Below are positions 1-64,000 of a stretch of DNA of 64,000 bases, in pieces. The notes beneath the pieces were generated by a model that was given only the letters and a program-made list of their open reading frames with translations, did no database searches and had not been told where the DNA came from. Source of the DNA: Schizochytrium sp. TIO01 (Eukaryota; Protista; Bigyra: Labyrinthulomycetes); NCBI GenBank assembly GCA_004764695.1, contig SMSO01000005.1, positions 1,798,001 through 1,862,000 of the forward strand, given 5' to 3'. Both the position numbers and the translations under genes were made by a program. Within the stretch, counting starts at the first letter, position 1. Every line of letters begins with the position of its first letter.

Positions 1-3000
1 TACATAGCTAGGTAGGTAGCTGCCTGCATTCATACCTTCTCGTTGCGAGTGAACTTGCAAGAAGCCACGAGTCATTCAACATGGAGCACTACTCGCTGGA
101 GACTGAGTTGAGTTAACCTTCGGCGGCGCCGTGGCCTGGAGGCGCGGCGATGAATGCTAATACCAACTCCACTGGCAAATACCTCTACAGAGGTAGGTAG
201 GTGTTGAAGTGGAAGACAAAGTGCGATTGTAAGCCAGAAAGGCACATTAAGAATCGTGACGCACAAGTAACGCGTCCACCTTACCCAAAGTCGCCCTGTC
301 GGAAAAGGCCAAGCCAAAAGGCACACGCTGTATGCATAGTCTCCCGTCACGGGCAGTTTAAGCAAAAATGCCCCAGAGCTCGCACGAGGCTGCACGGGGT
401 CCACCTCGCGCAGCAAGACTTCTGTAGGTTGATGAAGAAAAGCCAGCTTAGGAGAAATGACCAGCTTCCCGAGGGGTTATGACTCGTCCCGAGTTCCCGA
501 GAAAAGGTCTCTTCTTTCTTAATGAATGAATGTTTTGGCTTAATTGAGTTTTTACCCAAGTTAAAAGATTTTAACTCATTACCTTCGACAAGGGAGAGCG
601 CTTGCGGGGCTTGTACGAATTTCTGCGCAGTTTTTGCAGGGTGGGAGAAACAAGATTGATTCGTTTTCGTTTCTGAACATCTAGCTACCACTCGGTAAGT
701 ATGCACCTATCTGGGCAAAACAGAGAATCAATCTATAGGCAGACCAGCTTGGGTATTGCAAACATTAACAGTTGGACCAGCGTTATTATGATAGTCCTCA
801 GAGAGAACTTGATCTGTTCATAGGAACAAGATTGTGCTTTGTACCTGCAAGCTCGTAGATCCACGTCAATTGTCATTCTTAGTCATTAGATATTGCTATC
901 GGCATTGCTAAAGTTGATAGCTAGGCGAGATTGGAATACACAGAAAGAGATCAACGTGGATAAAAAAAAAAAGCGGTGCTACTTTACATCGCAACCTCAC
1001 AAACCAGCAAGAACTGCTATATTTAGGAAATGAATATTACAATAACATAACATTCAGTACACTGTAAGTGCCCGTTGAGCCTGAACCGATGGCTAATGCA
1101 AGTCCGGGATTTGCAATATTGCATTTCCTTGTTTCCCTTTGTGAACTGAGTTCAGATGTATTCGTGCCTTGGATTCAAACTTTGAACTATAGGTTGTGCT
1201 CTGCATGAAAAGTTTTGCTGAAGATGTGTTTAGAGTAACACAACTACAATCACTTGCTGTGAGTGAGTAAGCTGATCTAGTGTTACAAAATTGGGTTGTC
1301 TCGTGAGGAGATGTGCAAGCGAAGCTGTCAGCTGTTGAGGCTTCTTACCTGCGACAAGCATTAGTTTATGTTACTGGAGTATACAACTATAATCCAGTGG
1401 GCGTGGTCAGCGGTCTCTGCCTTTCCAAAAATTCTCAGGACAAGCTTTGGAGCAACAAGAGCTTTCTAGCTGTATCCCTCTACAGTTGAACAAAGACCAA
1501 CCCTCTTTGTTATCTGTTATTGCATTAGAGCGAAATTCTGAACAGCAGCCAAGCGAAGACATCTACCCTTTGATTTGCGCAGCAGCAGAAGAAGAAGACT
1601 CGTGCATATTTGCAGTTGTGGCTCTGTCCATAACAGTTTGTCAGATCAATATCATTATATTGGTGATTGGTACTCCAGAGCAGTGCATGGCCAAGGTAAG
1701 AGTAAGCCATGAACTTCTTCTTGGCGCTCAACCATGTCCTTGAAGGTGAGAAGGAGTACGGATTTCGCCATAGACCACCTTGACCATGACATCGTACTGC
1801 AAACTGTGCGTATACACATTTGACCAGTCCTCAACATTTGAAAATCATTACCAGGATTCAATTCTGCAATGCCAAGGTTCTTGCAAAAGGTCCACGTTGT
1901 CTACTTTACATTAAGAGCTGCAGAATGGCGCGCGCCTCAAGGGCGGCGGGCTTTGAATGCAGGTTGAGATCAAGAAAGGCATTGTCACAATAGGACCTTT
2001 CGAGCGACATAGTCTCTAGAGCGCGAAGAGAACTACGATGGGGTTTAGAAATCAAGAGAGAAAACGATTGCTAGCAAGTTGTTTTCAAGGTGTTCTGGTT
2101 CCAATCTGTCAAACCTTTAAAAATAATCGTGAACGTTCTATAAAATAATAACTTCACCTTTCTTGAACTTTCCACTGCAAAATCGGTCTAACCATAGATG
2201 AAAGTGCTCCAACCATGAATTTATCATTGGAATTTTGCACTGGTTTGTGTATACGCATTTAAAATTCTCAATCTTTGCGACCAAAATAACTGACGGAAAG
2301 GATGAATATATAACGCCAGAATAGTATTATTGCCTGTAGTTTAGCATGCCTCCTTAATCTCATGAAGTCATTTAAGTAAACTAAGATACTTCAAGATCGG
2401 AAACTATTCCTTTCGAATAAGACTGGATATGTGTAAACCTAAACTGAAATTAGTTTGATCGACATCAAGACGTAAACATTTGAATGGTCTTCAACGTGTC
2501 GGCATCGCTCACTCAAAAATAGTATCATAAACACCCCATATTTACAAAGGTATAAGATTTTATTGTTTTTCGAAAGCGGAAATCAGCCAAAGTATTTGTA
2601 GAGCACACTGCAACGCAATGTTCACAAATCTCCGGCGGTGCGAGTTGCTCAAGTAGCTGTCAGGTTCTGCTTTGTTGGACGGATGTTGACAGCCTTCAAA
2701 ATCTACCCTGCGTCTCCAAAAAAAGACATGGAATAATGGATATACTAAGATGTTCTTTAGAAATCCACGATTGATCTTCTATGGGTCATTCTGTTTTAAA
2801 ATTTAAAACTGTATTTTCTACCATGATGTTATCTTAAATTATCTGAAAAACCCCTTGATCTTGACGGCAATTTCTAAGTGAGTGGTGCGCTTGCAAGTCT
2901 TGCAAGCATTAATCATAAGAACCTAATCTATTGGATAAGTCCTCACTGCATAAAACAGTCTCTTTGAGGCAAATAGACTTTCCATGAACATTTACTGTGA

Positions 3001-5124
3001 TGAAAAGGAACGAAAAATTCTTCAAGACCGTCCATCAGTTCCTCCGGTGTTCTCTTCCACTGTTCGATTGGCAGTACTACTCTTGCATCATCATGTAGCC
3101 TTCAGGGTGAGTGAAAACGTGCAGCATTACGAGTGTCTCGGTGCAGTTCCAATCATATAGGATGAAACATGACTCGTTGTATATAAAAAGTGTGGCAATA
3201 CCATCGCTACTTTAAAATTAAAAAACTAATAGAATACGAGCGATTCGTTTTGATCCTACATTCTGAGGCCAGACCTGGTAAGCCTGGCTGCATAGCAAAT
3301 GCTAGCAAAGAAGCTGGTTTCTTTATTTCATGTTGGGTGCAATTCTGCAAGCTCAGGACCAACGATTTCGAATCTGAGAAAATACAGTTTACAAACCGCC
3401 TATTTGGAAGAAAGCATTCTGAAGTTACGAAAGGAGGGCAAGAATTCTATAGCAGGTTAAAGGCATGAGCCACATTGAGATCGTCTCAACAAATTCTACC
3501 TGCCAGAATAGGTGGCCAATAATTGGATGACCTTGACGAATGGCAGTGGCGAGTTGGCCTTGGAGCCACAAAATCACTGGTCATTGATGGACAAACAAGG
3601 GACGTTACAATGCTCATATTTTGTCCTCACCAGGTCGCATTTTGAAAATGCTGGATTTTGCTTTCAGGATCGCCACGTGTTGAGAAATTTAAAATACATC
3701 GAGATGGCTCGCGAGGAGATGGTTCGCGAGATGCAACGTAGATTTCGAGTATCAAGTGTGCCCAATTTATCTTACTTATATTGTGCCGTTTGTCTTTGAA
3801 TGTTATGAGAGCCACAAATGTAAAGCATCAGTGCATGATAAACCAGATTGAAATTTCGGTGCGCGGTTTCATTTCGAAGACTTGAATCAGCCACAGTTAT
3901 CAAATCATGAGCAGTTGTTGGGTATAATTTTTATGCTTCTCATCCTCATGACATGTGTTGAAACAGTTTCTTTCAGTCCAGGATCATAAATTTGGTTGAT
4001 TTATTTTGCGACGACTGAATATTGGAATAATTGATGAAATGAATGTAATTGCTATAATAGCAAGGCTATCTTCTCAAGGGGCGACACACCATGATTACAT
4101 AATTTCAAGCTTTAGAAATGAATAAGTTTTAAATGCCATACTGTCAAATAACATTGGCCTAGCCACTTGTTTACGTGCACTTGTCACAGTATGCTGACTT
4201 CCCCAAAAAGATCTTGGACTCCTGAAGTGTCATATGAAGCAAGCGAAACTCTTCCTAGTCTTAGTCCTCTCATCGAGATTGCTGGTCTGGGCACGTTTCT
4301 CGCAGTCTTCCAACCCGATCTTCAAACAGCACTTACTTCAAGTTATTAGAGAGCTGGCAGTGTAGAATACGTGTCCAAGCACCTCGCGCCAGGCTGCAAG
4401 TCGTTGAGAGCCGCACACCCGTATGGCCCTGGGAGACTTTGCAAGACCAACTTCAATATGGTCCTTCTAGGCATGTCGACTTTGGCAACAACCGTGGAAA
4501 CTTTTGCACTCCCTCGCGGAGTCTCAGACCAACTCGCAAGAAACTGCAGCAACTTGTACGAGCTGGACGATTCTTGTAATAAACACGTCATCAGCCCTGA
4601 TCCCGCCGCACTTTCCAACTTCAAAAACTCTCTGTAGAATAGAAAGAAGTTAGAACACGAACTAAAGATCTCGGCCTTCGTCTAACAAACAACTCACTGC
4701 GACTACTAGTAGAAAGTTAGTTTTGACACTCTCTGTGAATGTGCCGAAACGCTTGATCAGCGCATGCAGTGACTGACTGACTGTGAAATAGCCATATGCC
4801 TAAGAGAAACTTGAAGGCGAACTAACTCGCTGTGCGTGCCTTCCAACACTGCAGAAGTTAGATCATGTATAGGCTCGCTGCAGTCTGCAGCGCTTAAACT
4901 TAGTTAGTGAGTGCCTGGCCGTGAGGCCGGGAGGAGGACTTGAATAGAATTGAAAGGGAAGGCAATCAGAAGTGACGAGGAAGGGTTCGCGGGCTCAGCA
5001 CGTGCAGCGAAGTCCTCCGGGCCAGCTGCAGTGTCCGGCTGTAGCGATTCTGAAGGTGAATTGATTCAGGCAATTCATGCAGGGTTCACAAGGCTCGGTA
5101 CTAGCCACTAAGTCTCAACGTGAC

Positions 5125-5579
5125 TTGAAACGCAACTGCAGCGTTTCAATTCTACTAGAAATATGCTATAGCGAACCTTGCCTTGCAGGTACCTAGCTTC
5201 AACAAGTAGCTAGTTGATTTGTAAAAGTGTTCCTTACGGGGATCGTCTGTCTGAAAGTTCAAGATCTCAGAGAGGGACACTTCGTTTTTTGAGAATTGAT
5301 TGAAGTTGAAAATCTTTCTCTACGAAACTCAATTCCTGTAAATTTGGCTCTCAGGAGGGATTGTGATGTGCGCTATTTTCCTGAAACTAAGCCTAAGGGG
5401 TACACAGGGCGTTTCTTCCTATTCCTCCTATGAAGAGACTACACAAAAACCCAACCTACTCCTAGCATAATCAGTAAAATAAGTTATATAATAATCCCTC
5501 ATAAAAATTTGCTGCTAGATCCGCAGCAAATTGCGAGTGCCCCTGCACGTGCAAGAGCTGCGCGCACAATGACAGCAAA
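5125..5579 (+). promoter_or_regulatory. Palindrome-rich putative promoter of metallothionein MT-A
   Basis: Two perfect inverted repeats with 7-nt spacers: TTGAAACGC-N7-GCGTTTCAA (5125-5149) and AATTTGCTGC-N7-GCAGCAAATT (5506-5532). Also TGCACGTGCA (5544-5553) and TGCGCGCA (5559-5566, which fits the MRE core TGCRCNC on both strands), all upstream of the ATG at 5647. Regulatory function is inferred. Confidence 0.45.
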
Positions 5580-5646
5580 CCTGCAACTCAACAAGCTCCA
5601 AGCAAACCAACAACAAGTCTAAGCTCAACTCAAGTCAACCAGAAAA

Positions 5647-5963
5647 ATGGCCTGCTCCTGTGGAAACCAGTCTTGCCAGGTAAGTAACTAATCTAAAAGC
5701 AGCAGCAGTGCGAAAAGTAGAAGTTTTGAAAATGTCTAGTCAGTGATTATATGCATATGATCACCGTCAGCAGAAGTAAAATGTCTTCATCCTGGAGTCT
5801 AAAACAGCGAATATCTGGTTTGGCCTATGAAGTTTGTGAATATATTGACTAACGTACAGTAACTTGACAATGAATTTTATCTGCCTATGATGAACAGGGC
5901 TGCGGCTCCGGCAAGTGCAACTGCGACCCCAAGAACTGCAGCTGCGGTTGCAGCAAGAAGTAA
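5647..5963 (+). CDS. Small metallothionein MT-A, join(5647..5679,5898..5963), 32 aa MACSCGNQSCQGCGSGKCNCDPKNCSCGCSKK
   Basis: ATG in an AAAAATGG context. Donor CAG|GTAAGT at 5680, branch point GACTAAC at 5847-5853, acceptor AACAG at 5897, stop TAA at 5961-5963. The phase-0 join gives 9 Cys, mostly in CxC motifs, with no aromatic residues. Confidence 0.9.
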
Positions 5964-7352
5964 GAAGTTCTTACTTATCCAATCTAAGCCACAGGTGAAG
6001 ATACTTATACCTTTGGACGAAATACGCCAGAGGGCCCAGGCTACATCGTGAATTCTGCGTGTGCCTCATGCCAATGACTCTAGCACAACCACTTCTGTTG
6101 TTGCCCCTTGTTCTTTGACTCCTATCTCCTATATTCAATCTATTAATGCTGCAGATATTGTGCAGAGCTAAGCAAATGTCATCAATCTATTAACCTTCAG
6201 GAACCTTGTCTTTAGTTGTAATTTTCGAGCAAAACCATACCCTCATAGTTTGGCCTTACCACCACAAGAACTAACAACAGATCGTACATGTTGTGAGGGC
6301 GGTTTCCGCCTGCTCAAGGTGCTCCAGTCCTAGTGGAACTCTGAGGTCCTCAGGTCGATTGAAACTCGATGGCGCACCCTATTCTGCCTCCGCATCCTAA
6401 GCTTGCAAATTATAATATCAACAGTGCCCTAAACAGTATGAACGATATCTGTTGTGCCGATATACTCCACTAGTTGGACCTTTTATTTGGGTAACAAAAC
6501 AGACGGTCACTCATAGTTAGTGGCAACGCAATGATTGGCAAGCAGTACCTAGCAAGGTACATTTTCAATTTGCCCAAATGTAACATTTTGTGCTCCGCGG
6601 GAACGCCTTGAGACTCAGTCGTGAAGCACTCACCCCTGGAATCGTCTCGAACAGGAGCCCTTTCATGTGACTCAGACCGAGCCCGGGCTAGCAGTGAGCT
6701 ACTTCTGCACCCTGATGAACCTCTCCTGAGCCCAAGGTCCTTCTCCAACGCATTGCCTCGAGCTCTTCATACCCACCAGCAGAATAAATGCAAATGTAAA
6801 CGAACCAAAGAAAGTAACGTGTCTTACGATGGCATGGCGTCTTTGAGTGTAATTCCATTTTCTGCGGACTCGAGCCCAGCTCCTTGTGGTTTTGTTTCTT
6901 AAACCTAGCTCAAGTCTGACTCGTGCACGATCTTCATCGCCATGGTCTCCTTAGTCATGGCGATCCTCGACATGTGATCTATCACATGCCTAAGTGGTCA
7001 ACTCTGAGGTTCCACCTTCTTCCTTGAAGCTCTGCGGGTTTTCCCTGCGTTCCCTTTGAATAAGTTTCCTCAGAGGGGCATTTTGTGCGTAAAAGCTGCT
7101 TGATGAAAAGAATATGATATGTGTAGTATGGACAGTGGCGCAAGAGGAGATCAGCGACGACAAGAATCGTTATGTACACCTTTGGATGGACTTCGTTTAC
7201 TGCGAATTTGGCGTTAAATTGGTTCTTTCCGCGCGAAGTTTGACGAGTAAAGAAGATTGGGATATCCAAAACCAAAACGAGAAATCCAACGCACCGACGA
7301 CTGAGTAGAGCCTGCTGGGGAAGAGAGAAAGAGAACTACAACGACGAAGAAG

Positions 7353-7892
7353 ATGACCTGCAAGTGCACCGACTGTGATTGTGGCGATAACTGCAAGTGC
7401 TGCGAGGTAAGTTAGTTACGAAGACGCTGAGAGGGGCTTCTGTTAAAGAAATGTCTTTATATGGAGATGTACCAAGTATCCAAGTTTTAGCTCGAGGAAA
7501 GGTCTGTTGAACTCGAAATGTTCACGCGTACCTGGCAGATCCTGACGAAATTCAATTGAAACAGGATCTTCTGGATGATTTGGTGTCAGCAAAAGCCCTC
7601 GTGAGAGCGTCCAAGATGTTTTTATTTTTGCAGACAAACTCATTAAAAATTGCTATGCTCGAACAAATAATCGATAACACAGTGCTGCAGCGGCGGCAAG
7701 TGCACGTGCCCCCCGGGTAAGTGTAAGTGCTGCTCATCCTCGTCGAAAAAATCTGGTGGATCGTGCTGCAGTAGCGGCGCATCTGGTGACATGAAGGCTC
7801 GTGTCAAGGATAACCTCCCTGCGATTGCCATGATTCTTGGCGCTGGTCTCCTCGTAGGTTTCGCGCTCGGCAAGTCTTCGGCATCCAAGTAA
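7353..7892 (+). CDS. Metallothionein MT-B with C-terminal transmembrane tail, join(7353..7406,7683..7892), 87 aa
   Basis: Donor GAG|GTAAGT at 7407 and acceptor CACAG at 7682. The phase-0 join gives MTCKCTDCDCGDNCKCCECCSGGKCTCPPGKCKCCSSSSKKSGGSCCSSGASGDMKARVKDNLPAIAMILGAGLLVGFALGKSSASK, with 16 Cys in CxC/CC/CxCC motifs followed by a hydrophobic helix. A competing acceptor exists at 7633. Confidence 0.82.
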
Positions 7893-8210
7893 AGGTTTCC
7901 TTATACTCCAGCGATCCAGCCCGCCTTCTTATTCTTCCTCAGGAGTAAGAGACAACGCAGAGAGGAATTTTAACCAAGTGCAAGCTCCAGGAAACGCACC
8001 TTCGCATCCGGCGCTATTACACCATGCGAGGTCAAGTGCTTGCCCTTTCCTCCTTTGCTTTATAAATACTTGTATTGGAACGTATTAACTCATCAATTTT
8101 CTTTCATTTCATTAACTCTACTCATCTATAATTTACTCAAGATTGTCACCGCTGTATTTAGAAACGAGAACATGGCTCGCCCATACTCTGAATCAGCTGT
8201 GCTGCATTGC

Positions 8211-11200
8211 TTAAGCTGGGCGAACTATCGAAACAGGAGAACTGTGATCGCTGGCAGCACTCATTCCAACCGCATTCTCTGCTACTACACAAAACGTATA
8301 TGGGACATCATCTTCCATGAAAAACTCCTCCCTAGGTAAGAGGTCTTTGGAAAGCTCTTCGCTTGTAGCGGGCAGAAATCCAGGTAGAACATTAACAAAA
8401 TATGGTCCAGTTGGGGCTACTTGTGCTAATGTTGCGCACGTACCCTTTGACTCACCATTTTGAAACGCATTGACATGGAAGCGTACAACAGGGTAACCAC
8501 CATCAAAGCTAGGGGGATTCCAGTGTAAACGAACTGCACGGAAGTCTGCACCAAGTACCTTCGGTGCATCAACAGCATTCGGTACTTGTGCTGGCAATGT
8601 TTGAATTGGTGGGCATGGTGTACTTCGTAAGCCCTTACCAATTTCATTTTCCGCCAGTACTGCGAACTCGTATACAGTTGCCGGTTCAAGTTTTTTGACA
8701 ACAAATTGCTGCCTACTTGCATTCACTGTATCCACAAGGATGAAAGGACCTAGCTGTCGAGACCTTATGAAGATATGGTATTCAAATACAGCACTGCCAA
8801 AGGTTTTCAAAGGTGGATCCCATGAAACATTGAGGGTAGAAATACTTGGATCAGAAGCGCGCACGTTGATTGGCTCCCCTGGAGGCCCGCGCTTGACAGT
8901 AAATGGCCGGCTGGCTGGGGAAAAGTCTCCAATGCCTCGATCATTCACTGCACAAACTTGAAATCTGTAAGACTCACCGGACTCAAGCCCTTCAATCGAC
9001 GCGTGTGTAACTTTGCCCCCCACTTTATTAGTTGCCAACGAACTTCCTAGAATTTCACGTCGTCTTCGCCATGCCATTGTTGATTGAGACAACAATGGAT
9101 ATATTTCCTTTTGGTAGATGTTAACATCATAGTCCACGATTGCTTTCATCCATGCCACAAGATGCTGAGAAATTGCGAGCTGAAGGCTGCTCGTGTCTTT
9201 TCCTAGAGCCTCTACCATTGCTACAACATGTTCAGGAAGTGGCAAAAACGCAGGGCGTAAGGTCTGTCCAAGTTCAGCATCACGAGTGGCGAGACGAAAA
9301 CTCCTTACACGTCCTAAAAATTGTTCAGGGTGTCTCATTGCGGATGTTACCTCGCTGAGTTGAGGTAGGGACTTTTGCATAGAAATTTGTGCATTCTGTC
9401 TCTTTTCTGCCTTGAGTCTGTCTTCTTGTGATACTGGTGATTCGGATGATAAGTCTTCCAATGACTTGTCTCCCGGGCTTGAATTGGTCGACTCACAAGC
9501 GCTAGTGTTGTGATCATCGTCATCCATAACATGCATCAGTAAGACCAAAGCGACCCGAAGAACATGAAAGTCTTGGTCAGATAATTTTCCCGCCATTTTA
9601 AACTCCACAACTTGCTTTGTATTAAAGTGCGACATGAGTTCATCAATCTTTTGTGTAGCTTCTGCGACTGCAGTATCTTTGCGCAATATGAGCCCAGCTT
9701 TGTCTGCAAAGCTCTCTTCCTTATCTTCGCAGTCTAACATTTCGTCCACGATGGTGGTAAGCGCGTATCGAATAATAAAAGCTGTCAACGCGCACCCGTT
9801 ATCCCGAGGTGCTTGCCATGCAATAGTTAAGCTTGTTAGAGCGCTACCTTGCAACCATGGTGCTTCTACCATTGGATCTGGTGCGCAAGTTTCAGTCACT
9901 GCAGAAATTGATGGCGCAGACCAGACTCCTCGCCCAAGTTTATTCTCTGCAACAATGGAAAACTGATATGCCATACCAGGCTCCAACCCAGTTACTCGAG
10001 CACTCATTTCAAGCAATTGATCAGCTGTTATACCCTTTCGAGAAGCAGCAGAACCATTGGCCGACAATGCCACCTCAACTAAGACACGACGTTGGTTCGT
10101 CAGGTTTTCCTCTTCCTTAAGTTTTCGACGGACGCGTAACGTCTCTTTAGCACCCAGATGCCGATTCTCATGCAGCCATGTTTCGAGCTTTTCTCGTCGA
10201 GCGGCAGCAGCAGCAAGTTCCCTCGACGCGTTGGCTTTGGCATCTGCCCAAAGTAAAACAATTTCCTCGGAATCTTCAAAATTTCGCGCACGCACACCAC
10301 CTCGTGCACGAATTATAAATTTATTAATATGCGCTCCCATGGAGTCTGGTGCCAACCATGTGATGTCCATTGTTGTCGTAGTAAGGCCACTAATAATTGG
10401 AGCATCAATGCGTCCTGGAACAGCTGCAAGGCATCTCCTTGTAGCTGATGGTAAACTCCACGGCCCTTGCCCATGCTTGCTAATTGCTGCAACACAATAT
10501 TCGTACGTACTACCAGGATGAAGAGCCGTCATGCGACGCTTGAATGTAGTCAGATTCTCTTTCAAATCAAGCTCAACCTTAGCTACTTCGTCGAATTCCC
10601 CAATCTCATTTTCACGTTGCTTAATGACAAAGGCCACCACGGAACTTCCATTTTGCACAGGCATTTCCCATCTCAAAGTCATTTCTGTTGGCTGCGTCTC
10701 TTCGACAAGTGGCGGTGGAGGAGCAAAAGGTAATCCTGAGCCTAATTTCCATGTTCGTATAGTGCCATCGTAGCTGCTTGTGCGAAGATAGTTACATACA
10801 TCAGCCTGTTCTGGGTTGTTTTGGGCTTTGTCATTAGCAAAGCGCCCTCCGTGCAGAAAAGTAAGGTCAACCACAGAGTCTTCATGCCCTCGTAAAGTTT
10901 GAAAAGCACATTGTCCTTCAATATCCCAGATCGTTATTGTTGAGTCCGCACAGCAAGTGACTAAAACATCGATAGGACTATCCTGAAAATCACTAACCAC
11001 CCCTAATGCACAGCTCGTCACCCAGTCTTTGCTTTTGAAGCGACAAAGTAAACGGCCTTCCGGGAATGTCCATACTTTTGCAAAAGTGTCTGAACCACAC
11101 GATGCAGCTAAAGAGTTTCCTTCATTTAGCGTCACAACATTGATCCAATCTCCGTGAGACGGTGGACCATCGCGACCCAAATAATGAGGTTGATGCTCGT

Positions 11201-12623
11201 GAAAGATGCGGATCGCGCCACCGTGACAGTGTGCAAAATCTGGTGTGTCCTCCATGGCTTGCTCCAAAGCATAGATTCTGGTATTCTCCAAGGCATCAAT
11301 AGTTGAATTGTGCTCTTTCCCAGCCTCGTTCTTTAGTTTATATTGCTTTTTGTGATTGGATTTTTTGTACAATGATGCCTGGAATTCTGCCGTACGTAAG
11401 AGATCATCTTCGGCAAGCTCAACTCGCCTCACAAGATCACAACCATCGCAGGCATGATCATACCATTGATGCTCATGTTGCTGTTCAATACTTGCTTTTT
11501 TGTCTGTTGCTGGATACGTGGCATCCCAAAGGCGAATGCGGGGATCTGATGTGTCTCCAGCACTGAGGAGATATTGCCCGTCGCTAGAAATTACGCAAGA
11601 TGTCACACCTCCATGAGTGCCTTTGTATGTATGCAATAGTTCCCCGGTTTCTAATGACCACTTCTTGATGGTTCCATCAGCAGACCATGAGAACAACCAG
11701 TCCCCATGATTGAGTAAGCCATAGACAATATCTGCATGATCCGGTGGTGTGTCTTCGATAGGTGGAAGTTTAGGCAGCTCTGCTTGCCAGTCATCGTCCA
11801 GCTTCTTTTCTGTTCTTGTATTGTCCGAAGACTCTGGTGGGGTTGGAGCACCGATCTGTGCTTTGAATAGCTTTTTCCAATGGTCCCACCCACAACGTAT
11901 ATAACCATCACCGCAGGCATACAAAATTATCCAGCCAAGCTTCTTGTGCAAGCTACCAGTGCGCAATAAACATGATGACAAGACAGGCACCTCGTCAGGC
12001 GCTCGTCCGACAACAAAAATACTTCCTGTACTACGACGGTTACTCTTTAACGAGTAAACAATGAGACGAACAGCTCCATCACCACACGCTGCGAGAACAA
12101 CATCGCGCTTGATAGGTTCAGTTCCTGTCATTACGGGTGGGTCTCCAGCGAGAAGATCAACGGGAACTCCTTTTAGATCTTCCTCATTTAGCCAGATAAA
12201 CTGGCGCACAATAGAACCCACGGTAAATGTTTCAAAGAGTTCGGTACTATCACGCCATTTATACATTGTTGCTGTTCTATGAAATCGAAAGAGTAGCCCA
12301 TCTTCGCGAAGTAATGCAAGCTGCTTTTCTTCTTCTTGTGCGTTATAAGCTCTTTCACGAAGCTCACTTTGTCTTGCTTCCTGAAGAATTTTGCTTGTCC
12401 GGTGTTGGACCTCCAGAGCCATGGAGCGCGCATCCTCACGAGCCATTGAATTTCGCTCATCTTGTTGATTAAGCATGGCCGATCTCTCGAGTGCCCGCTG
12501 CTCCTCGGCACCTGTTCGACCGGCATCTCTTCGCTGCTTTCGAGCAGCTGCTTTTTTCGCCTTCCGCCTGGCACGGCGTGCTTCGCGAGCCTCATAGATC
12601 GAAACCGCAATATCACGTAGCAT
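8211..12623 (-). CDS. Large WD40-repeat plus fibronectin type III protein with N-terminal coiled coil
   Basis: 1470-aa ORF. WD40 motifs: SWSADGTIKKW, SCGSDTFAKVW, TCCADSTITIWD, LRGHEDSVVDL, TSSYDGTIRTW. About five FN3 repeats (e.g. LHPGSTYEYCVAAISKHGQGPWS, LEPGMAYQFSIVAENKLGRG). The 5' end may have a further exon. Confidence 0.9.
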   Translation of the reverse strand: MLRDIAVSIYEAREARRARRKAKKAAARKQRRDAGRTGAEEQRALERSAMLNQQDERNSMAREDARSMALEVQHRTSKILQEARQSELRERAYNAQEEEKQLALLREDGLLFRFHRTATMYKWRDSTELFETFTVGSIVRQFIWLNEEDLKGVPVDLLAGDPPVMTGTEPIKRDVVLAACGDGAVRLIVYSLKSNRRSTGSIFVVGRAPDEVPVLSSCLLRTGSLHKKLGWIILYACGDGYIRCGWDHWKKLFKAQIGAPTPPESSDNTRTEKKLDDDWQAELPKLPPIEDTPPDHADIVYGLLNHGDWLFSWSADGTIKKWSLETGELLHTYKGTHGGVTSCVISSDGQYLLSAGDTSDPRIRLWDATYPATDKKASIEQQHEHQWYDHACDGCDLVRRVELAEDDLLRTAEFQASLYKKSNHKKQYKLKNEAGKEHNSTIDALENTRIYALEQAMEDTPDFAHCHGGAIRIFHEHQPHYLGRDGPPSHGDWINVVTLNEGNSLAASCGSDTFAKVWTFPEGRLLCRFKSKDWVTSCALGVVSDFQDSPIDVLVTCCADSTITIWDIEGQCAFQTLRGHEDSVVDLTFLHGGRFANDKAQNNPEQADVCNYLRTSSYDGTIRTWKLGSGLPFAPPPPLVEETQPTEMTLRWEMPVQNGSSVVAFVIKQRENEIGEFDEVAKVELDLKENLTTFKRRMTALHPGSTYEYCVAAISKHGQGPWSLPSATRRCLAAVPGRIDAPIISGLTTTTMDITWLAPDSMGAHINKFIIRARGGVRARNFEDSEEIVLLWADAKANASRELAAAAARREKLETWLHENRHLGAKETLRVRRKLKEEENLTNQRRVLVEVALSANGSAASRKGITADQLLEMSARVTGLEPGMAYQFSIVAENKLGRGVWSAPSISAVTETCAPDPMVEAPWLQGSALTSLTIAWQAPRDNGCALTAFIIRYALTTIVDEMLDCEDKEESFADKAGLILRKDTAVAEATQKIDELMSHFNTKQVVEFKMAGKLSDQDFHVLRVALVLLMHVMDDDDHNTSACESTNSSPGDKSLEDLSSESPVSQEDRLKAEKRQNAQISMQKSLPQLSEVTSAMRHPEQFLGRVRSFRLATRDAELGQTLRPAFLPLPEHVVAMVEALGKDTSSLQLAISQHLVAWMKAIVDYDVNIYQKEIYPLLSQSTMAWRRRREILGSSLATNKVGGKVTHASIEGLESGESYRFQVCAVNDRGIGDFSPASRPFTVKRGPPGEPINVRASDPSISTLNVSWDPPLKTFGSAVFEYHIFIRSRQLGPFILVDTVNASRQQFVVKKLEPATVYEFAVLAENEIGKGLRSTPCPPIQTLPAQVPNAVDAPKVLGADFRAVRLHWNPPSFDGGYPVVRFHVNAFQNGESKGTCATLAQVAPTGPYFVNVLPGFLPATSEELSKDLLPREEFFMEDDVPYTFCVVAENAVGMSAASDHSSPVSIVRPA

Positions 12624-13243
12624 ATTGCCATCTGACCAATTCCATTTCTATTTACGGGAACAGTTTGTTGTTGTCGTGGGATAGGTGCTCGCCAAACATG
12701 ACCAGAGTTGGTTGTTTTGTGCTTGTCCGTTAATGAGGTAAGGTCATCGATGACCTCATTGACTCCATCCCAAGATATTCATTCTCGTCAGAGATTATGA
12801 AATAGAGTTTTGCAGAGGATAGTATGCAAAATAAATAGGTCAAGATCTCAAAACAACAAAAGAATAAAATATATTTGAAAGCCACGAGTTGCAGGGCCTA
12901 TAAAGCAGTTCCAGTAAGCTATCTGCTATTGATTGATTCTTCATTAATTTTATTTCAAACTTTGTTTTCTAATTAGTTTTAATTTTCAGGTTGATACATT
13001 ATTTTCAATTAAGAAAATGTGTGCTACAATACATGATAATTTCATTGCAATGTGAGATTCTTGGGCACCATCTACCTGAAATTATGACTGAGCAACGGCA
13101 GTCTAAGTTTGTCTAGTCTTTATAATTAGAATAATGATAAATAGTTTTCATGCTGGAAGGCTTTAAAAAAAAATTAAAACCAGTAACCTATCTATATATA
13201 CGCCTTGGAGAGGCCATGATTACAACCAAGGTAATGAGCTTGT

Positions 13244-13316
13244 GCTCGGATAGCTCAGTTGGTAGAGTGACAGTTTAGTAAGCTGTTGGTCCCGAGTTCG
13301 ACTCTCGGTTCGAGCA
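13244..13316 (+). tRNA. tRNA-Thr(AGU)
   Basis: Acceptor stem GCTCGGA/TTCGAGC, D arm TAGCTCAGTTGGTAGAG, anticodon arm ACAGT-TTAGTAA-GCTGT (AGT at 13277-13279), T arm CCGAG-TTCGACT-CTCGG. 73 nt, no encoded CCA. Confidence 0.96.
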
Positions 13317-13326
13317 TTTATTTTTT
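13317..13326 (+). terminator. RNA polymerase III terminator (T run) of the tRNA
   Basis: TTTATTTTTT immediately follows the discriminator base. Confidence 0.75.
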
Positions 13327-13600
13327 ACCTTTTGTGAAATTATATTTTTAAAAATAAATATCGTATTTACAAAGTTATATAAATATAAGGTATTCAAACA
13401 ACTTTGAAATAAAAATGAAATAAAAACAAATCACAAAAATTGTGTTTCTGTTGTATCTCGCAGACGGAACTCTCTTTAATTTTTTTAATTAAAAATAAAT
13501 AAATAAATACTGAAGAGACAATTTTATGTAAAGGAAAGCGTTTTAGTGTGGTGCAAAGAAATGAAAATACGTCAAACAAGATAATGATGAATATGGTAAA

Positions 13601-14767
13601 TTAAAGGCTGGATTTGGCGTTCTCCTTTTCATAGTTGCGGAAGGCATAAGCAGCAAGGTGACCCATGCTTGGGGTGGCCTTGCCGACAGTTTCAGCGATG
13701 GGCGAGGAAGCCTGGCCAGACACAAAGCGTGCAGCAATGCCTTGCAAGATTACAGCGTTCTTCCAATAGTAAAAGGTGACGTAGAACCAGATGCGTTTGA
13801 GTTCCAGAGAGAAATCGAAAGCAGGTTTGCGAGAAGCACAGTAGTGCTTGAGCAGCTCTGCGCGTGAAGGGAGTCCAAGTTCTGCGGCCTCCTTCTCAGA
13901 AATTGCTCGCATGATGGAAAGAATTCCCTTCGCACCATCGTCATCCATGTCCTCAAGACTCGGGGTGTACAGTGGAGCCATGCAGTTGCCAAGATCAGCA
14001 CCGTAGTGACCAATGGTGGAGAGCTCCCAGTCAATGATAGCAATCACACGAGGCTCCGTTGGGTGAAAGATGACATTGTCCATCTTGTAGTCGCCATGGC
14101 AAATAGAGACCTTATCCTCAGGACGATCAGAAATGATCCGTTCACCAAGCTCTTTGAACTTTGGGATCTTGGGCACCTTGACAGGATCGACAGCCTCCTG
14201 GGCTTGCGAGACCTTGCTGAGAGACTTGACCTGGCGTTCGAAATATCCACCAGCCCGGCCGAAATCTTCAAGACCCACAGCGCGGAAATCGACATTGTGG
14301 ATGCGTGCCAAAGACTCAAGGAGAGATCGCCAGCAGGCAGCACGTTCTTCACGAGGCAGTTCTGCCAGCGAGGCGTCTTTGAAAATGCGACCTTCGCAAA
14401 ACTCCATGATGTAGAAGGACTTGCCGATGATGTTATCGTCCATACAGAGATGGTACATCTCGGGAACAGGGACATCGGTGCCGTTGAGAGCCTTCATCAT
14501 CTTGAATTCACGGTCAATACGATGTGCTGTCTTGCTGATAATGTTTCCGGGGGGCTGTTTACGTAGCACGAAAGGGCGCCCTTTGCCATTGTCACAGCGC
14601 AGGAGGTAGGTAGGGTTGCTCTGGCCATGCCCGAATTGCTTCACCATAAGTGGTCCCTTAAACCAGTCCTTGACGCCATCCTGCTTCTCCAAATAAGAGC
14701 AGAGCTTTTCCACGTCCATCACGTGCGCAGCCCGCACTTCAGTGACGTCCTCTGCTGTGCTCGCCAT
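13601..14767 (-). CDS. APH-family phosphotransferase, ACAD10/ACAD11 kinase-domain-like, probably peroxisomal
   Basis: Motifs [45 protein letters not shown]. The C-terminus AKSSL resembles a PTS1 variant. First ATG is at 14767; the ORF track starts at a TTG. Confidence 0.9.
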
Positions 14768-16165
14768 GATATCCTGACGCAAGCCTAAAAGTCAACTCGT
14801 TCAAGCTGATCTCTTCTAACGCACCTGTCCTGACACCTGTCGAAACAGCTCCAGAAAGTCAGAATATAAGAAATTCGAGGCAGAGGCACCGCAAACAACC
14901 TGGAGTCTCTTGGGTATGTATTCTTCAATCCAAAGTTCAGGTTCTGGCTGTAGCTTTGCTCGTAGTTCCCGTGGTGAATTGTGCTCTTCCTTCCCTACTC
15001 GTAATAATTCGCTACTACTAGGTAATAGGACTCCCTACAGAGTACCAGGTATTTCCTACTCTATTCTAAAGAAATTATAAACGACCCTGAAATAAAAAGT
15101 AGAAAGCCCCAAGCAAGTTGTGTTGTGCCGTGCCAAGCGTGATTCAAACTAGAAGGTATAAGTTAAGCAAACTCCACCACTGCACTGCATCGCACATGCC
15201 ACTCACAACAGGAGCAGAGTATGCATCATAGCTCGCAAAGTTTTCATGCCACGTACAAAATTGCTCATATTAATTACCAAAGCGCTTCGGCCTTTTTCTG
15301 TCTCATTTCATTCTTTCCTTACATACATACATACCCCTACTGGACTCTAACTAACCCTTACCTTCACTTGCTCATCCCGATCTCTCAGTCTGCCTCCTCG
15401 ATTCCGATCCTCGTTGGCTAAGACCACATACCGTTAACAGCATAAGACAGCCTCCTGGGGTCCCGCCATCGCGATGGAGGTGGACTTGGAGAAGGTCGTT
15501 TTGCAGAGAGAGATATGTTGGTTTCAGAAACCGCCTCATGGACATCATGGCAGTCTCCAAGATGGCCTTTTAGCGAGGTACCGAATGGGTATGAATGTAC
15601 TACGTATGTGAGGTCAGTTGATGTCATCTCCATGCTCCATGGGCAGTACAAGCTCCCCGCATGATGATGATGCTGCAGCAGAATAGCAGTAGCTCTGATT
15701 GTGTTTGAGGGGTCATATAATTGGAGCGATGCAAAGCCGGGTTTTAATTGTCGTGCTGCGGTGGCTTGGCAGTCCGAAGAACTGCGTATCTATGCTCTGC
15801 TCGGACTGGGATGACCAGTAGGTAGGCAGGCACACACACGATGAAGACCATGAAGGCTGTCTTTTTGTACGTTCCAAGTTGGCCTTGTTCAAGAGGACCT
15901 ACTATGCATCACGTCTCCGTCGATTCTCTGACCTTGGTTACCAGCTTTGCTGAGGATGCGTCAGCCCAGTCAGCGTGTAGCTTGCACGAGTGCGTCCAGG
16001 GCTTTGTAGAATCTGCGGGGGCAAGAACTCAACACTACAAAAATGCAGAAGCAACTTGGCGATGGAAAGCAAAGTAGATAGACGTTCATACTTAGGAGGG
16101 TGCTAGGCAATAGTGCACAACGCAAAGCTGACTTTTGAGATATAGCGCGGTAGCTTACAAACTGC

Positions 16166-17425
16166 ATGGCGCTGCGTTCTTTGCGTGGGCTTATACGTCG
16201 GACGTTGGGCTTTGGAAGGATGCAGCCTCACGTGGCTGTGCTCGGCGAGTAAGTTTCTATATCACGGCGCTCGACCTCCGAGCGTGCACACAGGCATCAG
16301 TATCCTCGTAGATCTATCTAAACACTCCTCGCGAATAGGCTTGCTCTCTCACCTGCTATCGAATTATCTGCCGAGGCATCTGATAGACGTTCTGCTTAAC
16401 GGCCTGACTAACTGACACCATGTCCCATCCATGTGTGACTCCTCAGCGCCTTTGTGGACATTTTCTTGCCCGTCGGCAGCAAACTCCCATTCTGGGGTGG
16501 AGACGTACTTCTTCAGGGTAATGTTGAGCTTAAACCTGGGGGGTCTGCATCTAATACAGCATCACACCTTGCCAAACTCGCAGAGACCTCTGTTTCGTCT
16601 ACTAGTGACAACAACGCCTCCATTGCGGGCCAGATTTCCGTGAGTCTGCACACTGCTTTGGGGAATGATGAGTGGGCTTTGGTGGTAGAGAAGCACCATG
16701 CTCGAACGGGCGTGCAGCTTGTGGACAAGCGCACCCCTGGTGTGGGGACGGGTGTATGTGTGGTCTTGAGTGGGAAAAGTGACCGTGCGTTTATGACGCA
16801 GAATGGCAGCATGGCAGCACTTACATCGGATATGCTAGATCACACGAAGCTACAACAGGCTCAACACTTGCATATTGGGGGCTTCTTTTCTGTACCAAAA
16901 TTGCAGGAAGGACTGGCCCCGCTTGTTCGCGCACTGAGGGAGACAAATCCAGACTTGACTGTCTCTTTAGATACGAACTTTGATGCCTCTGGAGACTGGG
17001 GCAAAACCTCAAGTCATCTTGGGAAATTACTCGGCGAGGTGGACGTCTTTTTACCGAATGAAACTGAGGCTGCTGCAATCTCAGGGTGTGAGGATATTCA
17101 AGAGGCTGCTGAACTGCTGTGCAAGAGGCTCCGCAAGCCAAATGGCATTGCAATTGTTACCAACGGAGAGCATGGTTGCATTGTTGCCAGACAAGCTGAA
17201 GAAGGAGTTGTGGTGACACGTGTACCTGCTCCAAAGGTTGAGACATTTGTGGATGCTACTGGTGCTGGCGATGCCTTCAATGCAGCGTTCCTACACGCAT
17301 GGGTTCAGGGTGCATCGCCTGAAGATGCCGCCCGCCAAGGCGTGAAAGGTGGATGTGTTGCTGTCGCCCATTCTGGTGCATGTGATACGCTTCTAACTCG
17401 GGAGCTTCTGGACTCTTTGCAATAA
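16166..17425 (+). CDS. PfkB/ribokinase-family carbohydrate kinase, join(16166..16248,16447..17425)
   Basis: Intron GTAAGT...ACTAACTGAC...CCTCAG restores the N-terminal HVAVLGDAFVDIF. Motifs PGGSASNTA, FLPNETEA and DATGAGDAFNAAFL are present. Confidence 0.92.
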
Positions 17426-18398
17426 CACGACTAATTCTCAGAGACATAGCCTGTATATCCATCCACCTTTGGGACTATAATACAGGCAAGCTCTTTCATA
17501 GAGTGTACAGCCTCTCTGCTGCTTGACCAACTTAGCCAACCAAGTGCGACCATTTTCATTTTTTATAGATAGAGATGTATCACACTTGCCCGATAGCGTC
17601 TGTTGCAATAAAGGAAGAAAGAGCGATGAAAAAACCAGAAGGCTCTTAATCAGATCAGATCTTAAGAAAAATGTATTCATGTTGTTTTTGATGTAAAAGT
17701 TTAAAGCAAGGATGATTCTCCAGCATTATCATCTTTTCTCGGCTCATATTACTATGTACTGAGCAAGTAGTGTATGAACAACCATAAATGACATGAATCC
17801 ACATGAACTTTTTTCAGTTCGGTTTTCAGGAGTAATTTCGAACAAATTCAAATTGCGAATAGGTAGATTCTCAAGGATCAAGCACTGTGAATTTAAAGTT
17901 ATGCTGACGTTGTCTACTAAATACAAACTCAGGTCCACGCGACGAGAGGAAGCAGAAAGGACACAAGCAAGATTAAACAAGCAAGTCTCACCTACCTAAG
18001 CAGGAGTCGAAAGGAAATTGCAGGGGTAGTAAACAGGCACTGTAAAATGGATGTATTCACTAAATTGATGATGTATTGGGTTGTCGCAGGCGCAGCGAAG
18101 CTCCCTGAGCTGCCCTGAATCACAGCAGGAAAGGAATGCAACGGCATTTATTTGTGCATAACGTGGGATCCACGCCATACAAGGAGAAGATACCATGCAA
18201 ATCATTAGCGAGTGACATGAAGAAACGAGTGAACGATTTTTGAGTGCATTTCGAGTTAGCTTTCGGCCGGGTACAAACAAGTAAGCGTTCCGTTTTGGCA
18301 AGCGCGGAGGACCAAGCGAGCAGTTAAGCAAACATTTCGAAGCATGGATTGATTACGGGGCGATTGATTGATCGATGGATTTGATTTGATTCATTGAT

Positions 18399-18692
18399 TT
18401 AGTTGCTGCCGTGCTTCCACTCGAGAAGGTCGTGGATCTGCTCCGGGGTGAGCTTGTGGTCGGCGGGGAGGATCTCAAGGAGGGTCTTGAGCTCCTTCTT
18501 GAGGAGGCCCTCAGAGAAGTTCTTCTTGGTCTCCTCCTCGAGGTGGCGGAAGTACTGCTCCTCGATGGCGCGGCCGCGCTTGTTGAAGTCAGTGCCCTCA
18601 GTGGAGAAGAGGCGCGCGTTGTTGGCGACAAGGGCGCGGGGGGCAGGGGCGCGGAGGCCCACGCGGGCGGCAGAGGCGACGACACGCTGCAT
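18399..18692 (-). CDS. Mitochondrial F1-ATPase inhibitor IF1-like protein
   Basis: Arg/Ala-rich presequence ending RLFS, then FNKRGRAIEEQYFR, matching the IF1 F-x-K-R-x-x-A-x-E-x-x-Y-F-R motif. Strong GC3 codon bias. Confidence 0.8.
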   Translation of the reverse strand: MQRVVASAARVGLRAPAPRALVANNARLFSTEGTDFNKRGRAIEEQYFRHLEEETKKNFSEGLLKKELKTLLEILPADHKLTPEQIHDLLEWKHGSN

Positions 18693-18947
18693 GGTGTAGA
18701 GAGAGGAGGCGAAAGAACGACTTGGGATGCGAAGTGAACGCGGACGGAGTAGTTAGCGGTCTGCTCCTCTGTGCTTCTCCTCCTTATTCCTCCTTATCTT
18801 CACTCCTCATATTCTGTGCAGACAGAACAAACACTCACTCAATGAAGATCAATGAAGATCATAACTAACCATAACAAATATCAATCAACAACAGTAAACT
18901 ATCTTTATTCATTCATTCTCATTCATTCATTACTAAATAAATCAATC

Positions 18948-18976
18948 AATTAATTAATTAATTAATTAATTAATTA
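18948..18976. repeat. (AATT)n palindromic microsatellite
   Basis: About seven AATT units, with ATTC/ATCA repeats nearby, upstream of the IF1-like gene. Confidence 0.85.
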
Positions 18977-21476
18977 CTATCATGAATAAATAGATGAACT
19001 TTCTACATCTACTAAGAAGAAATAGAATAGTAAGGAAGAAGTGCCCTCTCTTCTGCTTTCTATCCTTTCTTATACCTGGGCACTAACACCTCCTACAGTC
19101 GTTCATATTCACTCACTCATTCATTTTCATTCACTAGGCCGCTCCTAAGAGTTGGCTATCCACGTATCCACTGCCTTTGCAGCAGACCCAAAGATAGAGA
19201 AGGTCCACTCTACCGCACTGCTAATGGTAAACCGTAGGTGTCAATGTTTGAAAGGATGAAGGCGAAGAGAAGAGAGATTGCACAAGTGGGCTATAGCTGT
19301 CCCATTGTCTACTTTGGGCATCTATAACCCATATTGAGGGAGGCGGGAAAGTGGGTTATACGGGGTGCTATTGGGTGTCCCTGCTCACTTGCTTTTTCGA
19401 AGTTTCTTTCTGCCTTCGGGGCTCTCTGGTTTCTTCTCCTTCTTCTCCTGGTTCTGGGGGGAAGACCAAACTAAACTTGCAGGCGGGGTTTGACAGAGAC
19501 ACGTTCAAAGTGCAGCGAGAGCCGACTATATTTCGGGCGACACGATAGATAAAGTCTGCCTAAAACACGGGTTATCACAGAGTGAGCGCGCTTTTCTCTT
19601 ATTTCTTTCTTTCTTTCTTTCTTTCTGCGCCTCATCGAAGCGTCCTTGTCAGCCGGATAAACTAGATCTCCCGACCACCCCCAACTACCATAAAAACCTG
19701 AAGGGTTCTATGGGTGCGGGGTCGGGGAAACTCAGCCTACGGCTAAGATAGGCCGAGCAGGGCAGGAGAAAGCTAAACTGGGAAGCACTAGTGGTAGCTA
19801 ATGTAAACGGTAGAAGGGGGCCGTCAGGAAAGATCCAGAAAAGGAAGAAAATCATTACTGCTTGCAATAAATTGGGAAGGAAAGTGTTGGTAAGGGTCGC
19901 TTATTGATACAGTAGGGCTTATTGTCGAGGCTGTTGCATATTGAAAACAGTAGAAGAGGGGGAAAGTTGGGGTAAAGCTATATATTGGTAACGCTGCATT
20001 GACATGAATAGGGAACAATAGAGGCGCGAAGAGATGAAATGAATGGAATCCAACGAATCGCAGCATCGAAGAGGAAGCTAGGGGGTACTATAGTAAACGA
20101 TAGAAGGCGCTCGATCGTAATGCTCTTTGCTTTGATTGATTGATAGGAAGCTTTGTGCCTCCTTCCTTACTGCCCTTATCCACCTACTTACTCATTGCAC
20201 TTACTGGTATTCGGACGGGAAGAGAGAAAAGACGAGAGCTACGTCTGGCGAGAGGCCAACGAAAGGCGAAGAAGCCGTGCTGACTGACGAGAAAGGGGTC
20301 CGGCAAGAGCCGGCTGTTCTGCGACCATCGGCCCTGAGAGGAGCTCCTTCCCTCGAGGCTGTTACGAGTACGAGCAAGCTCGCAGTCGGCCGCTAGATCC
20401 TGCTGCCATTCTTGTACATGTAACTGATGGGAGGGGAGGGGAATCGGCCTTAGGGGAGTCCTAGCGCAGCTACAGCACGGCCGCAGAAGACGCCAAGAAC
20501 GAACTGGTGCAGACAGAAGCTTTCGTGGACGTGGACGTGGCGAGGCTCGGGCGGCGCTGAGGACGCTTCTCTGTTCTGGCAGACCCGCCCTCGGGCTTTC
20601 TCAGATCAGGGTGTGGTTTCAAGGGAACGGCTAGGCTCAAACTGGGGCCATGAATGTAATACATGCGAACCCGCTCCACATTAGTGGCGGGTGGGTAGGA
20701 GTTAAATAGTACACACTAGTACTACTGAAATCTAGGATACGGATACGATGAAAATATAATGTTCGTGTTCTAAAGAGGTGCTCATGGTGACGATTTGGGG
20801 TATCATACGGAGTCGCGAGTGCGTTGAAAGAGTGGAGACGACAGTGGACCACAGGTCGTTTTGAAGATATTTCTTTCACGGTACGGTCAAGCTCGTGGAC
20901 AACCGACGAATCGGGAAGGGTTGTTGTTGAAGTTTGAGGAAGGGCGATTGTGAAGCTCTGGTGTTTGATTAGGAGCCAAGAAAGAAAAATCGCTGTCGAA
21001 TTCTTCGTAATTTGTATGCGTTTTATATCGAGGCAATAATGATGCGTGCCTGTTTCCTTGTTTCTTTGGAGTCTAACGCACAAGAGTGAATCTCCTGGGG
21101 CTTGAAAAACGTGAAGTTCTTTATGATGTTTGAATCTGTAAACAAAGACGCTGGAGGCCCAACAAAAGTTAATTGAAATATGCTGAGATCGCATGCATGA
21201 CTGGGAGGGAAAGAACTAGAAGCAAAGACCTTTTTTAATTAAAATTTCAATTTTAAAAATATAAAAAATTAAATTGGGAAGTTTCAGAATTTCAGAATGG
21301 CATTGACGAACGGGGACATGGACTTGATGGCCTAAGTTTTTTGAAGGGGAACACGCAACTCTCAGTGGAGAGCTCATGATAGTTCGTAGGCCTAAAACAG
21401 ATTTCATATAGCATAAAGTGAGTAGGCAAGCCAGCCCGCTAGCCAACAACTCATTAACTCAAATCACAATCATAAA

Positions 21477-22514
21477 TTACGCATCTGGTTTGGCAGGCAG
21501 GTATTTGTTCAAAAGATCACGCATCATTTCTGCCTTGACATTTCCGCCACAAATGACGATTGCAACTGTCTTTCCCGCGTACTCTGGTGCGAGTTTACGA
21601 AAGCCAGCAATACCAAGGCCAGCAGCGCCCTCAATCGCCTTATGATGGTGTACCAACATATCTACTACCGCGGTGCCAATCTCCTCTTCCGAAAGCTCTA
21701 TCCATTGATCCACAAGCTTTTGACACAGCCCAAATGTGATACTGCCCTCCTCAACAGCACCAGCCGTACCTTCGCTAATTGTAATGCCCCCATTTTCCTT
21801 GTAGGTTTCCACGTCTACGAATTCACCCTTCCGCACTGAGTGGGCCATGTGCGCATCATTCACAGGTGAGCATCCAATCACCTTGGTCTCTGGCGAGCGC
21901 GCTTTGATACAAGCCGCAATACCGGCAATAAGCCCACCTCCGCCAACAGGAACGAAGACTGCCGCGGGGGGAGCAGAAATATCCTCAAGAATCTCCCTTG
22001 CCACGGTACCCTGGCCGGCAAGGACCTGAAGATCGTTGTATGGGCTAACGTAGCACTTGCCGCCTTCTCGAGCCTCGCGAAGGGCCTCCAGCTCCGCTTC
22101 GAGGCAGTCCGAACCATGTAGCCGCAGAGGAGCGCCCATTGCCCGCAGAAGATCTACCTTCGCAGAGCTCGCGGTTTCGGGCAAGACAATTTCGAACCCA
22201 AAGTTATCTCCGCCCTCGGTTTCCTGACGTACTACGGTGCAGGCATTAGCCATGGCAAGAGCATGGTTTCCTGTGGAAGCAGTGATGATGCCTTTGGAGC
22301 GTTCAGAGGGCGAAAGAGAAAGGACTTTGTTGAGAGCGCCGCGAGCTTTGAAAGAGTTGGTGACCTGCTCGCTTTCGAGCTTCAAGAATACATTGGAGTC
22401 CGAGGACAGCCAGAAGGCTTGCTGCAGAGGAGTACGATAAAGACGGGAGCTAATCCGGCCTGCAGCAAGTTCAACCTCTGCGGCAGCTTCGGCGGGGGTC
22501 GGAGCAGACGACAT
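21477..22514 (-). CDS. PLP-dependent threonine/serine dehydratase family enzyme (fold type II, no ACT domain)
   Basis: Motifs KLESEQVTNSFKARGA (PLP lysine), ASTGNHA, PYND...GQGT, VPVGGGGLIAG, VICGGN. First ATG is at 22514. Confidence 0.92.
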   Translation of the reverse strand: MSSAPTPAEAAAEVELAAGRISSRLYRTPLQQAFWLSSDSNVFLKLESEQVTNSFKARGALNKVLSLSPSERSKGIITASTGNHALAMANACTVVRQETEGGDNFGFEIVLPETASSAKVDLLRAMGAPLRLHGSDCLEAELEALREAREGGKCYVSPYNDLQVLAGQGTVAREILEDISAPPAAVFVPVGGGGLIAGIAACIKARSPETKVIGCSPVNDAHMAHSVRKGEFVDVETYKENGGITISEGTAGAVEEGSITFGLCQKLVDQWIELSEEEIGTAVVDMLVHHHKAIEGAAGLGIAGFRKLAPEYAGKTVAIVICGGNVKAEMMRDLLNKYLPAKPDA

Positions 22515-23127
22515 GGCAAGGGAAGATTGAAAAGATGCTTTGAGATAGTTCGAGACAATCGACACGAACTGGAAACAAAAAGAGAAACGAACGGGGCAAG
22601 GGGAAGCGAGTAGCAGGACAACGCAAGGGCGCGAGTCTGGAGGAATGTACCAATGCGAAGGTCGCCCGGGCGAAAGTTAAGGTCTAGGTCTACCGCCAGA
22701 ACGAACAAATGAATGTCCACCACGTTCCTTTACCATTTCATCAATCGATCAATCATTTGGTCTTTTGTGATGGTCCAATACTCAGGAACTTCATAGGCTG
22801 GGCGAAGCAGACAGTCGTAGTAGACACAAAGGAAGAGCAAGCATTGAAGAGCAATCGGTGAAGGAAAGAGGTGCGACGGAAGCTACGGAGACCATGTCAA
22901 CAAGGCAGGTACCTACTTAGATCCTTACTCGGTACAAGTCGATGAAGAAATATCGCTCGTCGTCACTCGGTCATTTGTTGCTTGCCTTGGGTCATAGAAC
23001 CGGCACCGGCAAGCATCACGACGAATGTGAGGCAGAGGAGATGGAGGCGTGCGTTAAGTTGGCCGGCAGAGTGGCCGCTCATGAAGGAGGTCGGGCTGGT
23101 TCGTGAGGCTGAAACAAGAGAAGAGGA

Positions 23128-23156
23128 GCAAGTGCAAGTGCAAGTGCAAGTGCAAG
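23128..23156 (+). repeat. (GCAAGT)n hexanucleotide repeat
   Basis: Four full units plus one partial unit. Confidence 0.85.
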
Positions 23157-24420
23157 GTTGGATGCACGAACTCTAGTCTAGCTAGAGAAGGATTGGGCCA
23201 AGATCCATCCAATGTTGAAATCCTTTGGCATTTCTAAGGGCTCGTTGTGTAAAAAGTCTAAAGGAAACTTCCAAGGCTACAGACTTGTGCCATGGTGGCA
23301 CGCTGACCCGCCGGTAGATCGGCCTTTGATTTCTTTAGAGTTGCGAATAAAAGCGCCGAGGTCACAGCAGCTGCCAAACAAAGTGATCGCACCCAGCGAA
23401 GCTAACGAGGATAACAGAAAAACTACCAGTTCTGTATCTTACCTACCAATAGGACCAAGATAGAGAACCGCCTGCGAAGCCTCGGTATGGTCTCATCCTG
23501 AGAAGAGAACGTCGTTCACTGCCATGAAGAGCAATTCCACCAAGGAAGATGACGGCAGCATTGCTATTGATTGCCTCGTTTTCAACAGTTTGCGGGTGCC
23601 AGTGCACACTCTGCGTCAGAAGAGGGGTGTATCTTAGAATAGAATACCGACGGTAAAATAGAATAGGCGGCTATTGTATACATCCAAATATAGAGGTCCC
23701 AGGTTCGGACTATCATGGAGGACACAAAGAGGTCCAATATAGGTGCCTGCCGATTTGTTTTGGCTTTTGCAGGGCTTGACTGCTTCAATTCAGGACAAGG
23801 TTCGCGCTCTTTCCATTTGCGTTGCCTGTCGCCGCCGCAGATTGCAAACACATCGAGAGCCCATTTGTCGTCAGAAGATCTCCTGCGTTATTGCTAGATT
23901 TACCTCAGCCTTAAGACTGCTGGAAGGTGCTGCCAATTCCTGGTACTACAGTGGAAACTGATTTTCGAGGTCTCAGCAGCTCGATTGAATAGATGAAGAA
24001 GCACCTCTGCTATTAATCTATACAAGTTTTATCTCGGTTGACGAGGATGGCGATGAGGCTGACATGTGCGGTTGACGGAGCGGGGCGCCATGCTCCGGCC
24101 TCGTCACTGAGAGCAAACGCGAAGGGCGCTTTGCATACACCCTAATCGACTTGCATACACAGGTTCTTTGCATTCAAGGTTATTTTCTGTGATAAATCTA
24201 AAAGTAAATGAATTATTTATTTTCTTTCAGTGTTTTCTGCTCGCCGATCGTTGTCCATGAGCCAGCGCAGGAGCTCTCAGAAGCGCGGCGTGGAGACAAA
24301 CAAACCCAGTGCAAAGAGACCGCCGGTAAGAAGCAAGCGAGCTCAAGCAGCCAAAGGAACAGCCCACGCAATTGCCATAGCAGCAGGTCTCTGGCTAGGA
24401 AGCTATGTATTTCCTGAATC

Positions 24421-24445
24421 AAAGCAAAGCAAAGCAAAGCAAAGC
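24421..24445 (+). repeat. (AAAGC)5 microsatellite
   Basis: Five perfect units. Confidence 0.9.
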
Positions 24446-24968
24446 CATGTCGAGTCCAACTCGAAAGACATTCTTTGAAGGTGGAAACTAACTAACAAAG
24501 AATCATGAATCGATCAGCGTATCAATCTAAAACTCATGAATCGATCGCTCATGGAACTAAGAAAGCGACCAGCAAGCGAGAATGCAGCTGAGCCTCCTGA
24601 GCCGAAGAAGTCGAATACGTTTTCTTTCTTCACCGAAGCGAAGGGGATCACTGAGAAGACTCCGAAGGGGCCAAAGAAAGAAAGTAAGTAAGTAATGAAT
24701 GAATGCCGCAGTGGGGTTAGAAACCGATGCTCATAATCGTAATGGTAGTCCAAAGTAAGTCCTGATCGTGGTCATTTGTAATGCCTTCTCCACGTGGTCG
24801 GTGTGCAGGATGGTCGTAGTCTTGAGTCGGCTTGAGCAGAGCTGACTCGAGTGAAAGCACCGTATTCGCAGCGAGGCCAAGCAAGACCTTGTTGAACTCA
24901 TTGACTGACTTGAAGGTACCTCAGGTAATGAATCGATCAGTAGCGCTTATATAATTCGTGGGGTACTT

Positions 24969-25045
24969 AGGTAGTAGTAGTGCTAGCAGTAGTAGTAGTG
25001 GATAGGTAGATACTGCTACTACTACTACTGCTACTACTACCTACT
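24969..25045. repeat. Head-to-head (GTA)n/(TAC)n microsatellites forming an imperfect inverted repeat
   Basis: GTAGTAGTAG...GCAGTAGTAGTAG is followed by TACTGCTACTACTACTACTGCTACTACTACCTACT. Confidence 0.75.
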
Positions 25046-25855
25046 TTGGAAAAGGAAAAAGAAAGTAAATTGTTTTTGTTTTGTTTTGTTTTGTTTTTTC
25101 CAATTAGAAAAAGAAGAAATGAATTGAGTGAGTGAGCAGACAGGAAAAGACCTCGGCAGCATCAGCATTCGCACAGATCGCTCAGACTGCGAACGCAATC
25201 ACTGACGCAGGATCGAAGCGGCTGTGCTAGGCCGCTGACTGGATTGGGGTGTAGAGAGTACACCGACCAATTTGCTTGCTTGCTCGCTGGCTGATTGTCT
25301 GGCGTTTGCGAGCGGACGGGTGAGCAATTGCAGCAAAGGTATCTCAGCGGCCGGTTGCGGGTCTTCATTCTGAGCTCGCTTTCTTTCGTATTGTTGCACC
25401 TACGGCGTAGCGGATCATTGAGTCTACCAAAGGTTTGAGCTTTACCGGGGGAAGGGGGTTACAGCGTTGTTCAGGCATTGCTGTAGAGTTGGACTCTCGC
25501 CATTATATTGCACTTGGAGGTGCGACACAGACGGGAAAAGGAGCAAGGGAAGGACGTAGGTATTGATTATCTATCCTACAGGTTCTAGTAGAAGCAATCT
25601 TAAGCACTCTAGTCAGGACTCAGGAGTTTCGGGTGCGAGTGGAAGTCACCTAGGCCGTCAGGTTATTGTGGATCTTGACGCATAAGGATAGCAGACCAAG
25701 CAACTCCCTGCCGTTGACTTCAATTGCTGCTACTGCTGCAACCATCATCAAGAGACATTGTTGAGAAGGGGGGCAATTTTGGTATTTAGATTGTTGCCTG
25801 ACAAAAGGTACTTTTTCACTCACTTTGAGTGGTAGAATCCAACCGAGTTGAAATA

Positions 25856-28021
25856 ATGCCAAAGGCCACGACCGTGGAGAAAGAGGGCATCCTCCGTAAG
25901 CGAGTCAATTACTTTCGCGTGTATCAAAAGTTCTACGTTGTTTTGCGTGATGGGCGTCTGGATCTTCTTAATGATAAGACGCGAGAGTTACATAGCTCGC
26001 TCGTTCTCTCCAGCACCTTCACAGTGTCAGAGCTAAGCAAGACGCATCGCAAACCTGTAGGTGGCGTGTCGAGCGAAGCATGCGCATTTTCAATCTTCAA
26101 TGGCGATAACCTGCTTGCAAGGTTCATGGCAGATTCAACCACAGAGGCACAGGAGTGGAAAGAAGCCCTTGAGCTAGCTATCCGCCTGGAACAAAAACGC
26201 CCTCGGTCCAAATCCATGCGGCGTAAACGATCGGAGCAGCGTGGCGACCAGCCTGCTTACATTTCCGAAAAACTCCAGATTGCTCAAAAGGTGCAGTTTT
26301 CCGCTGTTGACAATGTCGCCGGCCTCACCTTGTACCGCGAGACCAACATGACCCGCAAGAACCTTCTCCTCAAGGTCGGCTGTGTTGTGAACGCAAGCGC
26401 AGATCAGGTATTCAAAATGCTTCTCCATGACTCTGTCAACTTTGAGCCATGGGATGAATGGGAAGAGCGCACTGAGATCCTAGAGGAACAGGCCGAGAAG
26501 CATCTTCGTATTGAGCATGTGCGCTGGTACCCCATCAAGGTCTATGGGATGTGGACCAAGCCACGTGATTTCGTTCTGCAAAGATATTGGATGTCCTTTG
26601 AAAATGGCTCCAAACTGATCACTTGGCGTTCCTGTGAACATCCTGAAGCACCTCCTGACCCTAATTATGTTCGCGGTAGCATCTGGATGTCAGGATTCCT
26701 CATCACGCCTAAAAAGTGCCCTCATGCCCACCCGCCTAATGGCAACACCAGCATGGGATCCATGAGAAGCATGAAGAGTTCAAACAACGACACAGATAGC
26801 GAGGAAGTTGCAGATACTAGCGTCGACTCATCTTGCTGGGTTGATTATTCCATTCATTTTTCGCCCGAAGGCTGGCTTGGGTCTATGCCACTCAACTTCC
26901 ACCAGCAATGGGTTTACCCCTTGATCCAACGTCTCACGATTCTTCGTGAAGCAGTTGATCGTCGCAACTACCTTGACATTGACTATGCTTATGTCTTTAA
27001 GCGCCTACAGTCGGGTGGCGGCTCGGCCACAGCTGCAGCACAAGGTAGGGCACAATTACCTCGCCAAGCCTCAGCACGGGCTGCACAGCTCTTAGCAGCA
27101 AAGGCTAAATCTGTCTCCAGCCGTGGCAACAAACTCGCCTCGACCAAGGAGGAGTCTGCCAAGAAGTCCTTAGGCAAAAAGTATGACTCTTCATCAACCC
27201 CACTGCTCCAATCCTCCAAATCTACAGATAGCGATGATGCCACCTCGACCGGGGGGGAGTCTGCCACTGGCCTTACTGGAACCTGGCCTTGCTGGGAAGA
27301 CACGCCCTTGGAAAAGGATCCTCTTCAGGTTCGTGGTAAGAACTACCTCAAGGACAAACTTAAGCAACCATGTGGACCAGCCGCTTTCCGGCTGGTGGCC
27401 ATGGATCTCTTCGAGACTGAAGGTCGAGTCACTCACATTGCATCACGCCCTGACAACCTTGTCCACCGGCTTGTCAAGGAAGGTCGCCACCCCTTCGTGT
27501 TCATAGTTCATTTCACCCTTCCCGGTCCGCCATTTTATTCTCTTGTTGCCTATTTTGCTGCACGCCAAGAGGACTTGGCTTTGGGCAACCCATTTGGCGA
27601 CTTGCTGAATAAGTTTCTCAACAGCGAAACATCAGCATTCCGAGATAACTGTTTCAAGCTCATCCCTCGCGTTGTGGATGGCAACTTCTTTGTACGCAAG
27701 GCTGTTGGCACAACCCCGGCAATTTTGGGTAAAAAACTTGACCAGGAATACTATGGTGATGGTGAGACTTACTTTGAGCTCGTTGTAGATGTTGGTTCTT
27801 CGTCTGTGGCAGGATCGATTCTTGGCGTGGTAAAGGGCTATGCAACTTCTATTTCTATTGACCTTGCGTTTCTGCTTGAGGGCCAAGAGGAGCAATACCT
27901 TCCTGAGCGTATTCTCGGTTCGCTGCGCTTGGTCAAACCTGACATTGATATGTGCGTTAAATTGCCTTACTATGCAGTTCCGGCTAGCGATGACGACGAG
28001 GATGCCATGCTCAGCGATTAA
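25856..28021 (+). CDS. EDR2-like lipid-binding protein (PH + START + EDR2_C/DUF1336)
   Basis: N-terminal PH domain (KEGILRKR...EAQEWKEAL), START domain (KPRDFVLQRYW, PPDPNYVRG), and C-terminal LQVRGKNYLKDKLK, FKLIPRVVDGNFFVRKAVG, YFELVVDVGSS, LPERILG. Confidence 0.9.
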   Translation: MPKATTVEKEGILRKRVNYFRVYQKFYVVLRDGRLDLLNDKTRELHSSLVLSSTFTVSELSKTHRKPVGGVSSEACAFSIFNGDNLLARFMADSTTEAQEWKEALELAIRLEQKRPRSKSMRRKRSEQRGDQPAYISEKLQIAQKVQFSAVDNVAGLTLYRETNMTRKNLLLKVGCVVNASADQVFKMLLHDSVNFEPWDEWEERTEILEEQAEKHLRIEHVRWYPIKVYGMWTKPRDFVLQRYWMSFENGSKLITWRSCEHPEAPPDPNYVRGSIWMSGFLITPKKCPHAHPPNGNTSMGSMRSMKSSNNDTDSEEVADTSVDSSCWVDYSIHFSPEGWLGSMPLNFHQQWVYPLIQRLTILREAVDRRNYLDIDYAYVFKRLQSGGGSATAAAQGRAQLPRQASARAAQLLAAKAKSVSSRGNKLASTKEESAKKSLGKKYDSSSTPLLQSSKSTDSDDATSTGGESATGLTGTWPCWEDTPLEKDPLQVRGKNYLKDKLKQPCGPAAFRLVAMDLFETEGRVTHIASRPDNLVHRLVKEGRHPFVFIVHFTLPGPPFYSLVAYFAARQEDLALGNPFGDLLNKFLNSETSAFRDNCFKLIPRVVDGNFFVRKAVGTTPAILGKKLDQEYYGDGETYFELVVDVGSSSVAGSILGVVKGYATSISIDLAFLLEGQEEQYLPERILGSLRLVKPDIDMCVKLPYYAVPASDDDEDAMLSD

Positions 28022-30971
28022 AAGGCCAAGTCAAATCGCCTGCTCAACATACTACTCTCTATTCACAACAAATCGCTCACTCACTTGAACTTCTCTGATG
28101 CTAATCAGGCTGGTGAATATACGACTCTCAACATGCCACGTAAACATAGCGTAGTAGATACCCTTGTATTCTATTGTGCAAAGACACCTAAATGAACCAT
28201 TTCTTTGTCTTTTTTTCTTATTTGGCCTTCCAAGTCTCTTTGCCGCGACGATCAAAAATACAAGAAAAACTTACCCATATTCCTTAATAAGACATGACAG
28301 GCTCTTGATAAAGGAAGCAGCTCATGTTCTAGTTTTGGTGAACTCTTTGGAGCCAAGCGACTAGTCTCATGTCTTCCGATGGTCCTACTACTTGCGTTGG
28401 TTGCCATGTCGTAGCTATGACTGAACGAAACATTAGGGAAAACACCAATTTTGATCGGAGATTATGTAATATCTTTCTTCTTTGAAATTATTATTATTAT
28501 TTTATATATATAAATGCCCGTACCTAGCTAGTAATGAGTGATTATTTGGGCTTTGAGTTTTTGCTCAAGTTCAAAGATTTAAGGGAGGTGCTTCTGACAA
28601 GTGAGACTGCACCTAGCCTATTGCCAAAGATGCTAACTAAGTATGCTCGATATTTGGGGTCTTTTCATGTTGGTTTAGCTAGGAAAAGATTTTTCTTGTA
28701 ATTCCTTCTTAAACTCATTCGTAGTAGCTACAACATGATGCCGACCGTGGCTGCGACACACTTCGGTTGCCTCAGTCAAGCTATTTCGCTCAATCCAACC
28801 TCGCTCGTGTTGTTAACTTTTTTTAAAAGAGCATGACTATGTCTCTTCTTTTCTTATGGATGTTTATCATGAAATAAAAGGAGTTGATCCATCTGAACAA
28901 ACTACAACTACAACGATTTCGTGGAGCCCACTAAAAAATTCAGTTAATTTCACGTTGCCTGTGTTTGAGCAAAGTGGGTAAAGTGATGAGCGTCACGAAG
29001 GGTATCCTGCAAAAAAAGGAAAAAACTGTTCATCAGGCCACCTATGGTCGGTCAAAATTTACCATTATTTCTACAATCCTTTAAATTAAATAATAATAAA
29101 AAAAAGGTCCATCTGTTTGATCTACTCAACAAAGACTATTAGGAATAACATCCTTACAAGCAGCAACCGAGTAAAAGCTTCAAGCAAACACCTATCTCAC
29201 CTCATTGACTGGCGACTTTACCGACAATAAGGGCATTGATCACAGGACAGCACTTTTAGTGTTCAAGGGTACGCCTTCGTCAGACTCACGGTTTGAGGGA
29301 ACATGTCAGATCATACAAAGCGGGCTGCAAGTTCATATAGAGATCAAATTGAAGTGGTGTTACCTAACGATAAATGCAGTCGCGTGATCATGCGAACAGC
29401 CAAGAAACTCAGTGAGATTCATCAAGACGACGGTATCACTGCCACAATTGAGAATAAGAAAGACAATACATATGAGTATCTTCACAGTCTACAAATGAGT
29501 ATCGAAAGTAAAGAATCAGAAGAAGGGATTAACGCAAATCAAGAAACCCCCAAAAGAAACCTTCTAAGCCCGGCGGATTCCATCTTTGCCAATCCAGGAA
29601 CACAAAATCCAATGGATGGGTGCCAATGGCGACATCTTGGCCTGTCAAACACTGATAATCGATATCTCGACTGGCTCATCCTTTAAATGGTCGTTGATGA
29701 TTCACAATATCAAGTACACAATGTATAAATCATTAAATATATCCTCAGTTCACTCACTATATTCGCGTATGCTTTCTATAGAGGGAGGGACTTGGAGAAT
29801 TTCTTCGTGTATAGATTTTGAAACACTGCAGTATTGCAAGCAAGATGTCACTGTAATGGTTCGTTGAGATATAGCATCAGGCAGGTCTGAACGAAAGCCA
29901 ACTACTATGGGAGATGCATGGATCCGTGATTTATTTATTAAAACATTAAAACATCAGGAAGGACGTGCTCACTATATCAGTCGAGTACTTTTATTGTTGC
30001 TTCAAACAAACGTTTACAGGACTTATTGCACAATACAAGCACGATGTCGGGAATACGTATGAACCTAAATATAGAATTTTCAAGATCGGTGTATAATTTT
30101 CGCTTTGCTAAGAGCACTATAACTCTAGTATCTTCCTTTCGCTTCTGCATAGAATAATACAGACCTTGTGAAATAAAGAGCAAGGAAACCAACGACTTGA
30201 ACCCATGCAGCTACTCATCTCACCCCGGGTGGCTATACATCATAACTCAGCTAAGTTTCGCATCATGAAAAAAAAAACAGAAGTCTGAGGTGTCGTCATT
30301 ATTAAAAAAGCCAGCACCTTAATCCGTTGAAGGTACTCGTACCTACTACTGCCTAAGCGAACTAGTGATCAGTTTAATCCTAAACCCATTCGAGTGAATT
30401 CTTGGGATTGCTCTTTGTTGATGAGCTCAGAGGATATTTCCGCGCACCATTGGGCCTACCCTAACGTTTAAACCTCGAGGTTAGCTAGCTAACACACACA
30501 GAACGCCTGCTTTGACCATCATCTCAAATCTCTCAATGTACTCGTTGCAGAACCCAAAACCCTGCTTTTATACCTAGCTAGGACTACCTACTTATACAAG
30601 TTTTTATGGCCCCACTTTACTTTAAAGGTGTGTGCACAACCCGATTTTGAGAATTCAAAAATATGGGTGACGGTTTTTCATCAGGTAGGGTGTAGTCCTA
30701 AATAGTAGGAAGTAAATAACTACGCCTTGCACCACTTCGTCTATTTCTGCATCTGGCGTGGCAACTCGTTGTACGAGCGAGCAGTAGGTTGAGACGCTGC
30801 TCCTCGATCTGGGTTGGTCTTCAAGGTTGGCTTCAGCTAGTTCTCTTCAACAATTTGCTTTGGTCTTTGACAATTCTTTTTGTTGGCCAAAAGGGCAGGC
30901 AAGTTTCTGCCCATCCATAAGTCCATCTATCCACCCAACGAGACCACTGTCTTCTGCTCTCCAACTCAACC

Positions 30972-32538
30972 ATGCAACATCACAGCTCCCCGGCAGGTAG
31001 GATGGCCTCCAACTCTGCCTCCTTCACCGCAGCTCGTTCTCAGTTCAAGACACCTGCCGCTCCCAGCCTCATTCATGAAACCGAGGCCAAGAACTGGGAC
31101 CCGCGCACCGAGGACCTTCGCGGAGGCTCGCTACTCACCGTGCGTAGAAACCAGTTCTGGCAGGACAACATGCAAGAGCTCTCGCCTGACTCTCGCGAGA
31201 TCTTTGATGATCTTGAAGAGGCTGTGCAAGAGCACTCGAGTTATAACAGCGGTGCTATGCACAACAACAACCACAGCAACAACTCCAACAGGTACAACTA
31301 CAGCCACGGTTATAGTAGTGATAGGGCAGCCCCAATTCATTTTGGGCTCGGAGCAATGTCTGGAGCTAGCGCTGGTATAGACAGCGAGGCAAGCTCTAGG
31401 AATGGAGACAGGTTCTCCCGAGCATCGGACCATGTGCCATTTCACCTGTCTACACCCGGGTTTCATACGCCTTCGGTACAGCATACCCCAACCAATGCCG
31501 CCTGTTGCCCCGGCAATCGACCTCACATCGGCTATGAGCGCAGCGGTTGACGATGATGATGACGACGTCCAGAGAGTTAACTCGTTCCAACAAAGGCGTC
31601 AGCATGCTAGTCCTACAGAACTCGTATGGACAACACAAGAAAGGCCAAGACCGCAGCGCAATCATGCAGCTCGGTCAACGTCCTTGCGACTTTCGTTTTC
31701 CCGAGCCATGTCTCCAGCCGCTAGTAGCACTCCCATGCAAGAAATGCGGGCTGTTGAGTACAACGAGCTCGATATGACAAATGAAATCATCGTTGTGGAT
31801 AACGACGAGGACGAGGAAGACGTCAACGACGATGTTCAGCTTATCAGCCAAGGTACCACTCAGCAAGGCGGAAACCAGCAGGCTGAGGAGGCAAAGACTG
31901 CGGAAGAACTCATGGACGAGTCCGAAAGACTTGCACGCCAGCTCATGGCTGAAGAGGAAAATGAATTTCTTGAGCGCTTGCATCAAGCCCAACTGGAGGC
32001 AATGCAAGGTTTCCAACGCAGCAGAACGCGGTCCGTGAATAGTGAAGCTCGATCGGACGGAGGAGTTAGGGCCTCTGAAGCTGCTGAAGGTGAGGACGAT
32101 GAAGAGGAAGAGGAAGATCAAGACGTGGCTCTGGCTCTTCGACTTATGGCCGAGGAGCAGGAGCAAGCTCAACAAGCAGCTGATACGGCTTCTTCTGAAG
32201 TAGATATTGACCCCGACGAAATGTCGTACGATCAGCTCGTCGAGCTCGGCGAACGTATCGGTAATGTCAAGCAGGAGCGTTGGCGTGTGGATGGGCGCCA
32301 GCTTGTCGAAGCTCTTCCTGTTGTTAACTTCACTGCTGAGGAGATTGAATCTGGTGGGCTACGTGGAGTCGACACTACAAAATGCCTTGTATGTCAGTAC
32401 TCATATGAAGAGGGTGAAGAACTCAAAATTATGCCCTGCAAACATGCATTTCACAAGGAGTGCATTGATCCTTGGCTTGAGGACCATGACACTTGTGTTG
32501 CTTGCAAGCAGTCCTTGCGCGACATCAGTAACCCATGA
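30972..32538 (+). CDS. RING-H2 E3 ubiquitin ligase with UIM-like helices (Big Brother-related type); frame break near 31486
   Basis: C-terminal DPDEMSYDQLVELGERIG plus RING-H2 CLVC...PCKHAFHKECIDPWL...CVAC. UIM-like ESERLARQLMAEE and QDVALALRLMAEE. The overlapping ORFs 30972-31550 and 31402-32538 look like one gene. Confidence 0.8.
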
Positions 32539-33332
32539 TGGTGTTGCACAGGCGAGCTCTAACACATTTTGCTCGTATTTACTCTCTCTTTCTCTCTCTC
32601 GGACCCAGCGTCTATTCCCTCTGGCAGTAGTGTGCAGCGTTTGGTCGCTCACCTACACCGAGTGGCAGGTCCTCTTCTTTCCCAAATTATTGGCCTCGAG
32701 TAGCTGTAACCACACACGCTTCGTTGTCAATTCGTCCTTGTCAAGCGGGAAATAAACATTCGTCGAGAACACCTGTTTACGCCGTTCCACAAGACAAATA
32801 CATAGCGCCCTTTCCTATTAGTGGAAGTCTGTGCAAGCAATCCAAAGTTTGGTGCCAGTTCTTCCTCCTTGTTCCCCCTCTTGGTATTTTTTAGAATAAA
32901 TCCATGCAAAGAAAATGTTACATTTTTTGTTGGGACTTTGCTGACTCTATGATCCCAAGCTCTCGCTGATGAATAGTTTGTGTGTGTTTATTGATACATT
33001 TTTTCAATCGCTAGCTTTGCAAGCAAGGTTTGGCTCGAATACCAAGGCAGCCAAATCAATGTCATCGTATCTACTATCTGATATCGCTCTCAACTCTACT
33101 CCTCATATATACACTCGAGACGCTACTCGATAAACCTAGTATTCATAATTATCATGATGGTAAATAATGAACCATTGTAGTTAGATAGGTACTTCTAAGC
33201 AGAAATCTAACCAACTAATAGTACTACTACTACTTGCGATGTGCAAACGAGGAGAAAGAGGCTTCGAGACAGACTCCAGAATCCATTCTGGCGTGGCAAA
33301 CCTTGGTGAGCCAGGGTGTTCTACTCGTGACA

Positions 33333-34379
33333 ATGGAGGTGGTCCGGAACTCGCTGCCGAGCTCGTTGCAGAGTCCCTTGGCTAGTGCAGAGGCAAGCGT
33401 CGCGGACGCGCTGGGTGTGACCCCTGATGTGGCGCTGGCAGTCTTGTTGTTCTTGACGCTGGCAGCACTAGTGCTAGCAGCCTCTTTGGCAAGTAATCTC
33501 GCCGGGGCAGGGTCTTCTGCTGGGTCTCGCAAGAGCAAGGGAGACGCTGTCCTGCTCTTGGGCAATTCAGGATCCGGCAAGACCACTCTTTTTTACCGTT
33601 TGTAAGTTTACATCTATTTCTATTCCCAAGGTGACCACGATGAAATCATCGAACCTCCATCAAAGGCACTGGGAACCAAACAAAACACGACTTACGATCA
33701 TCTGATGTACTGACTTATATTAACAATATCCCAAATCACTCCACGTGCTCATTCACTGATGTTGACTTTGACTTGGCTGTTTTGGTCATCTTGTAATTTT
33801 AAAAAATGGAATCATAAACCACACAGGTTTGCTGACACCTGTCCTGAATGTGTGACATCAATGGAGATTCACGAAAAGTCCTTCCCGATTCATGGTGCAG
33901 AAGATGAGACATCGCGCAAGGTTATCGACTTCCCTGGACATGCCCGGCTGCGCACGCAGCTGCCCGATGTTATTCCTCAGGCAAAATGCATCGTCTTTGT
34001 CCTTGATGCGTCAGCTGCCACACCAAAAGATGTTCGAGAAGTGGCAAGTTTGTTGTATGATATCTTTGTAGAGTGCATCAACAATGACTGCGAGCCACGG
34101 ATGCTAATTGCTTGCAACAAGACCGATGTGGCGGGCGCTGCGAAACCGGAGGACCTCCGCAAAAAGCTCGAGAAAGAGCTAGACGGGCTCAAATCAACAC
34201 GCCACTCTATTGACACGGAGGGTGATGACGAGATGGAGATCGCTCTCGGCACTGAGGGCGTTCCTTTTACATTCGAGAGCGACGCTGGCTGTGAGGTAGA
34301 ATTTACATCAATCTCTGTTCTCAAAGGCGGCGAGGCTCTCCAGCCTGTACTTGACTTTATTTGCGATGCGTTTGAATAG
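33333..34379 (+). CDS. SRPRB: Signal recognition particle receptor beta subunit, join(33333..33601,33827..34379)
   Basis: N-terminal TM helix, P-loop GNSGSGKTT, DFPGHARLR, CNKTD, LEKELDGLKSTR. A phase-2 intron GTAAGT...CACAG joins the two ORFs in frame. Confidence 0.92.
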
Positions 34380-34507
34380 AGCAAGCAAGAGGAGCACTAT
34401 ACTAACATTGATATAAAGAGATACTCATGTTAATAATTACAATCTTGGCTTCAATTTTTACAGCTGTAAATATGTCAGAAGTGACATTAGTTTAACTAAC
34501 TGACTTG

Positions 34508-35701
34508 TTATCCAAAATAGATAGTTCCACTTCCCGAATGATTACTAGGGTTATTCTGAGAGGGCATTGATGTACGTTTCATTCGCCGCTTCAGGGTTGC
34601 GAGATCTGCTTGCATAGAAGTAGACTGAGCTTCAGCCTTGTCCTGAAGACTCTGAGAGCTCTGCCCGCGAACTGGGAAAGGGGTGTCCCAGCCTCCGCCT
34701 TGCATTTGTTCGTACTGGTGTTGCCTGGAAGAAAGATTCGGGCTACCAAGTAGTTTTTTTTGCTGGTATTGAATCTGCTCCCCAATGTCTGAGATAGAAG
34801 AAGCTTCCTGTGATACTTTGTCTAGTTGATCAATAAATTCATATTGACCCAAATGCGCAAGGCGTTCGGCAAGCCATTGTGCATCAACAGCGAATTCGGA
34901 ATTCTTGTTGTACAAATGGAATAAGCGCACATAGCGAGCAATTACGTCAAAGGAAGGAGGCCCTGGAATAAGACTTAATTTTCGCAAGCAAATTGGGCAC
35001 AAAACAAAAGGGCGGAAAGCTGAAAGCTCGCAGTTCATCGCACAAACAAAGTATTTGCAAGGCGCGAATAATGCCCATATCGAGCATAGTGCACGGCAAA
35101 TTCTTTGAACGTTTTGCCGAAAGGGGGGAACGCCAAGTTCTTCTTGCCCTTCACTGGGTTTTGAGAGATCAAGAAAACCAATCCCCCCGTTCGCACCTGG
35201 AAGCAATCTAAACCCGTGCTCTTCTTTCGACAGATCAGTTTCAATATCTAATGAAACAGCAAGCATCCGTGCATCCTGACTCGGTAGGGCGCGTTCAAGA
35301 GCCATAGATAATTGGTGTACGCAAAGTCTGCCTGACCGAGCATCACGATACATACGCATTTGTGAGGCAGTTGCAAATTGAGGGAGTTGCATCACCTGGA
35401 TCCGTGTGAGAGGGTGCAGGAATGCTTTTGCATAGTCTACAAATAGGTGTAGCTGTGCTTCATTCTGCTGCTGAGTTTTGTTGCCCAAAGGTACTACTAT
35501 GATTGAGTCTTGAAAGGAAAGTTGCAGCTCAGACAGTCGTTTTGCATACGTGGGGACCGACTCGCCTTGCGCTGGACCATCGAGAGGCATTGTCAGTAAA
35601 GTAAAGAAACCTTCCGGGTCACCCATGTCTACTTCTACAGCCTTGCGAAGTACCAGACTTTGTGGTCTTGGACCAAGTGCTTGAGACAACATGCAGTCCA
35701 T
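34508..35701 (-). CDS. Archaemetzincin (peptidase M54)-like protein lacking the catalytic HExxH motif
   Basis: Collinear AMZ-like segments IIVVPLG, DYAKAF, LPSQDARMLAV, CKYFVCAMN...LCPICLRKL and FDVIARY. The zinc-binding HExxHxxGxxH is absent. Confidence 0.75.
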   Translation of the reverse strand: MDCMLSQALGPRPQSLVLRKAVEVDMGDPEGFFTLLTMPLDGPAQGESVPTYAKRLSELQLSFQDSIIVVPLGNKTQQQNEAQLHLFVDYAKAFLHPLTRIQVMQLPQFATASQMRMYRDARSGRLCVHQLSMALERALPSQDARMLAVSLDIETDLSKEEHGFRLLPGANGGIGFLDLSKPSEGQEELGVPPFRQNVQRICRALCSIWALFAPCKYFVCAMNCELSAFRPFVLCPICLRKLSLIPGPPSFDVIARYVRLFHLYNKNSEFAVDAQWLAERLAHLGQYEFIDQLDKVSQEASSISDIGEQIQYQQKKLLGSPNLSSRQHQYEQMQGGGWDTPFPVRGQSSQSLQDKAEAQSTSMQADLATLKRRMKRTSMPSQNNPSNHSGSGTIYFG

Positions 35702-36381
35702 GATGATGCACGATGCTCAGCCTGCCCTTACTTAAAGGTGCTGATTTATTGCAGCTCTCCCAACGAACAAAAGATTTCAACCTTGAAAGATTGTTTCGAT
35801 TCGTTTGCTCCAAGCCCACCCAGTCAGTACAACAGGCTGGTTGTATCTCCAACAACAAGTGACTCCACCAACAACGGTTTGATTTTTTGGCACTGCATTT
35901 TCAACTTGAAAAATATATATATTAAAAAAAGCGAAGAGAGCACTGGGCACATGCAAAAGAACTACTTTGTTGAAGAAACGAGGAGTGATTTGATTTTAGT
36001 TACTCCAAAGCATACGCAAAAGGATGCTATGAGTGCTGTGTTTATTTCCGCTCAATAAGAGATTAAATAGGATTTGGATCTGTATGTTATAATCATTAGA
36101 ATGTAAATTCAAAAGTAGATAAGAAAGTTAAGCTGATCTTTCTTACGACCGCGGCATCTGAAATTTGAAGGAGTACTCAGAAAAGAGTGAGCGATGCATT
36201 ACAGATACTCGACCTATGGCTTGCTGGCTGAGAGGGGGGGGAATTTAGACTTTGATATTCTAAATCAATACATGCTACGGATCAAAATTCGCATGCTCCG
36301 TGAATCACTTAGGTAGTGTTAAATAATATAACGAAAATGTTTTAACAATAGAGATTAAGGTCAACGTTGAGCGAATAATAA

Positions 36382-37587
36382 TCACGCATCGAGCAATAGG
36401 TCATAATGGTTCCCAGCCTCGGAATACCTACCACGGCGCCACAACAATTTGACAGGGTCGGAGTCAGCATCACCATAGGTAAGAAGATGTTCGTACCCAC
36501 TTCCCTCTGGTTTGAAAATAGCAATATTCATGTGATGTTTCCGCGCCAATAGCCAAAATTCTGTCTCGCCTGCATACTCGTTCCTAGACATTGCATTGAC
36601 ATACTCATTGAAGGTCGGAAATTTGTCATCCTTCATGAGCACAAGCTGTTCTACAGTCAAACCGGTGCCTGTCATTTCCTCGTCAGCACAGCGGCGAAGC
36701 TCATCAGCAGCGTCCCGGCGCAGTTGAAGAGCCAACCGCGTCTCCCGGTCCAAGGATAATACACCATTATATTGTCCTTGGACAATGGCTCGAAAAGCGC
36801 AGTTACCATCGCCCGTGATGGTCTTGACACGAAAATTATTTCCGGAATTATCATCAAGATTCGTGTTACGACCATACGTACTGTGCATTGAGGGGCCAGA
36901 ACTACTCCGGCGTGAAGAGCTAACTGCTGCATTGTAAGATGGTGGTGGTGGGCCGTTCGGTGCCGTGCTGGCGCTTGGCTTTTTTATTTCCATGCCATAA
37001 AGCTTCACATTGGTCTTTTTACCATCCAGTCGAAGAGCATCCAATGCCATTTCAGCATGCTTAGCACTGTAAGAGGAGCGTTTGCTAAACAGTGGCCTTT
37101 TTGAGTCGCGTGTCGCTGAAGGTCTAAAATCCTCGAAATCCTGATCTTCAAGTTCTCTTTGTCTGCGCTCTTCTTCTTCAGGTCGAAAGTTTTCAATGAT
37201 TTGTTGTCGGATGCCATCCATGCAAAAATTCATTTTCATCTGCAACTTATTCAGTGTATCTTGAACCTCCTCTGCCTGAGCTTCATATCTGGGGCCCGTT
37301 TCTTGAGGTCGGTTCAAGCGCAAACCAAGCACACAGGCGACATACAAGTGAAGACAATAGAACGCATTGTCCCACTGTCCCTCATTAGAATAATCAAGGT
37401 AGTAATTGTAGATCTTCATGGCCTCCACATAGCGATCAGGCACATTCTTCTTGAAACTACTCTTCGCTTTTTCGACCCTCTTCTTGATTTCACTCTTTTC
37501 CTGTTCCCACTGGTCGTTCACCTTCCTCGCAAACGCAGGATCCGCCATGAGTTCTTCCACCGTCAACTTTGGCACCATGCCTGCCAT
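36382..37587 (-). CDS. OTU-family deubiquitinase with N-terminal helical (MIT/USP8-dimer-like) domain
   Basis: OTU motifs ITGDGNCAFRAI, YAGETE and NHYDLL, so the catalytic D/C/H residues are present. Confidence 0.88.
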   Translation of the reverse strand: MAGMVPKLTVEELMADPAFARKVNDQWEQEKSEIKKRVEKAKSSFKKNVPDRYVEAMKIYNYYLDYSNEGQWDNAFYCLHLYVACVLGLRLNRPQETGPRYEAQAEEVQDTLNKLQMKMNFCMDGIRQQIIENFRPEEEERRQRELEDQDFEDFRPSATRDSKRPLFSKRSSYSAKHAEMALDALRLDGKKTNVKLYGMEIKKPSASTAPNGPPPPSYNAAVSSSRRSSSGPSMHSTYGRNTNLDDNSGNNFRVKTITGDGNCAFRAIVQGQYNGVLSLDRETRLALQLRRDAADELRRCADEEMTGTGLTVEQLVLMKDDKFPTFNEYVNAMSRNEYAGETEFWLLARKHHMNIAIFKPEGSGYEHLLTYGDADSDPVKLLWRRGRYSEAGNHYDLLLDA

Positions 37588-39891
37588 GGTTGCGATTCTT
37601 TTTCACGAAATGGCAAGATTATTATTGGCTCTTTAACATAACAACCCCTCTGTAAATGAACTTCCCACTCCAAACTTTATTCTCGCTGCTCCTTTTGACT
37701 GCCTTGAACTGGCCAACCTGGTTGCCAAGCTGTGTCCAAGCTATTCCTTCTTCTAAAGATTGATGTTGTTTTCTTCTGCCCCGACGCACTAGTATAGGAG
37801 CACCTTGCCAACGGTCTCTCGCACGGCAGTTGTTCGTGCAGCCTCCGCAGCGCAGCTCCGGAGCGCTCCGAGGAGGTTGGAGGCTGCTTTTGCTGCGAGT
37901 TTCCAGCGGGTTTGCTCTGATGTTACTCGCCCAGCATCGATAAATTGATCTAGGACGCGATCTACGGGCCTTGATAGCGTAAATTATAGAACTATGGGTA
38001 GTACTACTACTCCTGAAGCATCGTGTGTTAAAGGGCGTCTGTGAGAGAGCAAGATGTCCACTTGGGGTCCCAACTAGAATGAAATCGCAGCAGCTCAGGC
38101 TGGCTATCTGCAACTCATGTTTGCCGATGCACAAAGGATTTCCAAATGAGGTGAGGGACTCGAAGACTAAGCTTGTGTCGCACAGACAGTAGCTATGTGG
38201 GCTGTATTAGCGCTTGCAGGTTGGAGAGTTTTTTTGGTTTTTATTATCAAAAATTTGCGGTTTACACAAGAATCTAGTAGTAGTTCTTCTACGCGGTTTG
38301 TTGAAACTGATGCCACGCGTTCGCAGAAATGGTTGAAGCCTTTTCGAAGAGCCAAAGGTCATACGATGTCATTTCCATGTTTGTCGAGGCTACGAAGCAT
38401 TTGCTTTGGTAGCGAGATTGGTGACTCACTCCAATACCAGTTCTAGACAAGACCCCAAGAGCAACTTTTGTCTTTGTTCTGCAAAGTCACAGCACTCCTC
38501 CACACGGCATTTGAGGTTTGCTGAGGTTAATCAAAGCGCATGTTCCAGCTCACTTCGCACGGCATCCTTATGCGGCTACTTATTATTGCACACCGCGCAA
38601 GGAGACAGTCCTTTAGGAGTTGGTCTCTCGAAACAGAAAAAAGCTGCGAGTGCGCACACGTACCTATGGTTAGAACAACACCTCTTGTCTTGTTGTGTGG
38701 ACTCGAAGGCTGCTGCTTCTACTTCTAGAGTTCTAAACCGCGAGTGAGAGTTTGGTTGTACTGTTGTAGTCCAAACCTCCAAACTAGGTACCTATGATTG
38801 TACAAGGTTTAGTTAGCTAGAAGGTCATTCTGATCCCAAGTTAGCGTCGGGGATTACCTGACCGTCGGACCGGTTCAAGACGCACGCAGGTTGCACAGCC
38901 GAGTCCGCTTGCGAAAGAGCGATAATAGTCCTAGAGGCCACATCTTCTTCACATCTGCGACTCGGATTTCTATCTTGCAAGTTCTCAGATGTAATGCACA
39001 TTTGCAGTTAGTTCCCTACCTCTAGCTAGAGGAGTATTGATTTACTTCTGCGCCAATAGAGTGAGTGGGTTCTTTCAAGCTCAGGAGCCATACCAAATGT
39101 GGCTCAGAAGGATCGTGGCGGATGGGATGACTCATGGTGCGTGGCTCCGAGCCTTTGAGTTCTCTTCGGGTTTGTAGAGATCATGCATCGTCGTCGTACA
39201 AAGCATCTTGACAGATCGGGCGTGGCATGTAATGTTAGTTTACTTTGGACTAAATTGTGTAATTGGAGAGGGAATGATGGGATTTCTACCACTGTTTGGT
39301 AGTGCTCGTAAGTAGCCGCCATCTTCAGTTAATGAACAATTCATCAGGCGTCTCTGAAATCCTTCGACCCAAGTTGGTAGATAGATAGAAAACAATTCAA
39401 TTATTCGCTCGAGCTAGTTAGTTGAATTTTGTTTTTCTCGCCGTGCACGAGATGCGTGAATAAGGATTGGAGTAGGTAGTTACTAGGTACTGCATAGTGC
39501 CTAGTAACGAATAAGAGGGTCTCGCAGAGCCTCGATCGATTCCCAATTCCGACTTGACGAACCGACACCTTGACATATTTTAGTCACTCAAAGGCAAGTG
39601 AATCAAAAGGTTAGACTTCAAGAGAAGAAACTCGGGCACTTCCAAGTTTGCAATCCACTAAACAATATCCTTGCGAGTTGGCTGGTTTCGCGGAGGGGCT
39701 CACTCGCTGCTACCCTTCCTAAAATCAGTACTAGAATCGATCTTTCGGGCGTTTGTTATCTTCATCCGCAACAAAGCGTGTGCGGAAAAGGCAGCAAACC
39801 AAAATCAAAAGAACCCAGCTGGCCTCGAGGTAGGCACATCTAGCGAAGCAGCTGGAGCTTGAGGAGTGAATTACGCGGCAACATCAAGACC

Positions 39892-40839
39892 ATGGCGACC
39901 GCAGGCGAGTTTATCTTGACGGGTGGCCTGAGCGCTGCAGTAGGAGGCCTCCTGGTGTACCTGGCTATGCGTAAGCACATGTGCAACTTTGGCCGCGTCG
40001 AACAGATCGATGATGCTGCATACTCCATTGCAGACCAGGTAGCGCGTTTTGAGCATGCGAAGGAGACCAACAACCAGCGTGTCCTTGACATTGATAGCTA
40101 TTTCGACAAAAGTAAACTCAAGAACAAGCGCATTCTTGTGGTGGGTGCCAGCCGTGGAGTAGGTATTGAAGTTGTCAAAGAGGCAGTCTCCTGCGGTGCC
40201 AAGGTAATTGCTACTGTGCGTCGCTCCAACCAGGAAATTCAAGACACTGGATGCACTCAGATCATCGCCGATGTCGATGTCACTTCAGATAGTGGCATGA
40301 AGAGTCTGGTGAACCAGCTCTCGGAGCCCGTGGACATTTGCATTGTCGTTGCGGGTTACTTTTACGGACCTGTAGAACGCCTCACGGACGGCTCGCTCAA
40401 CTTTGATGAGGAATGGAAAATGATTGACATCTGTGGTCTTGGTCCTCTCCGCGTGGCAAACGCTCTTGTCAACAACAAGTTGATCAAGAATGGAGGCCGC
40501 TTTGCAATTGTCACATCCCAAGCAGGTTCTATCAAATGGCGCGAGACGCAGAACCCGCACGGTGACAATTATGGCCACCACATGTCTCGTGCTTGCACCA
40601 ACATGATGGGTCGCTTGCTCTCCTTTGAGCTCAAGGCCAAGAACGTCTCTGTGTCTCTTCTTCACCCTGGTTTTAACCGTACCGAAATGACTGCCAAATA
40701 CAGTGCAATTTGGGACAAGGAGGGTGCAGTGGAGCCTAGTGTTGGTGCTAAGCGTGTCCTTCATGAAGTCAACCTCATGTCCATGAAGAACACCGGCTCT
40801 TTCATTAACTGTGAGGATGGTCTCCTCATTCCTTGGTAA
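39892..40839 (+). CDS. Short-chain dehydrogenase/reductase, CsgA/C-factor-like, with N-terminal membrane anchor
   Basis: Rossmann motif VVGASRGVG, DVT, TSQAGSI, LHPGFNRTEMT, C-terminal TGSFINCEDGLLIPW. First ATG is at 39892. Confidence 0.88.
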   Translation: MATAGEFILTGGLSAAVGGLLVYLAMRKHMCNFGRVEQIDDAAYSIADQVARFEHAKETNNQRVLDIDSYFDKSKLKNKRILVVGASRGVGIEVVKEAVSCGAKVIATVRRSNQEIQDTGCTQIIADVDVTSDSGMKSLVNQLSEPVDICIVVAGYFYGPVERLTDGSLNFDEEWKMIDICGLGPLRVANALVNNKLIKNGGRFAIVTSQAGSIKWRETQNPHGDNYGHHMSRACTNMMGRLLSFELKAKNVSVSLLHPGFNRTEMTAKYSAIWDKEGAVEPSVGAKRVLHEVNLMSMKNTGSFINCEDGLLIPW

Positions 40840-41229
40840 ATATTGATTGAAAGTAATAAACTTCCCCTTTTATTTTTCGTTAAAGCTACTCATTCTTAAT
40901 ATACGTGGCGAAATGCAAGAGGCCTATGCCTATCAGAGTTCGAGTAAAATGTGGTCACACAGCCCAGACCAGGTGATATAAAGTCTGCTGCCTGTTGAAA
41001 CGATCCACCCAAATGAAAACAGCTCAGGGGTATATATTCTTAAGGTTGCACATTATTTGATACTGCTGCTACTTTTGATTGAGTGTTTGTGTGTGCGGGG
41101 GGGGTATAAAGATTTGCCTACTCGATTGAAAGAGTATATATATATATATATGAGATAAATGTTCGCACCAGTGATTTTCTCCAAAGTGGATTGCTGATCA
41201 GCAGTTGGGACTCTTGTTTTTCATGAATT

Positions 41230-42723
41230 TCAATACAACATTTCATCGCGGAAGGTGCCCCCAGACGAAACAAAACTTTCGGTAAGCATCCGCTGTTTCT
41301 GTCCAATAAATTCATTTGTAGGCGTTAGAGGCTTCCCCAAGGCTGCATTTTCTGATGCAAGTTCTTCTTTATCAAAAAGACAAGCCCGAACCCCCTTCTC
41401 AAGTCGCTCTCGAAGATTGTGCCTATCAAGAGCACCAATAAACACCAATACGGAATACTTATCTTCGTCCATGTACAATCCTTGAGGAACGAAGTCCACA
41501 TGCCCGAAGACACCTTGCATAACAACTCGGATATCCTGACCGTGTTTCCTTGACCACAACAGTCCTTTATAACGGATCAGAGCGTCTGGGCATGACTCAA
41601 TAATGGATGTCTCAATCCAGCCACGAAGGCGTCCCCAATCGAGTGGGCCATCACGCAATGTGACACTCATAGTTGCAAACCCTAGAGAGTCATGTGTATG
41701 AACTTTATCACGATGATGACCATTTTCATGGTGGTGGTTGCCATGACCATTTCCATCGCCATGGTTATGACCATTACCTTCATGATGAGTGGCATCTGAA
41801 TGATGATGATGATGATGATGATCATCATGATCATGGCTTTCAGATCTAGAATGATCACTGGGTTGATCTACAAATAATAAAATATCGGAGAGTTCTGAAG
41901 CTTTCTTGAGAGAGAACGCATGCTCCTTCATGAGTCTTCCCGGCTGAAGGATTTCGGGAAGTGGCGCGTCGCGGAGGGCGCACGTTTCAATACGACAGGT
42001 CCGATTGATCTGTTTAATAGCTTCGCGTAAATCAATCTCAATCTCCTTGCCGTCGTTTCTTGCATTTAGCTTGTTGAGTATAACCGTGTCAGAAAGCGAA
42101 ATTTGCTCACGTGTAAGCTCGCCAAGAAGCTCGAAATCTTTAGCAGCTTCTGGGCCTCCATCATATGTGCTCTTTCCTAGCAACAAACGATCAGACTGAA
42201 GACCATCTATAACACAAATGACACTGTCAAGCTGCAGAGATCGCTGGACAAAGCTGTCTGAAAAGAACGTTTGGACAACCGGTGCTAAGCTGCTAAGCCC
42301 AGACAACTCAAGCACCACACCATCGAGGGTTTTAGCGCGGCCAATGAGCCTTTTGAATGTGTCTACAAGATCACCTCTTACACGGCAGCACATGCAGCCA
42401 TTGGGCATAAGTACGACTTCATCGGCGTTATCCATGGCTATCCTTGCCTTGTCGTCACGTAAGAGCTTGTCGTCAATGCTTTCTTGCCCAACTTCATTTT
42501 CTATGACAGCGATTCGCAGGCCACTTTCGGTCAGAATCCTGCGTAACAAAGTCGTTTTACCGGCACCAAGGATGCCCGTCAGCACAACGCAAGGCAACCT
42601 TTGTGCCCGGAGCGTCCCACAAGACTCGGCCTCCAGCCGGTCCGCAGCAGTCAGGCCCGAGCCAGCATCGCCGCCAGCCTCCGCCGCCGCCTCCGCTGCT
42701 GCCTGTTCGCAGAACCTGCACAT
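41230..42723 (-). CDS. COG0523/CobW-family (ZNG1-like) metallochaperone GTPase
   Basis: Motifs LTGILGAGKTT, IENEVG, NGCMCCRVRGDL, a long His-rich linker, and CobW_C (IRYKGLL, MQGVF, LVFIG). First ATG is at 42723 (MCRFCE). Confidence 0.92.
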   Translation of the reverse strand: MCRFCEQAAAEAAAEAGGDAGSGLTAADRLEAESCGTLRAQRLPCVVLTGILGAGKTTLLRRILTESGLRIAVIENEVGQESIDDKLLRDDKARIAMDNADEVVLMPNGCMCCRVRGDLVDTFKRLIGRAKTLDGVVLELSGLSSLAPVVQTFFSDSFVQRSLQLDSVICVIDGLQSDRLLLGKSTYDGGPEAAKDFELLGELTREQISLSDTVILNKLNARNDGKEIEIDLREAIKQINRTCRIETCALRDAPLPEILQPGRLMKEHAFSLKKASELSDILLFVDQPSDHSRSESHDHDDHHHHHHHSDATHHEGNGHNHGDGNGHGNHHHENGHHRDKVHTHDSLGFATMSVTLRDGPLDWGRLRGWIETSIIESCPDALIRYKGLLWSRKHGQDIRVVMQGVFGHVDFVPQGLYMDEDKYSVLVFIGALDRHNLRERLEKGVRACLFDKEELASENAALGKPLTPTNEFIGQKQRMLTESFVSSGGTFRDEMLY

Positions 42724-43393
42724 ATTTCGCAAGAGATCAGGCCGCGCAAATCTCCAAAGCCTTTATGGAGACGCGTCAACGATTCACGATTTGTGCTCCG
42801 AGTTTGGTTCAAGATTTGCGACAAACTCAAACACGCACAGAAATGAGAGTACGAAGTCCGAGCGTTGAGCTTTTATGGAACGAGCTGCCTCCTTAGAAGG
42901 CAAGTCGCCTCAGATGGAGCAGGCAAGCCAAGCCTACCATACAGCTCCAAAAGCTCGACAGCACCCAAGTACGAATTTTAGCATCATGAGCACCAAAATT
43001 CGAAAGACGAAAGGGACCATTTTTAAGCTAATCTGGCTCGATATCGCGTAAAAGAGGGGTCACGCGCCTCTCTAAGCCGCTCTTTACTTGCTTCCTTAGG
43101 ACTTGGCTTTCTTGAAACTTTGTAGAGCGACCAAACTGGCATCGTCTTAGTACTATTAGTTTCTCACTAATGAAAATATGTGTATTAGTATGCGTTTGGG
43201 GCCGAGTCGATTCGCAGCGGAATAATATACAATGAAGACTACAGAAGTAAAGTTTGCTGCGACAGATCGTATCCTCGGTTCCGCGCGGTCGCGGCGGCGT
43301 TTGCAGGCGCCGAGGCGGAAAGAACGCTTGGTTTTAGAGCAACCATAAGTTCGTGGCCACCTTCACGGAACGCGCTTCCTGCAACGTGACAAC

Positions 43394-46138
43394 ATGACTA
43401 CCGTGGCGAGCCGAGATGGCCTCGCCAGGAGACCGCCGGCTCTGGCGGCGCCATCAAGACAATCTTCGGCGAACTCTACGAACTCTGAAGACGCTTCTGC
43501 AATTTCAACAACAAGCAGCACAAACGCAAATGGGAACTCTAACTCGAATGTTAATTTGAATACGGGCAATCCTGGAAATGCCAACGTTGTAACGGGGAAT
43601 AACTTGGTCAGCGCCTCTGCAAATGCGGCAACAAACGCGCTGGGCTTGAGAAATTCTGCGCTGGAGGAGGTCGTGGCGCTTGGCACGGATCCTCAGGCAC
43701 TAGAAGAGGCTTTGCAAGCAACACTTCGAGAGGAAGAGGATTTGCAAAAGCAAATTGGACAAGCTCTAGCCATCTCGCTGAGGGCCGGCCATGACCAAGA
43801 TGGAGAAGCTAGACACGAACAACTTGACCAAACCTTAGCACAACTTGATGACAGCATTCCGACGCTTCAAAGTGTGTACGCTGGAGCCGCCAAACTTGAA
43901 GGACGTATTGCGGAGACTCGCCAAATGGCGGACGTCGTGAGCCACCGTGTGCGTGAAATTGATCTTGCTAGGTCACGGGCACTTGAAGCATTGGCGCAGG
44001 TCCGCAGAGTCGTGGAACTCCGCGAGTGTCTCAAGGGTGTCAAGGAGTGTATGGCAAGTGAGGATCTTGAAGCAGCATCTGACTTTGTGCACAGATACCG
44101 CTCCAGCGGTGTGGGTCAAGCTGGGAACGATGAGCCTGAGTCAAGTGCAGAATTTAAGGCTCGGGAGGAATCTCTCAGCCGCAGTGCTCTTGAGGAGCTC
44201 ACTCGAGCCTTTGAAGCTCGGGATGAGGACAAGATTCTGAAGGTTTGTCGGGTTTTCGCCAAGCTCGGCCAGCCTAAGGAAGGTGTATCTCGTCTACTTC
44301 GCTACCGCTGCGAGCAGCTTCGTCGCGATGTCAACATGGAAATTGAACTCACCAGTTCCGAGGATGATACTGCTCGCAATGATTACGAATATGATCCAAG
44401 TGGACAACAAGGGTACGGGGACGAGGGTGGAAACGCCAAGGCAAAGTCCTTTTTGGATCTCCTGGTGCATTTGTTAAACCAAGGTGCTGCCGTCATTCAA
44501 CGTACATCGAACGTGGTCCGCAGACATGTATCAAGATCTCAAGAACTCCAGGCGCTTATTGTGTCATCAATTCATGCAGAGTGTGATGGGCTCATCACCA
44601 AGATTCTGCGCCTTTTCATGGAGCGTCGTCGTGTTGAGGAGCGTGCGCGCATTATTATGTCAGATCCTTCTAGATTAGGAGAGGCTATGCGCCTTGGCAC
44701 ATCAGGCTGGGTTGGTGCTGGCCAGGGCGAAGAAGACGAAGATACTCGTACCGAGGCGATCCAGGCATTAGATAGTTTCCTTGATGATGCGGCACTGATG
44801 CTCAAACACACAGAAACATACAACCAGTTTATCCAGGGTAAGCGAGCTGAGCTTGGTATGGGGGATAGTGAGTCTCGGGAATACATTAATGTCGTACAAG
44901 AACTAGCTGGATACTATGCAGTTTTAGAAAAAACCTACATGGCTACGGCGATTGACACTGCGCTCAGCATCGAGGGTATCATGGAGCGCACAAGTGTACC
45001 GCCAACAGCAGGTCGCGTTGGGGAAGACCCGGCTATGGCGGCCGGAATCGAGAGTGGAGGAAAGCAAGTTGTCGTCTCTACTATTGCAGAAGATGCATTC
45101 TTTGTGGTTGATAAATGTCGCGACCGTGCTACCGCTACTGGCCATATTGACAGTATCTGTGCCGTTGTGAACCACATTGTTCAAGTGCTTGAAGACAAAA
45201 TTGGTACACAGCTTCAGTCCCGCGTTAACGCAATCCGCACAGGTACTCAATCACTTGGTATCCAAGGGCAAGAACAATTTGACCGTTTGCGTGCTGGATT
45301 TTCACAGGCGCAACAAGCACTCTCTGCAACAGGATCGTCGTCTTCCGCGACTGGAAAGAATACCCACGGTGCCAATCAAGCTGAGAATGATGACGCTGAA
45401 ACGCTTCGAGCACCGGAAACAACCATCAATAGTCTGACGCTCTGTATTCTTTACACTAATCGCTTGCGTGCAACCCTAGAGGCCCATGCAGACTCGCTCC
45501 CTGATGACCGTCGCCGCCGCCATCTTAAGGAGTGTGTAGATGGCTTCTTAGAGACTTCGGACCTCTTTCAGCGTACTGTAAACCGTGGCTTGGAGAGTCT
45601 CACCAAGCTTATCAAACCACGATTGCAATCCCGCATCCAATCAACAGTCGGCAATCCGGGCATCAGCTTCGAGCTTTCTGAGGAGGATTACATGACACAG
45701 AACGAGTCAAACGACCCGTATGTTTGGACAGTCTTGCAGATGGCAGATGATCTTCTAAACGAAGCCTGCCTCCACCTTGACCTCGAGTCCACTCAACAAC
45801 TAGGTACTCGCGTAGCTGGTGTTGTTGCTGAGGAACTCATGGCTACGATTGTGCAAAAACGATTCACAGCTTTTGGCGCTCTTTTGTTAGATCGTCAGTT
45901 GCGGGCCATTGTCAAGTTCTTTGATGGCCGTTTTGGTGCGGATGCAAGATTGCGTTTCCGCCGTTTGCAGCAGATTACAGACCTGCTCAATATTGATCGC
46001 GTCGAGGATGTCCATGATGTATATGTACCGCCTTCGTCTGCCTCGGATACGACCGCGTTGGACCGTAGAGCTGTAAAACGTGCTTTAGCCCTGCGGGTCG
46101 ACTTTAAGCAAGACGACATTAAGCGCTTGAAAATCTAA
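43394..46138 (+). CDS. COG4: Conserved oligomeric Golgi complex subunit 4
   Basis: 914-aa ORF with VSHRVREIDLARSR, SEDLEAASDFVHRY, STIAEDAFFVV, and C-terminal FTAFGALLLDRQLR...RFRRLQQI...LALRVDF...IKRLKI. Confidence 0.9.
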   Translation: MTTVASRDGLARRPPALAAPSRQSSANSTNSEDASAISTTSSTNANGNSNSNVNLNTGNPGNANVVTGNNLVSASANAATNALGLRNSALEEVVALGTDPQALEEALQATLREEEDLQKQIGQALAISLRAGHDQDGEARHEQLDQTLAQLDDSIPTLQSVYAGAAKLEGRIAETRQMADVVSHRVREIDLARSRALEALAQVRRVVELRECLKGVKECMASEDLEAASDFVHRYRSSGVGQAGNDEPESSAEFKAREESLSRSALEELTRAFEARDEDKILKVCRVFAKLGQPKEGVSRLLRYRCEQLRRDVNMEIELTSSEDDTARNDYEYDPSGQQGYGDEGGNAKAKSFLDLLVHLLNQGAAVIQRTSNVVRRHVSRSQELQALIVSSIHAECDGLITKILRLFMERRRVEERARIIMSDPSRLGEAMRLGTSGWVGAGQGEEDEDTRTEAIQALDSFLDDAALMLKHTETYNQFIQGKRAELGMGDSESREYINVVQELAGYYAVLEKTYMATAIDTALSIEGIMERTSVPPTAGRVGEDPAMAAGIESGGKQVVVSTIAEDAFFVVDKCRDRATATGHIDSICAVVNHIVQVLEDKIGTQLQSRVNAIRTGTQSLGIQGQEQFDRLRAGFSQAQQALSATGSSSSATGKNTHGANQAENDDAETLRAPETTINSLTLCILYTNRLRATLEAHADSLPDDRRRRHLKECVDGFLETSDLFQRTVNRGLESLTKLIKPRLQSRIQSTVGNPGISFELSEEDYMTQNESNDPYVWTVLQMADDLLNEACLHLDLESTQQLGTRVAGVVAEELMATIVQKRFTAFGALLLDRQLRAIVKFFDGRFGADARLRFRRLQQITDLLNIDRVEDVHDVYVPPSSASDTTALDRRAVKRALALRVDFKQDDIKRLKI

Positions 46139-47242
46139 AACAAATAACATTTTCTTGTGTGGCTTTACTTCGCCCCAACATTCTTGAAAACAGCACTTGC
46201 TTTTCTTTCTTTCTTTCTTCATTTTTTAAATGTAACTTTGTTTGCCAAACTAGCATGTTGCTGTGTATATTCGTTCGCTTCGCTGTCACCAGTTGAAACT
46301 CTTGAAACTCTTAATTGCAAAGTTAACTTTGGTTATCTACATAAATGTTTTAAGTAACGTTTCGGCAAGTACACTATTGGAATATGAAACAGTGATATGA
46401 GGCATCTGAAAAAATAGACCTTACAAAAACAAGAAAATAATCAATTTCTTTCAAGTTCAGAAATCAACAGACCTCTTACCATCAATCGTACAAACAAGAA
46501 ATCTTTTGCATGAAGTCACTACAAACAGCGACGGAATTATATCACTTTGACGACCCCAGCGACATTTGAACCATGATAATCAATATGCAAAGACGAACGT
46601 TAAAGAGCAAACTTGTTTTACAAATATAATAAAGATAGAGAGGTCTCCTTACTATGATGAAATCTCTCGTCCCTTGAGTTTTCCTTGAGATCTTCATTAC
46701 AGGTATCGTGCGTTGAGAAGAATGACAAACTCATCCCTTATGTTGCTTTCGCTCGTCTGGTCGATTGACTAACTGCATATTGGGGCCGAAGACAATAGGT
46801 CTACAAACAATATGCAGTGAGAGCATGAAAGAACCACTGCTTTCTTGCTCGCCAGCAACGACGATGATTAAAGAATTTTGTTTGTTTGTTTGTTTGATTG
46901 TTTTTTAGACAGTATTGCTGGTCTGGTTCAAACATCTCAACCAACCTCCTATAGTGCGGACCTGGCTACACCACAGGATTGTCTGCTTGATTTGCATGAC
47001 GACTACAACAACATGAACGCAATGGGAGTGCATCATCAGAAGTTGGTCTAGCAACTATCTTAACAAGCAGAAGTCTACATGATGCAAGATATCAGAACAG
47101 CAGCATAATGTCCCTGAAGCCGATCGTGAGAAAGCCAGTAACGTAGCTAGAAGTGATTTTCATTCGACAATAACAATGGTAAGCTGTTTTGTCTTCTGCC
47201 ACACACGTTGTAATTACTCACGTCGAGTAGCGGTATCACGTC

Positions 47243-47908
47243 TTAATTGAGCGAAGCAAAAGCCCCGTACCGCACCCCCTTAGGCTCGAGGACATCCAAG
47301 GGGTCGTCCATATCACTCATGCGAACAAGAATGAAAATACATGCACAAAGTGCCAAGACACCACCAGTGAGAGACAGATAGACACCAATGAGGAGGCGTC
47401 CTTCATTAAGAGAACCTTGCACTATAATGCAGTAAACAATGCTTGTAATAAGAAAAATGCCGCAGCTTGCGAGCTGCAGTATCACACGGTAGTCGAGGCC
47501 ACGAATCGATTGATAACCAAAGCGACTCCAGACAAGCTCTGCGCCAACAATGCAAATAACAGTCAGGCCCATGCCAATCATGGCGGCCATCGAAGCTGAG
47601 TAAAGCTGGCTGGACTCGATCTGGTTATCGATGAACTTGGTTGCCCAGGGCGGCATGGAGGAAGATGCGCTGGTATCACCGTCATTTCCTGGGATAGGAG
47701 ATGAAGAAACCTTTTTGGCATTTTCAAGCGCTTTGCACAGTGGACCCGAGTGGCACCACGTGAGACCCACATCTGCATATAAACTAGGAATGCCAGGGCT
47801 AGTGACCCTAGCCCAAGGCGTGAGCATTGCCGCTACAATGAGGAGTACCAGCAGCACGGAGACACCTCTAAGTCTCCTCAACACCTCGCGTTCGCCATGA
47901 AAGTACAT
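47243..47908 (-). CDS. Four-TM claudin/PMP22-like membrane protein
   Basis: Four hydrophobic helices. The first loop has W...GLTWC...C, and the C-terminal YGAF is a YxxPhi-like sorting motif. First ATG is at 47908. Confidence 0.65.
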   Translation of the reverse strand: MYFHGEREVLRRLRGVSVLLVLLIVAAMLTPWARVTSPGIPSLYADVGLTWCHSGPLCKALENAKKVSSSPIPGNDGDTSASSSMPPWATKFIDNQIESSQLYSASMAAMIGMGLTVICIVGAELVWSRFGYQSIRGLDYRVILQLASCGIFLITSIVYCIIVQGSLNEGRLLIGVYLSLTGGVLALCACIFILVRMSDMDDPLDVLEPKGVRYGAFASLN

Positions 47909-49325
47909 CTTTGCTTCCGACACAGGCTTGAATAGGGAAGAGTGAATATATCTAGGCAAGACAACTGAAAACCCCTTCGCAACCACGCCAGGTCCAAATC
48001 AAGCCACGGATGACTTAATATCTCAAACCGACGCTTTTGCCAAAATTGTTTTCAATGCTGAATAATCCTCTTGTTCAAGTTACTCTAGACGCTCCTCGAC
48101 GCCTTGGCTCGTTGTACGGTCTCCCTTCCACCGGACGCAGTGGGGTTGAAGTTTTGGCAAGTAATCTGATCCTCAGCATACTAGCTCTATTATAATATAG
48201 TGGATTAGATCCTCCGCCCACTATTCCACAAGTTCCACAAGTTCCTGATGTTCTTGTCTGGAAGGCAGTGTTCTATATGTTCTGACCGCCTCGCCCTACG
48301 TTTGGACTATAGAAAATCATGTATTCTTTTTAATTATAATATACATATAAATTCCCATTTTGTCGGGATAGTCCCATCGTCATGCTAGAGCATCTTGGCC
48401 TATGATAGGTGTCATTTTATTTTAGTGCTTGGGTTCAGATCTAGAAGGCGCAACGCCACCTGCAGTGTTTCACTCTCTGAAAGCCCGAGGGGTCTGCGCA
48501 TTTGTTTGTATTGATAGTCTTGAACACGAGTCGCATCAAAAGCCTCGGTAACCACATTCGTCCTTCACAAAAGAAACCGCGATTCCAAGTTTGTACTTCT
48601 ATCGATATGAATAGATATGGACTAGTACCCAGTTATACTGCCTTATTTAGTGATGAGAATGCAATGCGACGATGATGCACGACGAGAATCAAATAGACGC
48701 TGGCGAATCGATAGAGTTTCAGGCTCGCGCAGCATCCACATGGCCTCTCACATACAGCTTCGACGTTAGAGCCCATCTGCACCGCTGCCAGACCCTGGTA
48801 CTACGGCTTGTTGTGCTGGAAGCGAGCAAGGGCGATTAACCTTGAGTTCCTTTTTTTCGACAACTCCAATAAATATTACTTTAGAAATAAAGCTAAAAAA
48901 CAAGAGAGCATTCGAGATTTACATCAGCGTAAGCTCATTCCACAGCCCAAGACCATCAAAAGTGAGGCATAAGCAGAGCGCATAATCAAGTCTGCAAGTC
49001 TCTTGCTCGCGTTCTTCATGCTCTGCACGGTGCCTGAAATGATTCTATCAATTGAATGCGCTGCGATTACTCGAGGTACTAGGCGCCTGGCTACCTATTA
49101 GTATAGCACTACCAACCTCGTACAATGGCACAGCGACCAAAGAGAGAGAAAAAGGAAAAAAGTACATAGTAATGCTACTATATGATGTAAAGTAAATTTA
49201 ACAATATTTGTTTGTTAATTATTGAGGAATGAAAAACCTCGCAGAGGCAGCCTTCAGAAGCGCAAGTGAGCAAGTCCGCTCGACCGCTGCCACGTCTGGA
49301 GCTGAGCGCTAATCCGAAAACAACG

Positions 49326-52183
49326 ATGGAGGATCAAGTCCCTGCGGCTGGGCCCGGTCCAGCTCGCGAGCAAGCTCTCCAGCGCGATGCCTCCGAGGCC
49401 CTGCTCACCATGGCGGTCCCGGCATTCGTTGTTGCAGAAGCCACCTCTAAGGCCCTGGGAGACACGGAATCCGCGGAATTCCAGCTCCCACAAGCGCAAT
49501 TTGAGGCAAGCTTGGAGCCACTTAGTTCCACAAAAAGTGCTGAAAGCCACATTATGGGTTCTGTAGAGACTTCTGTCGTAAAGCACGAGATTCCCAACGT
49601 TGGTGAGGATGGAAATGCCAAGGGAAATGTCTGCGAGGGTAACGATGGTACTGGAGTTGAACAGGGAAAGACTGTTGTGGATACAAATATGAACATTGAT
49701 AGAGCTGCCAGCGCCAATGTAGGCCAAAATGTCCGAGGAAAATGTATCCTTGAATATTAGTGCAAGTACAAATGCCGTAGAGAACGGCAGTCCTGTTGAC
49801 CATGGCCACTGCCAATGGATGTGCAAAACCCAGTGCCAGTACGATTGAGACAACTAGTTTCAGTGCAACCCCCAGTGTCATTGTAGATGATGTTACAAGT
49901 ACAAACGGGAATGGCAATGGAAATGGAATTCACTCTGTCAAGCTCCGCATCGTGAACCCAGAGCGCCTCGCAGAAGAGGGCAAGCAGGCCTTGACGTCGC
50001 ACGTCGGCTCAGGGGAGGCGCCCTTTCCAGTGCCCATGTATTCACCCCGAATGCTTGCGGAAATGCAAGGTTCACCCAGACCTGTAGGGCTCGGCTCGCC
50101 TCGGATCTCTGGTTCTGCAGGGGGTGCTGTAAGCTTAATTTTTACAGGAAGCACTGACCCCGACGCACAAATGTCCAATGATGAACGTCGCAGAAATGCC
50201 AGAAACGCCAGGAGAGAGATGACGGAACGCCAAGAACTGCCACCAGCAGCGAAAGATCAGATACAACGCAAGACCAAGCTTCACGAGGCCATTTTAGATG
50301 CCGACGAAGATACATTTGACCGCATGCTAGTGGAACTTAACATTGAAGACATTGATGCCTGTGAGCCTGATACTGGATACTCGGCTTTGATGAGCGCAGC
50401 TGCTTGTGAGGACCCTGGAGATGCTGCTAGGCTTGTCGACAAGCTTGTTGAACGTGGTGCACAGGTGCGCACAACCGATGCCGAAGGATTCTCGGCACTA
50501 CAATGGGCAGCAGCTATGGGCAACTGTGCAGCCATGGAGCGTTTACTCGACGCCGGTGCTGACATAGATGGTCAAAGCACAAGCGGTGACACGGCTCTTC
50601 ACAGGGCTGCACGTTTCGGCCGCGAGGAATGCATACGGTCTCTCGTGAGGGTGTATGGTGCAAATGTTAATTTGCGCAATGAAGATGACGAGACACCGCT
50701 CGACGTCGCCGGGTTTGTGTCCGGCAAGAAGCACCCCGTGAGTCGCGTGCGAGCAGCTGCGCGGAAAGCTCTCTTCGAAGCGGATGCTAGCATGAAGACC
50801 CTGGTGTTAATGCACGAGGAGTGTCTTGGTCACAAGACAGCACAAGCTCACCAAGAGGCACCTGAACGCATCTCCGCTATTCTTTCCAAGATTGAGAAAG
50901 GTATCAGCCCGGAGTGTCTGTGCATAACCTCTGACTTTGCACCGGCGTCAAAGTCCCTCTTACGATATGCGCACAATGAAAAGTACATTGACTTTGTTTT
51001 TGACCTCCATGAAAAGGTGGCTAGTCTTGGGAAACCCGTGCCGTTTACTCCTCGTGTCCAGGTAATGAATGGTCTTAACGAGAGCCAGATTAAGGACGAG
51101 GTTGGTTGTGACACCTTTTTCTCTGAAGGTTCATTACCTGCAGCACGTCGTGCTGTTGGTGCTGCGTGCCATGCTGTTGACCAGGTTGTCTCGGGTGCTC
51201 ACCGGAACGCGTTTTGTTTAGTTCGCCCTCCTGGTCATCACGCCGGTGTGAATGGTCTCCTGGACAACGCTGTATCTTGTGGATTTTGCATCTTTAACAA
51301 TGTGGCTATTGGCGCGATGCATGCCCTCACTGCACATAAGGACAAAATTCGTCGTATTGCTATCGTGGATTTTGATGTACACCATGGCAATGGAACCGAA
51401 GAGATTGTACGAACAAAGTTCAAGCGCCCACAAGATATTCTTTTCTTCTCTATTCACCTTTTTGACAAGGCGGAAGACAAAGCGGTGGGTAGTGGCGAAT
51501 TCTATCCTGGTTCAGGAGGTAAAGACGACCCCCTCAGTAACATTATAAATTCTCCCATTGTGCCAATGTGGCGTGTGCCAACAAACCGCACTCGGAGCAA
51601 GAAGCGCCGCATTAATGGCGACAGTGATTCTATGGAGGACGACTCGAGTCATGCACCAGATGTTTGGGACGGCAGTAAGGAGGACGATAGGTCTGCCACC
51701 TCTGCGAAACCTGGGGCCAAAGGAAAGAAGTCTGCGTCTACACAAGATAATCATTCCGCGAACGGCAACTGCTCAGTAAAGTCCCCACCTATGCCTACTG
51801 GTCCAAATTACGGTCGCCAGGCCTTTCGAGATCATGTGCAAACAAGACTAGTACCTGCATTGTACGAATTTGATCCAGACCTAATTTTTGTGTCTGCAGG
51901 TTTTGACGCAGGCAAAAACGACGTAGGTTGTAGTCGAACTGAAGGCGGGAAGTACTGGTCCGGCATCGATCTGGGACCTGAAGACTATTCTTTTGTTACA
52001 GGGGAATTGCAAGTTGTAGCCCGCGCCTGCTGCCAAGGTCGCATCGTTTCTCTTCTTGAGGGCGGCTACGGTCAGTGGATGCGTGAGAAGACTGGCCCTT
52101 CCAGCGAGCGCAAATACATTCTCAATCGCGACCAGCTTGGAGAAAACGCAATGGCTCATGTTAAAGCACTAGTTGACAAGTAG
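49326..52183 (+). CDS. Ankyrin-repeat histone deacetylase (class II/HOS3-like); two apparent +1 frame breaks at 49726-49801
   Basis: Ankyrin repeats (GYSALMSAA, GFSALQWAA, GDTALHRAA, ETPLDVA) and intact HDAC motifs RPPGHHA, GFCIFNNVA, DFDVHHGNGT, SAGFDA, LEGGY. The upstream ORF from the ATG at 49326 probably belongs to the same gene. Confidence 0.9.
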
Positions 52184-54533
52184 ATATATCGAACATGACT
52201 TTTTGAATTGCTCGATTGGAAATATTGGCCCATTATACCACAACACTATCATGTTGTTTCTGGTTATTGGTCAGAGTTTCAAACGAGTTTGGATTTGCTG
52301 TTGCTTCAGAAATTCGCACCTCTGTGGAGCAACAGATTTCTCTGTATTCAAGTTAATATTGCGACACCTCGTTTGTTCTGATGCTAGCGATGGCTTTAAT
52401 GGTTGCTTGCCTGTTTATCTATCAATTTATACGTGCCTGCCCACCTGCTCACCTGCCCGCCTGTTTATGTTTTCCCTTCATTGACCAACGAGTTTCATAT
52501 TTTAGGGGCTGTTTACACGACTGGACATGAAGTTATGGCATAGTTGAATCTCCTTCAGCCCGCCGTTTAGCTAGATCATTTTCTGCCACCTAAATATAGA
52601 CTCTGTGCTTGCTTCTTCCATAGCTTATACAGTGTAAGATGATTGCGAGCACGCAATTCAATTTTCTGTCCATGGTGTTATCCCTTCTTCTTTTGATTGA
52701 ACTACATGGTATGGTCAGAACATTGTTGACATAGAGTCGGATAAATGCACCCTAGAACAAGTCATGAAGTATAATATGCTAAATATTGGGTCTAGCCAAT
52801 TTTAATACTCACCTATGAGGTACTGCAATGATCTCGTCGGAGCAACTGCGCAGCCTTTTGTTTTTTTATGCTACATGACGCAAGTGTTTTGCCCCGGATT
52901 AGACTTCTCTAGAACAGAAAGTACAAAAAATAAACTTAAAGTTTTTAAAAAATCATGGATTTCATGACAGATGTTACAACGCAACTTGCATTTAGATTAG
53001 AGAAGCATGAAAGTGCTAAGTCGGCCACAATTGCTACACAAATTATCCATAGTCTGCTCTTTTTATCATCGTCTTGTCGAGTTTTTCTTTCCCGTTACAT
53101 CGTGCTATTTTTCCGTGTCCTCCGCCGTTTGTCACATTTTTTCTTTGGCCGAAATTTTCTATTCTAGTACATCTTGGGCTTCTGCATCGTGCAAGTGTGT
53201 CAATGGAATAGTACAGAAGAATGTAAGCAGAAAGAAGCAAGCGTAATATCCCATGCACGGGTGCTAATGGAGCTGCTGATAAGCAATATGAACTTTATGT
53301 TGTAAGAATGTGCATTACTTTTTAAGGGTTCCACACCTATTAAAAACCGGTGTTTATTCGCAAAGGCTAACCAGATGGACCGCGTGGTCGTTTGGGTCAG
53401 TTTTTAATTGTTTATAAATTAGCCAGAGCTCACTTACACTTATATTCACATCCAATCGGAAGTGGCAGGACATTGTAATATACAAAATATGCCGTGCTTG
53501 TGCTGCATAGGTAAGCACGTAGGTAGAGATCTCCAAGTTAGAATGTTCATGCTTTCATATTTTAGGTGAATGGGACCACAAACACCATGAGTGCGTTTCA
53601 GCAAAAGTTAGCACTATAGTATCCACTTAATCTTGCATCAGTACCTACCTCACTCCCTAGGAGAACAGCAACCAGGTTTCAATTGTCCTGTTGCCTCAAA
53701 CAAGCCGATTAAATACACGGCAAGTGCTTGTTGCGCATGAGTAATGTTGCCCCAAAACTCGAGCCAACGCCTAGTAGACAGGTACCATACTCTATAGACC
53801 TAGTACGCGATGAGCCTTACGTTAGAGCTAGAGACTTTAGACGATTGGACTTACAATGGGAGTGCTTCTGCGTAATCTAAATAGCCAGCTCGAGTAGACA
53901 TTTCAATTAAACAAACAAGGATGATCGCAGAAAGCCTTGCAAGAGAAACGCTTCCGAGTCCCGCTCCAAAAGGGCCTCCAGCACTGCTCACTGATTTCTA
54001 GTCAGCCTGCTACAGGAGCGTACGGCCACCGTCCTCCTTAGCTATCTCTAGCTAGAGACACCACAATCGTCTCTGCCTGCCTCTACGGGTAGTAGTTACT
54101 CTAGTAGAGTAGGTAGTCACTGAAAACGAGAGAGTACTCCGGCTTTTCCATCTCCGACCCTGGCTGGTTCCGAGTTGGTTCCGCCGGCGCCGAGTTATTT
54201 AGCGTTAGTATGTCGATTGGGTTCTGCGCCTGTTCTGCGGAACTGAAGAAAGGTCCTGGCGAAGAGAGAAGGTTCGTTGGAGAACAGCGAAGCGTTCTCT
54301 CCGTATAAATGAAGGGAGAGAGTTCCTGCTCCATAGTGCGGGCTTGAAAAAGCAGGGGAAGGCAAGTTTGGCGAGGCGAGGCGGTGAGCAGAACCTAAAT
54401 GCAAAAGCTCCCAGGATCCCCGGAACTGGTTGAGACAGAGAGCGTGTTGGAGAAGAGAAGCGTTGTTGTTGAGAAGAGAGATTTGCAGGAAAAGAGTACT
54501 ACTTGTCTGAGTAACGAGAAGAAAAGCGTGAAG

Positions 54534-56616
54534 ATGATTATGGAAAACATGATGAAGTCTTCTAGCTCTCGTGGCGAGAGAACCTGGATGGTTGAGGTGA
54601 ATGATGAGGTTGTGTACTCATTTAGCGTGCAAGATGAATCGATTTGCATGGACAAGGTTCGCGAGCAGGTGCTGCGCGGACTTGGTGAAAATGCGAAGGT
54701 GCCGGATGGCTTTGCCATTCGCACGGGACTGAATAAAGTGACCCCTGTTGAATCTGACGATACTCTGCGTGAAGTCATCGCGGGTCTCCCCAACTTTACG
54801 GTGATTGTACCGGTCTATACGGCGGAGACTACGCAGGCGCAGCAGCAACTAGAGGACGAGGCTGAATTGGTCTCTAAAGTTGCTGCGTTTGACCTTGACG
54901 AAGAGATGTCCTCTTCTTCGTGCTCGGATGACGAGGATGAAGAAGATGAAATTGCTAACGACGACGACGATGATGATGACGATGACGACGACGACGAAGA
55001 TTGTGAGGACCAGGAGGAGAATCGTGTAGATGCCTCTGAGATTGAGTTCGAGGACGAGCGGGCTAAGAGTATAATTGCTGCTCTTGCCGAGCGTGATTCC
55101 TCGGTTAAATGTCGAGGAAACGCTTGCCAAGTTCGAGAGTATTTTCCCCGACTCCGCAACCAAGGTTGGATTTCTCCTTTTTGCGTCAAACCAAAAGGAA
55201 AAGCGCCTTGCCAAGATCGGGCTCGATGTAGCTGCTGCGAAAAAGGTGTCTCGTGATGAGGCCCTTGCTTTCGAATATGAAATTCTCGCAAAGCTTTCGC
55301 CGACCGAGGTTGCTATTGCACTCCTGAATTATCGCATCAAGCCTGGTAAGCTCTTGAAGTCTGGTCTTGGCCGCCTCGGGTATACAATGAAGCTCGCTAA
55401 GAAGGCATTCAAGGGTGGTCCTTACGGTGTGAAGGCCCACAAGAAGATGATGAAGAAGGCCCACAAGGCGCACAAGAAGATGGAAGGAGGCAAGCATATG
55501 CGTCCTGACCATCCTTGGGCACATGGGCCTGGTGGGCACCACGGTCATCATCACGGTCGTCATGGACTAGGTGGTGGGTTTCGAGGTGGTCGCCACGGTG
55601 GATTCGGTGGTCATGTACCTTTTGAAGGTCCAGAAGGTGCCCCCCACCACGGAGGCCCCCACCACGGAGGCCCCCACCACGGAGGCCCCCACCACGGAGG
55701 CCCCCACCACGGAGGCCCCCGCCATGGTGGTCGCATGCATTTTGGCGGTGGTCCTCTTGGTATGATGGGTCACCCTGGCTGCCCTCCTCCTCCTCCTCCC
55801 TTTGAGCATCAGCATAGTGAAGCTCGCATGCCTGTGGATAGTGAAGTCCACGGAGGACCTGCTGCTGGTTTTGGTGGCTGGGCCCCTCATATGGGCCGTG
55901 GCGGTCGTGGCGGTCGCGGTCGCGCGGGCTTTGGCGGACGGGGTGGACACATGTTTCATCCCGGTTTTATGGCTGGCCCTTTTGCTCCTCCTCCCCCGAA
56001 GAATCACAATGGGGAAAGCAGCAGTGACGATGAGGGCGAGAACGAGAAGTTTTCTGGCGCTGGCCACTTTGGTCTGCCTGGACACTGGGGCGGTATGATG
56101 TGGCATGGTGGACATCATGGACATCATGGCCGTGGCCCTCGTCACGCTCACCATGGAGGACTTGGCTTTGGAGGTGGTCCTGGCCGTTGTCACATGCGGG
56201 GAATGCGTAATCACCCTGGTTGCATGAAAAAACTTGCTCGCTTCGTGGCGCACAAGTCTATTCCTGACGGGATGAAGATTCGTGGCTTGACGACTTTCGA
56301 AAAGAAATGGCGTATCCGCAACGATAGTGAAGTTGCCTGGGCAGGTCCTGCATCCCTTGTCAACGCTCGTGGTGGGGACAATCTTTCTATGAAAGACACG
56401 AAATCTACTTTGGTTGGTCCTCTCCAACCTGGGGAGGAGATTGAGGTTGAAATTGGACCTCTTCAAGCCCCTGAGAAGCCTGGTCTTTACAAGGCGTTTT
56501 TTCGTCTGCAAGGTGATGATGGTCGTTTCGGCCAGCGTCTCTGGTGCGAAATTTTCGTTCCCGAAAGCAATGAAGACGTACTCGCGATTGCAACTGAAGA
56601 AGCCAAGGAACAGTGA
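54534..56616 (+). CDS. NBR1/ILRUN-like FW-domain protein with acidic tract and His/Gly/RGG-rich region; frame break near 55107
   Basis: C-terminal FW domain (ARFVAHKSIPDG...FEKKWRIRND...W...LQPGEE...APEKPGLY...FGQRLWCEIFV). The N-terminus may be PB1-like (VESDDTLREVI). The ORFs 54399-55256 and 55075-56616 overlap. Confidence 0.78.
55642..55716 (+). repeat. 15-bp coding tandem repeat (CCCCACCACGGAGGC)5 encoding (PHHGG)5
   Basis: Five perfect copies, followed by a degenerate PRHGG. Confidence 0.95.
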
Positions 56617-57028
56617 ATCATCCGTCTCAGCAAAATACCTTTACATTGAATTTTCTTCAAACCAAATGAGTCAACACTCAATCATTAGCAAATTATCCTC
56701 TTAAAAGCGATGTCCATCCCGCGTTCTAAAAACTTAAAAAAAAAAACCATATTCTTTCTTAAAATTATAAAAATCATTCTCGTATTTTCATTATGTCATT
56801 CTTATGAATCCTTCTAACTATGTAACATTCTATGTTACTTCCTTAATATACTGCTCTACTACTTAGTACTACTCTATTGGATGTACTCTAGTTTTCATTA
56901 GATAAAGAGGCTTGAAGTTTCGCACGGCGTCCTACTCCTGTTGACCCCTCTCGCTAGAAAGAAACAAACAAAACGAAGTCGGCAGGATCGCGGGTACATC
57001 CAAAGTCCATCGGAAACGTACATTAAAG

Positions 57029-57853
57029 ATGTCAATGCTTCTCAGTGGCAAGCGCGGCTTTGTGGTGGGGGTCTCAAACGCAAGATCCATCGGCTGGGCG
57101 GTTGCAAAGAGCTGGGCAGAGCATGGCGCAGAGCTAATAATCGGCGTGGAGAGCAGCAGGTTTGTTGACAAAGTTCGTAAACTAGTCGAGACTGAGCTTA
57201 GTGAATCCCGTGTTCAAGTTGTGGAATGCAACTTGGATGATGATAAATCTTTGGAAGCGCTAGGTCCGGAGATCCAACATCTATGGCCGGAGGAAAGCCT
57301 AGACATGGCCTGCCATGCAGTTGCTTTTGCGCCAAAAACTGCTTTGCACAATCGATTTGTAAAACTTTCTCGCGAAGACTTTGCGAGGACTATGCAAACA
57401 AGCGTGTATAGCTTTATTGGACTTGCTCGAACCCTAGAGCCCTTGATGGCCCGTCCCAACAACCAGCCGAGTGCAAGCTTAATGACACTGACATTTGATG
57501 GCTCTCAGCGTGCGGTCCCTGGCTATGGTATCATGGGCCCAGCTAAAGGTGCTTTAGAAAGTACTTGCAAATATCTGGCAGCCGATCTCGGTGTTCAGAG
57601 TAACATCAGAGTGAATGCGATCAGCGCTGGCCCACTCAACACCTTGGCTGCTCGCGGTTTGCCCCGATTTCACGATCTTAAGGATCGAGCAAGTAGTCGT
57701 CAGACTCTTCCTCAAGATTTAACATCTGATGATGTTGGTCAGTTGGCTGCTTTCTTGGCAAGTGACATGGCCGCCCGAATTTCCGGTCAGACTCTCTTTG
57801 TAGATGGTGGTGCATCAAGTCAGGCATTTAGCAACGACCCGGAGAATCCTTAG
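57029..57853 (+). CDS. fabI: Enoyl-[ACP] reductase, FabI type
   Basis: Motifs LSGKRGFVVGVSNARSIGWAVAK, HAVAFAP, SVYSF, YGIMGPAKGALES, IRVNAISAGPLNTLAARG, ISGQTLFVDGG. Confidence 0.9.
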   Translation: MSMLLSGKRGFVVGVSNARSIGWAVAKSWAEHGAELIIGVESSRFVDKVRKLVETELSESRVQVVECNLDDDKSLEALGPEIQHLWPEESLDMACHAVAFAPKTALHNRFVKLSREDFARTMQTSVYSFIGLARTLEPLMARPNNQPSASLMTLTFDGSQRAVPGYGIMGPAKGALESTCKYLAADLGVQSNIRVNAISAGPLNTLAARGLPRFHDLKDRASSRQTLPQDLTSDDVGQLAAFLASDMAARISGQTLFVDGGASSQAFSNDPENP

Positions 57854-60800
57854 ATAATTATTGACCTCCTTTCTGTGAAAAATACGCAATATAATACTGG
57901 AGGAGATATATTTCCATTCACATTAAAAAGCTACAATACAAATTTATTTCATATGTACATCATTGTTTGTGGGGCAAGTACGATTTCAGCATCGGTCTAC
58001 ACAGCAGTCTGTACTATCCAATTTACACAACCAGTCATCAAAGATGTTATAGTATAAATTGAGCTATACGTTTTGCAAGCGGACGTTACAAACCTATGAT
58101 TCCCCAGCCAAGTACTCTCTAGGAACTTTAAGTAACATAACTCTTGTTCATATTAAAGTCGTTAGAAAATACGCTATGACCCAATCAAGTTGTTTGCCAT
58201 TTATTTGACGAGGAAGCCTCTTCTCTAAGCAGTGCCTCTGCTCGCTTGCTTATTCTATACATATGCACCTTCTCTGAGAATCTGGATTTTAAAACGCTAT
58301 TGTTATTTATTATTTTATTATAGACATTTTCTGACCCGAGTAATGACTTTTACATCGGTCTAAATTTCTAGATCACTTTGAACACTTTTGAAGAGCTACA
58401 CTGCTACATAGTTTGCTCGATTGACCAAGGTGAGTACAAGTGCAACAGCACTTCCGATGCCCAAAGCGTTGTAAGATGTACCGAATTGAAGTTTATTCGT
58501 TGCAACTATCAAGTAGACAAGAACTACCCTGCCGTTTTTTTGTTATTTTATATAGTTGGAAGCAGAAATCGATACATCGAAATTCTTTGATATCCCGAGT
58601 TCAAGAAAATCTGATGCGCTGCCCAATGTTTATAGTTAGTAATATTGGTACCTACTACGTACAACAGTGTAGCGAGGCATTTTCGGGCGCGTCGGTTTCA
58701 CGTGCTGCAGAAGTAAGTTAAATGAAGGGCGTCGCTTTATTTTCATAATTTGTATGTTCAAGAATGCCAACGTTTAAATCAAGTCAAGTATGATACTGGG
58801 GAATGTAGCATGCCAACCATGCACTGTGTTTGACTCTGGCATTCCTCAATCATCACAGAGGTTTTTCTAACAGATAATGGTTATACTTATATAAGTTCTT
58901 TTTAATGTTTCTAAGAACGAGTATGTGGATAGTTCAAATTTTAAAAATAAGTTGTTTTTATTATTTTTTGTTTTTTCTCTGAATGAATGAATGAAAATGA
59001 AATTGCCATGAAAGAATCTTTTCCTGGCAGGTACAACCTTTTCAACTGAGGGAGTCCATTAGGTTTGGCTTTGGCCAGACAATCATGAGCATTGCTTGAG
59101 GTTCCTTAGCACTCGTACGAAGGCTTGGTAGCCGCAGTACGGCCACTCCGTTTTCTGAATCGACCAATTAATGTGCTTACTTGCGTGAAGTAAGTTTGCT
59201 TCGCTGTCACTCTAAAACAGCTGAAATACCTCCCTCTCAATCTGTGCAGTTTGCTTTTTAATATCCTTGCTATTGATTCATAACCCCGCCAGTTGTTCTC
59301 TGTCAATATCAATAAAAATCAAATTGTTAATGAACCTTGGACTGGCAACTCTTTTAGTAGAAGTCGAGCTTCGCCGAGAGGGCACAGCCTGACTGGCCCA
59401 TGACTTATCGTTTTCGTGACTGCCTTGTCGCCCTTTATCAGTATCTAATCAAGAAGGGAAATTTCAATTTGAAATGTTTTACAAGGAGTATGGAGTAGAA
59501 TAGTACTGGGTGGACTTTTTCGGGGTGCTTAGACAGATTGCGGAAAAGGAGAGAAAGAGAGAGAGAGACTAGCGGTTTGGTTTGCTCTAATAACCAAAAC
59601 CTAATGTCTTCGATTTATCACGTCTTTTTAAGTATTATACGATGGTTCTTATTTTAAAAAGAAAAATTAAAAAAAAATCTTAATTTGTTTTTCGAATCGG
59701 GAACCTACATAGCGCTAGCACCATCTAGTTAAATTTTTGTTTTCCATGTTGTACGATGAAAAAATTGATTTTGAAAATTGGCAAAAGCAGAGAAAATAGT
59801 CTCGAACCATATACATAATGATTAGCGTTTCTTTTTACTTTTCTTTTTTAGAATGTAATTTATAATGATATGATAATGATAGTAAGAGAACAAGTTCTCC
59901 TCATCTTTAATTTACAGGGATTTGTATCGATTCACCATATGCTCACCGCCAAGAGGTACATTTCCCAAATGGTAAATAAATGCCTCTTCCCTAATGATTT
60001 CTTTCCTCTTCGAAGAACGGCCTCGTTGGCGAGCTATCAAACTTCCATTGCCAATTACTCCCTAGACCGTTTGCAAACCTTTGATTTAATTTGAAAATAA
60101 AAGGGAGAAAAGCTAGTAGTAGGTATGTAGTCAGTAGAGTATTATTAAAAAGAAACCATTATACTTTTCCATTTATACTAAAGGAGTAGGGAGGGCGCCG
60201 TTCTATCATCTAAAGTACGATAAGCCAAAGCAAATCGGTGTAGTGCCAGCATAGGTAGGTTGTTCGAACCCAAAGAGCTGGGATGCTTCAAGGTTTCGTT
60301 TTGAAACTCAAGCGTTCCCTTGATGCAAGCATTTGGCTGAAAAACATCGTTAAGAGGCAAGGTGAGCAGAGTCGCTGTCACATCGCACTTAAAATGACAT
60401 TTGCAGCAGCGCGACCTATCTGAGACGCTCCATGATGGATACCGAATCACCTCATCACACCTCAATAAAACAATTCAACTACTGGTAACCATAGTAGGTA
60501 GGTAGGTGGAAAGGTAGGTAGCACCCCAGTTACGCCATGACTGGCTTCAAAGTCTTCTCATTCCTTTTCCCACTTCTTTTTCTCCTTGATTCCTTTTATT
60601 TTGCGTGGTTCTACCTATAGGCCAGGTTATTTCTGCCATCCAGACTTCTTGGCATTAGAAAGTCTCTTCAGGATGGACGGGAGTCATGCTCGCTGGCAAC
60701 AAGTGGTATAAAGATGAAAAGGAGGTTATGCACGTAGCAAAGCTGGCCATAAGCACATCATGGAGTTGTCTTGCAAGACTGAGCCATAGAAAGGATGCCT

Positions 60801-61851
60801 TGGTGTTTAGAACGCGAATCGGACACACACCCTGGTATTGCTACGTTGGAAAATTAGGAGTTAGAAGAAACAAGAAAGGAACAAAGTCTGCCGTCGCGAC
60901 CGGATGTCTATGAGGGAACTATTCGGCTCGTTAGTAGTAAAGGAAAAAGTTTTTTATGTACCATTCTCATCTGGGGCTGTACTTAAATACTAGAGCGGTT
61001 GGGAGCACAAGTTTATTAATACCTCCTTAACTAACCGATCGCAAATCGCATCATCCTTGCGGCTGCGAGCGTCTCTGCGAGACACGCCGGTAAACATTCG
61101 GCAAAGGCAGCCCCATGCTAGTGACGGCGTGCTACTGCCGCTCAGAAGGCCTATGGGAGGCCGAGGAGTCAGCCTGCTAGCGTAAAGGCATGAAGGCGAG
61201 AGTAACAAAACTAACTATTAAAATCACGATGTTCGGAGCAATCCGGTGCTTCACACAAGGGCACGAAACTTTTTCATTAGAAGCTTCTAGGCGTTTTAAC
61301 TACCAAGAAGAACTAAGTAAAGACACTTTTGTCGCTTTGGGAGGCCAGATAGTCGGAAAAGAAATATATATTAAATAAAGTCTAGCACGAACACTTACTT
61401 TAATTTCTACTTGTCTTGCTTATGGCTCTCACCATTATAACAGCGACCTTGTGCCGCCCTGGGAACCAAACCTTGATTGCAGTTGCAGTTAGACAGGCAC
61501 CTGGTGAAAGTAAATACGCAGACGCAACCCGAAGGCGTTCAGGACTATCCCGACTCCCCGGATAGAAGAAGCTTGAAGGGGATCTTACGTTTATCCACGT
61601 AACAGCCTGGCTCGAGAGGCTTGAATACTCGATGCCTGGCTGCCTTTGGTCTTTTTCTTGTTGCCTACCTCGCTGATCAAGCGACTCTTTGTTTTACGAA
61701 GAGCGCGCTTGTCAAAAAGCCAGGTTTATCTGCACCTCCCGTGCGTAGGGGGAAACTCGAATCAGTTGTTCAGACATCGTTGGCTAAAAGTCCATACGTA
61801 AATCACAGATCAAACAAAGACTTGGTATAATCGCTTTGATTTTTCAGGACA

Positions 61852-63900
61852 ATGAGTTTGAGAAACAAGACAGGCTCACGAGAGGCACTACTTGCTCTTT
61901 TAGCCAGTGTGCTGCTACTCACAAATGTTGCTATCACAAACGCCATTTCCGAAAGGAGTCAGGAGATGATCGAAAACGTAATTTATCGACAAGCCGAGCT
62001 TGCTGGAGAGCTTGACCTTCTTATCTCGTCTGCTCGTGATACAGAAGTCTACGATTGGAGACGTCAGCATGATAATGTTACACCGCCAGAGGATATTTCT
62101 GGTACCGAGTCATCTGCATCCGACGAAGAAGCAAAAGCGGCTGTAGGCACGAAGCCTAACATTTTGGTATTTTTGATGGATGACCTGGGTCTTGGTGATG
62201 TCGGTTTTGGTCCTCAAACTCGTACAGAAACATACAACTCAACACCCTTTGTTTCTAGTCTTGCTCAGAATGAGGGTATGATTTTAACTCGTCACTACAC
62301 CTCATGGCACTGCTCCCCTTCACGTAGATCAATCTTGACAGGACGTATTCCTTTGCATGTGGGTGGAGATGAGCTCACTGATTTTGCTGACGATGACCAA
62401 GACATGCGCATGACGTGGATTTCTGAGAAGTTAAAAGATGCCGGATATTACACACTTTACTACGGTAAGGGCCACATTGGAACGCGTTCAATTCGCATGT
62501 TACCATACCAGCGCGGCTTTGATGAGCATCGCGGCTTTCTCGGTGGAAGTCAGACATATTATGGCTCAGGTGGTCGCTGGATGGAAAACGAGCTGGATAC
62601 AAGCAAGCTTTACAGTGCGTATTATTGGGGTAATGAAATGATGCAAAATATCAAGGCCGAGCTAGCAGAGGACAATCCTCGGCCTATCTTTCTGTTTTCA
62701 GCCATGCAAGCCCCACACACCCCGCTGAAGGCAATTCCTTCGTACAGTCGTTATGATAACGCATACGGTAGCGCAACCTATGAAAACACCTATAATGGGG
62801 AGACATTAGAGCAATTTGATGTATTGCAATGGAACATGTTTGCCGCAGATGTAGAAATTGAGCGTGTGGTCAGTCTTTTTCAAGATGACGAAGCCGTATG
62901 GAATAATACTCTTGTTGTTTTTACAAGTGACAACGGTGGCACAAGCCAAAAGTCCCCGGGTAACAATTACCCTTTGCGCGGCGAGAAGGGTACTGCTTTT
63001 GAGGGCGGATTCCGTACGCCTACATTTGTGAGTGGTGGGATTCTTCCTACCAAGCTACGTGGTACGTACAACAACAAGATTTATCACATCTCTGACTGGT
63101 ACCGTACATTTTGCAATCTTGCTGGTGTCTCTGGTGACGACGACCCGCCGATGCCCCCGATGTTCCCGAACCTGACGGCAGCAGACGTCCCCGACCCGCA
63201 ATTCCCCAACGTCACAGATCCTCTCAATTCAACTCGACAGATCAATGCCTATGGCCCTCTGAGTTTTCCCCCAGTTGATAGCATTGATATGTGGCCGTCG
63301 TTAATGCAGCCATCAAAGTATGCAACTGATGCTGTGCACCCAGTGCTTGTGCTGAGCCGCGAGAGCATTATCATGGGAGACATGAAGCTTATCATTGCTC
63401 AACCCTGCTCCATGGGCATTGAGAGTGATATTAATTGCAAGGATGATGCAAACTATGGCTGGATTGACCGTGATAACATCTTTTCTGATTATGATGAAAG
63501 TCTGCCGTGCCTGGAGAAGTTTGACAACCGCAAGGTGGAGTACTTTATGAATGGCAGTTTTACTTTTAAACCATGCCTGTTCAACGTTACAGCCGATTAT
63601 CGCGAGACTACACATATTGATGATGCAGAAACTCAAAACAAGCTTTGGAAGGCCTTAAACGACACCCTGTTGTATATGTACACCATTCGTCTCCCGGTCA
63701 TGGGAGAGTATGGTTCGACACCCTTTTTCTGCTCTGGTCCGTGCTTTGAGTACGATTATGCTCTTAGCTACTATGGAACTTCAGACACAGATCTTATGGT
63801 GCCTGCATGTGGTGTTTATCAGACGGATGACACGGGCCACAACTTTTGCCCCACAAACGGCCCTGGAGCCATTATTGTCAACGGCTCATCGATACTTTAG
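61852..63900 (+). CDS. Secreted formylglycine-dependent sulfatase (arylsulfatase B-like, S1 family)
   Basis: Signal peptide, PNILVFLMDDLG, CSPSRRSILTGR, GKGHIG, APHTP, FTSDNGG, NNYPLRGEKGTAFEGG. Confidence 0.93.
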   Translation: MSLRNKTGSREALLALLASVLLLTNVAITNAISERSQEMIENVIYRQAELAGELDLLISSARDTEVYDWRRQHDNVTPPEDISGTESSASDEEAKAAVGTKPNILVFLMDDLGLGDVGFGPQTRTETYNSTPFVSSLAQNEGMILTRHYTSWHCSPSRRSILTGRIPLHVGGDELTDFADDDQDMRMTWISEKLKDAGYYTLYYGKGHIGTRSIRMLPYQRGFDEHRGFLGGSQTYYGSGGRWMENELDTSKLYSAYYWGNEMMQNIKAELAEDNPRPIFLFSAMQAPHTPLKAIPSYSRYDNAYGSATYENTYNGETLEQFDVLQWNMFAADVEIERVVSLFQDDEAVWNNTLVVFTSDNGGTSQKSPGNNYPLRGEKGTAFEGGFRTPTFVSGGILPTKLRGTYNNKIYHISDWYRTFCNLAGVSGDDDPPMPPMFPNLTAADVPDPQFPNVTDPLNSTRQINAYGPLSFPPVDSIDMWPSLMQPSKYATDAVHPVLVLSRESIIMGDMKLIIAQPCSMGIESDINCKDDANYGWIDRDNIFSDYDESLPCLEKFDNRKVEYFMNGSFTFKPCLFNVTADYRETTHIDDAETQNKLWKALNDTLLYMYTIRLPVMGEYGSTPFFCSGPCFEYDYALSYYGTSDTDLMVPACGVYQTDDTGHNFCPTNGPGAIIVNGSSIL

Positions 63901-64000
63901 AAGTAAACATGGCGCGCATTTTTATTATCCACTCGAGAAAGCAAAGCACTTGTAAGAGGAAGCATCGACACGATAGCTCCTGGTTGTAATTGGTTGTTTT

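Follow-up and report, generated by a model that had tools for sequence, protein, structure and literature searches.

Metallothioneins are regarded as soluble cytosolic buffers, and the membrane-attached metallothioneins known to us are mainly engineered fusions for metal capture. Thiol-rich metal-binding segments are found at the cytosolic face of membranes in the P1B-ATPases (plant HMA2/HMA4), in the C-terminal tail of Ctr1 and in the prenylated HIPP metallochaperones. The proteins of the CYSTM type, of which plant CDT1 gives Cd and Cu tolerance, are small eukaryotic tail-anchored Cys-rich proteins and have been proposed as membrane metal chelators or redox buffers (PMC2804304). The diplomonad Cys-rich membrane proteins and VSPs are also Cys-rich, carry a C-terminal transmembrane (TM) helix and have been compared to metallothioneins in the literature (PMC3916229). 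Finally, the bacterial, ribosome-associated ElaB/YqjD proteins (DUF883) end in a Gly-rich anchor helix followed by basic residues.

The gene presented here is located at positions 7353-7892 on the plus strand of a 64,000-nucleotide stretch of genomic DNA (the window) from a thraustochytrid protist. It consists of two exons and encodes a product of 87 residues. The features of the gene and of its two neighbors are as follows; X1 and X3 are public sequencing runs.

5647-5963, plus strand: tandem gene of 32 aa with 9 Cys and no tail, exons 5647-5679 and 5898-5963, read from ORFs and a phase-0 GTAAGT..ACAG intron
7300-7352, plus strand: 5' UTR; transcript contigs start at about 7300 (X3) and at 7310 (X1), with an in-frame TGA at 7302-7304
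7353-7406, plus strand: coding exon 1, 18 codons with 8 Cys (MTCKCTDCDCGDNCKCCE); the ATG at 7353 is the first AUG of the transcript
7407-7682, plus strand: phase-0 intron of 276 nt, GTAAGT...ACAG, spliced out of nearly all transcript contigs
7683-7892, plus strand: exon 2 overall, 69 codons plus TAA (7890-7892)
7683-7769, plus strand: Cys-rich part of exon 2, residues 19-47, 8 Cys, with the conserved motif GGKCxCxPGxCKC
7770-7814, plus strand: Ser/Gly/Lys-rich linker and juxtamembrane segment, residues 48-62; the model has a short helix at 55-61, and conservation is seen at R58 and D61-N62
7815-7871, plus strand: predicted TM helix, residues 63-81 (LPAIAMILGAGLLVGFALG), with G73/G77/G81; the best-conserved segment
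7872-7892, plus strand: basic tail KSSASK (six residues) and TAA stop, from the translation
7893-8120, plus strand: 3' UTR; a run of A behind 8120 in one X1 contig marks the poly(A) site
8211-12623, minus strand: convergent ORF of 1470 aa, its stop about 90 nt from the poly(A) site at 8120

The stretch 7353-7892 is contained in 24 public runs from 13 studies. Of its words, 0.54-0.78 are present in the runs presumed to be RNA, approximately the share that would remain without the intron, which makes up 31% of the query. Three runs from three studies (X1, X2 and X3) and one DNA-like run (X21) were aligned to 6800-8400. Contigs of X1, X2 and X3 carry the junction 7406|7683, with a skip of 276 nt between GT..AG borders (joint 7404->7681, cut +2), while a single 12.6-kb contig of X21 spans the stretch collinearly without a joint. 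The run kinds are guesses ('RNA?'), but spliced contigs can only derive from RNA. The word depth of the spliced contigs is 1671 in X1, 143 in X2 and 14762 in X3, as compared with 6.9, 62 and 105, respectively, for contigs with the intron still present; expression is only poorly reflected in the depth of contigs, but the ratio of spliced to unspliced contigs within one run is still clear. The two-exon gene model and its 7406/7683 junction, put forward in the preliminary description from the letters of the window, are thus borne out by the same splice in three runs from three studies, all of which use the acceptor at 7682. They also agree with the database record P0001 (MMETSP0958/EukProt transcriptome ORF, 87 aa, 'type:complete'), which is composed of the translations of exon 1 and exon 2 with nothing between them. 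The source of this record, MMETSP0958, is presumably Aurantiochytrium limacinum (taxid 87102), a thraustochytrid; the TAXON_ID 87120 given in its header belongs to a fungus and is evidently an error. P0001 was used as the full-length sequence in the searches and in folding.

The mature mRNA is approximately 545 nt long, from the contig starts at 7300-7310 to the X1 contig end at 8120 with its A run. There is no ATG, GTG or TTG between the in-frame TGA at 7302-7304 and position 7353, so the N-terminus of the 87-aa protein cannot extend upstream. Over the reading frame (264 nt, stop included) there is one difference in four strains or runs, 7363 A>C in X21, corresponding to K4T. The intron, the UTRs and the upstream DNA have many differences among the same four runs. 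The gene at 7353-7892 is real and abundantly transcribed. One 1276-nt contig of X2 runs collinearly over about 6165-7404 and is then joined to 7681-7710; it may represent read-through from an upstream gene or a long-leader isoform of that strain.

The N-terminal head of the protein, residues 1-47, contains 16 Cys residues (34%) at positions ranging from 3 to 47, which gives 18% Cys over the whole 87 aa. They form six CxC, four CC (16-17, 19-20, 34-35 and 46-47), five CxxC and three CxCC motifs, and no Cys is found in residues 48-87. Residues 1-54 are free of F, W, Y and H; apart from Cys, they consist of Ser, Gly, Lys, Asp, Thr and Pro, with single Met, Asn, Glu and Ala residues. Such a Cys density is not expected by chance. 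In 20 shuffles of the window the highest counts over any stop-free frame were 5-8 Cys, as compared with 9 in a stretch of 36 residues for exon 2 by itself; with exon 1 the count rises to 16 in 47. Low mass with very high Cys content, the lack of aromatic residues and His, and the presence of CxC, CC and CxxC motifs are the features by which metallothioneins are operationally recognized, and the metallothionein-like composition noted at the outset, with 16 Cys in 47 residues and the CxC, CC and CxCC motifs, is confirmed. In the AlphaFold2 model, calculated from a four-sequence alignment, the Cys-rich part is disordered, as expected of an apo-thionein.

The C-terminal part is quite different in character. 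Residues 63-81 are the sole hydrophobic segment of the chain, with a Kyte-Doolittle mean (GRAVY) of 2.15 and a value of 2.29 for the best 18-mer. A glycine zipper, G73-x3-G77-x3-G81, is located on one face of the helix. The same AlphaFold2 model contains two helices, 55-61 and 63-84, with pLDDT of 66-74. The hydrophobic C-terminal helix with a zipper, proposed earlier by inspection, is therefore retained here as residues 63-81 with G73/G77/G81, within the modelled helix 63-84. The protein has the marks of a tail-anchored protein: a single C-terminal TM segment, a tail of six residues behind it and no hydrophobic segment at the N-terminus, and the homologues described below have the same arrangement. 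In agreement with the earlier statement that a signal peptide is absent, the chain opens with the polar sequence MTCKCTDCDC, and the in-frame stop upstream leaves M1 as the start. A complex prediction for two copies of residues 52-87 gave a score of 0.25, with the mark at 0.32, and weighs on neither side; self-association through the zipper is offered here as an idea only.

Relatives of this protein are few. An exhaustive HMMER phmmer search of 1.84 billion representatives returned P0002 as the sole relative (E 1.3e-6), and two more, P0003 (annotated in NCBI and JGI as 'hypothetical protein') and P0004, came from a profile search over 5.8 billion proteins. These three sequences are close to one another and are therefore counted as one further lineage. 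Their identity to P0001 is 46-50%, and in them neither the Cys domain nor the tail is missing; homologues lacking the tail would have spoken against the preliminary description, and all three retain it. The core common to P0001-P0004 is CKCCxCxSGGxCxCxPGxCKC, and most Cys positions of this shared core are kept in P0002 and P0003. The tail common to both lineages is DN[LV]P...M.LGAGLL.G.ALG, followed by a short basic end. Comparing P0001 with P0003 by sections, the identity is 20/35 in the Cys domain, 5/22 in the linker and 15/24 in the juxtamembrane and TM segments. On these counts the anchor is at least as constrained as the head, and this constraint suggests a role for it beyond hydrophobicity. 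The conserved architecture, a Cys-rich head with a C-terminal helix, can be regarded as practically certain.

At their N-termini, P0002 and P0003 have 23-26 additional residues, rich in Arg and Ala and free of Cys, which the protein of the window cannot have. This extension could be a real presequence or an artefact of the ORF caller in a GC-rich leader. If it is a real targeting presequence, it could complicate the tail-anchor reading for those homologues. The family is known from two lineages only, which weighs against the proposed reading in general. The tail alone (residues 48-87) matched only itself among 5.8 billion proteins. No paralogue was found in the organism's own 64 Mb genome (37 contigs) with the whole protein, the tail or the Cys part of exon 2 as the query, and the gene is single-copy. 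Three freshwater metagenome loci, L003-L005, were considered as relatives and rejected, having in common with the protein only the motif CTCPPGKCKC and no tail. Two of them encode large Lys-rich proteins (L003:2176-4545 and L005:73-1647) with a CPQCG..CTCPPGKCKCKP motif that is partly identical to the Cys core, again with no tail. The vicinity of L004:3001-3060 matched the same short Cys core in a frame that runs off the locus. The proteins of these loci look unrelated and are possibly viral.

Family searches placed the protein in no curated group. At E up to 10, Pfam returned no family when queried with P0001-P0003 or exon 2, and nothing usable with P0004; NCBIfam, a chain search of the PDB (E up to 10) and the ESM Atlas likewise gave no usable match. 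In view of this lack of a match to a curated metallothionein family, to NCBIfam or to a structure, the label 'metallothionein' is taken solely from composition and motifs. The classical metallothioneins of vertebrates, fungi and plants resemble the protein in having a small head of about one-third Cys without aromatics or His, in the CxC, CC and CxCC motifs interspersed with Lys, Ser and Gly, in a high transcript level and in the location beside a second small Cys-rich gene. However, they are soluble, while the 87-aa protein carries a conserved C-terminal TM helix and matches no curated metallothionein profile.

The comparison with the membrane proteins leads to differences of another kind. 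The CYSTM proteins have their conserved Cys in or next to the TM helix and a head that is Pro/Gln-rich and Cys-poor (PMC2804304), whereas the present helix is free of Cys and all 16 Cys are located in the head. Membership in CYSTM (PF12734) was rejected on the lack of Cys in residues 48-87 and of a Pfam match. HMA2/HMA4, Ctr1 and the HIPP proteins share with it a thiol-rich segment at the cytosolic membrane face, a location that is predicted for the 87-aa protein; they are built on polytopic transporter domains or on a lipid-anchored HMA-fold, unlike this free-standing single-pass protein with a metallothionein-like head. The diplomonad proteins are large and of type I, have a signal peptide and expose their CxxC-rich domain outside the cell; in sequence they are unrelated to the 87-aa protein. 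As for ElaB/YqjD, whose C-terminal anchor the tail had been said to resemble by eye, neither the whole protein nor the tail alone matched DUF883 at E up to 10. The only match there was a sub-threshold one, to DUF6520 (E 0.15). Membership in DUF883 was therefore rejected for want of a profile match; the head is unrelated and the likeness, which is generic to glycine-zipper helices, does not reflect homology.

A natural membrane-anchored metallothionein was not found in the full-text literature outside subscription journals, nor in its papers on metallothioneins of Aurantiochytrium and thraustochytrids, so a prior description is not disproven. The papers retrieved instead concern CYSTM, mammalian MT1 detected at the cell surface (immunology) and the diplomonad Cys-rich type I membrane proteins. 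The combination of a metallothionein-like head with a membrane helix is apparently undescribed, in line with the earlier remark that no metallothionein of such architecture was known.

It is possible to compare the anchor with published rules for the sorting of tail-anchored proteins. The tail anchors of the yeast ER have a GRAVY of the TM domain above 1.75, which separates them from the mitochondrial ones (PMC5450235). In mammalian cells a hydrophobic TM domain combined with a low tail charge leads to the ER, while mitochondrial anchors are less hydrophobic and peroxisomal tails are highly charged; a mutant of ACBD5 with the tail charge cut to +0.9 goes mainly to the ER (PMC5450235). In both lineages of the present family the GRAVY is 2.09-2.29 and the net tail charge is near +1, and under these rules the ER or an ER-derived membrane is the likeliest site of the anchor. 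The preliminary description had called the tail moderately hydrophobic and had favored the mitochondrial outer membrane or peroxisomes. The values of 2.15-2.29 for this protein are above the 1.75 divide between yeast ER and mitochondria, and the hydrophobicity together with a tail charge of about +1 fits the ER better. However, a lower helix propensity can favor mitochondria (PMC5450235). The helix contains four Gly and one Pro, which lower its helix propensity, and mitochondria may still be considered as the site on this account.

Taken as a whole, the data make it reasonably probable, in our judgment, that the gene encodes a tail-anchored metallothionein-like protein, which would buffer or sequester Cu(I), Zn(II) or Cd(II) at a membrane surface. 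Tail-anchored helices leave the ribosome only at termination; they are inserted post-translationally and their N-terminal domain stays cytosolic. We infer the insertion route, orientation, metal binding, target membrane and helix packing of the protein in the following way. The helix ends six residues before the C-terminus and would emerge only at termination, so insertion should be post-translational, by a GET/TRC40-type or an unassisted route. The genome encodes a Get3/ArsA-family ATPase, which is compatible with the GET route but not specific for it. The 16-Cys domain would then remain in the reducing cytosol at the membrane surface. Such a location fits a thiolate metal-binding head, which suggests the reading of a membrane-tethered metallothionein-like protein. 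In the head, Cu(I), Zn(II) or Cd(II) would most likely be bound in metal-thiolate clusters, in the fashion of metallothioneins, and the metal would be buffered or sequestered directly at the membrane, likeliest that of the ER or derived from it. The strictly conserved small-residue face of the helix could pack on another helix, belonging either to a second copy of the protein or to a membrane partner.

A more specific form of this proposal, which we hold only tentatively and consider somewhat unlikely, takes the glycine-zipper anchor as a docking helix, by which the head is kept in a homo-oligomer or against a metal transporter of the membrane. In that case the protein would donate or accept metal while resident in the membrane, or act as a regulatory subunit, as the metallothionein equivalent of the small single-pass pump regulators. 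Together with the neighboring soluble 32-aa Cys peptide it could provide a two-tier handling of metal that protects PUFA-rich membranes.

Other explanations have to be weighed against the tethered metal buffer. The head might serve as a membrane-tethered thiol or redox buffer that scavenges radicals and electrophiles at the PUFA-rich membranes of this DHA-producing thraustochytrid, with metal binding being incidental. The high transcript abundance is compatible with such a role, and protection against ROS has likewise been proposed for the diplomonad Cys-rich membrane proteins (PMC3916229). However, the CxC, CC and KCxC spacing is kept between the lineages and is typical of cluster-forming ligands rather than of a mere supply of thiols, and we regard this explanation as unlikely; since both functions overlap in classical metallothioneins, the distinction is partly a matter of emphasis. 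Juxtamembrane Cys residues of tail-anchored and single-pass proteins are common sites of S-acylation. The CC runs at 16-17, 19-20, 34-35 and 46-47, near the membrane anchor, could accordingly be read as a cysteine string, in which S-acylation of the Cys keeps the head lying flat against the membrane; the protein would then function in structure or trafficking, and its Cys would ligate no metal. This appears decidedly doubtful: the nearest Cys, C47, is 16 residues from the helix, the interspersed residues are Lys, Gly, Ser and Asp with no hydrophobics, which is closer to metallothioneins, and there is no J-domain or other partner domain.

The orientation of the protein could also be the opposite one, with the head translocated as a lumenal or extracellular peptide, disulfide-rich or metal-binding, held by the C-terminal anchor. 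The charges around the helix are nearly equal, net +1 before it (K56, R58 and K60 versus D54 and D61) and about +1 after it, and because they hardly differ the positive-inside rule gives no orientation. This topology is nevertheless very improbable, since a signal peptide is lacking, the position of the helix 6 residues from the C-terminus rules out co-translational recognition, and signal-less translocation of a Lys-rich head of 62 residues would be unusual. The least credible explanation, to which we attach almost no weight, is that no functional protein is made and that the ORF arose by chance on a transcript that is abundant but non-coding or mis-assembled. In favor of this are the very small size of the ORF, the lack of a family match and its absence from the ORF track of the window. 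However, the ORF starts at the first AUG and its frame is kept across the splice; its Cys density is above that of the shuffles, a protein with 46-50% identity over both domains exists in another lineage, and the reading frame is poor in polymorphism.

If the tail-anchored metallothionein-like reading is correct, the surface of a membrane would be a place at which some eukaryotes buffer metal by thiolates, and the 87-aa protein would be a compact natural module for the membrane display of a metal-binding domain. It also raises the question of how metal is handed over from buffers to transporters in thraustochytrids. Metal-catalysed peroxidation is a danger to the PUFA-rich membranes of these organisms, which are industrial producers of DHA. 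Genetic tools have been reported for A. limacinum (PMC7200600), so experiments in this species are feasible.

The neighborhood of the gene contains the second small Cys-rich gene, approximately 1.4 kb upstream of 7353 and on the same strand, which has an intron after a short first exon, as in the 7353-7892 gene. Its exon 2 opens with a C.GGKC.C.P-like motif, and the pairwise comparison gives E 0.003 over 10 residues. The 32-aa gene is a probable relative of the anchored gene as judged by motif and exon layout. A tandem duplication in which one copy is anchored would fit this arrangement, and the motif match is suggestive of it. DNA alignment of the 5' regions of both genes revealed no shared promoter block. 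On the other side, the convergent 1470-aa ORF appears by eye to be a WD40 protein with many FN3-like repeats.
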